Source: a virus
Lineage: Duplodnaviria > Heunggongvirae > Uroviricota > Caudoviricetes
Virus record (IMG/VR): IMGVR_UViG_3300037418_003103
Direction: 5' to 3' (one strand)
Length of the DNA: 64,000 nt
A program made the translations under genes and the position numbers. Below the pieces are notes generated by a model. It saw nothing but the letters and a program-made list of their open reading frames with translations. It searched no databases and had not been told where the DNA came from. Below, one piece after another: positions 1 through 64,000 of the stretch. Positions within the stretch are counted from its first letter, which is position 1. Every line of letters begins with the position of its first letter.

Positions 1-579
1 TGCACCCTGAGCTATTAAATCATACGGCCTTTGTGAAACAATTCCGATGTTAGATATATCTACGTCCACATGAAGCATATGATTACCTATTGGAACACCA
101 AAAAGCATAAAGTCGCCAGCTTTATTAGTAACAGTGGTGTACTTGTAATACTTAGTATAAATGCTTAGTAATTTGTCATTATCAAGGATCTCTCTCTTGG
201 ACGAAAACGTACCAACTGGCGTATAGCATGAATCATTGCTATCACTTTCATTAGGCAGCAAATTATACCTAACGCCATTAGTGTCTTTATCCGTAATAGT
301 TTCAAACGGATATAATTTTGCAATTTCAGGGTTGTTTTTATCTTCAGTATCAATGGGTATAAATATAGAGACTCTTGCATTGGGAATGCCGAAACCTGAG
401 TTAGCATAAACTCGGCCAACTACTACTCCATAATCAGAACAAAATTTTTGATACACTTTATCTTGGCTTATCTTTAGCGATAAGATCTCAATAAAATCAA
501 AATCCTGATCAATTTGAGCTTTAATATATGTGTCGCCTCCGTCTGGCGTTGTTCTTATACGTATAGTATTTTTAGACAT
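1..579 (-). CDS. Conserved phage protein, N-terminal part (runs off window start); probably structural
   Basis: Not in the ORF track. ATG at 579 overlaps the upstream stop; the frame is open to position 1 (MSKNTIRIRTTPDGGDTYIKAQIDQDFDFIEILSLK...YKYTTVTNKAGDFMLFGVPIGNHMLHVDVD). Confidence 0.75.
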   Translation of the reverse strand, partial: MSKNTIRIRTTPDGGDTYIKAQIDQDFDFIEILSLKISQDKVYQKFCSDYGVVVGRVYANSGFGIPNARVSIFIPIDTEDKNNPEIAKLYPFETITDKDTNGVRYNLLPNESDSNDSCYTPVGTFSSKREILDNDKLLSIYTKYYKYTTVTNKAGDFMLFGVPIGNHMLHVDVDISNIGIVSQRPYDLIAQGA

Positions 580-889
580 AACTTTCTTCTGTATCTTCTG
601 TGTCTTCTACATCTTGGAGTTTATAGTCATTTGAATCGATGTATTCATAAACGATCTCTGGCTTACGCTGGCCATTCAGACGCTTCAACGCATAGCGTAA
701 AACTGGTATTAAATCCACTCTATTTGAGAGTACAATATGATAAAATAATATTATAATAATACCTACAATGATTACAGGTAATAATAACATCATTAATAGA
801 AATACAAAAATATTTCCAAAACGTATATTAATAGGATTCTTTGAAATGCTTTCAGAATTTGAATTTTTTGGCGCTTTACAACATGACAT
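572..889 (-). CDS. Hypothetical membrane protein
   Basis: 105 aa with a long hydrophobic stretch; co-oriented with and overlapping the next gene. Confidence 0.6.
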   Translation of the reverse strand: MSCCKAPKNSNSESISKNPINIRFGNIFVFLLMMLLLPVIIVGIIIILFYHIVLSNRVDLIPVLRYALKRLNGQRKPEIVYEYIDSNDYKLQDVEDTEDTEESYV

Positions 890-947
890 GTTTGATAGAA
901 TTAATTTTTTTTTTAATTATAGGTTTTTTAGATATAAAGGAAATGGT

Positions 948-2762
948 TTATTTAACCCTTACACTAATATCTTTAGTAGGATTTAGAACTTCAAACATAG
1001 TCATTGGCTCTCCATATAGTGTATAATCCGCACTAACATCTATTTGTCTAGTTTCTGCGTCCAAATAAGGCTGTGTAATCTCGTTAAGAGAATAATTTCC
1101 TCCAACTTTATTATAAATTCTTAAATCAATAACATTTAAAACACCACCAACATTGTTAATCAATTCTATTAATGCTGATAAATATATATTCTCACCCATT
1201 TGAAAGTTATTCACACTCATATATTGAGTTATATCTGTAATAACCTGGCTTACTATTTGTGATTGAGAAAATTGTTTATCAATGAATAGGTCAACTTCGA
1301 AAGCTAGATTAACTATTCTTCCGTTCCCTACAACAACATAATCGTTTATTGACTTATAATCCGATAAGTAATTTTCTATGTTTTGCTTAAGGGTGCTTGT
1401 TATGGAACTGGTAAGTGTTCCATCGCCATTAAGGCCTAAAATATATACTTTAATCTTGTTTTGTATTTCAATGACACCACATCTAAATGGTTTTCCAAAT
1501 TCGCTTGGCATTAACTGAATTCTAGAATTATAGTCCTTAATGTTAACTGCTCTATTCTGAGAAGAAAAATTATAGCGTACTAAATTTCTTACTTCATCTA
1601 CTGATGGAGCGTCCTTGCCCCCAAGTGCTGGAAATAAATTATTAACCTTTAAGGAAGACTTAACTAAATTATTCTTGTTTATATCTTCACCATTTACAGA
1701 TATATCTACAATTCCTAAATTTCTTAATACTCCTTGGCCAAGATTAGTGTCTGCTCCGCCTCCAACTCTATATTTTATAAAAAGAGTTGTATTTGGTGAA
1801 TGGACAATACCAAGTGATAAATTATTAATAAAATCTCCAATTTGATTTAATAGCGCTGAATTCGTGTCAAATTCATTTAATGAACTAATATCCTGCGATC
1901 CACCGCCAAAAATTATCTTCGTAAAGCCCAAATCAGTGTATTCTCTAATAAATTTCTTATCAGTTTTTATATATTTACCTGGAATAATTCCTGGATTGTC
2001 ACTAATAATGCTCATATCCTCTATAAAAACTTTATCCTCTGCAAGTGCATCCATTTCAAACCATCTGTTATTTATATTTGTGAAATCATAAAGACTTGGC
2101 TCTGCAATATAATTACTACCATTGAGTGTTATCACGCTCTCTATTGAGATAACATTATCATCAGGTAGTACTACCTCAAGAAATGGCTTTACATCTGCAA
2201 CAGTTATAGCTTTTTTAAAAACTTTTGTGTAGCCATTCTTTACCATCTCTCTCTTTGTTAGAGTATAATTCAAAAGATTCCCATTTGTATCAAAATTCGG
2301 TATGATTATTCTGTTAGGAATTCCACCTATTGAAAAAGGTGAAGAAAAATCAATATCATTACTTGTTTCAAACGTTTTACCAGCCCCATTAATTTGTGCT
2401 CCACTTCTGATTATGGGTGCATATTGAAGATCAAACGAATCTCCATTAACAGGAACTGTGACTGTAAAGTCAACAAGAGTCACGCTCGGACTCTTGCCTG
2501 GTATTTTTAAACCAAATGTTCTTGCCATTGAGAGGATTGATTTCCTCTCCTGAGCATAATCAATTTGAGTTTCCTGAAACATTCTATCTGTATTTGCAGA
2601 AAGCATGTCTCCAACAGCTGAATTTAACTCAATAAGCATCATACCGATGCTACTATCGTTTAGATCATTGAATATATCAGGATAATACTGCTTGGCAAAA
2701 TTGATTAAATCAGTTCTGATATCAAGAAAGTTCCTAGACGTATATGCAATGCCTTTAGCCAT
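948..2762 (-). CDS. Baseplate wedge subunit (T4 gp6 / baseplate J-like)
   Basis: N-terminus YTSRNFLDIRTDLINFAKQYYP...DRMFQETQIDYAQERKSILSMARTFG; later YRVGGG, GGKDAPSVDEVR and SQNRAVNIKDY, typical of gp6; next to a gp25-like gene. Confidence 0.85.
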   Translation of the reverse strand: MAKGIAYTSRNFLDIRTDLINFAKQYYPDIFNDLNDSSIGMMLIELNSAVGDMLSANTDRMFQETQIDYAQERKSILSMARTFGLKIPGKSPSVTLVDFTVTVPVNGDSFDLQYAPIIRSGAQINGAGKTFETSNDIDFSSPFSIGGIPNRIIIPNFDTNGNLLNYTLTKREMVKNGYTKVFKKAITVADVKPFLEVVLPDDNVISIESVITLNGSNYIAEPSLYDFTNINNRWFEMDALAEDKVFIEDMSIISDNPGIIPGKYIKTDKKFIREYTDLGFTKIIFGGGSQDISSLNEFDTNSALLNQIGDFINNLSLGIVHSPNTTLFIKYRVGGGADTNLGQGVLRNLGIVDISVNGEDINKNNLVKSSLKVNNLFPALGGKDAPSVDEVRNLVRYNFSSQNRAVNIKDYNSRIQLMPSEFGKPFRCGVIEIQNKIKVYILGLNGDGTLTSSITSTLKQNIENYLSDYKSINDYVVVGNGRIVNLAFEVDLFIDKQFSQSQIVSQVITDITQYMSVNNFQMGENIYLSALIELINNVGGVLNVIDLRIYNKVGGNYSLNEITQPYLDAETRQIDVSADYTLYGEPMTMFEVLNPTKDISVRVK

Positions 2763-2841
2763 GTTTTTTTGTTTATAATAAATATAAGTAAGTAATTTTT
2801 TTAGGAAATAGTTTAAACATAGAACATTGGACTATTTATGT

Positions 2842-2849
2842 TATATTTG
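2842..2849 (+). promoter_or_regulatory. Bacteroidota-type -7 promoter element TATATTTG
   Basis: Matches TAnnTTTG, ending 15 nt upstream of the ATG at 2865. Confidence 0.55.
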
Positions 2850-2864
2850 TAAAAATAAATCTAT

Positions 2865-3035
2865 ATGAAAAAGAAGCTAAATGGTTTGAATCACGATAGC
2901 AAAAATAGAGAAGAAGCCAAGAAACAAGGTTTCTACGATGGTAGATTCAGAAACAAGGTGGTTCCTGATAAAAAGAAAGAAGAAAATAAGAATGCTGCTA
3001 AAAAATTCCGTGGAAAGGACTCATCAGAGTTATAA
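2865..3035 (+). CDS. Small basic protein (56 aa)
   Basis: MKKKLNGLNHDSKNREEAKKQGFYDGRFRNKVVPDKKKEENKNAAKKFRGKDSSEL; below the ORF-track cutoff; has its own promoter. Confidence 0.6.
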   Translation: MKKKLNGLNHDSKNREEAKKQGFYDGRFRNKVVPDKKKEENKNAAKKFRGKDSSEL

Positions 3036-3416
3036 TTTTATAACCACAAAATCATCCTCAGTAAATACACCATCCGAAACAGTATAATCTAGCCTTACTT
3101 CTGCAGCATATTCGCTTTCCTCAGACTGAACAACATTTATTGAATTTATCTGGAGGTTTGGTAAATATCTTTTAACTGATGTGGTAATTTCATCTTGAAT
3201 TTGTTGAAACGACGGTGAATCTTCTGGTTCAAATATATACTGAATTAAATTAGTACCAAAATTAGGATTGTATAGCCTCTGACCTCTTCTTGTTAATAGT
3301 AAATGCATTAGATCACTCTTTATAGCCTGGCTATCAGTTGTATTAAGGTTTAAAAATAACCCATCTGGGCTGTCCTGAAAAGGAAATTTAATATTTATAT
3401 ATCTTTTAGTTGCCAT
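3030..3416 (-). CDS. Baseplate wedge protein gp25-like (GPW/gp25 family)
   Basis: IKFPF...AIKSDLMHLLLTRRGQRLYNPNFGTNLIQYIFEP; ATG at 3416 preferred over the track start at 3437. Confidence 0.9.
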   Translation of the reverse strand: MATKRYINIKFPFQDSPDGLFLNLNTTDSQAIKSDLMHLLLTRRGQRLYNPNFGTNLIQYIFEPEDSPSFQQIQDEITTSVKRYLPNLQINSINVVQSEESEYAAEVRLDYTVSDGVFTEDDFVVIKL

Positions 3417-3444
3417 ATAGTAATAAATATCTAACAAAGTAAAT

Positions 3445-3475
3445 AAAAAACGGGAAACAATATTTCCCGTTTTTT
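3445..3475. terminator. Intrinsic terminator hairpin (bidirectional-type)
   Basis: AAAAAACGGGAAA-caata-TTTCCCGTTTTTT downstream of nrdJ. Confidence 0.8.
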
Positions 3476-3493
3476 ATTATAACTCATTGACTA

Positions 3494-6133
3494 TCAACAC
3501 TTTGAGAAACCACAGTTTTTACACTTCTTGCATCCTTCTTCGTAAATCATGGTTGGTTGATGACACTCAGGACATTCTTCATTAGTTGCTTCGTTAGGAA
3601 TATACTTTTTAAGCATTCTTGCAATTACTTTAGGGAATGATGTAATCTGAACTTCTGATTTCTCAACCTGTTCAGCGATGAACTTAGGGTTAGCACCATG
3701 CCTTAACAAGAGAGAAATCCATCTGGTGAGCAATTTCTCATCAGTGTGCTCCTGTGATAATTGTAAATTATCAATAGTATATTTTTCTGAAATAAATTTA
3801 TAAACACCTCTTTTTACCTTAACAATTTTACCTTTTAAATGTTCTTCAGCCGTTGGAGATTCAAAGACAAACACCTCGTAAGGTACTTCATTCATAAGAC
3901 CAACGATTACTGCATATTTTTTACCCTTAGAAGTCACGAAGTAATAATCGGCATTAAGTTCTTTAGGTCTTTTTGGTGCATCAGTATAACCAAATTTATC
4001 TACTTTTTTTGTTGGTTCATTAATTAAAACCCCTGACCTGCTCCCATCACGATATACTGTAACGCCTTTTAAACCTAGTTTCCACCCAGTCAAGTATATG
4101 TTTGCAACAGTTGATTTAGGTACATCTGTTGGAAGGTTTATAGTACAACTAAGCGCATTTGACGTGTACCTCTGAATAATAGCATTCATCTTAACCCTAT
4201 CTTCCCAGCTAATATCATTAGCTTCACTACCATACCAAGGAGATTGCTCAAATGAGTAGGATAATTCTAGTTTTGATGAATTATCTATCAGCTTTTTAGC
4301 TCCTTCATCCGTTGCTCCTTTAGATTTAAAGTTCAGTATAAGCCACTCTTTAAACTTAGGATGAAGTATTGCATATTCTTGCCATGTATCTCCATTTTGA
4401 TCTGTAAAATCAATTCTTACATTAGTATCATTAGGATTAATCTTCTTTCTCCTAATATAATAAGCTTTAAACAGAGGTTCCAAACCACTTGTTGTTTGAG
4501 TCATAAGACTTACGGTTCCTGTTGGAGCAACAGTAGACCAGCTCACGTTACGTCTCCCATTCTGAAACATTCTTTCTGCCTGGATAGGAAATTCTTCCAT
4601 AAGCATCTTGTAGAAACTATTCTTACCTACAAGTTCTCCATTCTCAATATCAAATTCAACGTCCTTATTGTGACCTTTAAACGCACCTCTAGTTATTGCC
4701 ATATCAATGCTTGCGTCAAGTTCAGCCATCATTTTTATTTTCATAACAACTTCTGCCGCATCTCGGCCATCCTGACTACCGTATTTAACATTCAATGCTG
4801 CAAGCATATCTCCCAGCGCTGTAAACCCATTCCCTGTTCTTCTGCCATCTCTCGTTGTATTTCTGATACTGGTCCATAGATTAATCTCCCTGGCTTTTAC
4901 CTCTTCTGGCTCTGGATCTTTCTTAACTTTATCTATTATTCTCTGAATGTATTGAACTTCCAGGTCGATAAGATTATCGCCAAGACGCTGTTGCATATAA
5001 GATACTTCATAAACTTTTTCTACATTAATCGCTGCATTTTCTGTAAATGGGTTATCAATAAAATAAAAGAAATTTTCGGCAATCAATCTGCATGCATCAT
5101 AATCACCCATCCATATTTCGCCGCAGGGATTACATTTAGTTGGCCGAAACCTTGGATAAACTCCATCAGGAGCATAATCCTGAATTCTGTCAATATATGC
5201 CACCCCTGGTTCTGCATTCTTCCACGCCATTTCTACAATAAGATCAAACAATTCCTTTGCATGAATTCTCATTACATATACTGGTGCCTGACTACCTTCA
5301 AGCGTTTTCATTTCGTTGTAAGGCAAATCTTGGTTAGCTTCTAATAACGAGTTAAATTTTTCTATCGGTGAGTCAATTGGAAACCTACAGAAAAAATCTG
5401 CGTCCAATTCAACCGATCTAAGGAATTCATCTGTAAGCATACTAGAAACGTTTGCTCCTGTTACCTTTGTTTTATCATCCTTAGCTGTAACAAATTTAAA
5501 TATATCTGGATGCAAGCAATGAAGCAATAGCATGAGTGCTCCTCTACGCCCATCTTGTGCAACCTCTCTGGTTGTATTACTATATCTTTCCATAAATGAA
5601 GGAACACCTGTACTAGTCTTTGCTGCATTAGATACCTTAGCTTTTGTAGGCCTTAACGAATCAAGTCTTGTACCCACGCCACCTCTGCGTTTCATTAATT
5701 GAGTTAACTCTTCGTCTGTTTTTAACAATCCTGAATATGAATCATACGGTGCTGGTATCACAAAACAATTGCTAAGGCTACCAAATACATACGGATTACC
5801 TAAGTTACTCATTATTGAGCCCTGTGGAACTATCTTTCTAAACTTCTCGAAGTATGTATATATTTCATTAACTACGTCCTTTTTGCTCTGTGATTTTCTT
5901 CTCTCGATGAGTCGTCTTCCAAAAGAAGACAAGTGATCTATATTTTTTGCCTCTATTTCTTCTCGCCTGTATGAATACTCTACTTCACCAAACTCTTTGG
6001 CAAGACGCCAATGCATATTGTCTGGCGTTGACTCCATTTCTATATTATTATCATCTTTCATCTGATATTTACTAGCCCAAGAATCAGCGGCCATTTTATC
6101 ACCATTAAAATATTCAGTTAAACTATTATCCAT
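3494..6133 (-). CDS. nrdJ: Adenosylcobalamin-dependent (class II) ribonucleotide reductase
   Basis: SLSNCFV, RRGGVG, GRRGALM, NPCGEI catalytic motif, TVAPTGTVS, KGVTVYRDGSR; C-terminal CPEC...EEGCKKCKNCGFSKC; no beta subunit adjacent. Confidence 0.9.
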   Translation of the reverse strand: MDNSLTEYFNGDKMAADSWASKYQMKDDNNIEMESTPDNMHWRLAKEFGEVEYSYRREEIEAKNIDHLSSFGRRLIERRKSQSKKDVVNEIYTYFEKFRKIVPQGSIMSNLGNPYVFGSLSNCFVIPAPYDSYSGLLKTDEELTQLMKRRGGVGTRLDSLRPTKAKVSNAAKTSTGVPSFMERYSNTTREVAQDGRRGALMLLLHCLHPDIFKFVTAKDDKTKVTGANVSSMLTDEFLRSVELDADFFCRFPIDSPIEKFNSLLEANQDLPYNEMKTLEGSQAPVYVMRIHAKELFDLIVEMAWKNAEPGVAYIDRIQDYAPDGVYPRFRPTKCNPCGEIWMGDYDACRLIAENFFYFIDNPFTENAAINVEKVYEVSYMQQRLGDNLIDLEVQYIQRIIDKVKKDPEPEEVKAREINLWTSIRNTTRDGRRTGNGFTALGDMLAALNVKYGSQDGRDAAEVVMKIKMMAELDASIDMAITRGAFKGHNKDVEFDIENGELVGKNSFYKMLMEEFPIQAERMFQNGRRNVSWSTVAPTGTVSLMTQTTSGLEPLFKAYYIRRKKINPNDTNVRIDFTDQNGDTWQEYAILHPKFKEWLILNFKSKGATDEGAKKLIDNSSKLELSYSFEQSPWYGSEANDISWEDRVKMNAIIQRYTSNALSCTINLPTDVPKSTVANIYLTGWKLGLKGVTVYRDGSRSGVLINEPTKKVDKFGYTDAPKRPKELNADYYFVTSKGKKYAVIVGLMNEVPYEVFVFESPTAEEHLKGKIVKVKRGVYKFISEKYTIDNLQLSQEHTDEKLLTRWISLLLRHGANPKFIAEQVEKSEVQITSFPKVIARMLKKYIPNEATNEECPECHQPTMIYEEGCKKCKNCGFSKC

Positions 6134-6156
6134 TCCTATTAATATTTTTTTTTAAT

Positions 6157-8673
6157 TTAATTATTGTTTTCTAATTGTTGTTCTTTCAATCTTTTTGTTG
6201 CTTCAAGCAGGAGGTTAACTCTCTGTTGTTTTGCCTCGTCAGTATTACTAATAAATTGACTGTGACTTACGGGGCCCTTATTACTGCTCATGTCTATATG
6301 AACCCTGGCATTATCAAAAACTATATCTTCGAAAATCATTCCCGATGAGCCAAATCTAGATTTAATAATCGCCATATTTGCTGTTCCATTTTCTTTTTGA
6401 TCAAGTGACTTAGCACCTGAGATAATAAAGTGTCCTATTTGTCCTTTCTTTATAGAACCACCCATTTGGTCTCCCTCAACGATGTTAGATTTTATAGAGC
6501 TTCGGTTACCTTGAGTACAAACCCAACCAGCTATTTGCATTTCGTCAATAAGTGTTTCTATCTCTCTCATTATCATACCCTCACCAACATTAACATCATC
6601 TACCTTTTTAGACGGAATCAAACAATCTACATAATCAATTATAATCATGTCAGGCCTTATACCCTTTGCAATTAGTCTCCTTAAGTATTGTTTAATTATT
6701 GGAACCGTAGTAAATCCGCTTGGAAATTTTTTAAGGATAAGCAATCCTTTTTCTTTCTTCTTTCTTTCAACTATTTCTTTTAACTCATCCTTATGAAGGC
6801 TTAGACTATTCAATTCATAACCTGACCAACAAGCAAGATGTTTCCTTTGAATTACTTTCTCATTATCTTCAAAGAATATCTGAACCACGTTTTTACCAAG
6901 GTTCTTGGCAGTATTAGCAATCTTAGTTGCTAGAGTAGTATTATGGGTGAGAATGAAATCGTCTGTTGCAAATAAACTATCATCGCTATCAACCATTATA
7001 CACGTAGCCTCTTCTTTATGAGAAAACTCAATTGTTTTTATGTACTTATTAAAAGCATATTTTTTACGGTATACAACTCTTTCTAACTTCCTGTTTAATT
7101 TAAATGGGCGAATGCTTTCATCTGAAAAAGACATTGTTATAATATAACATTTTTTCCCTTCTATTTTAATTCCATTGTGTTTATACGTTGGAATCTTATT
7201 TTTAATTTTACAAAAACCTCCAAGAGACAAAACCAATTCCCTAACATCATTACTTAATCTTTCAGATACAGTTGAAAACTGAATCCTACCTGCCTTACTA
7301 CAATATCCGTTAGTATCCATTAACCCCTGTAATAATTCAATCCTATTTTCCACTGAATTATATAAATATTCGGATGGTATAAATTTGTTTCCAGAATTGC
7401 AGCCCATTAGCTCAAGTTCTATTAATTCATTTTTAATTGAATGGATTGAAACTTTTGTTAGGGTACGTTCAACCATAACTAAAACGCCGTTCTCTTCTTT
7501 TTCTATATTTCGTTTTAATTCAGTTACTTTAATAGATTTATTAACTCTTTTTTCTACTTCTCTTATAATTTCTTGATCCTTCGTTACAAAGTTTGGTTGA
7601 GTACCATTCGTGATACATCCATCACCTAATAAAACACCTAATACATAAGGATCAATAACTACCTCTTTAGGTTTAAAATTAACTGGTTTTATAACTGGTA
7701 TCCTATAATTTAAATGTCTACCACCGTCAACACGTAGTTTCTTGCTTATTTCTTCTGTTGATAACACTCTAAACGAGTTATCTTTAGGTAATTTTACTGT
7801 TTTACCATTTATTGTTGTATGTATATTTCGTTGTGACATAGAATTGACAGACCACAGATGTTCTTTACAACAAAATGTGCTTGTTCCATCATTAAATAAT
7901 ACTTTATACATGTCCTTTAAACCTTGCGGATAAACGCCTAAGACATTATGGGCTTCACCATTTGTTCCTATTACAAGATCATTGACCTTAATGTCACTCA
8001 TTAACTTATAACCATCAGGCGTATAAATTCTATTTGAGTTAGCTAAACTTTTGCCCACCCCGTAAGCCATAAGAATAACACCCAATTCTCGTGGTCCTAA
8101 TCCGCCATCCATAACTTCGTCTAAACCTTTAATTCCAGTAGGAATAGGGCTTCTGTAATCATCTGATAATACTTCATCTATATTATCAGTTACATTTACT
8201 CCATCATCTTTAGGTGCACCATGCTCAAGTGCTTTTTTGATTATTTCTTCACACTGATCATAGTCACTAATTTCTCCTTTTTCTATAATTTTTGAAATTA
8301 TAGAGATTGATTTTTTTAATTCTTGCTGCTTACAGAATTTCATCGCAGTATCCTGTACCCATAAAGAATCGTTTAGAGAAACTTCTTTTATTTGTTGCAA
8401 TTTTGAAATAAGAAATTTTCTTTGAATAGTATCTGATGTTCTATCAAGTAGCCTAGCCTCCAAACTTCCCATATCTGGAGTTATTTCGTAAGACGAATAA
8501 GTGTCTTTAATTGTTGCAGAAATTATTCGTAAGTGCTCATCTTCAAAATAATTAGGATCAATAATATCCATTATTGAAGATGAAAATTTTTCGTCTATTA
8601 TTAATTGTGAAATTAATCTTAGTTGAAAGTCATGCCCTAGATAGCCTAGGCTATCTTTGTCTATTTTTGCCAT
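6157..8673 (-). CDS. Replicative DnaB-like helicase (T4 gp41-like) containing an intein
   Basis: IPTGIKGLDEVMDGGL, Walker A GVGK/TT split by the intein, IIIDYVD Walker B, TQGNR, IIKSRFG. Confidence 0.9.
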   Translation of the reverse strand: MAKIDKDSLGYLGHDFQLRLISQLIIDEKFSSSIMDIIDPNYFEDEHLRIISATIKDTYSSYEITPDMGSLEARLLDRTSDTIQRKFLISKLQQIKEVSLNDSLWVQDTAMKFCKQQELKKSISIISKIIEKGEISDYDQCEEIIKKALEHGAPKDDGVNVTDNIDEVLSDDYRSPIPTGIKGLDEVMDGGLGPRELGVILMAYGVGKSLANSNRIYTPDGYKLMSDIKVNDLVIGTNGEAHNVLGVYPQGLKDMYKVLFNDGTSTFCCKEHLWSVNSMSQRNIHTTINGKTVKLPKDNSFRVLSTEEISKKLRVDGGRHLNYRIPVIKPVNFKPKEVVIDPYVLGVLLGDGCITNGTQPNFVTKDQEIIREVEKRVNKSIKVTELKRNIEKEENGVLVMVERTLTKVSIHSIKNELIELELMGCNSGNKFIPSEYLYNSVENRIELLQGLMDTNGYCSKAGRIQFSTVSERLSNDVRELVLSLGGFCKIKNKIPTYKHNGIKIEGKKCYIITMSFSDESIRPFKLNRKLERVVYRKKYAFNKYIKTIEFSHKEEATCIMVDSDDSLFATDDFILTHNTTLATKIANTAKNLGKNVVQIFFEDNEKVIQRKHLACWSGYELNSLSLHKDELKEIVERKKKEKGLLILKKFPSGFTTVPIIKQYLRRLIAKGIRPDMIIIDYVDCLIPSKKVDDVNVGEGMIMREIETLIDEMQIAGWVCTQGNRSSIKSNIVEGDQMGGSIKKGQIGHFIISGAKSLDQKENGTANMAIIKSRFGSSGMIFEDIVFDNARVHIDMSSNKGPVSHSQFISNTDEAKQQRVNLLLEATKRLKEQQLENNN
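6940..8049 (-). mobile_element. Intein (370 aa) with LAGLIDADG homing endonuclease domain, inserted in the helicase P-loop
   Basis: GK|SLANSNRIYTPDG; block B CCKEHLW; PYVLGVLLGDG and LLQGLMDTNG; ends DDFILTHN|T. Confidence 0.9.
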
Positions 8674-8713
8674 TTATTTTATATTTTTTAGTCTTTTAAT
8701 GAATTAAATCATA

Positions 8714-9193
8714 TTACAATTGGTAGTCAGCATATTCATGCGTATACTTTTTAAGACTAAAAAAATATCTTATTTCTGATATAATAGAGGGAATTATTTC
8801 TTTAATATCTACTTGATATCTAACTTTGGTTGGAAACAGATTACCAGAAAAACTGCTCTTAGCTACTGGTTCTTTGTCCACCTTTATTTCAAAGGTAAAA
8901 ATGTCTTCTTTATCAAAATTATTTTTAACTCCAACAAATTCTTGTGGAATGTATGGATTGTATTGACTCCATAAATGGTCAATGGATAATTTTTTTAAGT
9001 GTTTAGGTATGATCCCCATACCACCATACTCGCCATTATTAACACCAGCAATATTATCCATTAAATATTTCAATTCAGACGAATATATTACATCCGAATT
9101 GTAGTCTCTGATGTGAAAGTACCTCTCACAAATAATGTGATTATTAATGTACAACACAAAAGCAAATTTCTGTTCTTCAATTTTCTTGTTCAT
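8714..9193 (-). CDS. Hypothetical protein
   Basis: 159 aa ORF within the replication operon, overlapping the upstream gene. Confidence 0.7.
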   Translation of the reverse strand: MNKKIEEQKFAFVLYINNHIICERYFHIRDYNSDVIYSSELKYLMDNIAGVNNGEYGGMGIIPKHLKKLSIDHLWSQYNPYIPQEFVGVKNNFDKEDIFTFEIKVDKEPVAKSSFSGNLFPTKVRYQVDIKEIIPSIISEIRYFFSLKKYTHEYADYQL

Positions 9194-10238
9194 AGGTTTT
9201 TTCTCTTTCTGTTAGTTTTTTGAATGGTAGCAGGAATTCAGGGTATCTATTAGCTCCAATCATGTGCTCTAATCCATCTTTTTTCATCAGAGTCATTACA
9301 TTTTTAAGGCTTCTATCATCTATACCCATTTCACCTTCCATAAGTAGGCTTATTTCGGCTATTCCATCTTCTGTTAGAAGTGGTCGCTTTAAGTCTACCA
9401 ATCTTGAGTTTATCTCATAGATTTTTTTACCCTGGACGCCATCTGTTACCGATTCAATTATGTTTGTTAGTTTTTGTAGTGGCTTTTTATTCTCTTTAAT
9501 TCTATTATCTTGTAATTCTTTAGCTTTGGTTAAAATATCATCAATAGTTAATCTATGTTCTTTCAATTCAGGGAAGAGAGATAGTAGAGTTTGTTCCTTA
9601 ACGCCTTTGATTCCCTTTATACTATCACTGTTGTCTCCTGTGATAGTTTTTATCAACACTGAATTGCTGTTATGATGACTAAAATACTCAAAATAATTGC
9701 TTGTTCCAACATAATTCTTTAAATCACAAAAATAAATTCTTACATTCTCTTCAATTAGCTGACACATATCCCTATCATTGGAACAAATGGTAATTTTTTC
9801 GTATGGTTTTCGCATTAAGCAGCAATAAGCAATGAAGTCATCAGCTTCAATAATTGGGTGCATTAATTGGCGTATGGATAACTCCTCCATATACTGCCTA
9901 ACCATGGCCTTCTGTCTTACTTCGTCTTCGTCAACTGGCTGTGTACCATTGAGGTAATCCTTACCTCTTGAGCTCTTGTAAGGAGAGTAGAGTTCGTAGC
10001 GTAATTTACCACTGAACTTACCATCCCAGAAGACATATACCCGATGATATATATCCTCAGTTAGTAATTTTCTCAAAACAGTTAGAAATTGGTAAACACC
10101 TCCTATATTTTCGCCATGATGATTGTAAGCGTCGCGGGCGCCGAAGAACCCTGTCTTAAACAGACTATTGCCATCTACAAGGAGTGTGTTTTCTGCTTTA
10201 ATTCTTGTTTCGCCATTACGTGGTGGCCTTTTGTTCAA
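9177..10238 (-). CDS. 5'-3' exonuclease / flap endonuclease (T4 RNase H / Pol I N-terminal family)
   Basis: LLVDGNSL, VFWDG, YKSSR, EADDFIA, SNDRDMCQL, GDNSDSIKGIKGV. Confidence 0.9.
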   Translation of the reverse strand: MNKRPPRNGETRIKAENTLLVDGNSLFKTGFFGARDAYNHHGENIGGVYQFLTVLRKLLTEDIYHRVYVFWDGKFSGKLRYELYSPYKSSRGKDYLNGTQPVDEDEVRQKAMVRQYMEELSIRQLMHPIIEADDFIAYCCLMRKPYEKITICSNDRDMCQLIEENVRIYFCDLKNYVGTSNYFEYFSHHNSNSVLIKTITGDNSDSIKGIKGVKEQTLLSLFPELKEHRLTIDDILTKAKELQDNRIKENKKPLQKLTNIIESVTDGVQGKKIYEINSRLVDLKRPLLTEDGIAEISLLMEGEMGIDDRSLKNVMTLMKKDGLEHMIGANRYPEFLLPFKKLTEREKTYEQEN

Positions 10239-10265
10239 CTTATTCCTTTTATTAGGTTAAAAATA

Positions 10266-11375
10266 TTAAATATCTTCCCGATTTGTTATATCGCCTTCTA
10301 TTGTTCCTTCTTCAGTAGTGAAATTCAGTTCGGTATCGTATGCTACATTAAGCGCATCATGGATGAATTGCCTATTTTGTTTCTTATATTCAGATAGTTC
10401 AGCAGGATTAACATATCCATGTGGTGTTGATGCTATTTCTCCGTTTCTTTCTATACCAGTAACATGATTTTTTTCACATCTTATTTTTACCTGAGTTCCA
10501 TATTGAAACTTCTGACCTAATGCTTCTGCATTTAATTTTGTTGTTCCATGAGTAAGTATTCCACCCATATGAACAATTATTCTTGAGTTAAAGAAAAAGA
10601 ACTCTCCACCTTTATGCTTAATTACCATTCCATTCATGCTATCAAGCCAAATTTTCTGAACCGCAATAAAGGTATTAGTGTAGGAAGAAGTAAGTGACCT
10701 TGAGCTAGGTACTTTAAAATTGACAATACCCTGGAAAACACCCATAGCACCTGCATTCCACATATTATTGCTTGCATTTGAAACAGCAGACTTGTAACAA
10801 TTAAGTGTTCCGATTGAATCCCAAAGGAAACACAGATCCCTTTGTAACACACCTTCTTCTTGTTTTTTAATCAAGTCACTAATATATAAAGCAACATCCT
10901 CAATAACTGGCTCGCCTCTTGTCGGTGATGCTGTCCATTTAGACGTACTATGATCATAATTTTTATACCTATCGTATAAATCATGATTTCTAATTAGAAT
11001 AAATCCGTCAGGTACCTCTTTTACTTCTCCTGTTTTTTCGTCTGTAATTGTTAAAAACTTGACGCCAACCTTTTTTGCGTGATCAGCATTCCAGTTTCCT
11101 TCTGTTTCAAACACAACTGGAAGATCTCCAACTTTTTGAGCGCCAGCTATTGCTTCATAAAAAGCTGTTGATTTACCCGTATTGCTGTATCCTCTTACAA
11201 GACTTACAAATCCACGAGGAAATCCTGGTAATTTTAAGGCGTCATGCCATGCTTTAGACAGCGGTATCCATGTTAATTCTTTATCTTCTGGCTCTTTATT
11301 CATCCCTTCTGTTTTCATGAAAGCATTTAGATCAAAGTCTTTTTTTTCAATTATTTTTTTTGGTTTAGAAGCCAT
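10266..11375 (-). CDS. RecA/UvsX-like recombinase
   Basis: GFPRG..SLVRGYSNTGKST Walker A, FETE, FLWDSIG Walker B, KGG, EKNHV. Confidence 0.85.
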   Translation of the reverse strand: MASKPKKIIEKKDFDLNAFMKTEGMNKEPEDKELTWIPLSKAWHDALKLPGFPRGFVSLVRGYSNTGKSTAFYEAIAGAQKVGDLPVVFETEGNWNADHAKKVGVKFLTITDEKTGEVKEVPDGFILIRNHDLYDRYKNYDHSTSKWTASPTRGEPVIEDVALYISDLIKKQEEGVLQRDLCFLWDSIGTLNCYKSAVSNASNNMWNAGAMGVFQGIVNFKVPSSRSLTSSYTNTFIAVQKIWLDSMNGMVIKHKGGEFFFFNSRIIVHMGGILTHGTTKLNAEALGQKFQYGTQVKIRCEKNHVTGIERNGEIASTPHGYVNPAELSEYKKQNRQFIHDALNVAYDTELNFTTEEGTIEGDITNREDI

Positions 11376-11394
11376 TATATTTTTATTTTAGAGT

Positions 11395-11429
11395 AAAAAA
11401 ATCCCACCACTTTTTGGGGGTGGGATTTT
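11395..11429 (-). terminator. Intrinsic terminator after SSB gene
   Basis: AAAATCCCACC...GGTGGGATTTT stem with a T-run on the minus strand. Confidence 0.75.
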
Positions 11430-11456
11430 AATTGTTATTTTTAATTACGTTCAGTT

Positions 11457-12353
11457 TTAGAATGGAAGATCATCGATTTCTTCTTGGCTGATAGTGGGTG
11501 TATAAATAGGTTGTGAAGCGGCTTGAATGTTAGGTTTAACATTAGCAACGCCAATGCTTAATTCTGCATCCAAATTATCACTTTTAATTTCTTTTGTTGC
11601 TTTTTTATCAACAAATTTTGATTGTTCCTTATCCCAATAAGGCACACCACCCTTAACAATAATTTCCAAATAATCATATGGCTTAATGCTATAAACATCC
11701 TGCCATGTCATTGGGTCATTTATCCATTCTTGGGCTTGTGCTGGATCAGCACTTAGAGGTGATGGATCAAAAGCAGCTATTTGCTGAACGAAAGGCCTTT
11801 TGTTTTGATCTCTAGCAATTGAGACTGATAAATCACGACCTTTTTCAGCACTTGTGATGTCTCTGGCCACACGCATTACACCAATGATTTTATCAAAAAT
11901 ACCTTGTTTACGATAATCATGATTAAATCTCCAGAATTTAGGGCCATCTTCTTCGTGATCACGGTCAATAACCTTAACAATATACATCTTTTTTTGTCCG
12001 TAACCATTAGCTAATTTTTTATCGCTTTCATTACCTGTTGCAAGTAACACTTGGCGCGCTTCACAAAAAGGACAATCAGTATCCTTTTCTGCCTTTAAAC
12101 ACGCGAATGTTTTCCATTGTCCCTCAACCTGGATCTTATGACCAATCATTTCAACCAATGGGGTTGACCCGTCTTCAGTTGGGATAATTCTGATGGTTTT
12201 TTGCGCTTCATTTTCTTTGGCTTCTAAGAATGTTCCAAAGTAATGTTTCTCGTCGTAGGCGACGGCATTTTCTTTTTTTGTGTAAGAATTTTTGCTGTTT
12301 TTTTCATATTGGGCTAGCATTTCAGCCACAACGTCTTTTTTTGTTGTTTCCAT
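11457..12353 (-). CDS. Single-stranded DNA-binding protein (T4 gp32-like)
   Basis: TIRIIP, H...C...DCPFCE Zn site, YIVKVIDRD, GRDL, acidic tail ending DDLPF. Confidence 0.85.
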   Translation of the reverse strand: METTKKDVVAEMLAQYEKNSKNSYTKKENAVAYDEKHYFGTFLEAKENEAQKTIRIIPTEDGSTPLVEMIGHKIQVEGQWKTFACLKAEKDTDCPFCEARQVLLATGNESDKKLANGYGQKKMYIVKVIDRDHEEDGPKFWRFNHDYRKQGIFDKIIGVMRVARDITSAEKGRDLSVSIARDQNKRPFVQQIAAFDPSPLSADPAQAQEWINDPMTWQDVYSIKPYDYLEIIVKGGVPYWDKEQSKFVDKKATKEIKSDNLDAELSIGVANVKPNIQAASQPIYTPTISQEEIDDLPF

Positions 12354-12549
12354 GTTTGTTTTTAATTATAATTTTTAACTATACACTATGTGTTATGTTG
12401 CCTTTGTAAAATGTTTATATTAATATAATAAAGAAAATTTAAAAATCAATTCTTTTTATACATTTTGTGTGGGAATTTTTATTTCTCATAGGTAAAACAA
12501 ACCTACTAAGATTATATCCAAAACACAACTTTTAAAAGAAAAAAATTTC

Positions 12550-12993
12550 TTAGTTTGAATAAATTAAATGTCCCAGCCAAACGAAAAAATCAGATATAGG
12601 ATACTTTATAGAGGTAAATTTTATAATGAGCGAAATGAATAACAATGCTCCCATACAATACCATTTATATTTCCCGAAATTCTTATCAAGGGTTGATGTT
12701 GTTCCATTATAAAAAGTGGATACATGCAAAGCAACTTTGTTGACACCTATTTCAAACCCTGGAATGCAAATAGCGGCAGCAAGTAGCACATCATACCACT
12801 CTTGCTTCCCAATCATCAAGGCGATCAGAAATGGTGTACTTCTTTGGAAAGCGCCGTATCCATGCCACCTACTCCTGGCGTGAGCCCAACCTGCTTTTTC
12901 ATCATCGAATTGTTTTTCTGTATACAATACTGAGGCTGCAGTAAATGCAAATGTTATTAAATAAAATAATACTGTTTGGGAGATTTCTGACAT
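12550..12993 (-). CDS. Hypothetical membrane protein
   Basis: 147 aa with several hydrophobic segments. Confidence 0.65.
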   Translation of the reverse strand: MSEISQTVLFYLITFAFTAASVLYTEKQFDDEKAGWAHARSRWHGYGAFQRSTPFLIALMIGKQEWYDVLLAAAICIPGFEIGVNKVALHVSTFYNGTTSTLDKNFGKYKWYCMGALLFISLIIKFTSIKYPISDFFVWLGHLIYSN

Positions 12994-13013
12994 TTAGTTT
13001 TGGTTTAACTTAT

Positions 13014-13271
13014 TTAGTTTATTGTGTCTACTATTAGATTAATGTACTTTTTAGCATTCAAAAGATGACGGCTTAGTTTATTGTCTTCTACTTCATTGAG
13101 GCGTTTATAAGTGAAATAGAATTGGTCTAACATATCTAGTTCGGCTTCTTCAATTGTAGCGCCTTGGGCATAAATATCAAGAAGTTCATTTTCAATGGAG
13201 TAGTATTTATTTTTTACTTCCTCCAGATTAAAATACAAGTCTCCGTTTTTATTATATATCCTCTTCCTCAT
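13014..13271 (-). CDS. Small protein, possible HicB-like (RNase H-like) fold
   Basis: YYSIENELLDIYAQGATIEEAELDM resembles the HicB '..sqGeT.eEA..n' motif; ATG at 13271 overlaps the upstream gene end. Confidence 0.45.
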   Translation of the reverse strand: MRKRIYNKNGDLYFNLEEVKNKYYSIENELLDIYAQGATIEEAELDMLDQFYFTYKRLNEVEDNKLSRHLLNAKKYINLIVDTIN

Positions 13272-13989
13272 ATTCATCTGAATCTGCATCAAACGATTTA
13301 CCAATGTTTGTTTCAATGTAATCGTTATCAACATCATCTTGAGTTAAAATGTATTCCTCTGGTTTATCGTTAATAACGTCATATTGACCCTCTTTTTCAC
13401 TCCAAAAATCTGTTAGTTTTATATTATATGGATAAGAAGATAACGATCTCATTTCTAATTTTTCAACTGGCGTTGGATTTCTCTTTATAACTTCTTTCTC
13501 TAAAGCATCGATCTTATCACTTAATTCAGACATTGAGCTAACTCTGTGTTCTAATTCGCCAAATTTACTCAGCAGCTCACTTGTTTTATGGTCTGCTGAT
13601 TCTGCTGCTTCTTTAGCTTCTTCACTTCCTTGAACCAGGGACGTTACGTCAATATCAACTTCATCACTTGCAGGCGCTTCAGTGGGCGCTGGTGCAGCAG
13701 AAGCATCGGATGGCACGGGAGTATTTGCCTGAGAATCGGCGTTTGTTGCGTCAAGTGGTGCCTCAGGTGAGTCCTGTGGTGTTTCACCTCCGTTAGATGT
13801 TTTTGAATCATCAACTCCTAATTCAGCACCAACCTCTTGCGTTGCAGAGTCAATATCTGAATTATCGCCCGATTCATCTTCATCGTCTTCGTCAATATTA
13901 TTAGGCTCACCTGTATAGAAGCTATATTCAGAAATCATCCTAAATTTCTTTAATTCTTCTGCGAGCAATTGCTTGTTTAGTTTTTTCAT
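13252..13989 (-). CDS. Acidic low-complexity hypothetical protein (possible virion/scaffold-like)
   Basis: 245 aa, D/E/A/P-rich middle, coiled coil, PTPVEKLEMRSLSSYPYN. Confidence 0.7.
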   Translation of the reverse strand: MKKLNKQLLAEELKKFRMISEYSFYTGEPNNIDEDDEDESGDNSDIDSATQEVGAELGVDDSKTSNGGETPQDSPEAPLDATNADSQANTPVPSDASAAPAPTEAPASDEVDIDVTSLVQGSEEAKEAAESADHKTSELLSKFGELEHRVSSMSELSDKIDALEKEVIKRNPTPVEKLEMRSLSSYPYNIKLTDFWSEKEGQYDVINDKPEEYILTQDDVDNDYIETNIGKSFDADSDEYEEEDI

Positions 13990-13993
13990 GGAT

Positions 13994-14167
13994 TTAAAAT
14001 AACAATTGTCTTCCGTCTTCTACGATTATTTTTTTATTTATGCGCTCAAGTAAACTTTTATCTGTTTTTATTTTGCATTCTTCAGAAGTACAAGTTTCCT
14101 CAGTCTCTTGATTGGTTTCGTCGATAAACTTATTAAGGACGACATCTAATTTTTTTTCTTTTTCCAT
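13994..14167 (-). CDS. Small hypothetical protein (57 aa)
   Basis: MEKEKKLDVVLNKFIDE...CTSEECKIKTDKSLLERINKKIIVEDGRQLLF; not in track; ATATTTAT motif upstream. Confidence 0.65.
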   Translation of the reverse strand: MEKEKKLDVVLNKFIDETNQETEETCTSEECKIKTDKSLLERINKKIIVEDGRQLLF

Positions 14168-14229
14168 TTAAATTGTTTTACAACTATAAATAAATATCTT
14201 AGATGTATAAAAAGTCCAGATAATAACAT

Positions 14230-14258
14230 AAAAAAAAGGATTCCTGTGGGAATCCTTT
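14230..14258 (-). terminator. Intrinsic terminator
   Basis: AAAGGATTCC-tgtg-GGAATCCTTT with an A-run (T-tail on the minus strand). Confidence 0.75.
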
Positions 14259-14319
14259 ATCTATGTTTAGTTACATTACTTAACGTAAGAGGCTTCACTA
14301 AACCTATATATTTAATTAA

Positions 14320-14916
14320 TTATTCTTGATTAAGAGAATATAGGAATGGAAGATATCGTAAACTATCATTGATCCTATCAAGATGTTTCTTATATTCTTT
14401 TTTTATTTCATCGCCAGAAAGAATAATGATACTCTTTTTTTTAATTTTTTCTAAAACTTTAATATGATTTAATTTCATATATTTTAATAAAAATAAATCA
14501 ATGCCTAATATTATATTATTAGAATAAACATAATACATATCATTATCCTCAAATGTATAAATTTTATTAAATGAATAAAATTTTCGAATACATTTTTTTA
14601 TCATTTTTTGTGAAAAATGAATTGGGTCTACAAAAATATATTCAATTTTTGATATTAACTCTTGATAGCAATAATTAATAAAAAAGAATAAATCCTCTTC
14701 ATGTGAGTCTCTTTTTTCCGATCTTTTAAATGTCCAGAATAATCTATTAGATATTTTTCTATTAGTTATGTCATAGTCAGGATATTTTTTTTCAACAAAA
14801 TCCCATCCAACAATTAATGTTGGGAAATTGTTATCTATTTCATCAATAGACTCAACAATGTTTAATTCAGTCGGCGCAATTATTTTACTTTCTGAAACTA
14901 TGTTGCCTATAATCAT
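14320..14916 (-). CDS. Hypothetical protein
   Basis: 198 aa ORF (PTLIVGW...LFWTF). Confidence 0.65.
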   Translation of the reverse strand: MIIGNIVSESKIIAPTELNIVESIDEIDNNFPTLIVGWDFVEKKYPDYDITNRKISNRLFWTFKRSEKRDSHEEDLFFFINYCYQELISKIEYIFVDPIHFSQKMIKKCIRKFYSFNKIYTFEDNDMYYVYSNNIILGIDLFLLKYMKLNHIKVLEKIKKKSIIILSGDEIKKEYKKHLDRINDSLRYLPFLYSLNQE

Positions 14917-14985
14917 TGTATTAAATTAAAAAGCGAATATAACATTTTTTATTAACAACCTCAAATATACTTAAAATATATTTGT

Positions 14986-16083
14986 TCACCAATACAAATC
15001 GCTATTAGGATCATTAAAATTGTCATAATAACTTTTGGCTTTTTCGCTTCTATTTGCTTGATGAAAAGTAGATTCACTTTTATATTTATCAAATCCTTGG
15101 TTACATCCGTAACACACCTCAAAATAACGCGCAAAGTTATATGCTGCCTTATAGGCACTTGTATCCGAATCACTTGATGCATACTTAATAAAAGTATCAA
15201 AATTAGGAGTCGTTAATAAATACTCTAATTGACTCTCAACAGTGCTACCTACCTTACTTAGGTCATACGATCCTTCGTTAAATTGGAGAAGACCGTAATC
15301 CCTAAGACCATTTGTGTCCTTTTGATTAACAATATTTGGGTTAAAGCTTCCGCCCGTTTCTTGGTCTATATTTCCCATAATGCCTGCCGTTAAGTTTTTA
15401 TTTAGTCCTTTTGCTTTAAAAAAATTTTTTACTCGTTTTTTATTTTCAACTGTCTCCGCACTTGTTAACTTTGCTTCTTTTAAGATTAACAAAATACCGT
15501 CACGCGATTTAAATTGTAACTTCTGTCCTTTATAGTATGCATTTCCAGTTTTTTTAACAAGTAGTTTATAATCCTTTGTATCAACTGAATCGTCTATATA
15601 ACCACCATTTGTTTTCATATCAAAAACTCTAACAGTATTGCTAACATTACCTCCGATTAAACTAGCAACATTACCAGTCACCTTGTAAATAAGATCTCCA
15701 TGCGAAGATATATAGTCTCCATCTCTACTCATAATTAAAATATCACCAACCTCAGCCTTGATTCCAAACCCAGCCTTTAAAGGAAATAGCTCATAGCCCT
15801 TCTCACCATTAAGAGCTGATGTAGCATAATCGTGGTGAGAGGCGCTTTTAGGAAAATCTGCATCGCCTCTAAGCATAAGATATGATACAAATACTGCACT
15901 CCATGGATCTTTATAACTTGCAATGCCAGGAACTTCTTTACGGTATTTATCTATAATTTCAGTGCCTTCAGCCTCCTTTATTTTTCCGTTATTCCAAACC
16001 TTAAACTCAGATTCAGCGGCTTTGGTGAGAGATATTGGATGTGGAAGAGTACTTCCCTCTATATTAATTGAATAATTGGGCAT
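14986..16083 (-). CDS. Virion-associated peptidoglycan hydrolase: DUF2272/CHAP-like domain plus phage tail lysozyme domain
   Basis: PWSAVFVSYLM...SASHHDY...HGDL...IGGNVSNTV, then AGIMGNIDQETGGSFNP...YGLLQF...AAYNFARYFE. Confidence 0.75.
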   Translation of the reverse strand: MPNYSINIEGSTLPHPISLTKAAESEFKVWNNGKIKEAEGTEIIDKYRKEVPGIASYKDPWSAVFVSYLMLRGDADFPKSASHHDYATSALNGEKGYELFPLKAGFGIKAEVGDILIMSRDGDYISSHGDLIYKVTGNVASLIGGNVSNTVRVFDMKTNGGYIDDSVDTKDYKLLVKKTGNAYYKGQKLQFKSRDGILLILKEAKLTSAETVENKKRVKNFFKAKGLNKNLTAGIMGNIDQETGGSFNPNIVNQKDTNGLRDYGLLQFNEGSYDLSKVGSTVESQLEYLLTTPNFDTFIKYASSDSDTSAYKAAYNFARYFEVCYGCNQGFDKYKSESTFHQANRSEKAKSYYDNFNDPNSDLYW

Positions 16084-19000
16084 TTGGTGGATTTTGAATT
16101 AAAAGGTTATGGTAATCATCAACATAATTTTTAGAAATAGGTGTTATACCAATTAATGCTGTTTTCTCATCGGCTTTACTTTTAAAATCGCCAAGAATAA
16201 CAGAATATAAGTGTTCTGCGGTTATAAGAGGGGTCTGAACAGCTCTAATTCTTACGCCTGTAAAAAATGTAGACATAAAATTTGGCTTTATGTTATGCCT
16301 AGTGCTGATAATTATATATGCCCCATGAAACATGGGTATGTTATTCAGTTGAAAATACATCATCGGCTGAATCATTGCGTTACCCAACATTTCAATCTCT
16401 GCCTTATAACTTCTAACGGAATAAACATTATAAAGATTCTGACCAGCCTGAGTCGCACTTAGCTGTGTTGCTTGTTTGCTTAAGTCGTCCATTATTTTTA
16501 AATGTTCTGCCGTCTCAGTAAATTCTGACTGGTCTAACTGAACATCCTTGAATATATTTTGATTTTGATGGCCATAATTTACAACAAAAGCAGCTCCAAG
16601 ATCTTTTGAAGATAATTTAGATGTGTTTGATGGATTTATAAAATCATTTGGTACTTTAGATGTAAAGTCAAATCCGTCATTAGGGTGATCATGATCCTCT
16701 CCAAAGTCTAATTTTGCGGATGGTTGTCCGATATACATACAAATAAATGATGGACCAGTATCTGCTATTTTCGAAGCTTCCATATAAGGGTATGGATGAA
16801 AGGCTGTTTTTAACTCCTCAGGACTCTTATAATTAATATATGATGGTAAAGGAATAAAATCCATATTATTGTCGTTGAGCAATTTTGCAAGAACTGTATA
16901 AAAGGACTGATCAGTACTTCCGATTAATAAATCGTTATACAGAAGAGGATTGATAAGTAATTCATCACCAATATCATTAAACGCTCTATTTATAAACTTG
17001 AAGCTATCAATAAGCCTAGGGCTTGCATCGCCACTTTTCACTTTTATTCTCTCGTCGGCATTAAATATAATTGTTTCTTTACTTGTGGAACCAGCAATCC
17101 ATTTATCATATATTGATTTTATATTTTTATAAATATTAAGCTTAATATCATCGTTCTCAGTGGTTCCAAATGTTGCTTTAACAAGTTCTTTGTTATCAAG
17201 ATTAAATGTTTTAAAAGTATCCGTAAATGTTTTAAGATATAAAAGCATGTTATTTTTAGATACTATTATTGGCGAGTATGCTGAATTACTCAATAAACTA
17301 TCTTCATTAATATAAAAACCTACAATGTTGTCAATTTGCTTAGAACCCCAAATATTCCATTGAGTGTTGCAAACCCATTTATAAGATGTATAAAGATTTT
17401 TTATTATTGCTTGGAAATCAGAGGTATCACTTATTTCAAGTGAAACAAGGTTAGAAAAATCACCCGCATTTATATAAAAATTATATGTTCCATAATTATT
17501 TAAATTAATAAATAATTTATTTATTTCACTTGTTTTTATAGAATAATTATTATTTACGGAATAACTATTTTCGGCTATTGTCTTGAACTTATTTACAAAA
17601 TCACTTCCATTTTCATTAGGTTGAATTATCTCTAATTCTTTTTTTATATTACTCCAATCAGCACTGCTCACGAATTTTTTAAAATCATTAATAAATTCTA
17701 GTTTTACTGATTCTGGAATATTATTAAGAATTGTTTCAATTTTAATGTACTTATCTCCTTCGCCGAAAGACATAGGCGCTGTACCATAATTAAAACTGAA
17801 TTGATTACCTTGTAAGGATAAATACTCATTAGTATCAGGTCCTTGATAGTTTTTACTTAACCCAGGTAAAAATGATTCTTCGTTATTAGTAAATTTTATT
17901 GGGTCATTCTTTTTCGTAAATTGTTTTCTCCATAATAAACCACCAATAAAGGCAGGCCACAAGTAAGGTACCTGAATAAATCCAGCCCTATAAGAAAATA
18001 AATTTATTATATCAAATCTATTAAAAATGCCATTTAAATAATTTGTATTACTAAACGTCCATTCTTTAGCATCATCTGTTAATCCATTCCACGGAAAAGT
18101 ATGTAAAAATAAAAAAGCTCTTCCTTCCAAACTTTGTTCATAATAAAATCTTGAGCCAAATAAACTTACAGGTATATATCCAGGCCCAATTGTATTATTC
18201 ATAAAAAATGAAACAAAACTATATACAGACTCTTCAGGATTAATAGCTAGTAACTGATTTCCTACGCCACGTTCGCCATGGACATTTGTTTGTGCTTCAT
18301 ATGTCTTAAGATACACATAACTACCTCCAACAGGCGCAACAATTACTGATGTCTCGTTTCCTATTTTTGGTACTACATTTTTTTTATTTCTTTTTAAAAC
18401 AAAACCATCAATAAAATTATTTCCATCTTTATAAAACATATAAAATAATGGTAGTTTACCAAAATTATTAAAACTTCCGCTCCAAACAACCTTACTAAAT
18501 TCCTGTATGTTATATGACCCGCCTAAAGCATTGAAACCTACTTTTTTAAAATCCTCATCAGAGTAATCTTCCAAATTCTTACTAATTTCGCTATAAATTA
18601 TTGGGGCAGCAGCTGATCCGTTCTCATTTTTATAGCTTTCCTTTTCAATAATTTTTAAGTACACCGCTCCGTCATCTGGCTTAGGGTGATTTGAGGCATT
18701 GAAATTAGAAAGCATTAAATTTCCTTTAATGACTGGCATTTTTTCCTCAAATCCTTTATTTATTAAAATAAATTTATGCGGATTATTAGAATTATTAACA
18801 TCTATATATTCTAAATAATCTCCTTTATCATTTAATATACTTTCTCCATTTATTTGTGCTGTTATAAAATTTTCAGGCGTCTTTATTCTTAACCCTCTTA
18901 AATTGTTATTATTAATACTATTAAGAGTATTATAAATATCGTTAGCTTCTGCCTCTGCATACGCACGTATTTCATCTCTAGTTAGTTTTCTATTTGAAAG

Positions 19001-20779
19001 AGATAAAAATGTAACAGCTCTAATAATAACTTCATTTACAATATTATTTGGCGTTGGGTTGGCAAGACGTTTATATGGGACTTCTAAGTTTGCATCAAGT
19101 AATTTTGTATCCAATGGATTGCACGGAAACCACGTGTCACCTCTCTCGCTTAACTGATTTAAAGTATCTTGTTCAACACCAGCTGTTTTAATCATTGCCT
19201 CGTACAAGTCTTCTACAAACTGTACCTCAGGCACTTGAGTCGGATCGCTTAAAACTCCCGCCGCGCCCAAATATTTTTCTACATCATTTTCGCTATACTC
19301 TGGCCAGGGATATATAACCGTGTCTGTCTTTACGTCTATTTTATTTGAACCACCATTGCTTTGAACAAACTTACGTAATTGTTCTCTTCTGGATGGGTCA
19401 TTATACTTAGCTGACACATCCCATATTGCACCTAAAAAAGCCTCAATATGAGCACAAAATAACTTTACCAAAAATCTTATTGTTGAGCTTATATGAAGTT
19501 CATTTTCCAATTTTTCTTTTAATTGAATCGCTACTACATCAGTTGTATCATTTTTATATGCAGTTACGTCGGAAGTTTTTTGATTAAGAATCAGAATAGC
19601 GGGATTTATATTAAAAACGTATATCATTCCATCATAAGCAATGCCCTCGCTTTTAATGGCTCTAATAATAGAAGCATCTGATAAGTCTTTTTCCATGGTG
19701 CTCAAACTAGTCTTTATTAAGAAGTTTGTGAACTTAGTCAAATTATCTCCCTTGATCACAAGAGTATCCTTACCAGATACCAATGAATTATATTCATTTA
19801 TAGCATTATTTATGCTTAACGAATAATCTGTTAGCATTTTTTGGGGTATATCAGATGCTTTTGCAACAATTACGCCTTTTATAGTATTATTTTGTAGAAG
19901 ATTTTTATCAAATGAGTCAATAAAATTATTAAGAACGATAGAAATGTTAGGTATATTTTTGGTTAAAATATTATCTATGGCACCAAGTTCCACAGCAGCT
20001 GGATTGTTATTACCTATACCATCAATAATTTTCTTAATACCGACTGATTTCTGTAACAATTCGTTAAGAGTCATCATTTCTGGATCAATAGCTTTTAAAG
20101 AATTTATGTAATCTTTACCAGCTTTCAATTCGCTCATCGCCTTTAAATAACCCACAAGCATATCACTTAGAATAGCATACGTATAGCCAACAAAATTGGC
20201 CGCTAATTCAAAATTACCAGTTTCAGAATTAAATTTTGAATTAATCTTCGTAAGATGGAGCATATATGTTACTGGTCTTCCGTAATAGCCCTTTATTTTA
20301 AGATTGAAGATTGGATACGGTAGCTTAAAAAAAACGCCAAATTTTCCCTTGGCACCATTTTGAAAAATAGAGCCTCCTTTCAGATCCACAAAATTTATAT
20401 TAATCATGGGAGCATATGAAGAACTAAAATTAATATCAATAGAGGTTATTCCTAAACCTTCTTCTATTTCATCAATATCTCCATTTAACTGAGTATAGCT
20501 AGTTGATAGATAGTTTCCGCCATTAATACTACTTCCAGAAATGAAACTTATAACACTATTAGTTCCCTCATTTGACAAACGATTGCCATCAGCATCTGTA
20601 ATTAATATACTTCTAGCCTTGCTCTTAGTTGTTAATTCAACAAGAATAGATAAATCTTCGGGAGATGGAGTAATATTATAACTCGGTGAGCCATAAGGTA
20701 CATTGGACTGGCCATGTAAATCATTTGGATCAACTAAAATAACTCTACTTGCATCACTACTTTTTTGCTTATCATCCAT
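16064..20779 (-). CDS. Large baseplate hub / tail-associated structural protein
   Basis: 1571 aa; LGITSIDINF...FFKLPYPIFNLKIKGYYG; C-terminal SYKAEIEMLGNAMIQPMMYFQL...GAYIIISTRHNI resembles gp27/gpD-type hub ends. Confidence 0.65.
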   Translation of the reverse strand: MDDKQKSSDASRVILVDPNDLHGQSNVPYGSPSYNITPSPEDLSILVELTTKSKARSILITDADGNRLSNEGTNSVISFISGSSINGGNYLSTSYTQLNGDIDEIEEGLGITSIDINFSSSYAPMININFVDLKGGSIFQNGAKGKFGVFFKLPYPIFNLKIKGYYGRPVTYMLHLTKINSKFNSETGNFELAANFVGYTYAILSDMLVGYLKAMSELKAGKDYINSLKAIDPEMMTLNELLQKSVGIKKIIDGIGNNNPAAVELGAIDNILTKNIPNISIVLNNFIDSFDKNLLQNNTIKGVIVAKASDIPQKMLTDYSLSINNAINEYNSLVSGKDTLVIKGDNLTKFTNFLIKTSLSTMEKDLSDASIIRAIKSEGIAYDGMIYVFNINPAILILNQKTSDVTAYKNDTTDVVAIQLKEKLENELHISSTIRFLVKLFCAHIEAFLGAIWDVSAKYNDPSRREQLRKFVQSNGGSNKIDVKTDTVIYPWPEYSENDVEKYLGAAGVLSDPTQVPEVQFVEDLYEAMIKTAGVEQDTLNQLSERGDTWFPCNPLDTKLLDANLEVPYKRLANPTPNNIVNEVIIRAVTFLSLSNRKLTRDEIRAYAEAEANDIYNTLNSINNNNLRGLRIKTPENFITAQINGESILNDKGDYLEYIDVNNSNNPHKFILINKGFEEKMPVIKGNLMLSNFNASNHPKPDDGAVYLKIIEKESYKNENGSAAAPIIYSEISKNLEDYSDEDFKKVGFNALGGSYNIQEFSKVVWSGSFNNFGKLPLFYMFYKDGNNFIDGFVLKRNKKNVVPKIGNETSVIVAPVGGSYVYLKTYEAQTNVHGERGVGNQLLAINPEESVYSFVSFFMNNTIGPGYIPVSLFGSRFYYEQSLEGRAFLFLHTFPWNGLTDDAKEWTFSNTNYLNGIFNRFDIINLFSYRAGFIQVPYLWPAFIGGLLWRKQFTKKNDPIKFTNNEESFLPGLSKNYQGPDTNEYLSLQGNQFSFNYGTAPMSFGEGDKYIKIETILNNIPESVKLEFINDFKKFVSSADWSNIKKELEIIQPNENGSDFVNKFKTIAENSYSVNNNYSIKTSEINKLFINLNNYGTYNFYINAGDFSNLVSLEISDTSDFQAIIKNLYTSYKWVCNTQWNIWGSKQIDNIVGFYINEDSLLSNSAYSPIIVSKNNMLLYLKTFTDTFKTFNLDNKELVKATFGTTENDDIKLNIYKNIKSIYDKWIAGSTSKETIIFNADERIKVKSGDASPRLIDSFKFINRAFNDIGDELLINPLLYNDLLIGSTDQSFYTVLAKLLNDNNMDFIPLPSYINYKSPEELKTAFHPYPYMEASKIADTGPSFICMYIGQPSAKLDFGEDHDHPNDGFDFTSKVPNDFINPSNTSKLSSKDLGAAFVVNYGHQNQNIFKDVQLDQSEFTETAEHLKIMDDLSKQATQLSATQAGQNLYNVYSVRSYKAEIEMLGNAMIQPMMYFQLNNIPMFHGAYIIISTRHNIKPNFMSTFFTGVRIRAVQTPLITAEHLYSVILGDFKSKADEKTALIGITPISKNYVDDYHNLLIQNPPNAQLFN

Positions 20780-21089
20780 ATAATTCTTTATGCTTATTTA
20801 ATGCAGTGATATATCTATCAATAGCTGTTTCAAACGGATATGGTATTCTTATAATTTCTGAATCAGGTATTAAAAATTCCAAGCCGCCAAATTCTGGATT
20901 TGCTAGCATAATTAACCACCCACAATAAGGTGTATTATAATACTTGTTACTCAATATGTCAAGCCTTGTTTTACCTTGACGGTAAATAACTGATTTATCA
21001 CTTGTGTCGACACTTATTGGAATTCCAACAACTGGTTTCATGCTACCGTTTGTTCTAAAACTATCATATCTATCGTAGTATTGTGCCAT
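20772..21089 (-). CDS. Baseplate LysM-like protein (gp53/gpX-like)
   Basis: RLDILSNKYYNTPYCGWLIMLANP...IIRIP. Confidence 0.75.
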   Translation of the reverse strand: MAQYYDRYDSFRTNGSMKPVVGIPISVDTSDKSVIYRQGKTRLDILSNKYYNTPYCGWLIMLANPEFGGLEFLIPDSEIIRIPYPFETAIDRYITALNKHKELYG

Positions 21090-21099
21090 TTTTTATAAA

Positions 21100-24000
21100 T
21101 TAAGCTTGTGTAAAGGTTTTGCTCAGTTGTCTACCATCAAATTTAACTTGTAGTGTGTAGGCCTGTCCTGAAACCAATTTATCATTAAACCCTAAAAAAG
21201 TAAATGCCTGAAATAACTCAGACGGATTTAAATTACCTACCCCTATTTGCGTTGGGGTATTATTCATTGAATCTAATAAAAACACCTTGAAATCATAGCC
21301 ATTAGTATTAGTTAAACCCGCATTAGTGGTCACATTAAGAGTTACAGAAATAGCATCACTATCCGTACTAAAATTATAAAAAACAACACTATCTAAATCA
21401 TTAGAACTAACGCTAGTTGTGTTGGTGTTCACATTATTCGCAGTAGTATTAGTGTTAGAAGAATTAATCTCAGACTTTTCAGATTGTGTTGCTGATGCAT
21501 CAGGACTTATTACAGCCACATCCTTATCAGTTTTCATATTTATGTCATTACTCAAAACAGAATTTTCTACATAATCGGCTCTGATATCATAAACTTGTGA
21601 ATTAGCATAGTAATTAAATGATAGCGCGTTCTGTAATTTATTTATAGGGCCTTCGAGTGTAGAGCCACCTATAAATTTAAAAGACATATTCACATTGGCA
21701 ATCATGGGCTGCACACCAACGCCCTCTGGGTTCAGATCCCAAACAAGTGGTTCATAATCAAAATTAATATTATCAATAATAACCTTTATGTTATAAAAGT
21801 CGCCAATTCTAAGTATACAAACTGGTGGTCTTCCAAATGATAAATTATCTACGCCACCCGTTTTAAAGGTTGGCCCCTGTCTTGTACACTGATTAAGAAA
21901 TGTTAATCTAGAGTTTAACCCTTCTGGCGTTGTAGAGTGAAAAGCTGGATGGAAATACTTTATCTTACTTCTAATTTCATCAAAAACAAATGGATCATCG
22001 CCCACCAGTTTCTCAAAAAAGTTTGCTTCATTATAAAATTTCCTTTTTAAATCTTGATTCACCTTTCTATTTGACTTAGACTTTGCAGCATTATTTTCTT
22101 TAGCTTCTGCATCTGTTTTCATATCAGGAACATACTGAAAAGAAACATCTACCCTTCGATCTTTCTTAGCGCCGATAACGCTAAAAGTACCGCTTCCAGT
22201 TAATGGATAATCGCTGGTTGCTTTGGTGTCACCAAGACCAATAACTTGAGTCTTTTTCCTTTGCTCTGCATATGCATCATTTGCATCAAGCATATTAGAT
22301 TTGAACCAGGAATAAAAATTATTAGCTCTATCAGTGGCTAATTTATTATTAGCATCAGTCCATCCTTGTTTGCTTGCATATCCTTTAATTGTAACTTGAC
22401 AATGAGGACATTTTTCTTTTAAGTAAGTTTTCATGGCTGTTATGTATGTAGAATCTAAAAATCCATCATATTCAACGCCGTCAAGAGTTATTGGTTTTGC
22501 ATTAAGGCCATAATCTGTTACATCTGTTAATGTTCTACTTGAATATGTCACGCCGTTGTGGGTCTGCGGCTCTGTTTGATACTGACCAAAAGGGATACCA
22601 TCTCCGTCCTCATAACCCTCATAACCCTCTATATGAGTGATATCATTCAAAAAATATACACTAAATCCATCTGGTGGTATTTCCGCCTTATCAACTTTTT
22701 TTATTGGTTGAATGAAGTTATTTTGCTCTATTTTATTCTTCTCATCGTTTGTCATTTTGTCGAGCCATCTAGAGCTTATGGTCGTACATCCAGCAAAATA
22801 AGAGTCAATCTCGTCATCAGTTGGTCCATTTCCACCTTGGAAGCCATTAACCTGACTTGGATGATCCACGATAATCTTAAAAGTTAATGTTCCAGTCCTT
22901 TCTGAATTATTGTGCGTATAAACTGGTTCACCCCTTCCAATAAAATTAGTTGTTTCCCAATTAGCCGTTGCATTCTCGGTAAATGAAATATCATAGGGTG
23001 GAAACCACATTATTCTTCCAAATATACTGGGGTTTGTTGGATCACCTGGTCCTTGTTCACACAAGGGTAAGTTATTAGCTGGTGTACCAGCCCAAGCAAG
23101 GTTTTCAATAGAGAGCATGTATTTTTTAATATTTGTCCCTCTTTTATTTTTATTATCTAAATCTTTATTATCATTATCGCTCTTATACGGGCCTATCTTT
23201 ACAAAGCCGTTGTCATCCAATACACTACTACTTGTATTATGAGGCCTCCAATGATTTACATCCATTGAATTAATGCCGTTTAAACCACTATGCCTGATTA
23301 GATTGTTAACACTATCATACCGATCATACGTTGTCCAGCTTCTACAAAAAATATCCTCAGGATTTTGATTACCTGAAGTGTTTGTTAATGCATCCTTGGT
23401 TCTAACGTTACTACCTCTAGACACAGCTCCATTCACTACAGCCGTATTTATTTGAGAAGGTTTAACATTAGTATCTCCCTTAACAGATAACACAGTTTTC
23501 ATTGCTTTATCATTAAAAAGAGCTTGAGTTTTAGCTAGAAGGCTCTTTTTTGGAGCATCTGTTAAAGGTCTTCCTAAGGTAGTTGCATTTACTTGCTTTT
23601 GTCTTCCGTTTATATCAACTACTCCTGGCTTTGAGACCCAACTAAAGGTTGGTTCAGATATACTACGAGAAGAATAATCATCTCCTAAATCGCCAAAAGA
23701 ATTATCATATAAGGTTGGAATCGTACCTCCAGATAATGAAAATGAAACAAAACCCTTACCATCATCATAAGCATATATTGAAGCACTACCACTTATTATC
23801 GACTTGTTATTTAATTGATACGCAGGACAATAACCGCTCCTGAACACACTAGTGTCTGGCGAATCATTTTTACTAGTACCGTTTAAATTAGCTGACATTT
23901 GTAGCCCAAGAGCAGCAACTTGGCCCTTACCTGTATTTGTAAGCATGTTGTTAGCTCTCTGAACATTTCCAATTCCACCGTTCTCTGTAAAAAAAATTGA

Positions 24001-24969
24001 ACCACCACTACTCAATTTACTTACAGGTAATTGAAATCCAAGAATATCTTCTCCTATGTTTGCAATTTTTCCTAATGTATCACTACTATCATTTACTGTA
24101 ATACTATAATTTGGTCTAATACCAGAAAGTTTTCCATCCTTTATAATGCTTAAAATATTATCTTGTAAATCTAATGCACCAAGACCTTTTTGTTCGGCAT
24201 TAAATATTGAATTGTTTGTCATAGCGTTTGCAAGGGCCTTGGCGCCTATAACACCTATTGGCGTATCCTTCATTAAACCAACTGAAGTTAAAACTCTTCC
24301 TGCAATTGAAGATCTAAGATCAAAATTGCTGATTATTTGACCGCTATTAGTATTAAACCCTACCCCCTGGCCATTAATTAAACTACCAATGACATCTGTA
24401 GCTTGTTCAAGGCTGTCATTATCGATATTTAAATTGCCATTATTGTTTAAATAACCATCAATGTGTCTATTAGAATACAGTTGATTACCTTGTATAATAC
24501 TAGATGAATCTATTTGGGATTCGGTATCCAAATATAAGTTATTAGAGGTTATTTGCTTACGAAACCCCTGGTCTTGTGTTTTACTTAACAGTCCTGACTT
24601 ATCTATTGTTTCTATATAAGGTTTATCGCTTACATGCGTAGATGAAGTATTATCAATACTAATTAGTTGATTAGCTGTTGCAGATTGATCCTTGAATGTA
24701 TTGAATCTAACAGATGATTCCACATTATCAAGACTAGTATCGGTTACACTTTTTTGTTCAATGATGGTATTGTTACCTGTAGATGTGTCAAGGAACGGTT
24801 CTCCACCTCTTGGCGCACCATTAATTGAGGTTAGTAGTTGAGGGTATTTGGTTGGATTCTGTATATTTCTATGCAATAGAAAGTCCCGTACATTATAAGT
24901 TTTGTTAATACTATTAATAGTATTTTTACTTTCAGGTGTTGGCGCAGAAGTATTATACGAAACGGGCAT
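21100..24969 (-). CDS. Baseplate / tube-initiator-like protein with inserted OmpA-like domain
   Basis: WFPPYDISFTENATANWETTNFIGRGEPVY and PPVCILRIGDFY flank IKGYAS...NNKLATDRAN...DRRVDV (OmpA C-terminal signature). Confidence 0.65.
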   Translation of the reverse strand: MPVSYNTSAPTPESKNTINSINKTYNVRDFLLHRNIQNPTKYPQLLTSINGAPRGGEPFLDTSTGNNTIIEQKSVTDTSLDNVESSVRFNTFKDQSATANQLISIDNTSSTHVSDKPYIETIDKSGLLSKTQDQGFRKQITSNNLYLDTESQIDSSSIIQGNQLYSNRHIDGYLNNNGNLNIDNDSLEQATDVIGSLINGQGVGFNTNSGQIISNFDLRSSIAGRVLTSVGLMKDTPIGVIGAKALANAMTNNSIFNAEQKGLGALDLQDNILSIIKDGKLSGIRPNYSITVNDSSDTLGKIANIGEDILGFQLPVSKLSSGGSIFFTENGGIGNVQRANNMLTNTGKGQVAALGLQMSANLNGTSKNDSPDTSVFRSGYCPAYQLNNKSIISGSASIYAYDDGKGFVSFSLSGGTIPTLYDNSFGDLGDDYSSRSISEPTFSWVSKPGVVDINGRQKQVNATTLGRPLTDAPKKSLLAKTQALFNDKAMKTVLSVKGDTNVKPSQINTAVVNGAVSRGSNVRTKDALTNTSGNQNPEDIFCRSWTTYDRYDSVNNLIRHSGLNGINSMDVNHWRPHNTSSSVLDDNGFVKIGPYKSDNDNKDLDNKNKRGTNIKKYMLSIENLAWAGTPANNLPLCEQGPGDPTNPSIFGRIMWFPPYDISFTENATANWETTNFIGRGEPVYTHNNSERTGTLTFKIIVDHPSQVNGFQGGNGPTDDEIDSYFAGCTTISSRWLDKMTNDEKNKIEQNNFIQPIKKVDKAEIPPDGFSVYFLNDITHIEGYEGYEDGDGIPFGQYQTEPQTHNGVTYSSRTLTDVTDYGLNAKPITLDGVEYDGFLDSTYITAMKTYLKEKCPHCQVTIKGYASKQGWTDANNKLATDRANNFYSWFKSNMLDANDAYAEQRKKTQVIGLGDTKATSDYPLTGSGTFSVIGAKKDRRVDVSFQYVPDMKTDAEAKENNAAKSKSNRKVNQDLKRKFYNEANFFEKLVGDDPFVFDEIRSKIKYFHPAFHSTTPEGLNSRLTFLNQCTRQGPTFKTGGVDNLSFGRPPVCILRIGDFYNIKVIIDNINFDYEPLVWDLNPEGVGVQPMIANVNMSFKFIGGSTLEGPINKLQNALSFNYYANSQVYDIRADYVENSVLSNDINMKTDKDVAVISPDASATQSEKSEINSSNTNTTANNVNTNTTSVSSNDLDSVVFYNFSTDSDAISVTLNVTTNAGLTNTNGYDFKVFLLDSMNNTPTQIGVGNLNPSELFQAFTFLGFNDKLVSGQAYTLQVKFDGRQLSKTFTQA

Positions 24970-25015
24970 GCTTTATTTTATTAATAAATAGCTTAGAAAA
25001 GATTTATTAATAAAA

Positions 25016-25717
25016 CTAATTATAGAGTTTAAAAGTCTCCATCAATTCAGCTACCAGATCAGAATTATCAATTCCATATTTTTTTAGGATACCGTTTAAT
25101 TTTAATTTATTATTATAATCTTCAACAGATTTCGGCGCAAGAGATTTAAATAAACTTGAATGACTATTAAAAACTTTTTTATATCTTTCTTGTATTTTAT
25201 TCCATAATTCAAGTCTTTCGTATTGAGTTGATAATTTCAATAATTCGAAGAAAATATGATTATCCTTATGAAAATTATAAATCATTCCTGACTCAGCAAT
25301 TTGAATTCCGAATGATAGTATCCTAATAGAATGATAAACACTCTTGATCCCAGCCATCAAATCATAATCACCAGTAACTATTAATTTCTTTTTTCCTTTG
25401 ACAAACGAATTTGAGGCTATTGTTGAGATTGAGGTTCGTAATTTTCTCTTATCCAATACAAATTTAAAGTCATGAGTTTTCTTTAGTATAAATTCTTCTG
25501 GTGAAAAGAAGCATTCTAGCATTTGAATATCACATTCATTAAGTAATGACTGAAAGGATTCAATAGTAAATATATGTGTATTAATATCTTTTGATTCAAA
25601 ATATTTTTTAGCAACAATAATGTAATCCCTATCAGAATTGGCGTGGTTTGATCCATACACAAAAGATCCAAATTGATACACATTTAAAATGTTACTATCA
25701 TTCAAAAATTCTTCCAT
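25016..25717 (-). CDS. Pol-beta-superfamily nucleotidyltransferase
   Basis: YQFGSFVYGSNHANSDRDYIIV (GS...DxD) plus helical C-terminal domain; TATCTTTG promoter element at 25734-25741 (-). Confidence 0.75.
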   Translation of the reverse strand: MEEFLNDSNILNVYQFGSFVYGSNHANSDRDYIIVAKKYFESKDINTHIFTIESFQSLLNECDIQMLECFFSPEEFILKKTHDFKFVLDKRKLRTSISTIASNSFVKGKKKLIVTGDYDLMAGIKSVYHSIRILSFGIQIAESGMIYNFHKDNHIFFELLKLSTQYERLELWNKIQERYKKVFNSHSSLFKSLAPKSVEDYNNKLKLNGILKKYGIDNSDLVAELMETFKLYN

Positions 25718-25776
25718 GAAAACTTTTTAAGTGCAAAGATAGTGTTTTTAAACAAAAAAAGACACAGTTAGTGCCT

Positions 25777-25976
25777 TATATTATATTAATAATATTATAA
25801 TATTTATAATACTAGTTATTATTAATAATATTATTTATATTATTAGTTATTATTTATTAATAATATTTTATTTAAAACTATAATTAATTTATATTACTAG
25901 TTATATTATATATATAAAAATACTAAAAATTTCTGACATTAACCAACTTTTTTATAAAAATTTTTATTTTTTTTTT
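25777..25976. other. Extremely AT-rich non-coding tract; candidate replication origin / unwinding element
   Basis: ~200 nt almost free of G/C, with recurring TA(C/T)TAGTTAT units and TAATATT-type palindromes. Confidence 0.35.
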
Positions 25977-28400
25977 TTAAAAACTTGGTTGACCACTTAT
26001 TTTACCGCCATTTAAAGCCTTGGATGTTTCAACATGAACCATCTTAGTTATATTTCTTATAAATTCGCTATTTTTCAATAAATCTCCTGTTATATCTACG
26101 CCGTTTGAATTACTATCAGATTTTAAAACAATACTTCCATTAATAGTAATTTCTCCGAAGTTAACATCCATACTACTTGATGCTGCTGATTTAACTGCCG
26201 TGTCAAATACTCCGTTAGGCTTAGCAGCAATCAGTTCATCCTTGTTATCAATTGGTGTTATTCTTCCATTCTCAATTATTCCTCTATTCTTAGTATAGTT
26301 ACTTTTGTCTTTACCATTGAATATTGCGTCACCAGCAGCAGGTCCAATAACAGCAGTATCATCTTCTTGGTTAGCCTTGACTGCACCATAAATGAGTCCA
26401 AGGGCAGCGCCTATTCCTGTTCCCCAACCTGGTAGAATCATGCTACCCATTGCGGCACCATTTAATCCGCTACTTAGTATATTACCCGCCTTATTTGCAG
26501 TACTTCCTTTATCTGTGAAGTTATCAGTTAATGCCTGAACTCCGAACCCAGCGGCACCCAAGCCAACACCCAATCCAAGTCTTTTACCAAGCCCACTCTT
26601 CAGCGATCCAAACATACCTGAACCTGAACCAGCCATACCCGCCTTAGCCACTGTTAAGAACCCTTCGCCTAGACTAACGCCGTTTCCATACCATTTAACA
26701 GCGTTAAATAAAAGACTGCCACCGATAATAGTAGCAAGCGTACCTCCTGGCCCTAAGGTAAATGCGATACTTGCAAGACTCTTAATTACACCCGCTACGC
26801 CACCTAAAAAGTTACCTACATTTTTACCTAAAGATACTAAATCTTGTTTAAATTCTGGACTATCAAATATTTTTCTGACAAAAGGTACTAATACGTTGTT
26901 TAAATTTTCAATAATAGGAAGCATTGCAGTTTTAAATAAATCCAGCGTATTAGCCAATGCGTCATCAAAGTTTTGTGCATTCTTTGCTTGCTGTGCAAGA
27001 GTTTCCTTTTGTTTTACAGCGTTTTGAATGGCCTGCATATCCGTTTTAGTTAACGCACTCACTAATTTATCACCAACCTGTCCTTGTACATGAATAGTTG
27101 CATTTCCGTTTTCATCTAAAGATGATATTCCTTCAATATATTCCTGGGTTTTTTTATCTACATTATTTAGTTTAATTTGTGCATCTATATGAGAAAACTT
27201 AGCAGCATTCTTGGCTGATTTTGCAAGCTGTTCAAAGTCAAGTCCAGTTGCTTGTGCAACAGCTCTAAGCCTCTGCATATCAAGTGGAGCTATATCAAAT
27301 TCTTTTGTTTCCTTATTAAAAGTCGCTGTACTCTTGACAGCTTCAATGATGGACGTATTAAGAGCGTTCATGTCATTACGCGCCATGTACATCAATTTAA
27401 ACGGATCTGCAAGCGCCGCCCATCGTCCACCAAGCACTTGCAATTGTGCGGACATTTCAACAGCTCCTTCAATGTTGAATAATTTTTCAGCCATTGGTGC
27501 AACTAGTTCCATACTTGTTTGCATTTTAGCTGCAGACATAGCCATATCCTTTAATCCTTTGGCACCCTCCTTAAAATTATACTTGTTTAAAAGACTTATG
27601 TTTTCTCTTATATTTTTAATAACAACCGAAGAGTTTACGCCACTAGATCGCGCTTCCTGAACAGCAGACTGAATGTAGTCTCTAGTAGATGCAGCTCCTT
27701 TACCAATTGCATCCATGGATGCAACCATAGCAGCAGCTCCTTCTGATCCAAGCATAGTCCCCTTTGCTAGTTGCGCCATAGCACGACTACCCGCTTCGGT
27801 AAAAGTTACAGAACGGCCTATTTGTTCACTATAATCTGCTTGCATTTTAGCAATGTCCTGCATGCCTACGCCCAAATTAAGGGTTGATTCACCCATTTTA
27901 TCCACACCAACAGTTGAATCAAATATACTTTTTGAAAGATCTTTTGTTTGAGCATTAACTAGACCCATTGATAAAGCGGTTGTTTTAACCGCTTTGCTCA
28001 TTTCAAATAATCCAGAACTTTTTATTTTACCCCAAGTATCCCTAAGAGTATTAAAAGCAATAGCAGTTAGCTTGAATATTCCTTCAGCTGCCATTCGTTC
28101 TTTATTAGCGTTTTTAACCGCTTCAATATATGTTTTATTTTGATCTTTAAGTAGTTTTAATTTGGCCTCAGCAAGTTTAAGTGCAAGCTCATCAGCATCA
28201 CTATTTTCATTATTTACATCGGAAGCTTTTTCTCTTAGTTCTAGAATACTCTTTTCAATGGCACGAATATTAGCCTGGCCCTTTCCAATCTTTTGAATCA
28301 TACTCAGGTAGGATTGAGTAGATTCGTTAATCTTCATTTGAAGCTTGGCTTGTTCCCTTAATTGATTAAAGGCTCTCTGTGATTCTGATTCTAATGACAT
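25977..28400 (-). CDS. Tape measure protein-like
   Basis: 807 aa, Ala-rich and helical, with Gly-rich hydrophobic C-terminal segments (GAAMGSMILPGWGTGIGAALG); downstream of the tail chaperone genes. Confidence 0.7.
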   Translation of the reverse strand: MSLESESQRAFNQLREQAKLQMKINESTQSYLSMIQKIGKGQANIRAIEKSILELREKASDVNNENSDADELALKLAEAKLKLLKDQNKTYIEAVKNANKERMAAEGIFKLTAIAFNTLRDTWGKIKSSGLFEMSKAVKTTALSMGLVNAQTKDLSKSIFDSTVGVDKMGESTLNLGVGMQDIAKMQADYSEQIGRSVTFTEAGSRAMAQLAKGTMLGSEGAAAMVASMDAIGKGAASTRDYIQSAVQEARSSGVNSSVVIKNIRENISLLNKYNFKEGAKGLKDMAMSAAKMQTSMELVAPMAEKLFNIEGAVEMSAQLQVLGGRWAALADPFKLMYMARNDMNALNTSIIEAVKSTATFNKETKEFDIAPLDMQRLRAVAQATGLDFEQLAKSAKNAAKFSHIDAQIKLNNVDKKTQEYIEGISSLDENGNATIHVQGQVGDKLVSALTKTDMQAIQNAVKQKETLAQQAKNAQNFDDALANTLDLFKTAMLPIIENLNNVLVPFVRKIFDSPEFKQDLVSLGKNVGNFLGGVAGVIKSLASIAFTLGPGGTLATIIGGSLLFNAVKWYGNGVSLGEGFLTVAKAGMAGSGSGMFGSLKSGLGKRLGLGVGLGAAGFGVQALTDNFTDKGSTANKAGNILSSGLNGAAMGSMILPGWGTGIGAALGLIYGAVKANQEDDTAVIGPAAGDAIFNGKDKSNYTKNRGIIENGRITPIDNKDELIAAKPNGVFDTAVKSAASSSMDVNFGEITINGSIVLKSDSNSNGVDITGDLLKNSEFIRNITKMVHVETSKALNGGKISGQPSF

Positions 28401-29449
28401 TAGCCTTGAGGTTTAAATAATCTTATAATTGCTGTCTTGGATAATTGGTGTTTATACCCATCATTTGTATATAATTCTACTTTTGCTTTAAATACATCCT
28501 TTTGGTAAGGAAGGGTCTTATAGACAAAAACTCTGAACTTAGGATTATCTTCATCTGCTTCATGCGTTAGTGTAACATAATCAGATCCTAATTCACTAGG
28601 AACTACGGTTAAATTTTCGTAAACAACATCAAAAAGTATTTTGAAATCAGAATCAGGGATGTCGATATCCTTACCAATTGCTTCCATGTTCCAAACACTA
28701 TCCAATGGAAGTAATTTAAAGATTTCTTTCCCACTTTTTTGTTGAGTGTAGTTGTTAATGAGTTGTTCAGCAGGAACGATACCAACTGGATCACCTATTT
28801 TTATAAGACCCAGTAATTTTGGCTCATGATAAAAAGCTTTTCGAATGGTAGGATCATTCATTATATAATTATAAACGTCCAATCCCCTCTTTTTATCTAA
28901 TTGAGTTTCATCCTCAGGCGTGCTCTCAGGTTTGCTCTCAGGAGTATCTTCAGGTGCCTCTGTGCTTTCGGGCTCAGAGTGTATCTGTTCAGGGTGTGGC
29001 TCTTGAATAGGCTTGGGTTTATTTATTATATTTTTTTTCTTATTTTTAAAAATTTTCTTTGATGCAGGATATACAGTGTTAGAAGATTCGTCTTTTAATT
29101 GAAACCCAGTCACTTGATGCAGAGCTTCTGTCAATTTAACGGGCTTATGATCGTCGTCAATTTCGTATTTTATATATACATTATCTCCACCTACCTTAAC
29201 GTCTGTTAAATTTCCAGACCAATTAAAGTATTTACTATTTGGATTATCGTTAACAATTATCTTACCACCCTGATAATCTAAGAGTCTATAAGTGTTGACA
29301 CCCTTTAATGTTTTAACCAAAATGTAAGCAGTACCAGGATGCTCTGATAAAAGAGTTTGAATATTTTGCAACGCTTCCGTCAGTATCTCTTCTTTTAAGA
29401 GATTATTTAATTTTAAAAATTGACTTTCTGTTATTACGATCTTACTCAT
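28400..29449 (-). CDS. Hypothetical protein with PES/PED linker repeats
   Basis: 349 aa; N-terminal KIVITESQFLKL motif; ATATTTAT motif upstream. Confidence 0.65.
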   Translation of the reverse strand: MSKIVITESQFLKLNNLLKEEILTEALQNIQTLLSEHPGTAYILVKTLKGVNTYRLLDYQGGKIIVNDNPNSKYFNWSGNLTDVKVGGDNVYIKYEIDDDHKPVKLTEALHQVTGFQLKDESSNTVYPASKKIFKNKKKNIINKPKPIQEPHPEQIHSEPESTEAPEDTPESKPESTPEDETQLDKKRGLDVYNYIMNDPTIRKAFYHEPKLLGLIKIGDPVGIVPAEQLINNYTQQKSGKEIFKLLPLDSVWNMEAIGKDIDIPDSDFKILFDVVYENLTVVPSELGSDYVTLTHEADEDNPKFRVFVYKTLPYQKDVFKAKVELYTNDGYKHQLSKTAIIRLFKPQG

Positions 29450-29480
29450 GTGGTGTTGTTCTGTTTAATAAATATCATTA

Positions 29481-29518
29481 AAAATAAAAGCCTAAATAAT
29501 TATTTAGGCTTTTATTTT
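29481..29518. terminator. Perfect 38-bp palindrome / terminator
   Basis: AAAATAAAAGCCTAAATAA|TTATTTAGGCTTTTATTTT directly after the chaperone ORF2 stop. Confidence 0.7.
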
Positions 29519-29778
29519 AATATATTTTTCCTTCCATCATCTGTGTTTTCAGGGCTTCTCCACTAAGTATGGTGGTTTTACTTCCCTTTCCATTTTGAAT
29601 TGATACAGGCGGATTATCTGATTGCCGTTCTTTTTTTCTATTTAATAACCCAAGGAAATATCTCCTTTTATAAGTTGGCATTTTCATAACCTCAGTATAA
29701 CCAAATCCTATTTGTGTTTTACAAATATAAATTTCGTCTAAAATATTTTTATTATACTCATAGGTTAGGCCAAAAAAA
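29517..29778 (-). CDS. Tail assembly chaperone extension (frameshift product, G-T-like)
   Basis: FFGLTYEYNKNILDEIYICKTQIGFGYTEVMKMPTYKRRYFL; no ATG near its 5' end; overlaps the upstream ORF at a T7 run. Confidence 0.6.
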
Positions 29779-30888
29779 CTTGGTGCTAAGCGGAAGAAAT
29801 GTAGAAATAGAACCACCTCCAGGGGTTCTAACAGTGACGTTTAAATCGATGCCACTTTCAATTGTCTCTATATATTCTTTTAATTTTGATGCATCCATAA
29901 GTCTTATTCTTTTGGCATAGTCGTCAATGAATGACCTATCCCTGTTTCCATTAACTTCAATAATATGCTTCTGAATAACATATGTATTTTTATTATTAAC
30001 AATGACACCATCTTCCTTTTCCTTCTGAAGAATAGCCTCTATGTCTTCCACATCACCAACGCTAAGTAATTTAAATTTTATAGAATCCTTAGATATATTA
30101 AAAGTGTAATCAAAAAGTCCCTCGTCGTCTGGTTCGGCGCCTAATTTTTTATATTCAAGAGTGTTTAAATCAATTTCTGTTTCAAAAGCTTGATCTAATT
30201 CATCTAGCAGGGTCACGGGATACATTTCTCCATAACTGGTTGCTCTAAGCCAAATCATGATTGCATTTCTATCGCCTGTATGTAGGTCTCTGTATCTAAT
30301 ATTTGGCTCTATCAGTTTTCTGTTTATAAGAACCTCTAAAAAATATCCAGAATTTAATAAGTTTGGTGAAGTTAAAATATCTTCGTCAGCTGTTGTTAAA
30401 TAAGCAACTTTAAGAGATTTTTTACCACCTTTATATAACTTACCCTCTGATGGAATAGGGATCAGGTCAAATGGTGAGTCATAATCAGGTTGACTGATCT
30501 CCTTAATTTTACCTAAATCAGAAACGCTTGAAGTCTTCGTATCAGTAGGGGATGATTTTGCTTGCATAAATTTGTTATCTTGAGTATTAATATATTTTTC
30601 GTAGTTTGGAGCAGCAACAGGCGGGTTGAATGGTTGATCCATCACTTTTTCCACTGAATTATGATATTTATCGGTTTGTTCTCTTTGTTTTTTCATAGCT
30701 TCATCTCGTTGTTTCAATTGTTCTTCCGTACGTTTTTTCATCACCTCAATAGAATCCCATTCTCCGTTTTGTTCTGCAGCATTTGAATATATTTCAGACG
30801 TAATAGCTACTTTCTTTTTTTCATACTCTCGTATTTTATCTTCCGTAATTGGCTCCTTTGAAGGGAAAACATTTGGCTTCTTTTCCAT
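29758..30888 (-). CDS. Tail/baseplate assembly chaperone (T4 gp26-like)
   Basis: IPIPSEGKLY...YLTTADEDILTSPNL...GDRNAIMIWLRATSYG...ends TKFFWPNL. Confidence 0.75.
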   Translation of the reverse strand: MEKKPNVFPSKEPITEDKIREYEKKKVAITSEIYSNAAEQNGEWDSIEVMKKRTEEQLKQRDEAMKKQREQTDKYHNSVEKVMDQPFNPPVAAPNYEKYINTQDNKFMQAKSSPTDTKTSSVSDLGKIKEISQPDYDSPFDLIPIPSEGKLYKGGKKSLKVAYLTTADEDILTSPNLLNSGYFLEVLINRKLIEPNIRYRDLHTGDRNAIMIWLRATSYGEMYPVTLLDELDQAFETEIDLNTLEYKKLGAEPDDEGLFDYTFNISKDSIKFKLLSVGDVEDIEAILQKEKEDGVIVNNKNTYVIQKHIIEVNGNRDRSFIDDYAKRIRLMDASKLKEYIETIESGIDLNVTVRTPGGGSISTFLPLSTKFFWPNL

Positions 30889-30970
30889 GATATTTTTTAT
30901 TTAAATATAGATGTATAAGGTTTTTTGTAAAGTGGATTTACATTTTAAAATTATTTATTATCATCCTAGT

Positions 30971-31354
30971 ATGATATATTATCCAAACGTTATAAATGAT
31001 GATACAGATCCCACAGAAATAATTCAAAAGTGGGAGTCAAGAGCAATGCTTGATGATGTTAATAACAAGATAAATATATCTATTGCCTTCGAATTACTAG
31101 GTGGATATATTATGAGTAATGATTATTATGTAAAGCCTTGTTCTGTTGTGGTTCCTACGTTGTTTCCGATATTAAAGAGGCTACTTAATGATGAAGAATA
31201 TGAAATGAAGTGGCAGGACATTAATAAAGTGGTTATTAAGGTGTTAGAGACTTATCCTAAAGAACACATGAAGATGCTGGAAGAACATAAGGCTCTCCTA
31301 GCCGACATGGAATTTTCTCTTTTTAACAACTTTTGTAATAATTTTAATAATTAA
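30971..31354 (+). CDS. Hypothetical protein
   Basis: ORF-track frame; ATG at 30971 preferred; IIQKWE motif also occurs in the next ORF. Confidence 0.55.
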   Translation: MIYYPNVINDDTDPTEIIQKWESRAMLDDVNNKINISIAFELLGGYIMSNDYYVKPCSVVVPTLFPILKRLLNDEEYEMKWQDINKVVIKVLETYPKEHMKMLEEHKALLADMEFSLFNNFCNNFNN

Positions 31355-31370
31355 AATAATTTATGGGAAT

Positions 31371-31514
31371 ATGTTAGGACCGATATTAAGCAGAGAACAG
31401 GAGATAAGAAATGAGTTAGTAGAATTAATTCAGAAATGGGAATTAATGCCAGATAGAGAGGCGTGTCAACCAATGATCAATGCCTACAAAGAAATGCTCA
31501 AAAAATTTCTATAG
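31371..31514 (+). CDS. Small hypothetical protein (47 aa)
   Basis: MLGPILSREQEIRNELVELIQKWELMPDREACQPMINAYKEMLKKFL; not in track. Confidence 0.45.
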   Translation: MLGPILSREQEIRNELVELIQKWELMPDREACQPMINAYKEMLKKFL

Positions 31515-31532
31515 TATATTTTTTGAACTTTA

Positions 31533-31564
31533 TTTGGTAATTTAATTTTTTTAGTGTATGTTTG
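31533..31564 (+). promoter_or_regulatory. Bacteroidota-type promoter (TTTG-N20-TATGTTTG) driving the tRNA
   Basis: TTTG at 31533-36 and TATGTTTG at 31557-64; tRNA starts at 31574. Confidence 0.7.
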
Positions 31565-31573
31565 TATTCAAAT

Positions 31574-31647
31574 AGCGAGGTAGAGCAGTTGAGTAGCTCG
31601 TCTGGCTCATAACCAGAAGGTCGGCAGTTCGAGTCTGCCCTTCGCTA
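31574..31647 (+). tRNA. tRNA-Met (anticodon CAT)
   Basis: Acceptor AGCGAGG/CTTCGCT, D-arm GAGC/GCTC, anticodon arm TCTGG-CTCATAA-CCAGA, T-arm GGCAG-TTCGAGT-CTGCC; CCA not encoded. Confidence 0.9.
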
Positions 31648-31657
31648 CAAAAATAAT

Positions 31658-31963
31658 ATGCTAGTTACAAAATATTTTTTATTTTCTATTTTTACTCTTA
31701 TTACAACCTTAAGTGTAACAATATATTTACACTGGGAAGAAATTAAAAAAAATATAGGGCTTATATCATTGCCATCTAAATCTTTATTGATTAAAGATTT
31801 TTTAGTAATTCTTTGTATTTGTCTTTTTGCAATAGGATGTGCTGGCTTATTTGTAGTAGAATCTATAGATGATATAAATAAAAAATATAAAGTTTTTTAT
31901 GCTGCAATATTTTTATTATTTTCAGTAATGCTGATAACAGGTAATATTTTATCTTTAAAATAA
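31658..31963 (+). CDS. Hypothetical membrane protein (about 3 TM segments)
   Basis: 101 aa hydrophobic ORF. Confidence 0.6.
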   Translation: MLVTKYFLFSIFTLITTLSVTIYLHWEEIKKNIGLISLPSKSLLIKDFLVILCICLFAIGCAGLFVVESIDDINKKYKVFYAAIFLLFSVMLITGNILSLK

Positions 31964-32035
31964 GTCACATTCTTTATAGTTGTCTACTGTGGACATGAAC
32001 CTTCGGAATGTATAAAAAATGAAAGGGATATTTCA

Positions 32036-32189
32036 GTGGTGACCTCTGAGAGAGCACACAGAGCACTTTAATGGTATTGAAAAAAGCACCTCAATACAAA
32101 AAAACTAATCAGTTCGCCAAGCAATAATTTGGCAGGGGGAGAAAGCTACTCTCTGACAAGGTTAAGTACGACTATACTTAACCTTTTTT
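32036..32189 (+). ncRNA. Candidate structured small RNA (four hairpins plus terminator)
   Basis: CTCTG/CAGAG, GTATTGA/TCAATAC, GCCAA/TTGGC and CAGGGGG/CTCTCTG stems, then terminator AAGGTTAAGTA/TACTTAACCTT-TTTT. Confidence 0.4.
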
Positions 32190-32195
32190 ATTTTA

Positions 32196-32227
32196 TTTGG
32201 CCATTTGATTTTTTTAGTGTATATTTG
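32196..32227 (+). promoter_or_regulatory. Bacteroidota-type promoter (TTTG-N20-TATATTTG)
   Basis: Consensus elements and spacing upstream of the ORF at 32259. Confidence 0.7.
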
Positions 32228-32258
32228 CACTACTAAATCATTTTAAATTTATAGATCG

Positions 32259-32567
32259 TTGAGAAATAAGGTGTATTACGAGTGGGATATAGAGACCACT
32301 AATGAGGAAGGTGAGATTTATGACCATAACTTTGCGGATACACTTTCGGAGGTTGTTCTAACGGAAGGTGACTTGGTGCTTATTAGAAGCGTGGGTAATG
32401 AGAATACTGGACTGGTTGATAGATCTTGGGCTTATGTTAAGGACGGTAAGTTGCCAGCGTGTTTTTATGATGGTTGTGAAAATAATACTGCGGTGCCAGT
32501 GCCTAAGAGGTTTGTTAGCGAATTAGAAAAAAAACTTAAACAAAACAAATGTTTTAACTTGAAATGA
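32259..32567 (+). CDS. Hypothetical protein
   Basis: 102 aa ORF directly after a promoter. Confidence 0.6.
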   Translation: MRNKVYYEWDIETTNEEGEIYDHNFADTLSEVVLTEGDLVLIRSVGNENTGLVDRSWAYVKDGKLPACFYDGCENNTAVPVPKRFVSELEKKLKQNKCFNLK

Positions 32568-32747
32568 TTGTTCAAATTAAGTAATGATAGAAAATGAAAC
32601 GAAAAAATCACATAAAGGCTGATAATGACTCTTTAAGAGGTGTGGGAAAATTGGAATACTCCGAATCTAGTAGGCTTCACGCTACTCTAAAACGACTAAC
32701 ATAAACCTTTACTAATAACAATAAAAAATTTTTAAAATTAGATTAAA

Positions 32748-33041
32748 ATGGGATATTTTGCAGATGAATTTAAAAAAATATTATCAGGTTTACCTAAACC
32801 TGCCAAAGAGAAATCTATTAAAAATGGTAAAAGGTGTAAACATTTAAATGGTATTTTAGACGAACACCTTGATGCTACACACACAAGAGATATTGAAAAT
32901 GGTGTTGTGGATAAGATTGGATATAATGAACCTGGTAATTTAACACACTATGAATTTACTTGTTCAGACTGTAATAAAACATTTAAATGGAAATCATTTT
33001 TTAATTGCCCAAAATGGGCAAAAAAATATGAACTATTCTAA
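32748..33041 (+). CDS. Hypothetical protein, possible Zn-binding
   Basis: CKH...CSDC...C. Confidence 0.6.
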   Translation: MGYFADEFKKILSGLPKPAKEKSIKNGKRCKHLNGILDEHLDATHTRDIENGVVDKIGYNEPGNLTHYEFTCSDCNKTFKWKSFFNCPKWAKKYELF

Positions 33042-33074
33042 TAATAATTTTTTTAAGGAAATAAAGTAAAATAT

Positions 33075-33620
33075 ATGTTTATACTACCATTATATAAAGA
33101 TGTATATGCTCCAGTAGGCAGCGTAACAAGGTTAGAAACTGAAATCTCTTGGGAGAATGTTCAGTCTGCAAGAGGCGAGTGCTTTATGTCGGATGAAACC
33201 AAAGAGTATCAATATATTAAAGATGGACCTGTGTATACTTCAGTACCATTCCATCCTATGGTTAAGGGGTTGATGGAGCAACTGAATAATGATTTTGGTT
33301 ATAATATGAATGTTTGCTTCCTGAATTATTATTCAGACCACACCAAGGCTCTTGGATGGCATTCTGATGATTCACCACCTATTGACCAGTCCCAACCCAT
33401 ATGTGTGATATCACTTGGGCAACCCAGAGAAATTTGGTGGAAATTTATTGGGGCTAAAGGGATTGTACCAGCAGAGAATAAACAGCTTCTTTCTGATGGC
33501 TCATTATTCATAATGCCACCTGGAATGCAAGATATTTACTGTCATAAAATACCAAAGGGTGACAGACAAATGACAACACGTATTTCACTCACATATAGAT
33601 CCTGGAAGGCTGGATTTTAA
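33075..33620 (+). CDS. AlkB-family 2OG-Fe(II) dioxygenase
   Basis: FLNYY...LGWHSDD (HxD), ISLG, GSLFIM, HKIPK, RISLTYR. Confidence 0.9.
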   Translation: MFILPLYKDVYAPVGSVTRLETEISWENVQSARGECFMSDETKEYQYIKDGPVYTSVPFHPMVKGLMEQLNNDFGYNMNVCFLNYYSDHTKALGWHSDDSPPIDQSQPICVISLGQPREIWWKFIGAKGIVPAENKQLLSDGSLFIMPPGMQDIYCHKIPKGDRQMTTRISLTYRSWKAGF

Positions 33621-33639
33621 AAATAGATTAAAAAATGAT

Positions 33640-33942
33640 TTGGATACCAATATTAATACTTTATTTATCAATTTACATTTTTTGGGAAAGCAAGTTTTCA
33701 AGGCTAAAAAAAAAAATGATGAATGGATTAAAATTGATGGAGAAGAAACGTTTCCAGAAACGCATATAGACGTACTTACATTTAATGTTAAGGACGGAAA
33801 CCCCACTCCTTTTATTGTTGATTTCTGCTTTATTGGAGAAGATGAGAAAATTCATTGGGATTGGGGCGAAAATAATCCAACACATTGGATGCCGTTGCCT
33901 GAACGTCCAAAACAAGAATCTAAAGGATCTGTCATTGAATAA
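33640..33942 (+). CDS. DUF551-like phage protein
   Basis: EWIKI...P...THWMPLPERP signature. Confidence 0.7.
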   Translation: MDTNINTLFINLHFLGKQVFKAKKKNDEWIKIDGEETFPETHIDVLTFNVKDGNPTPFIVDFCFIGEDEKIHWDWGENNPTHWMPLPERPKQESKGSVIE

Positions 33943-33943
33943 A

Positions 33944-34222
33944 ATGTTTTACAAGATATTGAAAAAAATAATGATAAAAGGAAAAATATTTGATAATACG
34001 CCGAGTGGTCGCACACTCTCAAAGAGAAGAGATGCGGCTTTAGATACAACTAAAGCAATGGGCCATGAAATGTCGGAGTATATTCATAAAGAATTAAAAA
34101 ATGAGAATTACTTATTATGGGTGTGTAATAAGTGTGGACTCACTCTTAAAATGGATTTCATAAGTGGTACAGAGATAGGTGGAGCATTAATACATCCATG
34201 CAGGGGAAAGTCCTGGTTATAA
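33944..34222 (+). CDS. Hypothetical protein with possible Zn site
   Basis: GHEM...CNKCG...HPC; ATG directly after the previous stop (track start 33785 is likely too far upstream). Confidence 0.55.
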   Translation: MFYKILKKIMIKGKIFDNTPSGRTLSKRRDAALDTTKAMGHEMSEYIHKELKNENYLLWVCNKCGLTLKMDFISGTEIGGALIHPCRGKSWL

Positions 34223-34235
34223 TTTATAAATAACC

Positions 34236-34330
34236 GCTGAGGTTCATAGAGGAATCAACAGGCAGACCTATTATTTAGGGATCATCTGAATAATGTTACT
34301 GTTGCGTAGGTTCAAGTCCTACTCTCAGCA
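34236..34330 (+). ncRNA. tRNA-like RNA 1 (acceptor stem and T-arm, no canonical anticodon arm)
   Basis: GCTGAGG/TCTCAGC-A acceptor; GTAGG-TTCAAGT-CCTAC T-arm; interior is a long stem CAACAG/CTGTTG with nested CAGA/TCTG and CCTA/TAGG. Confidence 0.6.
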
Positions 34331-34419
34331 CTGGGGATAGTAACGAGATTCTTGTAGCAAACGACCCCGAAAACGGTTAAGGGCAAGATGGGCAGGCTGG
34401 GAAGACAGACACTTTTTAA

Positions 34420-34549
34420 GGTGTAATGGCGGAAGCAAACGCTAAGTGGAATGGTAATAGATCTTAACTCCAGACTACAGGAAGAGCACGAGGGCAGTAA
34501 AACCTTACGACTGTATTCTTCTTTGCGGGTTCGAGTCCTGCTTACACCA
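34420..34549 (+). ncRNA. tRNA-like RNA 2 (130 nt; ~80-nt structured insert replacing the anticodon/variable arms)
   Basis: GGTGTAA/TTACACC-A acceptor; D-stem GCG/CGC; T-arm GCGGG-TTCGAGT-CCTGC; inner TGGA/TCCA, TACAG/CTGTA and GAGG/CCTT stems. Confidence 0.6.
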
Positions 34550-34638
34550 CAAAACGAAGTAATGGTTACATGTACCACTGTAACCATTAGCAGGTCGTTA
34601 AATCGGCCTATCTTTTTAATAAAATTAAAAATACATAT

Positions 34639-35106
34639 ATGAAAAAACAAATCAGGAAAGGAGTGTTTGAAACGAATAGCTCAAGTACTCACAGTATTTG
34701 CATCGCAAAAGATGTTGAACTGGATATTCCAAAAACGCTACAATTTAAATTTGGAGAATTCGGATGGGAAGAGGATACTCTTAGTTCCACGTTCGAAAAA
34801 GCAAGTTATTTATTCACTGGATTAATGGGTAATAATAGAAACTCAGATTTTGATAACATAGTTGAAACATTAAAAGAAAAGGGTATTGAAGTGTCATATG
34901 AAACAGCTATAGATGGTTGTGACGGTTATGTTGATCACTCTTATGAGTTAACTGATTTCTTGAACGCTATATGTAGCAGCGAAAAAAAGCTTTTTGACTT
35001 CCTATTTTCACCTTTAAGTTTTATCATTACAGGTAATGATAATTCAGATTCTGATGTAGAAATAAAAGCTGATTATCCACATGACGAATACTATAAAGGA
35101 AACTAA
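34639..35106 (+). CDS. Conserved phage protein with N-terminal IRxGVFETNSSSTHS motif
   Basis: MKKQIRKGVFETNSSSTHSICI...GEFGWE...GYVDH...ITGNDN; stop overlaps the radical SAM start. Confidence 0.75.
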   Translation: MKKQIRKGVFETNSSSTHSICIAKDVELDIPKTLQFKFGEFGWEEDTLSSTFEKASYLFTGLMGNNRNSDFDNIVETLKEKGIEVSYETAIDGCDGYVDHSYELTDFLNAICSSEKKLFDFLFSPLSFIITGNDNSDSDVEIKADYPHDEYYKGN

Positions 35107-35996
35107 TGGAACAAATAGCAACGTATCGTAATGGCAATACCTGTGTTACAATACTTCAGGATGGTACTAAGATAAGAGAGTATGAAGACTCTCCTGAAAT
35201 TATACATCCTGAAAGCATCGATATTAAAATTACAGACTACTGTGACATGGGTTGTGCTTACTGTCATGAGAGCTCAACAACCGCTGGTAAGCACGCTGAT
35301 TTAAGTGAATTACTAAGGGTAATATCAGATCTTCCTGCGGGTGTTGAACTTGCTATTGGCGGTGGGAATCCTCTCTCACACCCTGATTTAAAGAAGTTTC
35401 TTTTGGATCTTAAAAGAAGAGGTATTATCGCCAACATAACCGTAAATCAGGGCCATTTAAAGTCTTATTATGAGCTTATAAGAGAATTAATAAGCGACGG
35501 ATTGATACATGGCCTTGGAATATCCATAACTAGCAATAATTTTACTTATGTTAAGAAAATTAATGAACTCAGCAGTAATGTTGTGTTCCATGTGATAGCA
35601 GGGGTTAACGATATTAGTATTATTGATAGGCTGATGGAATTTTGTGAACCAAAGATTTTAATACTCGGATATAAAACATTCGGCTTTGGTATTCAATATT
35701 ATTCACCAGAGGTTGAATTAGGCATCAATTCGTGGAAAAGAGGCCTTAGAAGGTATGTTGGGAAAGTGAGCCTCTCTTTTGATAACCTGGCCATTGAACA
35801 ATTATCAGTACGAAGACTTTTTACACATGAGGGATGGGAGAAGTTTTATATGGGTGATGACTTCTGTTTTACCATGTATATCGATGCTGTTAAGCAAGAG
35901 TACGGACCAACAAGCAGAAGTAATGACAGGGTTTCCTTTGATAAATCATCTTTATTAGAGTATTTTAAAAACAATAATTTAAATAAAGTCATATGA
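35106..35996 (+). CDS. Radical SAM protein
   Basis: CDMGCAYC (CxxxCxxC), AIGGGNPLSHP, NITVN. Confidence 0.9.
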   Translation: MEQIATYRNGNTCVTILQDGTKIREYEDSPEIIHPESIDIKITDYCDMGCAYCHESSTTAGKHADLSELLRVISDLPAGVELAIGGGNPLSHPDLKKFLLDLKRRGIIANITVNQGHLKSYYELIRELISDGLIHGLGISITSNNFTYVKKINELSSNVVFHVIAGVNDISIIDRLMEFCEPKILILGYKTFGFGIQYYSPEVELGINSWKRGLRRYVGKVSLSFDNLAIEQLSVRRLFTHEGWEKFYMGDDFCFTMYIDAVKQEYGPTSRSNDRVSFDKSSLLEYFKNNNLNKVI

Positions 35997-36142
35997 GTTA
36001 CGAACCGACGATAATAATTAAAAGGGAAGACTCTAACAAATAGGGTATTTATACCGAAAAATTAGATAAATGAATATGATATATAAAACCAGGCTCAGAA
36101 ATCATTGTACACATTGAATCATTATTAGATTCCATAATTAAA
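35993..36142 (+). pseudogene. Possible decayed gene remnant
   Basis: ATGA-coupled start MSYEPTIIIKREDSNK*, then the same frame continues GIYTEKLDK*I*YIKPGSEIIVHIESLLDSIIK*. Confidence 0.3.
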
Positions 36143-37685
36143 TAGTTAAAAGCCATTTTTTACATCCACAATCGTATATTCTTGGAATTTCTCTTTCCTT
36201 CATAATCTGTCTTTCTGATTTATTTTTATCAAATCCATTCTTAACTAGGATATCTTTTCTATATTTAAATCTGTTTTCACGTTTATGATTTAAGATGTAG
36301 AAGTAGTTGGGATGCGATTCAGAAATAAGTGAAAATCCAGTATTTTTATACACGTCTCCATTAAAATATCTGTTATCTGAATAGGTTAGTAAAGATTCAG
36401 GATGATATGTCTTTATGAAATGTTTAATAAGTCTTGAAAAAGCACCAACAACTGTAGTATTTAATTTATTACAGAATCTAAGAAGCTCATAAGCTCCATT
36501 CTTAGATTTAGCTCCTAAATTTTTCCTTAAACCACCGAAGGTCATTAAAGAGACAAGTTTATTTTCATAAAATAAACCAATACTAACTCTTGCATATACA
36601 TTACCCTGGATATGGTTGGTATTTAGAAAGTCCTTTGCATCAGAATTGGAAACTTCTTTAATTTCTGTTTTTCTTGCAACTACTCTATTGGTGTTTTTAC
36701 CTATTTTACTCATCAGAATACTCTTCACAATGTCTTTTTTATTTATCCATTCGTCTTCGAATATATGAATTAGTTCTATACCAACTTCTCTACACATTTT
36801 TGTCTTTATGAGATGATAGTCATCCTCAACAAATAGGTCTGAATGCCAATAAATACCATTAAACTCAATTGCTATATTTTTACTCGGCAGTAATATGTCC
36901 AGCTCGTATGGCGATATGATGTTTCTATTACCCTCAACAACTTCTTCCTCTGGCAAAAGTTCTTTAATAAATTGAATAACATCTTTTTCATGAAATGAAT
37001 CACAAGATCCTATCGGATTACATTTAGTGCATGGGTTAATTCCGTTTTTAAGCCTATAATTTAGAAGGTTATGATATATTTTGTATTCCTTATTACAAAT
37101 ACTGCATTCCAGAATTATATTTGTATCGTTCGTATCGTATTTCAACACTTTGTCATTAGACTCTCTATTAATACGTTTTATAAAATTTTCCCTTAATGTA
37201 ACATTACTCTTATTCTTATTGTTTGAAGACCCATATTTAATTTTCCTAGTCTTTATACCCTTCTGAAAGTTATTATAATTTTCATCACCATATTTATTTA
37301 ACTTTGTTTGTTTAACCTTACTAGTAAAAGATTCGTGTTTTGAGAATGCGGATACACCGTACTTGGCTTTTAGAACTGCTGAGGCTCTTTCTTGTATAAT
37401 GTTACTTGAATTAGCACATTTTAGCGAACAAAAATCAGAATATCCCTTATCCAGGGTTTTTTTTATAGAAACTTGATTTCCACAATTAAGACATGTGGGT
37501 ATACATGGATCATTGTTCATGAAGTGCCATACTTGTTGCTTGAAAGGAAGAAGCTTTAATGGTTCGTACTGGTTTACAAAGGCTAAAAGTGCTTCATAGA
37601 TTTCTGGCTCACTTGATCGTAAATATGATGGTTTTGTTTTCCAACCAGATTTATTATCGTTTAAAAAAAATTTTTTGTAATCCAT
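36138..37685 (-). CDS. Putative homing endonuclease copy 1 (Zn motifs + PD-(D/E)xK/Vsr-like nuclease + Mom-like GNAT domain)
   Basis: ELDILLPSKNIAIEFNGIYWH; IHIFEDEW; ARK...NHIQG...ELLRFC...TYSDNR...RIYDCG. Confidence 0.7.
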   Translation of the reverse strand: MDYKKFFLNDNKSGWKTKPSYLRSSEPEIYEALLAFVNQYEPLKLLPFKQQVWHFMNNDPCIPTCLNCGNQVSIKKTLDKGYSDFCSLKCANSSNIIQERASAVLKAKYGVSAFSKHESFTSKVKQTKLNKYGDENYNNFQKGIKTRKIKYGSSNNKNKSNVTLRENFIKRINRESNDKVLKYDTNDTNIILECSICNKEYKIYHNLLNYRLKNGINPCTKCNPIGSCDSFHEKDVIQFIKELLPEEEVVEGNRNIISPYELDILLPSKNIAIEFNGIYWHSDLFVEDDYHLIKTKMCREVGIELIHIFEDEWINKKDIVKSILMSKIGKNTNRVVARKTEIKEVSNSDAKDFLNTNHIQGNVYARVSIGLFYENKLVSLMTFGGLRKNLGAKSKNGAYELLRFCNKLNTTVVGAFSRLIKHFIKTYHPESLLTYSDNRYFNGDVYKNTGFSLISESHPNYFYILNHKRENRFKYRKDILVKNGFDKNKSERQIMKEREIPRIYDCGCKKWLLTI

Positions 37686-37749
37686 ATTGCAAATATACCA
37701 TAAATATTCTGGAAAACAAGGATAAGCTAAAAATCTTTTTTAAATAAAA

Positions 37750-37783
37750 AAACCATTTATGGAATTAATTCCATAAATGGTTT
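37750..37783. terminator. Perfect 34-bp palindrome / terminator after the tail tube gene
   Basis: AAACCATTTATGGAATT|AATTCCATAAATGGTTT. Confidence 0.7.
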
Positions 37784-37807
37784 AATAAGTTATTGATAAT
37801 CAAGAAT

Positions 37808-38296
37808 TTAAAACAAATTGATCGCACGATCAAATCTGAGCGTAACTGTAATCTCAGCGATTCCATCGTCGTCCATGCTCAAATTACCAAAAGCTACATT
37901 TGTAGCCATAGTTCCATCCAGTAGCCATTTCTCAACTACTACCCCTGTTGGATCAAGCATTTCTAGCTCTACTGGTCTCTTATAACCTACTGCATAGCCC
38001 TGACGGCCTGTTATTGATTCAGAATGAAGACGAACCCATTCCATTATTGCTTGTGTAGCTGATGGACCAATTGGGTCACGGAAAGTGACATCAATTGCTT
38101 CCCATTTAAATCTACCAATAACCCATGTAGAAGTATTTAAGAATGGAATTTCTACTTCATTTTGAGAGATTGTTGGTCTTGATGCAGACGCAAGCCACCA
38201 TTGTTGAATTCCCAGGTCAGCAGGAAATGTAATTAGCCACCTATTCTTCCTTTTCAATTCATAGGGTAACGGGGCTTTCATGAGCAAATCGGACAT
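37808..38296 (-). CDS. Tail tube protein (T4 gp19-like)
   Basis: KRKNRW, ASRP, GRFKWEAIDVTFRDPI, MEW, LEMLDPTGVVVEKW, ITVTLRFD; downstream of the sheath gene. Confidence 0.85.
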   Translation of the reverse strand: MSDLLMKAPLPYELKRKNRWLITFPADLGIQQWWLASASRPTISQNEVEIPFLNTSTWVIGRFKWEAIDVTFRDPIGPSATQAIMEWVRLHSESITGRQGYAVGYKRPVELEMLDPTGVVVEKWLLDGTMATNVAFGNLSMDDDGIAEITVTLRFDRAINLF

Positions 38297-38385
38297 TTTT
38301 ATTTACTTTTTAATTTTTTATTAGTATTATTGTTGAAATAAGTTTATCCTTATTCAATAATAAATATAAGTAATTGGAAAATAGT

Positions 38386-40056
38386 ATGGATTATTCAGAT
38401 TTTTTTTTAGATAATAAAAGAAACGGGTATAAGACACGAGAAAAATATCTACAGGAACACTTTAACGAGATATATCGGATGGTTATTAAGCATGCAGAAA
38501 CATATAATTTAAACAACTTACCGTTTAAAGAAAAGATATGGCATTTTATAAATGATTCTAGATCACCTAAGGTTTGCGAAGAGTGTGGTGTATTACTTAA
38601 ATTTAAGAGAAGTCTCTTAGAGGGCTATGGTAAATACTGTTCTCTCACTTGTTGTAATAAGCATGAAGGGCATATAAAAAGTACAATGGCAAGCAAGAAA
38701 ATATGGAGAGCCAATTTAAGTGATGAAGAACGAGAGGAACAAGTTCAGAAAGTAAAACAAGGAGTCCTTAAAAAATATGGTGTTGATAATTATTCAAATT
38801 TTAAAGAATTTAGATCTTCTGAAACTGCAGCTAATACTAATAAGTTTATTAAATTAAGCAAAGATAGGTATAAGAATTACTATGATTATTCTATGGTTGA
38901 ATACAGGGATATTAATTCAGAGGTTAAAATCATTTGTCCTATTCATGGCATTTTTAAAACCACACCTAAACTACATCTGCACCATGGTGTTGGTTGCAAG
39001 AAGTGCTCCTGTAGAATGGATACTGATAAGTTTATCTTAAAATGTACTCAGATTCATGACGGTAAGTATGATTATAGCAAGGTTAACTATATAACCAATA
39101 CAACTCCTATTCATATAATCTGTCCAGTGCATGGAGATTTCAAGCAAAAACCACACAAGCACTTGCTTGGACACGGATGCAGAAAATGTGGGAATGCTCG
39201 TCACCTATCAGAAAATAGTCTTAAAGAATTCATTCGGTCACTTAATATTGATTTTCTTGAGAATACCCGCGCCCTTATTAGGAAGAGGGAAATAGATATT
39301 TACATCCCTTCACATAATTTAGCAATTGAATTCAATGGATTGTATTGGCATAATGAACTCTTTGTTGATAGCAACTACCACTTAGAGAAAACGAGTATGT
39401 GTGAAGAAAAAGGGATAAGGCTCATACATGTTTTTGAGGATGAATGGATGTTTAAAAAAGAAGTCGTAAAAAGCAGGATTAGGAACATCTTAGGAATAAG
39501 CGGAGATAGAATATATGCTAGAAAGTGTGAAATAAAAGAAATAAAAGCTAAGGACGCCAGGATTTTTCTTGATCAGAATCACCTGCAGGGCTATAGTGTT
39601 TCAAGCTGTAATGTCGGATTATTTTATAAAGATGAATTGGTTTCATTGATGGCCTTTGTCAAACCCAGGCTTGGTATAGGAAATAATAAATCTGAATATA
39701 TAGAATTAAGTAGATTTGCTAATAAATTAGACACAATCGTTGTTGGCGGGGCTAGTAAACTCCTAAAATACTATGTAAGAACATATGAGCCAAGTAAGAT
39801 AATTAGTTATGCTGATATAAGGTGGTCTAGAGGCGAATTATACGAGCAACTTGGATTCATAAAAACCCATACAAATAAACCTAATTATTGGTATGTTATT
39901 AATGCAGAGAGGAAGCACAGATTTCTTTTTAGAAAATCAAAACTAAAAAAAGATGGCTTTGATATTGAAAATAAAACTGAACATCAAATAATGCTTGATC
40001 GGAAAATATATCGAATTTATGACTGCGGTACAATTCATTTTGAACTTATTATTTGA
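38386..40056 (+). CDS. Putative homing endonuclease copy 2
   Basis: Two YDYS...ICPxHG...GCxKC repeats (DUF723-like); EIDIYIPSHNLAIEFNGLYWH; same C-terminal domain as copies 1 and 3. Confidence 0.7.
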   Translation: MDYSDFFLDNKRNGYKTREKYLQEHFNEIYRMVIKHAETYNLNNLPFKEKIWHFINDSRSPKVCEECGVLLKFKRSLLEGYGKYCSLTCCNKHEGHIKSTMASKKIWRANLSDEEREEQVQKVKQGVLKKYGVDNYSNFKEFRSSETAANTNKFIKLSKDRYKNYYDYSMVEYRDINSEVKIICPIHGIFKTTPKLHLHHGVGCKKCSCRMDTDKFILKCTQIHDGKYDYSKVNYITNTTPIHIICPVHGDFKQKPHKHLLGHGCRKCGNARHLSENSLKEFIRSLNIDFLENTRALIRKREIDIYIPSHNLAIEFNGLYWHNELFVDSNYHLEKTSMCEEKGIRLIHVFEDEWMFKKEVVKSRIRNILGISGDRIYARKCEIKEIKAKDARIFLDQNHLQGYSVSSCNVGLFYKDELVSLMAFVKPRLGIGNNKSEYIELSRFANKLDTIVVGGASKLLKYYVRTYEPSKIISYADIRWSRGELYEQLGFIKTHTNKPNYWYVINAERKHRFLFRKSKLKKDGFDIENKTEHQIMLDRKIYRIYDCGTIHFELII

Positions 40057-40098
40057 AAAAATACTTTATAATAAAAAAAATAGGCGTATATTTGCTAT

Positions 40099-40407
40099 AT
40101 GGAAAAAAATTTTGAAACTGTGTCTATCCTTGAAGAGAATAAGGAAGGATCAGAGTATACTTGTGGGGATATTAGAGAAATTCTAAAAAATACGGAACTT
40201 CTTGATACTGATAAATTTTATATGTGGACAGATGATGAAGACGATAGCTATAAAGTATCCATATATCGGATGGTCCTTGAAACTGATGAAGAATTTAATG
40301 CCAGATTAGAAGAGGCAGAAAGAATTCGTAAAACATATGAAAAAATAACAGAGAAACAACGCTATCAGCAGTATCTTAAATTAAAGGAAGAATTTGAAAA
40401 TAATTAA
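40099..40407 (+). CDS. Hypothetical protein
   Basis: 102 aa; LETDEEFNARL...YQQYLKLKEEFE; TATATTTG at 40087-94. Confidence 0.65.
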   Translation: MEKNFETVSILEENKEGSEYTCGDIREILKNTELLDTDKFYMWTDDEDDSYKVSIYRMVLETDEEFNARLEEAERIRKTYEKITEKQRYQQYLKLKEEFENN

Positions 40408-40409
40408 TT

Positions 40410-40760
40410 ATGCTAAATAAAAAAACTTGGGAGGAGTTTAGAAATACAGGATTGTTTCTGTTTATCAATTCAATACTGCATGCATTCGGATGGGCTATTG
40501 TTCTTGAAGTAGCTGATGATGGTTCTGTTAGTAGCGTATATCCTGCAAGAGTTAAATTTAGAGGCTTCCCACCTGAATCAGTTTCGAAATCCTATGAAAG
40601 AATCGGAGAATATTTAAAAGAAAATTCAGCAGAGATGGCTGAAGAATCGGCTGTAGAAGAGCCTAGTCAGTTACCGAATAGATTCGTGGCCAAAACAAGC
40701 GATAGTGCTCATGTCACACAAGGTATGCTTGGTCGTTATTCAGCGAGTTTAGGTTATTAA
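40410..40760 (+). CDS. Hypothetical protein
   Basis: WEEFRNTGLFLFINSILHAFGWAIV...YPARVKFRGF. Confidence 0.65.
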   Translation: MLNKKTWEEFRNTGLFLFINSILHAFGWAIVLEVADDGSVSSVYPARVKFRGFPPESVSKSYERIGEYLKENSAEMAEESAVEEPSQLPNRFVAKTSDSAHVTQGMLGRYSASLGY

Positions 40761-41194
40761 TTTTTCTTCTTTTGAGGAACCAGTTCCAGAAGATTCGCAG
40801 CCACATTAGAACTCATATTCAGGCCCATACTGCGTGTTATCCTGTTAAATTCATCCACTATCTTGTAAGCGTTTGTACTAAGCAGGTTATCCACGTCAGC
40901 TATACCCATTTCGCTCAGGTTATCCACGGCTTCCTTTAGTTTAAATTCATCCTCGAAGGTAGTCTTTACCTGTTTCATCACTTCAGGGTTGGAAATGGCC
41001 TTATCGGCAATGATTTTATTGTAATTGCTCATCTTCTTACCAAGAATATTATTTAGAATCGTTGTAGTGGCCAATAGAACCTCTTTGGTTGACTCTTTAA
41101 TCAGATTTGATTCATTCATCATCTTTGATGAATGGGCCTTAAAATGGCTTAAAATAGCTTTATATTGTTGTTCACTGATTCTTATTCTTGGCAT
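40757..41194 (-). CDS. Hypothetical protein with RISEQQYKAI N-terminal motif
   Basis: 145 aa; ATATTTAT motif upstream. Confidence 0.65.
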   Translation of the reverse strand: MPRIRISEQQYKAILSHFKAHSSKMMNESNLIKESTKEVLLATTTILNNILGKKMSNYNKIIADKAISNPEVMKQVKTTFEDEFKLKEAVDNLSEMGIADVDNLLSTNAYKIVDEFNRITRSMGLNMSSNVAANLLELVPQKKKN

Positions 41195-41287
41195 GGTAGC
41201 TTTTATTTAAATAAATATATTTAAAAACTTGTTTATTGCGTATAAAAATAGTAATTTTGAATTAAAATTTATATTGGATTGTTATTA

Positions 41288-41320
41288 AACCCTCTATGTT
41301 AGCTAGAGGGGTTTTTTTTT
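41288..41320 (+). terminator. Terminator-like hairpin immediately upstream of endonuclease copy 3
   Basis: CCCTCTA-tgttagc-TAGAGGG followed by G and a T9 run, ending 4 nt before the ATG at 41325. Confidence 0.6.
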
Positions 41321-41324
41321 AATT

Positions 41325-43136
41325 ATGTACAAATTAACTACACTAGCAACATTTCTTGAAAGAGCTAAAGAAGTTCATGGTGATAAATATGATTATTCGG
41401 AAGTAGAATACAATGGAACTAAACACAAGGTCAGTATCATTTGTAAGGAACACGGACATTTTTTAATGACTCCAGAAAAACATATAGCAAGAAAACAAGG
41501 CTGTCCATTTTGTGCGGGATTAATTAAAACCACCGAAAACTTTATAAAGAGATCCGAAGCTGTTCATGGAAAGAGGTATGATTATTCTGTTTCTAAATTT
41601 ACTGCTTCTTATAACAAAATTGATATAATTTGTAGAGAACATGGGTTGTTTTCTCAAACAGCAATAGGCCATTATTCTGGCGGTCATTGCCCTAAGTGTG
41701 TGGGTAAGAATAAGACAAACGAGGAAGTAGTTCAAAAATTTATAGAAGTTCATGGCGATAAATATGATTATAGTCTTATAGATTATAAAGGTCAAAGAAA
41801 TAAGATGAGTATAATTTGTCCAAAGCATGGAATATTTAAACAAACATTTAATATACATAAAAAGGGGCATGGATGCCCTATCTGTGCTGGTGCTATTGTA
41901 TCAACTAATCATTTCATTGAAAAAGCAAAATTGGTTCACGGAAACAAATTTGATTATTCTGAATCTAAGTATATTAATAGCAATAAAAAAATTAAAATTA
42001 TCTGTTCAATTCATGGGGCTTTTTATCAAAAGCCTAATAATCATTTACAGGGGCAAGGTTGTCCTAACTGTAAGGGAATGAGTATCACTGAAAAGAAAAC
42101 GAAGTCTACTGAAGAATATATTAAAGAAGCATTTAATGTTCATGGAGATAAATATGATTATTCACAAGTTGAATACGTAGGATGCAGGGATAAAATAAAT
42201 ATCCTGTGTAAAAAGCATGGTGTATTTTCGCAAGATCCTGATTCGCATTTACATGGGGCTGGATGTCCTAAGTGCGGCGTTATTGTTACTCAGAGCGAGA
42301 ATGAAATAAAAACATTCATACATGAACTTGGAATTGGTTTTGAGGATAATGACAGAAATGTTCTTGATGGGCTTGAAATTGACATACTGATACCTGAAAA
42401 AAGAATAGCTATTGAATATGATGGCATTTATTGGCACTCTGAGAAATTTATTGAAAGAAATTTTCATTTAAATAAGACACAAGAAGCAGAAAAAGCTGGT
42501 TACAATTTAATACATATTTTCGAGGATGAATGGAAGAACAAGCCAGAAGTAGTCAAATCCAGGCTTAGAAACATATTGGGTAAAACACCCTATAAATTAT
42601 ATGCAAGAAAATGTCTCATTAAAGAAGTAAACTCATCTGATTCCATAAGATTTTTAGATGTGAGCCATTTACAAGGAGGCGTTAATTCATCAGTTCGATT
42701 GGGACTGTATTATGATAATGAATTAGTTTCATTGATGACCTTTGGTAGAGGTAGATTGGCTATGGGAGGTAATTCTGATCAATTTGAACTGGTTAGATTC
42801 TGTAATAAATTAAATACAAGTGTTATAGGCGCAGCAAGTAGATTACTATCTTATTTCATTAAAAAATATATCCCTAAAGAGATTATATCTTATGCTGATA
42901 AGAGATGGTCAGTGGGTGACCTGTATGATAAGTTAGGTTTTATTAAGACACATGAATCCAGGCCTAACTATTGGTACGTTATTGGAAAAAGCAGAAAACA
43001 CAGGTTTGGTTTTAGGAAATCAATTCTTGTTAAACAGGGCTATGATGCTTCTAAGTCGGAACATGAAATTATGCTTGACCGAAAAATATATAGAATATAT
43101 GATTGTGGTACAATAGTATATAAAAAAACTCTCTAA
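41325..43136 (+). CDS. Putative homing endonuclease copy 3
   Basis: Five tandem HGxKYDYS...ICxxHGxF...GCPxC repeats; EIDILIPEKRIAIEYDGIYWH; C-terminal SYADKRW...RIYDCG. Confidence 0.75.
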   Translation: MYKLTTLATFLERAKEVHGDKYDYSEVEYNGTKHKVSIICKEHGHFLMTPEKHIARKQGCPFCAGLIKTTENFIKRSEAVHGKRYDYSVSKFTASYNKIDIICREHGLFSQTAIGHYSGGHCPKCVGKNKTNEEVVQKFIEVHGDKYDYSLIDYKGQRNKMSIICPKHGIFKQTFNIHKKGHGCPICAGAIVSTNHFIEKAKLVHGNKFDYSESKYINSNKKIKIICSIHGAFYQKPNNHLQGQGCPNCKGMSITEKKTKSTEEYIKEAFNVHGDKYDYSQVEYVGCRDKINILCKKHGVFSQDPDSHLHGAGCPKCGVIVTQSENEIKTFIHELGIGFEDNDRNVLDGLEIDILIPEKRIAIEYDGIYWHSEKFIERNFHLNKTQEAEKAGYNLIHIFEDEWKNKPEVVKSRLRNILGKTPYKLYARKCLIKEVNSSDSIRFLDVSHLQGGVNSSVRLGLYYDNELVSLMTFGRGRLAMGGNSDQFELVRFCNKLNTSVIGAASRLLSYFIKKYIPKEIISYADKRWSVGDLYDKLGFIKTHESRPNYWYVIGKSRKHRFGFRKSILVKQGYDASKSEHEIMLDRKIYRIYDCGTIVYKKTL

Positions 43137-43150
43137 AGTTAGAGAGTTTT
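43125..43150. terminator. Bidirectional terminator between convergent genes
   Basis: AAAACTCTCTAA-ag-TTAGAGAGTTTT. Confidence 0.7.
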
Positions 43151-43169
43151 GGCTTTATATAATTTATTC

Positions 43170-45629
43170 TTAAACGTTATCAAAAGAAGCACCAGTACTA
43201 GTAACAACAAAACCTACTTTTATGAACTCTAAGCTTCGAGTTGGTTTCAAGAAAATAGTTCCGCTCAATTCGTTTCTATCCATTTCCTCGGTTGTTTGAC
43301 TTGTAGTAACTCTAAAGTCGGTTAAGCCTCTTTCCTTTTTAATATTGTTCAATATCGGATTAACAACTCCTTCAAACTGTCCTTTTATTGTAGAATCATC
43401 TTGGTCAAATACCAGCCTAAGTGAAACCGCTGATATCAATTTTCTAGCCTGTAAAAGAAGACGTCTAACATTTATTCTGTTAAGTGCTGTATCATCAACC
43501 TGAAGTGTCTTATTACCCCAGATTTTAATTCCATCACTTGCAAATGTTGCAATTGGGTTGATCCTGTTATCGTATAGTTTATCTCTTTGAGGGCTGGTTA
43601 ATTTAATCCTGCATTTAATAGCGTCGACATCTCCTCTCTGAACACCCGCAACACTGAACCATGGAAATGATATATTATCTGTAAGAGCAATATTTCTTAC
43701 CACATCTCTTGTTGGAGGTAAGTAAACATATACATTATTCTCAGTGTCAAGTATTTGGTTCCAAGGCCAATAAGTTGCTGTATAGTTACTATCAAATTCT
43801 CCACTCAATTGATCAGTTACATCATCTATTGATAGAATTTGACCATCACTATCCGTATCTGGTGTTGTTATGATATAAAGAGAATCGGCCCTTTCCTGTT
43901 CAACTACTTCAATTGCTTCTTCTATTAAATTACTATGATTGAATGAGTCAATACCAGGAGTAGCAAATACATTTATATTTACTGCTTCAGGATTACTAAA
44001 GGTATAAATACCCTCCAAGAATGCATAATAGTCAGAAGTTAATCCTGGCTCATCTGTAGAAAGAACCCTGTTAGAGAAAACGCCGCTTGACAAACCCAAA
44101 ACCCCTTTGCTTCCATGAAGCGTAAAGTCATCTGTATTACTTCTTGAAGATCTGTAAATATCCCATCCATCGAAACCACCGTAAGGGGCAAACGTGAATT
44201 TTCTTGCATATAATTTATCATAAGCAGTACCAATTAGCCCTGTATTTGTTTGGAATTCAGCAGGACCTGTAACGAAAGAAACACTTGTGTTATCAATGGT
44301 TACCGCACTTGCAGTAGCATCCATGTGAAATCCACTTGTACTTCCAGTCCAATCCCCAGTAGCAGATTTACCCTTGTAATCAAAAATATCTGCGTCTATA
44401 CCCGCTGTATCAGATAAACCTAAATAAAACTTACGTTTATTTTCTGAATCTAAGTAAGTGCTTTTATAGCTAATATCAGGCGTAACAACGCTTGCATTTG
44501 AGTTGGATTTATAATCCCTTATAGGATAACCTGTAAAACCAGCAGGAAATGCATCTGAAGTGTCGTTTGATTCATCTAGTTCTAGTAGAACATAAAGAGA
44601 TTTGGACGCAAATTTACCATCCAACGTTCCAATACGTCTTCCAATGAAATTAGAAGAAGTTGGGTCCATGTTGCAACGAGTAAAACTCTCTAGGATACTC
44701 GGATTTGAATCTGTATCATAGAATGCTCTGATGTACACATCAAATTCTTTTTCGTCAGGTTTAATATTAACTATTGATATTTTAAATTGTTCGTTTGCGG
44801 CATTACCATCTGAAATAGTATGGAATCTATATAATTTAAATACTTTGCTACCTCTTAATTCGGATACAACCCACGGAGTAACAGCTTCCTGGTACTCTCT
44901 CTTATAATTTTGAAAAGAAGATGCGTAACTAATTAAACTAAGTGTTACACCTGTAACGCTTCCGCTGGCAAGTAACTTAGTAAACATGCTGTCGTAAAGT
45001 TCTTCCACAAATATAGCAGCTTTTCCGCTCTGCGCCTCTCTACCAAGAACTCTCGGCAGGTAATTTTTCTTAGTTTTATCTAATGATACAGTATAACTAA
45101 ACGCTCCCTGAGTAATAGAATTTCCTGTCAGTATGAAATCTGCAAGTGGGTTAACTGTTGCTCCTGTAACGCTTGTACTAATACCTAAATTGGTTGTACC
45201 TGTTACTTGAAACGCAACTAATTGAGTAGATGGATCTACTGAACCTCTAGAACGAATCAGAGCCACTAACTTGTTATTGGTTGTTCCCGACCCCTTAAGT
45301 GTAATACCCCAGGCAAGTCCTGCATCATAACCAGACAATCCTAGTACTCTGGTAACAAATAATTGATCTGCTTGAGATAAGTATGATTTTGCAATATATG
45401 GTAATTCATACTGTGGCGCACCTGTATCCTTTACGAGTGTGCTATCTAATCCCCCAAAGAAGGATTTAAACTGTGAGTAATCGTTCACAAATATTGGTTG
45501 GAAAGCTGGTCCAAGTGTAGTTTCGCCTACAAGGCCAAGTGTAGTTACACCTATGTTACGTGTAACAAAAGAAATGTCTTTTTCGCTTGTATAAACTCCT
45601 GGACTAACGAAAACCTTATCTAATGCCAT
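43170..45629 (-). CDS. Tail sheath protein
   Basis: FVSPGVYTSEKD, GLVGETTLGPAF, PWFSVAGVQRG, LYDNRINPI, IWGNKTL, RINVRRLL, PTRSLEFI. Confidence 0.95.
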   Translation of the reverse strand: MALDKVFVSPGVYTSEKDISFVTRNIGVTTLGLVGETTLGPAFQPIFVNDYSQFKSFFGGLDSTLVKDTGAPQYELPYIAKSYLSQADQLFVTRVLGLSGYDAGLAWGITLKGSGTTNNKLVALIRSRGSVDPSTQLVAFQVTGTTNLGISTSVTGATVNPLADFILTGNSITQGAFSYTVSLDKTKKNYLPRVLGREAQSGKAAIFVEELYDSMFTKLLASGSVTGVTLSLISYASSFQNYKREYQEAVTPWVVSELRGSKVFKLYRFHTISDGNAANEQFKISIVNIKPDEKEFDVYIRAFYDTDSNPSILESFTRCNMDPTSSNFIGRRIGTLDGKFASKSLYVLLELDESNDTSDAFPAGFTGYPIRDYKSNSNASVVTPDISYKSTYLDSENKRKFYLGLSDTAGIDADIFDYKGKSATGDWTGSTSGFHMDATASAVTIDNTSVSFVTGPAEFQTNTGLIGTAYDKLYARKFTFAPYGGFDGWDIYRSSRSNTDDFTLHGSKGVLGLSSGVFSNRVLSTDEPGLTSDYYAFLEGIYTFSNPEAVNINVFATPGIDSFNHSNLIEEAIEVVEQERADSLYIITTPDTDSDGQILSIDDVTDQLSGEFDSNYTATYWPWNQILDTENNVYVYLPPTRDVVRNIALTDNISFPWFSVAGVQRGDVDAIKCRIKLTSPQRDKLYDNRINPIATFASDGIKIWGNKTLQVDDTALNRINVRRLLLQARKLISAVSLRLVFDQDDSTIKGQFEGVVNPILNNIKKERGLTDFRVTTSQTTEEMDRNELSGTIFLKPTRSLEFIKVGFVVTSTGASFDNV

Positions 45630-45728
45630 AATTTTAAAATTTTAGTTTATTATAAATATATTAGAAATAAGTAAAACTTTCTTTTAGCAAAAAATATTAA
45701 ATGTTACTTAAATGGAGTATTTTTAAAT

Positions 45729-45758
45729 AAAAAAAGCAACCCGTAATGAGTTGCTTTT
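45729..45758 (-). terminator. Intrinsic terminator ending the fibre cluster
   Basis: AAAAGCAAC...GTTGCTTTT stem with A-run. Confidence 0.7.
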
Positions 45759-45778
45759 AATTATATTTACTTTTTTAG

Positions 45779-46201
45779 TCATTTTACATTGTTATCACCT
45801 ATCGCTTTAAGCGTGTGGTTCTTATCAAGAAAATTTAAGAAATTATTGAGTTCTGTTCCTGTTTTGGTTAATGTTTTAGCTTCCAGGTTGTAGCCAATTA
45901 CTTCAGAAATCGTTTCTTGTTGTGAGCCGAATCTGTGCTGAGAAGTCTTAGTAATCAGTGTATCGTTAAATAATGGAGCACACACTACATTACCGTATTT
46001 ATCAACGCTCTTTGCCATAACTAAGAAAAGGTCTCCGATATAAATAAACGCATTATCAAAGTGCGAAGTAATAAATAGTTTTATTATTGCATACATCACG
46101 CTTATTGGAATAAGCAGCGTTCTAAGAAGTATTGAAGCTGCATAAACAAAAATATTTCTAACAATCTTCTTAAATGCGTCCATCGGCATCAGCTCTTGCA
46201 A
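45779..46201 (-). CDS. Hypothetical membrane protein
   Basis: Hydrophobic N-half; DKYGNVVC..LFN...FG...ETISEVIG. Confidence 0.65.
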   Translation of the reverse strand: MQELMPMDAFKKIVRNIFVYAASILLRTLLIPISVMYAIIKLFITSHFDNAFIYIGDLFLVMAKSVDKYGNVVCAPLFNDTLITKTSQHRFGSQQETISEVIGYNLEAKTLTKTGTELNNFLNFLDKNHTLKAIGDNNVK

Positions 46202-46646
46202 TAATACTTGTGATCAGGTCGTCAACAATAACGCTCTGCGTTGCCGCCATCATCTTATAGAATTCATACTCATACATATAAGTCTTTCCTTCAAGAATTC
46301 CACCAGGTCCTGTTGCAGTAGAATCAAAAATCATGTTTGCGCTTGCAAACGGCACACCATTGGTGACATCTACTAGCGTGGTCATGTCAGCGATAATATT
46401 CTTTTGATAAGTAGTGAACCCTACGACGCCGTCTAGACTTTCTCCATAAGTAGTTGTCTCACCGCTTGTAGATGGATCTGGAATAGCAGCGAATGGAATG
46501 ATATTAAGAGATATTATTACTCGTTCTTCTCTTGGTGCGTAGTTAAGGTTAAGAACTTCTGCCTTTCTTTTGATGATGGTTGAGCCAACGGTTTTATCGC
46601 TAACGTTTACAACAATATTAGTTGGTGTTTGTCTTATTAGAGGCAT
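46170..46646 (-). CDS. Hypothetical protein
   Basis: 158 aa ORF in the fibre operon. Confidence 0.65.
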   Translation of the reverse strand: MPLIRQTPTNIVVNVSDKTVGSTIIKRKAEVLNLNYAPREERVIISLNIIPFAAIPDPSTSGETTTYGESLDGVVGFTTYQKNIIADMTTLVDVTNGVPFASANMIFDSTATGPGGILEGKTYMYEYEFYKMMAATQSVIVDDLITSIIARADADGRI

Positions 46647-46649
46647 AAG

Positions 46650-47075
46650 TTATGGTTTAATAAATTTAAAAAATTGAGTGTAATTATCAGCTACTTCTAA
46701 TGACTCCAAATATTTTAGTGGAATTGGATCATATTGAATGGATTTTTCTTCTGCGAGCAAATCAGTGTATTCTTTTTGAAAAAGATCCAGATTAGGATTT
46801 CTCTTTTTCTTTTTTTCATCCAAAAATTCTGGAATCGAAATATTTCCATTCTCTTCAACGCCATATTTTTTAATCAATTCGACTCTAAGATCTTTAATCT
46901 TGGTTGCCTCTGATGTTACAGTACTTGCTAGTTGATTCATCCAGTATTTACCAACAAGAGATAATTTTTCAGACAGAAGTCCTTTAAATAAAACCGTTCC
47001 GTCTTGTGCTTGAACACCGTTTAATTCAGCCTCTAATTGTAATAATTCGCTAATTTTAATTTTTTTCTCTTCCAT
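46650..47075 (-). CDS. Hypothetical helical protein (possible fibre chaperone)
   Basis: 141 aa, LRVELIKKYG...FQKEYTDLL; downstream of the fibre genes. Confidence 0.6.
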   Translation of the reverse strand: MEEKKIKISELLQLEAELNGVQAQDGTVLFKGLLSEKLSLVGKYWMNQLASTVTSEATKIKDLRVELIKKYGVEENGNISIPEFLDEKKKKRNPNLDLFQKEYTDLLAEEKSIQYDPIPLKYLESLEVADNYTQFFKFIKP

Positions 47076-47158
47076 TATTTAATTTTATTTTAAAACTAAG
47101 AGATATTTCTCATTTGTAAAGTCTTGTTATTATTTTTATTGTCTTAACCGAATAATAA

Positions 47159-48040
47159 CTAAAATGAGTAAGATTGATTAGCTGATGTAGTAGGTGATAT
47201 TCCAGTTATATTCAAATTATCGATATGATTATTACCTTGAACCTGAACTGTAAATACTACAGAGCTAGTTCCTGCGGCTAAAACACAAGAACCAGTAAAT
47301 GTTGACTGAGAACCGCCGCTATCAACTGTAACGGAGACGTTAACAGTGATATTAACCTCTACATTGGCACTAGATGTAATTGTTACTGAAAAAACATTAG
47401 GTGTGGTAGGCCAATTATTAATAGTTATAGCTCCATCACCAGCTAAAGCAATATAAATTGAAGTTGGACGGAATACTATGAAATTTTGAGTTGAATTAGA
47501 TTGTGGGGAGATTGATATTAAATTCACAGAATTGATAACAGTATTGTTGTTTATAGGCATATAAACATATCCAACATTAGAGTTAAGCATTCCAGAGAAT
47601 GTTTCAGAAGAAATTACTGTAGAATCATTACCATTTACGCTTATAGTCAATGAGAGAGAATCTGATGCAGATACATCCGAAAGATTTATGGTTATGTATG
47701 CATAGTTTTTTGGCGGAGTATCTTGAGATTGCCAAAGCTGATAAGAATAAATCCATACATACACATTAGTTAAACCATTAGAAGCAGAAGGCGTTAAGTC
47801 TCTTTTAATTACTATCTGATTATTAGATTTATTTGAGAATATTGGATAATTTATATCTATACTAGCCTCGCCATTGATCATATCTTGTTTTGTAAGACAT
47901 GATGGAACATCAACCATTACAAATCCTCCAGGTGGTTTGGTATAGCCAGATTTTAAAACAAAAACATTTGTATTTAAAGCATCAGATAATGAATTTTGAT
48001 CTATTACTTGATTGTTAGCGGAATCTGCCCAAAGTCCCAT
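47159..48040 (-). CDS. Tail-fibre-associated beta-rich protein
   Basis: 293 aa, S/T/N/V-rich with two Ig-like-looking repeats; start overlaps the fibre gene stop. Confidence 0.6.
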   Translation of the reverse strand: MGLWADSANNQVIDQNSLSDALNTNVFVLKSGYTKPPGGFVMVDVPSCLTKQDMINGEASIDINYPIFSNKSNNQIVIKRDLTPSASNGLTNVYVWIYSYQLWQSQDTPPKNYAYITINLSDVSASDSLSLTISVNGNDSTVISSETFSGMLNSNVGYVYMPINNNTVINSVNLISISPQSNSTQNFIVFRPTSIYIALAGDGAITINNWPTTPNVFSVTITSSANVEVNITVNVSVTVDSGGSQSTFTGSCVLAAGTSSVVFTVQVQGNNHIDNLNITGISPTTSANQSYSF

Positions 48041-51000
48041 TATTGTGAAAGTTTATTTATTATTAATTCTAATTCTTTTATTCTCTGTTCTAATTCATGA
48101 ATTTTAACACTGTGAACTTGAATATAATCTAATTCTCTGAACCCGTCATTATTGTAATTAACAGCTTCTGGAATGAAGGCCTCAACTTGCTGAGCTGAGT
48201 AACCGTATCTTTCCTTTTTATTTATATCGTCTTTGAGATAGAATTTTATTAATTCTATTGAAGACTTCTTGTTTGAAAATTCTACTATCTCTTTAAGTCT
48301 AATATCTGATGATTGATAGTAGGCTGGTGCTGTTAAAGATCCAGTTAGAATTCCTCCAGATAGTTTAAGATAACCACCGCTAACGAATGCTGTTGTTGCT
48401 ATCTGGGTTGTACTAGTCCCTGACGCAGCGGTTGGAGCGGTTGGAGTCCCAGTGAAAGCAGGAGAAGAAAGATTAGCTTTAGAAGGTATACCTAGATCAG
48501 ATATTGTTTCAGCTTGAGTTCTCATTAATAATTGTCCACCAGACATTCGTAAGAAATCCAAACCCGAACTAGCATTATGCGGTATTCCAGTAAAGGTAGG
48601 CTGTCCACTCACAGTTAACGAGCTGCCCATGTTAACAGCTCCACCAACATCTAGATTAAAAGTTCCTTGTTGATTTCCATAAGATGCTACTAAAGCTTTT
48701 CCTATTACTAAATTCCCAGCGCCAGTTATCCTTACTGATTCTGAAAGAGTCCCACCAAACATAGTAGAAAACCTAAAGTCTCCTACATCATACCCAGTAG
48801 CAGCTCCAGTTGATTCTATCGTAGCTCCATAATTTACGAATGATCCACCATAAAATCTTATCCTACCGTAAGAATTGACGGTTCCGCTATTAAATGTTAG
48901 AGTGTAGCCTGTAACATCATAAAAAGTTTTGGCACCTGTTATGGTTTGAACATCAGTTAGAGTTGCTAGATTTAGAGTCGTTACGAACGATGCTGGAGAA
49001 AGATAACGAAGATAAGCATCTTGTGAACAGTATATTCTAGTGAGTGGAGTAACAGCTACTCCAGATATCGTGTTTATCCATCCAGTCTGTAAGTATCCTG
49101 AACTATCAGTCCTAACTATCTGATTAGCAACATTGTTAACTCCAGTAGCTACAGATAAACCATCTACCGATCCAGCATTTCCAGTTATGTTTATGTTCCA
49201 AGTTCCTGAAGCTCCAGCTCCAAGAAGAGTCGGAGCCAGTGTATTGTAATTAACACTGTCTAACAATAGTCTCCACGGAGACCAAGATCCACTGTAAAAC
49301 GATCTAAAATAACAATTTTCAAAGGCTGTATAAACATGATAGTACTGGAATATGAAAGTATTAGCGAAAACCTCTAATTTACCAGCTTTAGCAATTGGAT
49401 AATGAAGTCCTGTAGCTGCTTGAGAATCAGCATATTGAATATACCAACCAGTAGTAGTATAAGTGTCCAGATTAGCTGAACCTGGAATCAATGCTCCTTG
49501 CGAAAAAGAGTTATTAAGTTGAGTCTGAATTGAAGAGGTAACACCATCTAAGTATCCTATCTCTGTTGATGTAATAGTTCCTATTGACGTTGTAGATGGT
49601 AGAACTACTGTTCCAGTAAATGTTGGAGAGACTTTAGGCGCATAAGTTGAAGCCGCAACTGAAGTAGTAAGGTATGTAGAGTTGTCATAAGAGACAGCCG
49701 TACCTGAAACTTTTACAAAACCAGTTCCTGATAATACAGATTGCGCATCAGTTATTCCATAACCAGCAAGTGTTGTGGGAGTAGAAGTAATTGCAGAAAA
49801 TGTTGGAGTAGATGAAATTACTCCAGCAGATATGGTGATTCCAGCACCGATCTTCACTCCGCCTAAAACTGAAGCTGATGCTGTTGGTAATGAATATGCT
49901 GAAGGAGTTCCAGTTAATAGTGAATAAGGAATAGAGCCAGCAGTTAGCGTTCCAATAGTGGTTATAGATGAGCTACCAGCTAATGGAGATTTGCCATTCA
50001 ACTGTGTCTGGATTGATGAAGTAACTCCATCTAAATATCCTAATTCAGTAGAAGTAATCAATCCTATTGAAGTTGTTGAGGGCAGAACTACCGTTCCAGT
50101 GAATGTTGGAGATACTAAAGGTGCATAAGTTGATGCAGCAGAAGCAGTTGTCAGATAAGTTGAGTTGTCATAACTGATTGTTGAACCAGCTATCTTCACG
50201 AAACCAGTTCCTGATAATGCTGATTGGGCATCAGTAATTCCGTATCCACTTAATGTTGTTGGCTTACCAGTTATGCTAGCCCAAGCTAAAGATGATGCAG
50301 TAGTCAGATAACCAGCGTCATTTGCGAATGAAGAAACATTATCTCCTATAAATGTTACATCTTTATAAACTGAATAAGCAGCGGTATCTTGGAAAGCACC
50401 TTGATAAATTCTCATGCCTATTCCTATCTTCTTGAACATTACAAGATTCTGATAACCGCCAGAAGAATCTTGATAGCCTCCAAAATGAATATAATCTGCG
50501 TAAGGAGAACCATTGCCAGCATTAGCCCAGGAAGTGAACCCAAACCTTAAACTATGTGAAGATATATCATTTGGATGAATCGTTCTTAAATCTTGATAAT
50601 CAATATAAGAAGTTGGATATATGTTTGAATCTACTGAGCCATCCGCTTTAAGAAATTGTGAAGAAGTGCCTCCAGATTTGATGAAAGAAGAAGCTAAAAT
50701 GTTCCCTGTAGTATGAATTGCTTGAGTTGGAGTTGTTACGCCAAAACCTACATTTTTATTAAAATTTTCGTATGGCCTAGGATAGATTGTCGTGTCAGTG
50801 GTGTATATAGTTCCAGCAGTTAGAGTTGCAGCATTTGTTATCAAAGCTGCTGTGCTAGAAAAGAATTCGAATTTTATTCTAGGAGTATTAGAAGTGCTTA
50901 CTCTATGAACTAAAGTTATTTTGAATCTTGAATTAGTTGAGTCCCAAGATAAGTCAGAAATAGCATAATTGTCTGCAGTATTACCTTCTATTTCAGTATA

Positions 51001-54000
51001 TCTTGTCTCTTGGTTATATATGGTTCCTCCAGTGTTGATTCCTAAGCCAAAGACCTTAATCATGTATCCTATAGCATTTTGCATATTGAATCCATCAGTA
51101 ACAGTAACTTTTATCATTCCATTGAATGTCTGAACACCAGTGAAGTAAAAATCTACTTTTTGGTTTGGCGTTGCATCAGGAAAATTGACACTAAAAGTTT
51201 TCGTAATGGAACCAGTATCTAGTCTATAAGAAGTGTTATTGACATCTAAAGCAGCTAAAGGAGTTGCAGTGAATAATCCGATGCTAGTTCCATTGTCAAA
51301 TACCGAAGAATTACCTATGCTTGAAGTGGAAGTAAATTTAGAAAGATAATTTGTAGCTCCAGATATAGAAGTAGAAATAATGTCAGTGGTTGCAACCTTA
51401 TGCCAAGGCAGCCATCCACTGACATTCTTGGCTCTAAAGTAAAAAGAACCAATTCCATCACTATTACCATTATCATATAATAATTGTAGATTATTATTAT
51501 CAGACCCATAACTAAATGTAATTGCACCACCGTATTGTGCTGCATTTGGCTTATTGGCTGGTGGAGTTGAATACCATGCGGTAAACCTTGCTGGTTCAGT
51601 ATTCAAATCAGTAGATGTGGATGTGTTTATAGCATTCATATACCGAATAGAATCTACTGAACCATCTGCCTTTAAGAATTGTGAAGAAATGCCACCATTC
51701 ATTATAAATGATGTACCTTTTATATTTCCAACAACTTCTAATGTTTGTGTTGGCGACGCAGTTCCTATTCCTACTTTTCCGCCAGATGGATTTAATAAAA
51801 TGTTATAAGCAGTTGCTACTCCATCTTGCCTCATTGCTTGAAACCATGTATCACCATTTGATACAACACCAGAATATAAACCATATAAACCATTTGATCC
51901 TAAAATCGAAAATGAACCTGATATAGTTCCAAGTGCGGGTACTGGAGAACTTGATATAGAATAAGCAGATAATTTTCGTGCGGTTACAATTCCTGTTCCT
52001 GCTGCAATTGATACTGTTGTAACATTTTTTATATTAAAATTTAAAGTTCCATACATTGAATCACCAGCCGATAGTAAATATTGTCTAGCATATGGCGCTG
52101 ATACATGTCTGATCCCGATTTCGGATAAGTATACAAAAGCACCATTTATTATTTTTGGGTTTTGAAAAGTAAATCTTGCATAACGCCAAGTACTACCAGT
52201 TATTCCAGCAGGGTTAGCTTCTGATCCAACCCACATAGAATCAGGAAAAAATGTTTGAGCTGATGCATCAAAACTCCATCCGACAGCAGAATAATAATTT
52301 GTCCCATCTGATGACACAGAAACAGAAATATTTTTATAATTGTAAGAGTTATAGCCACGGAATGCAACAAATGGTTGCCATAATGAATGTGAATAATTAT
52401 TAACGTTACTAAGCATGTCAATATCTACGACAAAAGAATCATCAGAACCGTCAACTCCAGGAATACCCATAAATGCACCAGAACCGTCAAATATAGCTCT
52501 AAGTTGAGAAGCCGAATAATTTGTTTGAACTCCACCTTGAGTTAAAACTGCTGTAACAGTACCTTTTAAATCAACATTTGTTAATTCATTTCTATCATAT
52601 AAACCAGTCATTCCTAAATCAAAAATCTCACCATTTAAAGCAACATAGGAGTTCTTTAACCATTTATTAGAAATATTTTGTGGTTGTGAAACTAATGTAT
52701 TTTGAACATAAGCAGTTGTTGCTATTTTAGTTGATGCATCAGTTGATGATTGTGTTACAGCAGTTCCATTTCCCGTAATTGTTGGAGACGAAATTGTTGG
52801 AGACGAAGAATTCACTATCTGTTTCCATGGACTCCAAGTACTAGCATATTTATTCCTATAATAAATCTGTTCAGCTATCTGACTATTTTGGTAAACTTGG
52901 TATGTTTGATATATCATAGATGGACTTGCAAACACTTCTAATTTACCAGCATTAGGTGATGGATAATTTGTACCAGATACAGCATTACCATTTAAGTCTT
53001 GATAATACCATCCTGTAGAAGTATAAGTGTTCAAATCTGCACCTGATGGAATAGATACTCCAGCTATATTTGCTTTCAATCCTAAGCTTGAATCTATTTG
53101 AGTCTTTGTATAAGCATCTGTGATTCCATAACCTGATATAGTGGTTGGTTTGTTTAAAATCTGCGCCAATCCAGAAACAGCGTTCCAATCAGCATTTACT
53201 TGAGTTGGTACAGCATTTATTGCATCTGATACAGCTTTTGTTGTTGGATAAGTAATATCAGATGGAGTTGCTAAAGAAGTTACTTTATTTGATTGCGGTT
53301 CGTAAACAGTATTATCATAACTTATGGTAGTTCCTGAGATCTTAACAAAACCAGTTCCATTTAGAACACTTTGTGCATCTGTTATTCCATATCCACTTAG
53401 AGTCGTTGGATTTGGAGCGGCTGTTAATACACCAGTTGGAGACACTGAAACGAATCTTGTTCCAGTCCCCGAAAGATTAGAAAGTGTTGTTACACCAGTA
53501 ACATTTAAAGTACTAGATAGATTTGCACTCGTAAGAACACTATTTCCTGTCACAGTTAGAACACCAGAGATAGCATTTAGCCCTATCACCATTAGTCCAG
53601 AACCGTTCTTTACTTCTATGTCACCAGAACTAGCATTAAAATACATTCCGTATTGAGTGATATTATTTACTGGATTTGCATATCTAAAAGCATAAGAGTT
53701 TGCTAAAACTATAGGAGATGATGTTCCGTTGAATATAATATTTCCGTCTGATGTAATATTAACATAATTAGTTGCATTACCTATTTTCGCATTCCCAATA
53801 GTTAATCCAGATAATGAAGTATTACCTGCAGTAAGAACTTGGTCTAGTGTTGGCGTTGGCACAGTAGGCAACAGCTGCCAAGTATTATCCTCCCTAAGGA
53901 ACTTAGTTGTTCCACCTCCATTAGATCCTAAGTATTGATAGTTTATAACGTCGCCCTGCCATGTGCCTAGTGTTACCGTTCCAAGAGTAGTTATTGTAGT

Positions 54001-54285
54001 TTGTCCAGAATAAACATTAGAGATATCTATGATTGGATTCGTAGCCGTTCCATTAATAATTATCCTAGCGTCAGTACCAGTAATAGCTGATATAGCTCCG
54101 ATAGCACTAAGAGTACCATTTTCGGTATTGAGAACAAGATTGCTCCCCAGCAGGATTTCCTGTATAACGCCAGGAATAGCATCAGATCTACCTAGGAGTA
54201 TTGACCCCTGTGTTGTCTGTTGAATATCTGAGTATTCTACTGAAAAATCTCTTATTTGTTGACCTGTAATACTAGTGGCTGGCAT
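48040..54285 (-). CDS. Long tail fibre with knob domains and C-terminal intramolecular chaperone (peptidase S74-like)
   Basis: 2081 aa; PTTLSGYGITDA repeats; knob domains (DLNTYTSTGWYYQ...AGKLEV...WSPW); SPAFTGTPTAPT; SDIRLKE...GYSAQQVE...coiled coil. Confidence 0.85.
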   Translation of the reverse strand: MPATSITGQQIRDFSVEYSDIQQTTQGSILLGRSDAIPGVIQEILLGSNLVLNTENGTLSAIGAISAITGTDARIIINGTATNPIIDISNVYSGQTTITTLGTVTLGTWQGDVINYQYLGSNGGGTTKFLREDNTWQLLPTVPTPTLDQVLTAGNTSLSGLTIGNAKIGNATNYVNITSDGNIIFNGTSSPIVLANSYAFRYANPVNNITQYGMYFNASSGDIEVKNGSGLMVIGLNAISGVLTVTGNSVLTSANLSSTLNVTGVTTLSNLSGTGTRFVSVSPTGVLTAAPNPTTLSGYGITDAQSVLNGTGFVKISGTTISYDNTVYEPQSNKVTSLATPSDITYPTTKAVSDAINAVPTQVNADWNAVSGLAQILNKPTTISGYGITDAYTKTQIDSSLGLKANIAGVSIPSGADLNTYTSTGWYYQDLNGNAVSGTNYPSPNAGKLEVFASPSMIYQTYQVYQNSQIAEQIYYRNKYASTWSPWKQIVNSSSPTISSPTITGNGTAVTQSSTDASTKIATTAYVQNTLVSQPQNISNKWLKNSYVALNGEIFDLGMTGLYDRNELTNVDLKGTVTAVLTQGGVQTNYSASQLRAIFDGSGAFMGIPGVDGSDDSFVVDIDMLSNVNNYSHSLWQPFVAFRGYNSYNYKNISVSVSSDGTNYYSAVGWSFDASAQTFFPDSMWVGSEANPAGITGSTWRYARFTFQNPKIINGAFVYLSEIGIRHVSAPYARQYLLSAGDSMYGTLNFNIKNVTTVSIAAGTGIVTARKLSAYSISSSPVPALGTISGSFSILGSNGLYGLYSGVVSNGDTWFQAMRQDGVATAYNILLNPSGGKVGIGTASPTQTLEVVGNIKGTSFIMNGGISSQFLKADGSVDSIRYMNAINTSTSTDLNTEPARFTAWYSTPPANKPNAAQYGGAITFSYGSDNNNLQLLYDNGNSDGIGSFYFRAKNVSGWLPWHKVATTDIISTSISGATNYLSKFTSTSSIGNSSVFDNGTSIGLFTATPLAALDVNNTSYRLDTGSITKTFSVNFPDATPNQKVDFYFTGVQTFNGMIKVTVTDGFNMQNAIGYMIKVFGLGINTGGTIYNQETRYTEIEGNTADNYAISDLSWDSTNSRFKITLVHRVSTSNTPRIKFEFFSSTAALITNAATLTAGTIYTTDTTIYPRPYENFNKNVGFGVTTPTQAIHTTGNILASSFIKSGGTSSQFLKADGSVDSNIYPTSYIDYQDLRTIHPNDISSHSLRFGFTSWANAGNGSPYADYIHFGGYQDSSGGYQNLVMFKKIGIGMRIYQGAFQDTAAYSVYKDVTFIGDNVSSFANDAGYLTTASSLAWASITGKPTTLSGYGITDAQSALSGTGFVKIAGSTISYDNSTYLTTASAASTYAPLVSPTFTGTVVLPSTTSIGLITSTELGYLDGVTSSIQTQLNGKSPLAGSSSITTIGTLTAGSIPYSLLTGTPSAYSLPTASASVLGGVKIGAGITISAGVISSTPTFSAITSTPTTLAGYGITDAQSVLSGTGFVKVSGTAVSYDNSTYLTTSVAASTYAPKVSPTFTGTVVLPSTTSIGTITSTEIGYLDGVTSSIQTQLNNSFSQGALIPGSANLDTYTTTGWYIQYADSQAATGLHYPIAKAGKLEVFANTFIFQYYHVYTAFENCYFRSFYSGSWSPWRLLLDSVNYNTLAPTLLGAGASGTWNINITGNAGSVDGLSVATGVNNVANQIVRTDSSGYLQTGWINTISGVAVTPLTRIYCSQDAYLRYLSPASFVTTLNLATLTDVQTITGAKTFYDVTGYTLTFNSGTVNSYGRIRFYGGSFVNYGATIESTGAATGYDVGDFRFSTMFGGTLSESVRITGAGNLVIGKALVASYGNQQGTFNLDVGGAVNMGSSLTVSGQPTFTGIPHNASSGLDFLRMSGGQLLMRTQAETISDLGIPSKANLSSPAFTGTPTAPTAASGTSTTQIATTAFVSGGYLKLSGGILTGSLTAPAYYQSSDIRLKEIVEFSNKKSSIELIKFYLKDDINKKERYGYSAQQVEAFIPEAVNYNNDGFRELDYIQVHSVKIHELEQRIKELELIINKLSQ
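49520..50262 (-). repeat. Internal ~250-bp diverged direct repeat in the fibre gene
   Basis: ~49520-49780 vs ~50005-50262, both encoding PTTLxGYGITDAQSxLSGTGFVK...YLDGVTSSIQTQLN; a partial third copy lies at ~53310-53410. Confidence 0.8.
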
Positions 54286-54306
54286 CTTTAATAAATATAA
54301 CTAATA

Positions 54307-56064
54307 TTAATAAATGTAACTTACCCTTATTTTATCTCCTGCCATTGGAATCGCTCCACTTAAAAATGTTAGTGTCTTTGATGATAAAGTATAATCATTA
54401 CCCAGACCAGAGTCAAGTAAAAGGCCATTTAAATATACCGATTCCTTATTTGATATAGGGATATTTGCAAGTATGAAGACAGTATTAACGCCGTCAGTTG
54501 TTCCACTTGGTGTCTCCCTTACAACAAACCTAGTTGAATCGACGACGGTAAGAGAATTACCGTAAATTTTTTCTATTGCCGTTAAAATTGTATCACTGAC
54601 ACCAACCGCGCCAGTAGTTTGTATAAAGCCACTAAGTGTTTTTCCAATAACAGCAGAATTATTAATTGTTACATTAAGAGATCCTGCTGAGGTAGTTACT
54701 TCACCACTTAACGCAGGAAATTGACTGGCCTGTAAAGTACCAGAAGCCATACTACTAAGGTTAACAGAACCCCACGATGGGGTTGATCCACCTATTAAAA
54801 CCTGAGTAGTTGTTCCCGCAGCAAGTCTAAGAGCGCTTCCTGATGTGCCGCCATAAATAATATCACCCGCATTTACCATCGGAGATAACGCGTTGAAGCC
54901 TGCAAGAGCAGTAACCTGGCCTGTTCCTCCTCTAGTAACTGATATGGGAGATGCTTGCCAATTTCCAAAATTTATTGTTCCAAGCGTGGTGATACTTGTT
55001 TGACCAAGATACGCTGAGTCAATATCTATAGTAGGCGTAATTGTGCCACCTCCGCTTACAGAAATTCTGTTGGGCGTTCCTGTTGTTGTTATTGTGAAAG
55101 TTCTGTTAGCTGCAAGAGTTTGAGTATTTCCATTTATTGTAAGGCTTCTTGATAATGGAATGTACAGTGTATCGGTATAAGATGAATCAAGAGAGAAAGC
55201 GTTTCCTATAAGTGAAATACCTGTTCCGTTGGTATAGGTTCCTGCGCCAGATATTTGAACGTATGTAATAGGATCAGTACCAATGGTAGGAGCTGTGGAA
55301 TTTGAGTTGGTCCACTGAGTATTTTTGTTTAAGGTTCCGCCACCACTGACATATACAGCAGAGCCAAACACTTCTGGACTATTATCCTCGTCAACTGCTC
55401 TTGTCCAAGATCCATTTGCGACCACGTAAATACCATTCTGTGAGGCAGTTGTCTGGTTCTTAACAAGAACTCTGTCACCTATATTTAAAATAACTCCATC
55501 TACACTTTGTGTTCCTGATAGTGTTATGTTTGTCGTTGTTGCCGCAAGAACAGCATTTTTCCATGACAGGCCTGTAACTATATTATCTACATAATTTTTA
55601 TTAACTGCGTGATTTGAATTGGTAGGATCACCAGCCAGGGTCAAGAAGCCTGTCATAGACCCACCGCTCAATTGTAAGTATCTGGAATCAAATCCCGTAT
55701 AACTTGGACTGACATAATCAGTATTAGCAACTGCTGAAAGTATAGAAGTACCATCACCCTTTAAAAGACCTGTAATTGTTGTGGAAAGTGTTATAGCTGG
55801 AGTTGTTGTTGGATTAGCTATTGATCCAGAAAATCCGTTTGCGGTAATAACTGAAATACTAGTAAGCGTTCCAATACTGGATGATAATATACCTGTTGAA
55901 GAATTAAGTGTTAAACCAGTTCCAAGTATAATCTCCTGAAGAGTACCTGCTGAATTTGTATACCTCCCAAGAAGAGCTTGTGAAGCACTTAAAGTGTCCT
56001 GAATTTTATCATAAGTAATGCTTTTATCCTTGAACTGTCTCCTAACTAGTGCTGTAGTACTCAT
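54307..56064 (-). CDS. Tail fibre / fibre-branch protein
   Basis: 585 aa; HAVNKNYVD; NITLSGTQSVDG...GDRVLVKNQT..SQNGIY...WTRA module; C-terminal ETPSG..DG.N..F domain. Confidence 0.75.
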   Translation of the reverse strand: MSTTALVRRQFKDKSITYDKIQDTLSASQALLGRYTNSAGTLQEIILGTGLTLNSSTGILSSSIGTLTSISVITANGFSGSIANPTTTPAITLSTTITGLLKGDGTSILSAVANTDYVSPSYTGFDSRYLQLSGGSMTGFLTLAGDPTNSNHAVNKNYVDNIVTGLSWKNAVLAATTTNITLSGTQSVDGVILNIGDRVLVKNQTTASQNGIYVVANGSWTRAVDEDNSPEVFGSAVYVSGGGTLNKNTQWTNSNSTAPTIGTDPITYVQISGAGTYTNGTGISLIGNAFSLDSSYTDTLYIPLSRSLTINGNTQTLAANRTFTITTTGTPNRISVSGGGTITPTIDIDSAYLGQTSITTLGTINFGNWQASPISVTRGGTGQVTALAGFNALSPMVNAGDIIYGGTSGSALRLAAGTTTQVLIGGSTPSWGSVNLSSMASGTLQASQFPALSGEVTTSAGSLNVTINNSAVIGKTLSGFIQTTGAVGVSDTILTAIEKIYGNSLTVVDSTRFVVRETPSGTTDGVNTVFILANIPISNKESVYLNGLLLDSGLGNDYTLSSKTLTFLSGAIPMAGDKIRVSYIY

Positions 56065-56179
56065 CGCTATATTTACTTATAAATATCTATCGCTATATTA
56101 AAACTCGCATATTTATTTAAAGACTATATAGTCTAAGATGGACACCTTTATATAAAGGTTTATTATAATACGCACATAT

Positions 56180-59100
56180 GTGATGGCAAATAGAACGGCG
56201 AGTATTTTACTTAAAAGTTCTGGCGTTGTTGGAAAGATTCCTTCAATTTCAGACCTTGCACTAGGTGAATTGGCGATAAATTTCGCTGATGCTAAGCTGT
56301 ATTCTAGATACACTGCTGGCTCAGGTGCAACGGAGGTAAGACAAATAGGCTGGGATCGTCTATCTCTCACAGGCGGCACAGTTACAGGCAACATTACAGC
56401 TAATTCGTTCTTTGGAAATGGTTCTGGAATTACAGGCTTATCAGCCTTGAATATTACTGGATTTACCTCAGGCAGTGTAGTATTCGGGAGTGGTACAGGT
56501 TTAACACAGGATAATGCTAATTTATTTTGGGATAATACGAACAAAACTCTCAGTATCGGTCCAATCCATACTCAGATATCCAATTATAATAACCTCCTAA
56601 ATTTATCTTCTTCTTCAGGAAGAGCTCTTCTTTCAATTAATAACACAAGTGCATATGGAACATCAAGCATAGTCCTCTTTAACTCTTCTGGACATAGCGC
56701 TTCATTCGAAGTTTTAGGGCCATCATACGCTGGAATTGGAGAAGCTGCTGATTTCTCAACAGTAGGCTTAGACTTAGCGTTCAACACAGATGGAGGATCT
56801 TCAACGGGTGGAAATCACGTGATAAAGTTTGTTCCAGGCGGGTATGCAACAACTAATGAAAGATTACGAATAGCTCCTTCTGGAGTAATGATAGGCTATT
56901 TAAACAGAAATCCTACTGCGAGATTAGAAATACAAGCAAGTGATGGCACGCTGGGGACGGCGCCAATAAAGATAAACGCTGGAAGTCTTCTATCAACCAT
57001 ATCAGACGGCTCTATAGAGTATGATGGAACTCATTTTTATTCTTCAATCGGAACTAACAGATATCAGTTGGATCAGCAAACGCTGGACCAAGTACTTACA
57101 GCTGGTAATACTTCTACCAAGACTATAAGTGTAGGAGGAGCTACTATTTCATCTATATCTAACGCTACTGGTGATTTTATTACCAGAAATTCTATTACTG
57201 GACTACTAAGCATTAGAACTGCAACGCAAGCCTTGTCAGATATGGGCGGATTCAGTAGCTCATCAATTCAATCATTTGCAACAGAAGGTAGTACTCTCGA
57301 TGCAAACACCGTTAATCCGTTGGGCGGATTCACTTCTTATTATAGTGGGTATCCAGCTAACGCTGCTTCGCCAGCTATAAGCTATGGAGGGCTAATTACA
57401 TTTGTAAGTTACAGTACTAATAACAATAACCTACAGTTGCAATATGGGAATGGACACAGTGATGAAGCATATAGTACATTGTGGTTTAGAAATAAAAATG
57501 CTGCGGGGTGGACTAGTTGGAAAAAGGTTTGGTCTAGTTATGATTTCACTCAGACTGATATTAATAATTGGAAGACCTCATACTCAGCATCATCTGCCTT
57601 CACGTCTGGTTCTGTTATCTTTTCAAGTGGAAGTGGATTGACTCAAAACAATGCTAATTTATTTTGGGACAATACTAATAATAGATTAGGTATAGGAACT
57701 AACACTCCATCATCAGGAACTCCATACGGAAATACCAAGGTTCACATATATGATACATCTGGATCTGGCTCATCCCTAGTTATAGAAAATAGCGGTTCTA
57801 CATCTTTATTGGGTTCTGAGTTAACTTTAAAGACTAGTTTTTCTTATAGAGGTAAAGGGATAACAATGTATTCTACAGACTCTAATGCAGCCTGGGGTAT
57901 TGGAGTTCCATATGGTAAACCAAATACGTTTCAAATAGGATATGTTAGTGATTACACTTCTCTAGCTTATAAACAAACAGAAACACTTAAAGGTCAAAAT
58001 GAAGGAATTTTCCAACTAACAACGACAGGTAATCTCACGATTACAGGCGCAATGACTGTTCAGTCATTATCCGCTACAGGAACTGTGACAGGTTCAAATC
58101 TACTATACACTACAGGAAATCAGACAATTAATGGGATTGATACATTCACAAATATTCCTAACATTGGCATATCTAACACAAACTCCATTGAAAATGGAAG
58201 ATATAGTCCTTTTTATTCAGCCATAGCAGCAGGAACTCCGCTTTATTTTGATGAGGAGTTTGCTTCAGGAAATAATGCAATAAGCATTTATAATAACTCA
58301 GGCGGAACTGGTTTAACCTTTACTAGAGTATCCGATACTCAATCACCAAATAGAAGCGGATATAAACTTACATTCACCTATGTTTCAGGAGGGCCTACGT
58401 CTCCTGGCCTAGGAGGCTTCGTTCCAACTGCATTTATTGTTTCAGCAAACAGAACATATGTTCATAGATTTAGAGCTAAATTACCTATTGGATACTCTTT
58501 CGCATCAGCATCAAATGCTCTAGGCACTGGTAACGATGATTATTTCATAACGTCTATTAACGGCACTGGTGAGTGGGAGGAATACATGAGAGTGATAAAG
58601 GCTGGCTATGCAGGAACATTTTCTTCAAGTGGTCATATTTATGTTAACGGACCTACTACTTCTGGAATGACATGGTACTTGGCTTCATCAAATATTTATG
58701 AGGTTCAAACAAGCTCAAGCGTTTATTCAAATGGAAGTTATGCTGATCCATCTTGGATTACATCTCTTTCAGCGTCTAAGATTCCTGGAATGAATCTTGA
58801 ACAAGTATTAACTAATGGAAATACCACTACTAAGAGTGTCACAATCGGTGGAACATTAAGTTTTAGTGGAACTGGAAGTATGAATATACATAACGAAGCC
58901 TATGCCTTCAAGTCATACGAATTTCCATCAGCAGGAATGGTTTTCACTTACGCGCGTTACGGCTTTGAATTTAGAGACGGAGGTGCAAATACCATTGCTA
59001 AGATAGGAATACAGGCTGGTTATCCTAATTACTTCATTCAGCCACTTGGGGTAGGACTTACTGCCCCTACAGCCATGCTTCACATTGCTGCTGGAACATC

Positions 59101-59470
59101 TACTACTCCTTCATTGAAACTTACGTCTTCTACTCTGGTAACAACTCCTCAGGCTGGCTCAATAGAGTATAATGGAACTCATTTATACGCAACAATAGGC
59201 GTTAATAGGTATCAACTGGATCAACAAACAACAGGTTTATATAATTCGTCAAACTTTGTAAATAAAGAATCTCCATCAGGTACAACAGATGGAACAAATG
59301 CTACATTTGTGCTTACTAATATTCCTGTACTTGGAAGCGATCACATCTACGTTAATGGCGTCTTAATGGAAGAAAATTCAGACTATACCATCTCAGGAAA
59401 AACTATTACATTTTTAACAGGTGCTATCCCAGAAGCATCTGATAAGATACGAGTATCTTATCAAAAATAA
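56180..59470 (+). CDS. Tail fibre protein (opposite strand to neighbours)
   Basis: 1096 aa; N-terminal GELAINFADAKLY; NLFWDNTNNRLGIGT repeats; knob domain; carbohydrate-binding-like domain; C-terminal ESPSGTTDG domain. Confidence 0.8.
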   Translation: MMANRTASILLKSSGVVGKIPSISDLALGELAINFADAKLYSRYTAGSGATEVRQIGWDRLSLTGGTVTGNITANSFFGNGSGITGLSALNITGFTSGSVVFGSGTGLTQDNANLFWDNTNKTLSIGPIHTQISNYNNLLNLSSSSGRALLSINNTSAYGTSSIVLFNSSGHSASFEVLGPSYAGIGEAADFSTVGLDLAFNTDGGSSTGGNHVIKFVPGGYATTNERLRIAPSGVMIGYLNRNPTARLEIQASDGTLGTAPIKINAGSLLSTISDGSIEYDGTHFYSSIGTNRYQLDQQTLDQVLTAGNTSTKTISVGGATISSISNATGDFITRNSITGLLSIRTATQALSDMGGFSSSSIQSFATEGSTLDANTVNPLGGFTSYYSGYPANAASPAISYGGLITFVSYSTNNNNLQLQYGNGHSDEAYSTLWFRNKNAAGWTSWKKVWSSYDFTQTDINNWKTSYSASSAFTSGSVIFSSGSGLTQNNANLFWDNTNNRLGIGTNTPSSGTPYGNTKVHIYDTSGSGSSLVIENSGSTSLLGSELTLKTSFSYRGKGITMYSTDSNAAWGIGVPYGKPNTFQIGYVSDYTSLAYKQTETLKGQNEGIFQLTTTGNLTITGAMTVQSLSATGTVTGSNLLYTTGNQTINGIDTFTNIPNIGISNTNSIENGRYSPFYSAIAAGTPLYFDEEFASGNNAISIYNNSGGTGLTFTRVSDTQSPNRSGYKLTFTYVSGGPTSPGLGGFVPTAFIVSANRTYVHRFRAKLPIGYSFASASNALGTGNDDYFITSINGTGEWEEYMRVIKAGYAGTFSSSGHIYVNGPTTSGMTWYLASSNIYEVQTSSSVYSNGSYADPSWITSLSASKIPGMNLEQVLTNGNTTTKSVTIGGTLSFSGTGSMNIHNEAYAFKSYEFPSAGMVFTYARYGFEFRDGGANTIAKIGIQAGYPNYFIQPLGVGLTAPTAMLHIAAGTSTTPSLKLTSSTLVTTPQAGSIEYNGTHLYATIGVNRYQLDQQTTGLYNSSNFVNKESPSGTTDGTNATFVLTNIPVLGSDHIYVNGVLMEENSDYTISGKTITFLTGAIPEASDKIRVSYQK

Positions 59471-59479
59471 TAAGATTAT

Positions 59480-61009
59480 TTAATAGGTACCACCGTTAAG
59501 TACATCGAACTCTAGAAGAACATAATGTCCTGTGCCTGTTCCACCAGTTGACCCTAGCATCATGTTACTAACATTTGATTCCCAAAAAACCTTTGAATAA
59601 GCATCAGTTAAATCAACTGGAACATTTGTCTCAGCAATATTGAAGAACGCATCAGCGGACGCTGAGACGTTAAATCCATCTTGAATTGTTATACCTGCAC
59701 CTAGAGCGGTTGTGTGGGTATCACCTGTCGGATTATAATTAAGAATAAGATTACTATCCTCCACATATAATTCGCTTGTAAAAGCACTAAAGGCTTGTCC
59801 ATAAACAGTAATGTTACCATTTACCACCAGATCACCAGTACCAGGGTTTGTTGGACTACCACCGCTGCCAATAACCAATCCGCCAGTACCGATAACCGCT
59901 GAACCGTTAGGGCCAGTTGAAATATTCGCAGCTGTTAAATTACCGCTTATATTCGCGTTCCCGTTAACAGTAATACCAGAAAAATTGTCTATCGTTGTAG
60001 TTATGGTGCTGCCTGAATTATCTCTTAGGTTTAAAATATTTGCGCCTGAGAATGTTGCGCCTGTAATATGAATATCACCCTTTGCGTTCAATGCAGCCTG
60101 CACTGCATTACTTATAGGTTTGTTTAAATCACTTGTGTTATCCACGTTATTAATCGCAAGCATTACTCTGGTGGTAGCGGTTGAAAGCACTTCAGGTACT
60201 CCAACACCTGCTGAATTTCGGCCAATGAAGGAAGCGGTGGCCATGTCAGCCATCTTAGCTAGAGTTACCTTGCCGTTCCCAATAGTAAGAACTGGATTAA
60301 GTGAAGTTGCACCTGATGCTGATCCTGTAACATCTCCAGACGGAGTAAAGGTAATTGTTTGGTTTCCAGTAATAAATGCAGGCGCGCCTGTTACGCCGCT
60401 CCAAGGCATATTCGTTAATCCTACTCCGCTTCCGTAGAATGAAGTAGCGGTAACCACTCCATTGACGGTGAGTCCAGAAAAATTATTAATAACCGTAGAT
60501 ATGGTGCCGCCCGTAGAATTCGTGTAGGTGAGTATGTTATTTGAAAAGGTACCTCCTGTTAACTTTGTGTCTGTAAATCCTGAGATAACAACACTGGGTT
60601 TATTGGTAAGGTTAAGAGTCAAGACTCTTGAACCATTATTAAATGTACCGCCTGTTATGTAAGCATCATTAGCAAGAATAGCTGATATATCATTTAAAAC
60701 AAACCCACTTGTTGAGCCAGAAAGAAATTTGCCAGATAAATCTACACCAGTCTTTCCATCATAGTAAATGATCCTATTGTCTATTTTTAAATTAGATACG
60801 TGCGAACCCACCTCAAAGTAGGCAGGATCTTGAATTGAGGCCACATATGTTGTTGAGCCAGTTCCTGATATAAATCCTTTAAAATACAGCTTACCATCCG
60901 CCGTGTTTACCAACGGCTCGCCATTTAGTACGTTAGTTACCGAAGGTAGGGCCGCGCCAGATTGATTTGATTGTTTAGCTTGTATTCTTATATTTCTAGT
61001 AGCGCTCAT
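59480..61009 (-). CDS. Fibre/structural protein
   Basis: 509 aa; GEPLVNTADGKLYF; ITGGTF repeats; NVDNTSDLNKPIS; ends LNGGTY. Confidence 0.7.
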   Translation of the reverse strand: MSATRNIRIQAKQSNQSGAALPSVTNVLNGEPLVNTADGKLYFKGFISGTGSTTYVASIQDPAYFEVGSHVSNLKIDNRIIYYDGKTGVDLSGKFLSGSTSGFVLNDISAILANDAYITGGTFNNGSRVLTLNLTNKPSVVISGFTDTKLTGGTFSNNILTYTNSTGGTISTVINNFSGLTVNGVVTATSFYGSGVGLTNMPWSGVTGAPAFITGNQTITFTPSGDVTGSASGATSLNPVLTIGNGKVTLAKMADMATASFIGRNSAGVGVPEVLSTATTRVMLAINNVDNTSDLNKPISNAVQAALNAKGDIHITGATFSGANILNLRDNSGSTITTTIDNFSGITVNGNANISGNLTAANISTGPNGSAVIGTGGLVIGSGGSPTNPGTGDLVVNGNITVYGQAFSAFTSELYVEDSNLILNYNPTGDTHTTALGAGITIQDGFNVSASADAFFNIAETNVPVDLTDAYSKVFWESNVSNMMLGSTGGTGTGHYVLLEFDVLNGGTY

Positions 61010-61038
61010 TTATTTCGTTTAATATAAATATAAAATTT

Positions 61039-61662
61039 TTAATAAAAACCTCCCTGTAAGTTGTCATCTTTGAGAACTGATGTATTAGCATTTACTTCTC
61101 TAATGTAACCAACTGAATCAACTCCAAGACTTACTATCCTAGCATTAATTGTATCTGAATTAATATTAGTTGATGTCCAGTAAGTTGAATTTCCAGAATA
61201 AGCATTAATTGATCTAAATCTACTGAATTGCGATCCAATATTTACACTTTTATCAGAGGAAGGAAGAATGTCCTTATTAAAGATAATTATATTTCCGTAA
61301 AAGACTATTTTAGCAGCACCTGTAGGGTCAGATATCGAATTAGTGGTTATATGATTAAAATCAACGACTTCAATTCTAAGATCAGCGCCGCTAACTGAAT
61401 ACAAGGTTAGATAACCATCGTCAAAAGTACCGCCTGTAATATTTGAAAGAGATCCACCAGTATCTCCACTGATTCGGCCAACCTCTGAAACGCCTATTGG
61501 CGTATTACTTCCACTAGTAACTAGAGTGTATAGCTTTGCATCAACAATATTTAGAGCTAATTGGCCCAGAGTAAGTTCTGACATTTCAGGAACTACCTTA
61601 GCCACGTTAATAATCTTTATAACGGGGGTATTAAATTCCATTCTAGTGTCGATTACAGCCAT
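61039..61662 (-). CDS. Short fibre/adaptor protein
   Basis: 207 aa; GQLALNIVDAKLY; ends LQGGFY. Confidence 0.65.
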   Translation of the reverse strand: MAVIDTRMEFNTPVIKIINVAKVVPEMSELTLGQLALNIVDAKLYTLVTSGSNTPIGVSEVGRISGDTGGSLSNITGGTFDDGYLTLYSVSGADLRIEVVDFNHITTNSISDPTGAAKIVFYGNIIIFNKDILPSSDKSVNIGSQFSRFRSINAYSGNSTYWTSTNINSDTINARIVSLGVDSVGYIREVNANTSVLKDDNLQGGFY

Positions 61663-61674
61663 TTGTATCTATTT

Positions 61675-63999
61675 TTATTGCATATATTTTAAGAAGGCAA
61701 ACAATTGATCGCCCATTTGGTCATATCCACTTTGTGCTGGATGTACACTATTAGTATAAGTAGTTATTTGAGTTGTGTTTCTTGCATTAGCATTAATAGT
61801 TGATTGAAGCATATTATTTTCTCTATCAATAATTACGTTCCACGGAATTAAATAATTTCCTGCTGTTCTTTCCGTGTTATTATCAAATTCTGAAATCAAT
61901 CTTTTTTGCCATGTTTTAATATTTTTTGTGTATCGTGCTAATGTCTGGCCAGCATTATAATCATGTCCAAACCCATCTTGTGAAATGGTAGGCATAATCG
62001 TAGTACAAAGTCCTATTCTTAATCCATTTACTGCACTTTTCATATTTGTAATTAATGTTCGTAAGTTGGAAACCATAGTATTAATTACATTTGCTAGGTT
62101 TGTATCATTAGTTTGCCCAAACACATCATTAATTCCTAAATGAATGAATACCCAATCATTTGAAGATAATGCTATGGAATTAGTAGAAAGATAGTTTGCA
62201 AAATCAAGGGAAGATGTAGAGCCATTCCAAAAAGGATTTAAATAATTTGTAGTAAATGATGAATAACTTATAGAAACATCTCCGCTTCCATTTACCTTTG
62301 TTATTGTGCCAGATACTAACGGAGTTCCACCTCCACTTGTTACAAAGCCTTCAACATATCCGTTACCGTTTGTGATGGAAATCATTGTTACATAAAAAGT
62401 TAGACCATTGACAGAATAGTAGCTGCTAATTGTTGGTGCAACTGTTACACCAGAGACTATAAAATGATAGTTAATTCGTCCTTGCGTTGCAAAATCTGAA
62501 ATTTGCCAGCCACTGTGTCCTTCATGTTTATTAGCGCCACTTCCTTGTGTTCCTTTAAAAGTTAAAGACATTACATCAGCGGAGTGTTCGGAAAGAATAA
62601 TACTTAACGGTTGCCCATTTGCAAGTGTGCTATCGCCTACACCCAAAATACTTCTTGAAGTGCCACTCGCTGCATTTGCCGCAACAATATAAAGCGTAGT
62701 TGTGCCACTTGTTATTAATTGGCCCGCAAAGTAGACATCAATTTCCAATGAATAAGAACCTACATCAGCAAGAACAGGCGTTACACGATAAAATTTTTCA
62801 TATTGTATTCCTTTTGTACAAATAATATCAAAATCTAACAAACTATTTTTTACATTGGAATTTATAATGTCAGCAAAATAAATGTTTGTTTCTTTCCCTT
62901 CAACAGCGAATACTCTGGATGGCCAAATTACTTCGGCAGTAATTAAATTAGGCAATGGCGTAGGTGTGGTTGCTGGAATCTTTGCAATGATTTTATTAGA
63001 AAAACTATCAGTGGGAAATGTTGATGGACTTACCAAACTTGTCTGCACCCATTCATTCCTATCACCGCCAGAGGCTATCGTAAAAGTTGAGGGTGAAATT
63101 GTGTCGATATTTTGTGGAGTTGTTGTGTATCTATTAGCACCATAAATTGATGAAAGGTAAACGCCCAATGTTCCATATCTATTTGCAACTTGGTCAGCTT
63201 TCCAAAAAAACCAAATATTGCTATTTGAAGAATTTAAAACTGTGGTTGATAACGTAGCAGTAATATATTGGCTTGTACCTGAAGTTATTGATAAACCAGT
63301 TATATAACCTGTTGCTAAAGTTGAACCAGTTGGATTGTCCTGAACTATCCAGTATCTAACTTTAGTGATTGGGTTGGCTGATCCTGTCATTGGTTCAACT
63401 CTAAATTTAATTGTATTAAAATTTGTTGGCTTACCTATTGGTGTACCCCATCCACTAAAGGTTGTTGATAAGCTTTCAAATACAGCAGATGATTCAGGAA
63501 ACGATTCATAAATATTGCTCTCAAATGGACCAACAGTAAAAACAGTATTTATATTTGCGTTTATTGTAGCTAAATTACTTGCATTTGAAGCAATAGCTGT
63601 TGTGTTAGACTGAATTGTTGAAGAAGATGTTATTACTTTTTCAGCGAAATCTATACTTGGTACAATGGTATATGTTTCTAGTTCAATTTTGGTATATAAG
63701 AATAATGAGGATACACTTGGGTTTGCAATGTCATTCCAACTAATTGAAAAATTTTGATTACCGTTGGTGGTATAACAACATGTAGGATAACTTGGATAAG
63801 GATATGGATTTTGACTATTTTGTATACCCCACTCTGTAATGAATCCATTTGCAGCGTACATTAAAAATAATTGATCACCATTTGTATTTGCAATAACAGT
63901 ATCAAATAAAACAGTTACAAGCTGTGTATCACCGCTTGCCATGTTTACAACAACATCCTTATTTGCAATGGTTGTTCCAGTTTTATTAACTGTTTTAAT
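61675..63999 (-). CDS. Virion-associated protein with C-terminal SGNH/GDSL hydrolase domain (5' end beyond window)
   Basis: GVGDSTL, HEGHSGW, IHLGINDV, NSVHP; the frame stays open upstream of the track ATG (63942) to the window edge. Confidence 0.75.
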   Translation of the reverse strand: MKTVNKTGTTIANKDVVVNMASGDTQLVTVLFDTVIANTNGDQLFLMYAANGFITEWGIQNSQNPYPYPSYPTCCYTTNGNQNFSISWNDIANPSVSSLFLYTKIELETYTIVPSIDFAEKVITSSSTIQSNTTAIASNASNLATINANINTVFTVGPFESNIYESFPESSAVFESLSTTFSGWGTPIGKPTNFNTIKFRVEPMTGSANPITKVRYWIVQDNPTGSTLATGYITGLSITSGTSQYITATLSTTVLNSSNSNIWFFWKADQVANRYGTLGVYLSSIYGANRYTTTPQNIDTISPSTFTIASGGDRNEWVQTSLVSPSTFPTDSFSNKIIAKIPATTPTPLPNLITAEVIWPSRVFAVEGKETNIYFADIINSNVKNSLLDFDIICTKGIQYEKFYRVTPVLADVGSYSLEIDVYFAGQLITSGTTTLYIVAANAASGTSRSILGVGDSTLANGQPLSIILSEHSADVMSLTFKGTQGSGANKHEGHSGWQISDFATQGRINYHFIVSGVTVAPTISSYYSVNGLTFYVTMISITNGNGYVEGFVTSGGGTPLVSGTITKVNGSGDVSISYSSFTTNYLNPFWNGSTSSLDFANYLSTNSIALSSNDWVFIHLGINDVFGQTNDTNLANVINTMVSNLRTLITNMKSAVNGLRIGLCTTIMPTISQDGFGHDYNAGQTLARYTKNIKTWQKRLISEFDNNTERTAGNYLIPWNVIIDRENNMLQSTINANARNTTQITTYTNSVHPAQSGYDQMGDQLFAFLKYMQ

Positions 64000-64000
64000 A

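Follow-up and report, generated by a model that had tools for sequence, protein, structure and literature searches.

The RNAs most similar to those reported here are the species 1 (rnaC) and species 2 (rnaD) RNAs of phage T4, which are stable, non-decoding RNAs of 120 to 140 nt encoded in a tRNA cluster; they are expressed late, and their function is unknown (PMC9697503). Oversized tRNAs termed "intron-containing" have been described in Lak megaphages (Devoto et al. 2019, PMC6784885), and the YrlA Y RNAs, found with Ro60, are bacterial and phage tRNA mimics that are handled by tRNA enzymes (Chen et al. 2014, PMC4201824). Other points of comparison are the tRNA-like domain of tmRNA, class II tRNA-Leu (RF00005), and the allo-tRNAs with their 8/4 or 9/3 acceptor branch (Mukai et al., PMC5389517). 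For the protein genes, the closest described systems are SkfB and SuiB (PDB 6efn and 5v1t), peptide maturases that act on a short precursor peptide.

The window analyzed here (64,000 nt) originates from a complete jumbo phage genome of 345,454 nt with terminal repeats, and a search of public runs showed that the DNA of this phage occurs in soil and rhizosphere metagenomes; no RNA run was among those listed, which has no bearing on expression. The locus contains two tRNA-like elements, in which a tRNA-like frame (shell) surrounds a centre without an anticodon arm, followed by the genes for a protein with an N-terminal ETNSSS motif and for a radical SAM enzyme (Table 1). We lean towards the view that these are two independent modules lying side by side, namely, non-decoding tRNA-shell RNAs and a protein-modifying radical SAM maturase. 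Both modules are apparently undescribed; the shells represent a variant of the type of RNA known from T4 rnaC, and the tag-directed enzyme represents a variant of the peptide maturases.

Table 1. Features of the locus, with positions in the window
Feature	Coordinates	Strand	Characteristics
tRNA-Met(CAT), ordinary	31574..31648	+	head of the island, behind a TAnnTTTG promoter-like site
AlkB-like 2OG-Fe(II) oxygenase gene	33075..33620	+	PF13532, 71 bits
Element 1, tRNA-like, 95 nt	34236..34330	+	acceptor 7 bp; A73; single long helix 34256-34304; T arm 34306-34322
Spacer, 89 nt	34331..34419	+	G+C above genome level
Element 2, tRNA-Leu-type shell, 130 nt	34420..34549	+	acceptor 7/7; T stem 5/5; U48; A73; Leu-type D arm 34427-34442; centre 34443-34524 (82 nt); T arm 34525-34541
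11-bp hairpin in the 3' trailer	34560..34589	+	from folding
Terminator-like hairpin with T run	34592..34617	+	hairpin 34592-34609; separates the RNAs from the protein genes
ETNSSS protein gene, 155 aa	34639..35106	+	N-terminal tag R6..FETNSSSxH18
Radical SAM enzyme gene, 296 aa	35106..35996	+	PF04055, 46 bits, above cut-off; C46, C50, C53

The island and its two tRNA-like elements

Both RNAs and both protein genes are located in a plus-strand island (30911-35996) that interrupts a minus-strand tail operon. In 67 relatives, which were found via the tail tube protein, the syntenic interval measured 123 to 3842 nt, compared with 6920 nt in the present phage, and no ETNSSS gene, radical SAM gene, AlkB-like gene, or T arm was detected in any of the 80 loci compared. 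Since the island genes and the T arm are missing from the syntenic site of relatives, the island is lineage-specific. An assembly artefact could be ruled out because independent contigs match exactly: a 418-nt contig from a 2020 soil run covers 34184-34601 with 0 differences, and a JGI contig is identical across 5043 nt. The TAnnTTTG motif, which also precedes the tRNA-Met, peaks 20 to 29 nt upstream of start codons and corresponds to the -7 promoter element of Bacteroidota; the host of the phage is probably a member of the Bacteroidota. Three related large nuclease-like genes (36138-37685, 38374-40056, and 41325-43136) flank the tail tube and sheath genes.

The sequence TATAAATA at 34226 was considered as a T4-type late promoter of the RNAs and rejected because the phage's own upstream motif is its reverse complement. 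Read on the minus strand, this late-promoter-like motif (34226-34233) is directed from the RNAs toward the interrupted tail operon, where it may allow late transcription to resume on the other side of the island. A plus-strand copy at 34221, with one mismatch, is a possible late promoter for the RNAs.

The initial annotation had described elements of 95 and 130 nt with intact 7-bp acceptors, a discriminator A, and T arms, in which the anticodon region is replaced. All of this was found, with the acceptor of element 1 consisting of 6 Watson-Crick pairs and 1 G-U pair and its T stem being paired 5/5. The two elements thus share with canonical tRNA (RF00005) the 7-bp acceptor, the 5-bp T stem with a TTCRA loop, and the discriminator; the canonical 5-bp anticodon stem with its 7-nt loop (U33, purine 37) is missing from both, and neither encodes CCA. 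ARAGORN and Rfam, both proposed as checks in the initial annotation, called neither element, and the Rfam scan returned only the tRNA-Met. Two defects had been overlooked: the D loop of element 2 lacks G18G19, and the D arm of element 1 is collapsed and almost stemless, although it keeps a GG. T arm and acceptor occur together in 11 elements of the genome, whereas 20 genomes simulated with a Markov model contained 0.0 such elements on average.

The folding of the whole elements yielded z values of -3.6 (element 1) and -2.4 (element 2). The extended stem claimed for element 1 is indeed structured (centre z -2.6) and replaces both the anticodon and the variable arms, whereas the multibranch insert claimed for element 2 turned out to be weakly structured (centre z -1.0). 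Similarly, the spacer is GC-rich as described but not significantly structured (z +1.3), since 183 of 200 shuffles folded equally well. The two downstream hairpins are present, with a joint z of -4.8. The second of them is a terminator-like site, and the notion that the RNAs lead the operon was not confirmed; the terminator assignment is weak because 3 such sites were found and 1.3 are expected by chance.

Each of the described RNAs resembles the elements only in part. T4 rnaC likewise has a canonical T arm, and its 3' end is tRNA-like, but the T arm is preceded by a long 5' domain without a Leu-type D arm, whereas in the present elements the complete acceptor stem encloses the extra sequence; there is no sequence similarity to rnaC or rnaD. 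Element 1 is similar to the tRNA-like domain of tmRNA in its stemless D region, its one long helix, and its very short T-stem junction. However, the G3-U70 pair of tmRNA is absent, both elements having U3-A70, there is neither a tag frame nor an RF00023 match at the site, and the complete genome contains no tmRNA and no SmpB. The idea that the spacer encodes a tag in the manner of tmRNA was also rejected, no tmRNA frame being present. Element 2 is similar to class II tRNA-Leu in its D-arm sequence, A14/A15-U48, A73, and the 7/5 acceptor-T stack, whereas the 82-nt centre, the lack of an anticodon arm and of G18G19, and the lack of an Rfam or ARAGORN call set it apart. Both elements have a 7/5 branch, in contrast to the allo-tRNAs, and they differ from the YrlA RNAs in that they have no Rfam match and that the complete genome contains no TROVE gene.

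No homolog of element 1 was found. In an exact-pattern search of viral contigs, its acceptor and T arm were shared with one ordinary phage tRNA-Ser(GCT), and its central-helix pattern matched 117 stretches, none of which was a homolog; the exact T-arm pattern of element 2 had no match in viral contigs. When the RNAs, the spacer, and the hairpins were compared by blastn with cultured phages and with loci totalling 5.2 Mb, only T-arm or chance matches resulted, and no spacer homolog was found.

The genome contains six further enlarged tRNA-like genes, all far from the radical SAM enzyme. In two of these, which lie outside the window (C1:48420-48542 (+) and C1:98365-98492 (+)), one deletion would generate Lys(TTT)- and Val(CAC)-like arms, with chance rates of 0.22 and 0.07, respectively, and these are possible Lak-type inserts. 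The remaining four, also on the plus strand, are C1:89084-89267, which is Trp-like with inserts in the D loop and the anticodon loop, C1:98912-99001, C1:99175-99304, which has an intact stem, a G33 loop, and a variable region of two hairpins, and C1:114898-115028. Several aberrant anticodon loops were observed in the main tRNA cluster (C1:332884-337460 (+)), and a D-armless UAU tRNA-like gene is located near C1:333894.

A class of phage RNAs with a tRNA-Leu frame

Viral and genome collections were searched with a pattern composed of a Leu D arm, a gap of 62 to 92 nt, and a T loop, which retrieved at least 88 distinct viral copies of a class of RNAs with genes of 110 to 140 nt. Element 2 is an atypical member that fits the class except for G18G19, a membership that is partly built in because the pattern was drawn partly from element 2 itself. 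Acceptor pairing, U48, and A73 are features outside the search pattern. The acceptor was paired 7/7 in 86 of the 112 unfiltered matches listed and 5-6/7 in just 3, while a slid acceptor control gave at most 5/7 pairs. Among the matches listed, U48 was kept in 84 of 88 members (background, 26%), A73 was present in 69 of 88, and one single acceptor sequence was common to 33 members; G18G19 was found in 80 of 88 and was lacking, as in element 2, in 8. The centres are 60 to 90 nt long and contain no anticodon. Their median identity was 0.47, compared with 0.46 after shuffling, the 88 members formed 75 centre clusters, and the best class match of the element 2 centre had an identity of 0.55 (all among the matches listed). 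A few centres recur across different phages. Taken together, these comparisons indicate that the shell is under selection, as a conserved frame around exchangeable centres. The designation of the RNAs as anticodon-less tRNA mimics was therefore upheld, with conserved acceptor/T-arm frames and relatives in many phages, whereas conservation of the inserts, the lack of which the initial annotation had named as evidence against its reading, was not found.

Relatives of the present phage also carry Leu-shell genes, and half of the class genes are located within 1 kb of another T loop (among the matches listed). ARAGORN in default mode called only 1 of 90 class members (among the matches listed). 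The literature searched, which included neither subscription journals nor the 10,006 models of PMC10690425, contained no description of the class. In a related jumbo phage, two enlarged Leu-type shells (L261:2050-2466 and 3497-3955) are located about 1 kb upstream of a gene that, judged by eye, resembles SmpB, and tmRNA-like 3' ends are present in the relatives L246, L250, and L264. Three loci have a second T arm inside the shell centre (L311:3050-3244 (-), L301:7915-8098 (-), and L275:3330-3478 (+)), and this nesting of one tRNA-like unit in another recalls the Thr insert of Lak phages.

With the Lak phages the present case shares enlarged tRNA genes in huge Bacteroidota phages that standard scans miss, and the introns proposed for the Lak genes (PMC6784885) raise the alternative that the RNAs are spliced to normal tRNAs, as the initial annotation had also considered. 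A weak RNA ligase match in the genome (C1:344285-344545 (+), 21 bits, below cut-off) and the 73 class members called by ARAGORN -i (among the matches listed) are in line with such splicing. However, in neither element 1 nor element 2 did any single deletion produce a perfectly paired anticodon stem closed by a 7-nt loop with U33 and R37. The same test restored 8 of 88 class members (among the matches listed), close to the null mean of 7.2 (range, 1 to 17), whereas in the positive control, archaeal tRNA-Leu genes that contain introns and match the same pattern, it restored 19 of 19. The ARAGORN -i calls were rejected because shuffled centres are called as often (70 to 81 of 88, among the matches listed), and this mode never called elements 1 or 2. 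Furthermore, the Lak genes retain the anticodon and its stem intact in their exons and have conserved inserts, whereas the present elements have no restorable arm and the class centres are unrelated. The complete genome encodes neither a splicing endonuclease nor RtcB. We consequently regard introns as highly improbable.

Elements 1 and 2 may be decaying, because both have elbow defects and no homologs of either centre were found. They could even be functionless pseudo-tRNAs, relics in an insertion-prone island, and the other aberrant tRNA genes of the genome and the absence of the island from relatives would agree with this. Such a loss of function is unlikely in our opinion: the acceptor and T stems are fully paired, with the one G-U pair in element 1, U48 (element 2) and A73 are retained, and the 7/7 acceptor peak of the class, with almost no 5-6/7 cases, is unlike uniform decay.

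Another possibility is that the shell serves as a scaffold for processing and stability and that the variable centre is the working part, for instance as an antisense RNA, an aptamer, or a protein sponge. A strict shell around unrelated centres, a few of which recur in different phages, is what would be expected in this case, and the folding of the class centres is slightly more stable than that of shuffled sequences (mean z -0.9, with 18% below -2; element 1, z -2.6). On the other hand, most centres are weakly structured, no Rfam family, CRISPR repeats included, was matched at the two elements, and the longest matches of the two centres to their own genome (15 and 13 nt) are at chance level (null up to 15-16 nt), so self-targeting was rejected. 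A working centre thus appears doubtful, although it deserves the same weight as decay.

The ETNSSS protein and the radical SAM enzyme

The two open reading frames of the initial annotation were confirmed and overlap by 1 base. The ETNSSS protein has at least 2751 homologous clusters but no Pfam or NCBIfam family, and no description of the motif was found in the literature searched, which did not extend to subscription journals. The pair also occurs in cultured phages, namely, Microcystis Ma-LMM01/MaMV, and the radical SAM family was present within the ETNSSS locus in 132 of 163 cases, some of the loci being cut short. The motif starts at residue 4 to 6 in nearly all copies, and R6 and H18 are invariant (223/223), although they lie outside the search pattern. 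There are up to six motif copies per locus, on proteins of differing length that share the N-terminal motif only. The confident model of the ETNSSS protein had no match among solved structures (best Z, 2.3) and no Foldseek match at an E value of 0.001; the Atlas yielded nothing but viral clusters without names and one partial, Tad2-like row (TM 0.64/0.40). These empty fold searches on a model do not prove that the fold is new.

The CxxxCxxC motif and a partial TIM barrel place the enzyme in the radical SAM superfamily. Only C46, C50, and C53 are conserved, all three being invariant, and there are no cysteines for SPASM/Twitch auxiliary clusters. Compared with viperin, MoaA, and the named NCBIfam radical SAM families, the best score was 35 bits, with cut-offs of at least 131. 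The enzyme model (pLDDT 94) is closest in fold to SkfB (Z 20.4, rmsd 3.3, 264 residues aligned), followed by SuiB (Z 18.1, rmsd 4.2, 281 aligned) and viperin (Z 16.9, rmsd 3.1, 225 aligned), whereas the RNA-modifying enzymes Cfr (Z 8.7) and TYW1 (Z 8.2) are more distant.

The predicted complex of the two proteins had a score of 0.87, whereas the best of 3 controls scored 0.00; solved pairs attain the mark applied in 58 of 80 cases and mismatched pairs in 2 of 110, counts that are rough for the alignments used. The runs agreed in at least 37% of contacts, with a partner pLDDT of at least 71. In the model, partner residues 2 to 8 pair with strand 20-25 of the N-terminal three-stranded sheet of the enzyme, and the chain as far as residue 26 touches those strands of the barrel on which the invariant E81, T112, H162, K183, D226, and N227 are located. 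As compared to an RRE, the three N-terminal strands are present and are bound to the tag in the model, while the three helices are missing. The predicted arrangement resembles SkfB and SuiB, in which an N-terminal peptide is bound by strand addition and the next residues enter the barrel. It differs from them in that the enzyme has neither the SPASM/Twitch cysteines nor the helices of a full RRE, and in that the putative substrate is the N terminus of a folded 155-aa protein. The model supports the N-terminal tag as a candidate substrate of the enzyme; likeness to solved maturase-peptide complexes may contribute to this prediction.

Alternatively, the enzyme could act on a small molecule, like viperin, with the ETNSSS protein plugging the barrel as an inhibitor, cap, or activator. 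Such a plug would yield the same complex model, and the similarity to viperin in fold, the weak viperin and MoaA profile matches, far below cut-off, and the missing auxiliary cluster would be compatible with it. Nevertheless, a locus can encode several different tagged proteins with nothing but the N-terminal motif in common, as expected of clients, and the enzyme's highest-scoring and longest structural alignments are to peptide maturases, N-terminal sheet included, so that a small-molecule substrate seems to us quite unlikely, more so than decay of the RNAs. As for the favored modification of the partner, tag residues 2 to 8 would add as a strand to the N-terminal sheet, the FETNSSSTH stretch would enter the barrel, and the 5'-deoxyadenosyl radical would abstract a hydrogen from a Ser, Thr, or Asn of the tag. 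Because the enzyme has a single cluster, a redox-neutral change in the Ser-rich stretch, either epimerisation or dehydration, is our first guess.

The initial annotation had united the RNAs and the protein pair in one candidate system and had named the lack of such RNAs at ETNSSS/radical SAM loci elsewhere as evidence against it. That lack is what we observed. The viral and metagenome collections yielded 162 ETNSSS loci. In the 155 that extended at least 500 nt upstream of the ETNSSS gene, no T arm occurred within that distance (0/155, near-duplicates included and hence not independent events). Ten further nearest homologs (57 to 70% identity) from a second collection were preceded by unrelated genes or short gaps, and none had an upstream T loop in the DNA covered (0/10). 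Conversely, neither an ETNSSS nor a radical SAM protein was encoded in 85 viral Leu-shell loci (0.75 Mb, among the matches listed). Since loci with the proteins lack the RNAs and vice versa, the two modules do not form one system and, judged by these sequence comparisons, are chance neighbors. A role for the RNAs as substrate, guide, or cis-regulator of the pair is accordingly very hard to maintain, even though they are adjacent on the same strand, with 89 nt between element 2 and the start codon, and readthrough of the weak terminator is possible. The substrate or guide role is further disfavored because the predicted occupant of the barrel is the N-terminal peptide of the ETNSSS protein, and RNA-modifying radical SAM folds rank much lower structurally. 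The most likely target of the enzyme is thus the partner protein and not the RNAs.

Possible functions of the shells and significance

RNase P, the CCA-adding enzyme, and EF-Tu recognize the acceptor-T stack and the elbow. The shells would be transcribed and then cut by RNase P and 3' nucleases, and CCA would be added by the phage's own CCA-adding enzyme (C1:155021-155386 (-), 121 bits). As stable ligands with the shape of a tRNA, they could then keep tRNA-binding proteins of the host occupied, of which tRNA-sensing or tRNA-cleaving defences would be the likeliest targets; shells would offer no anticodon loop for cleavage and would be unfit for decoding. Most plausibly, they would be decoys against tRNA-targeting defences. 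The LeuRS of Escherichia coli requires A73 and the D/T-loop contacts of G18/G19, not the anticodon (PMC9976931). Typical class members carry the bacterial leucine identity set and may be leucylated; element 2, without G18G19, is probably not leucylated.

A broader and more tentative reading, which we consider improbable as a whole, is that the tRNA-Leu frame is a reusable phage chassis with an exchanged centre and that the adjoining enzyme performs an undescribed protein modification directed by an N-terminal tag. If so, host and phage tRNA enzymes would mature and stabilize the shell, element 2 being one example, the centre would carry a counter-defence or regulatory function, and the modification would sit on the N-terminal tag of folded phage proteins. 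The ETNSSS/radical SAM pair now has a specific, testable structural hypothesis. The Leu-shell class is invisible to standard annotation or mislabelled as intron tRNAs; it would extend the long-standing question posed by T4 rnaC to many phages and is relevant to the ways in which phages cope with tRNA-targeting defences.
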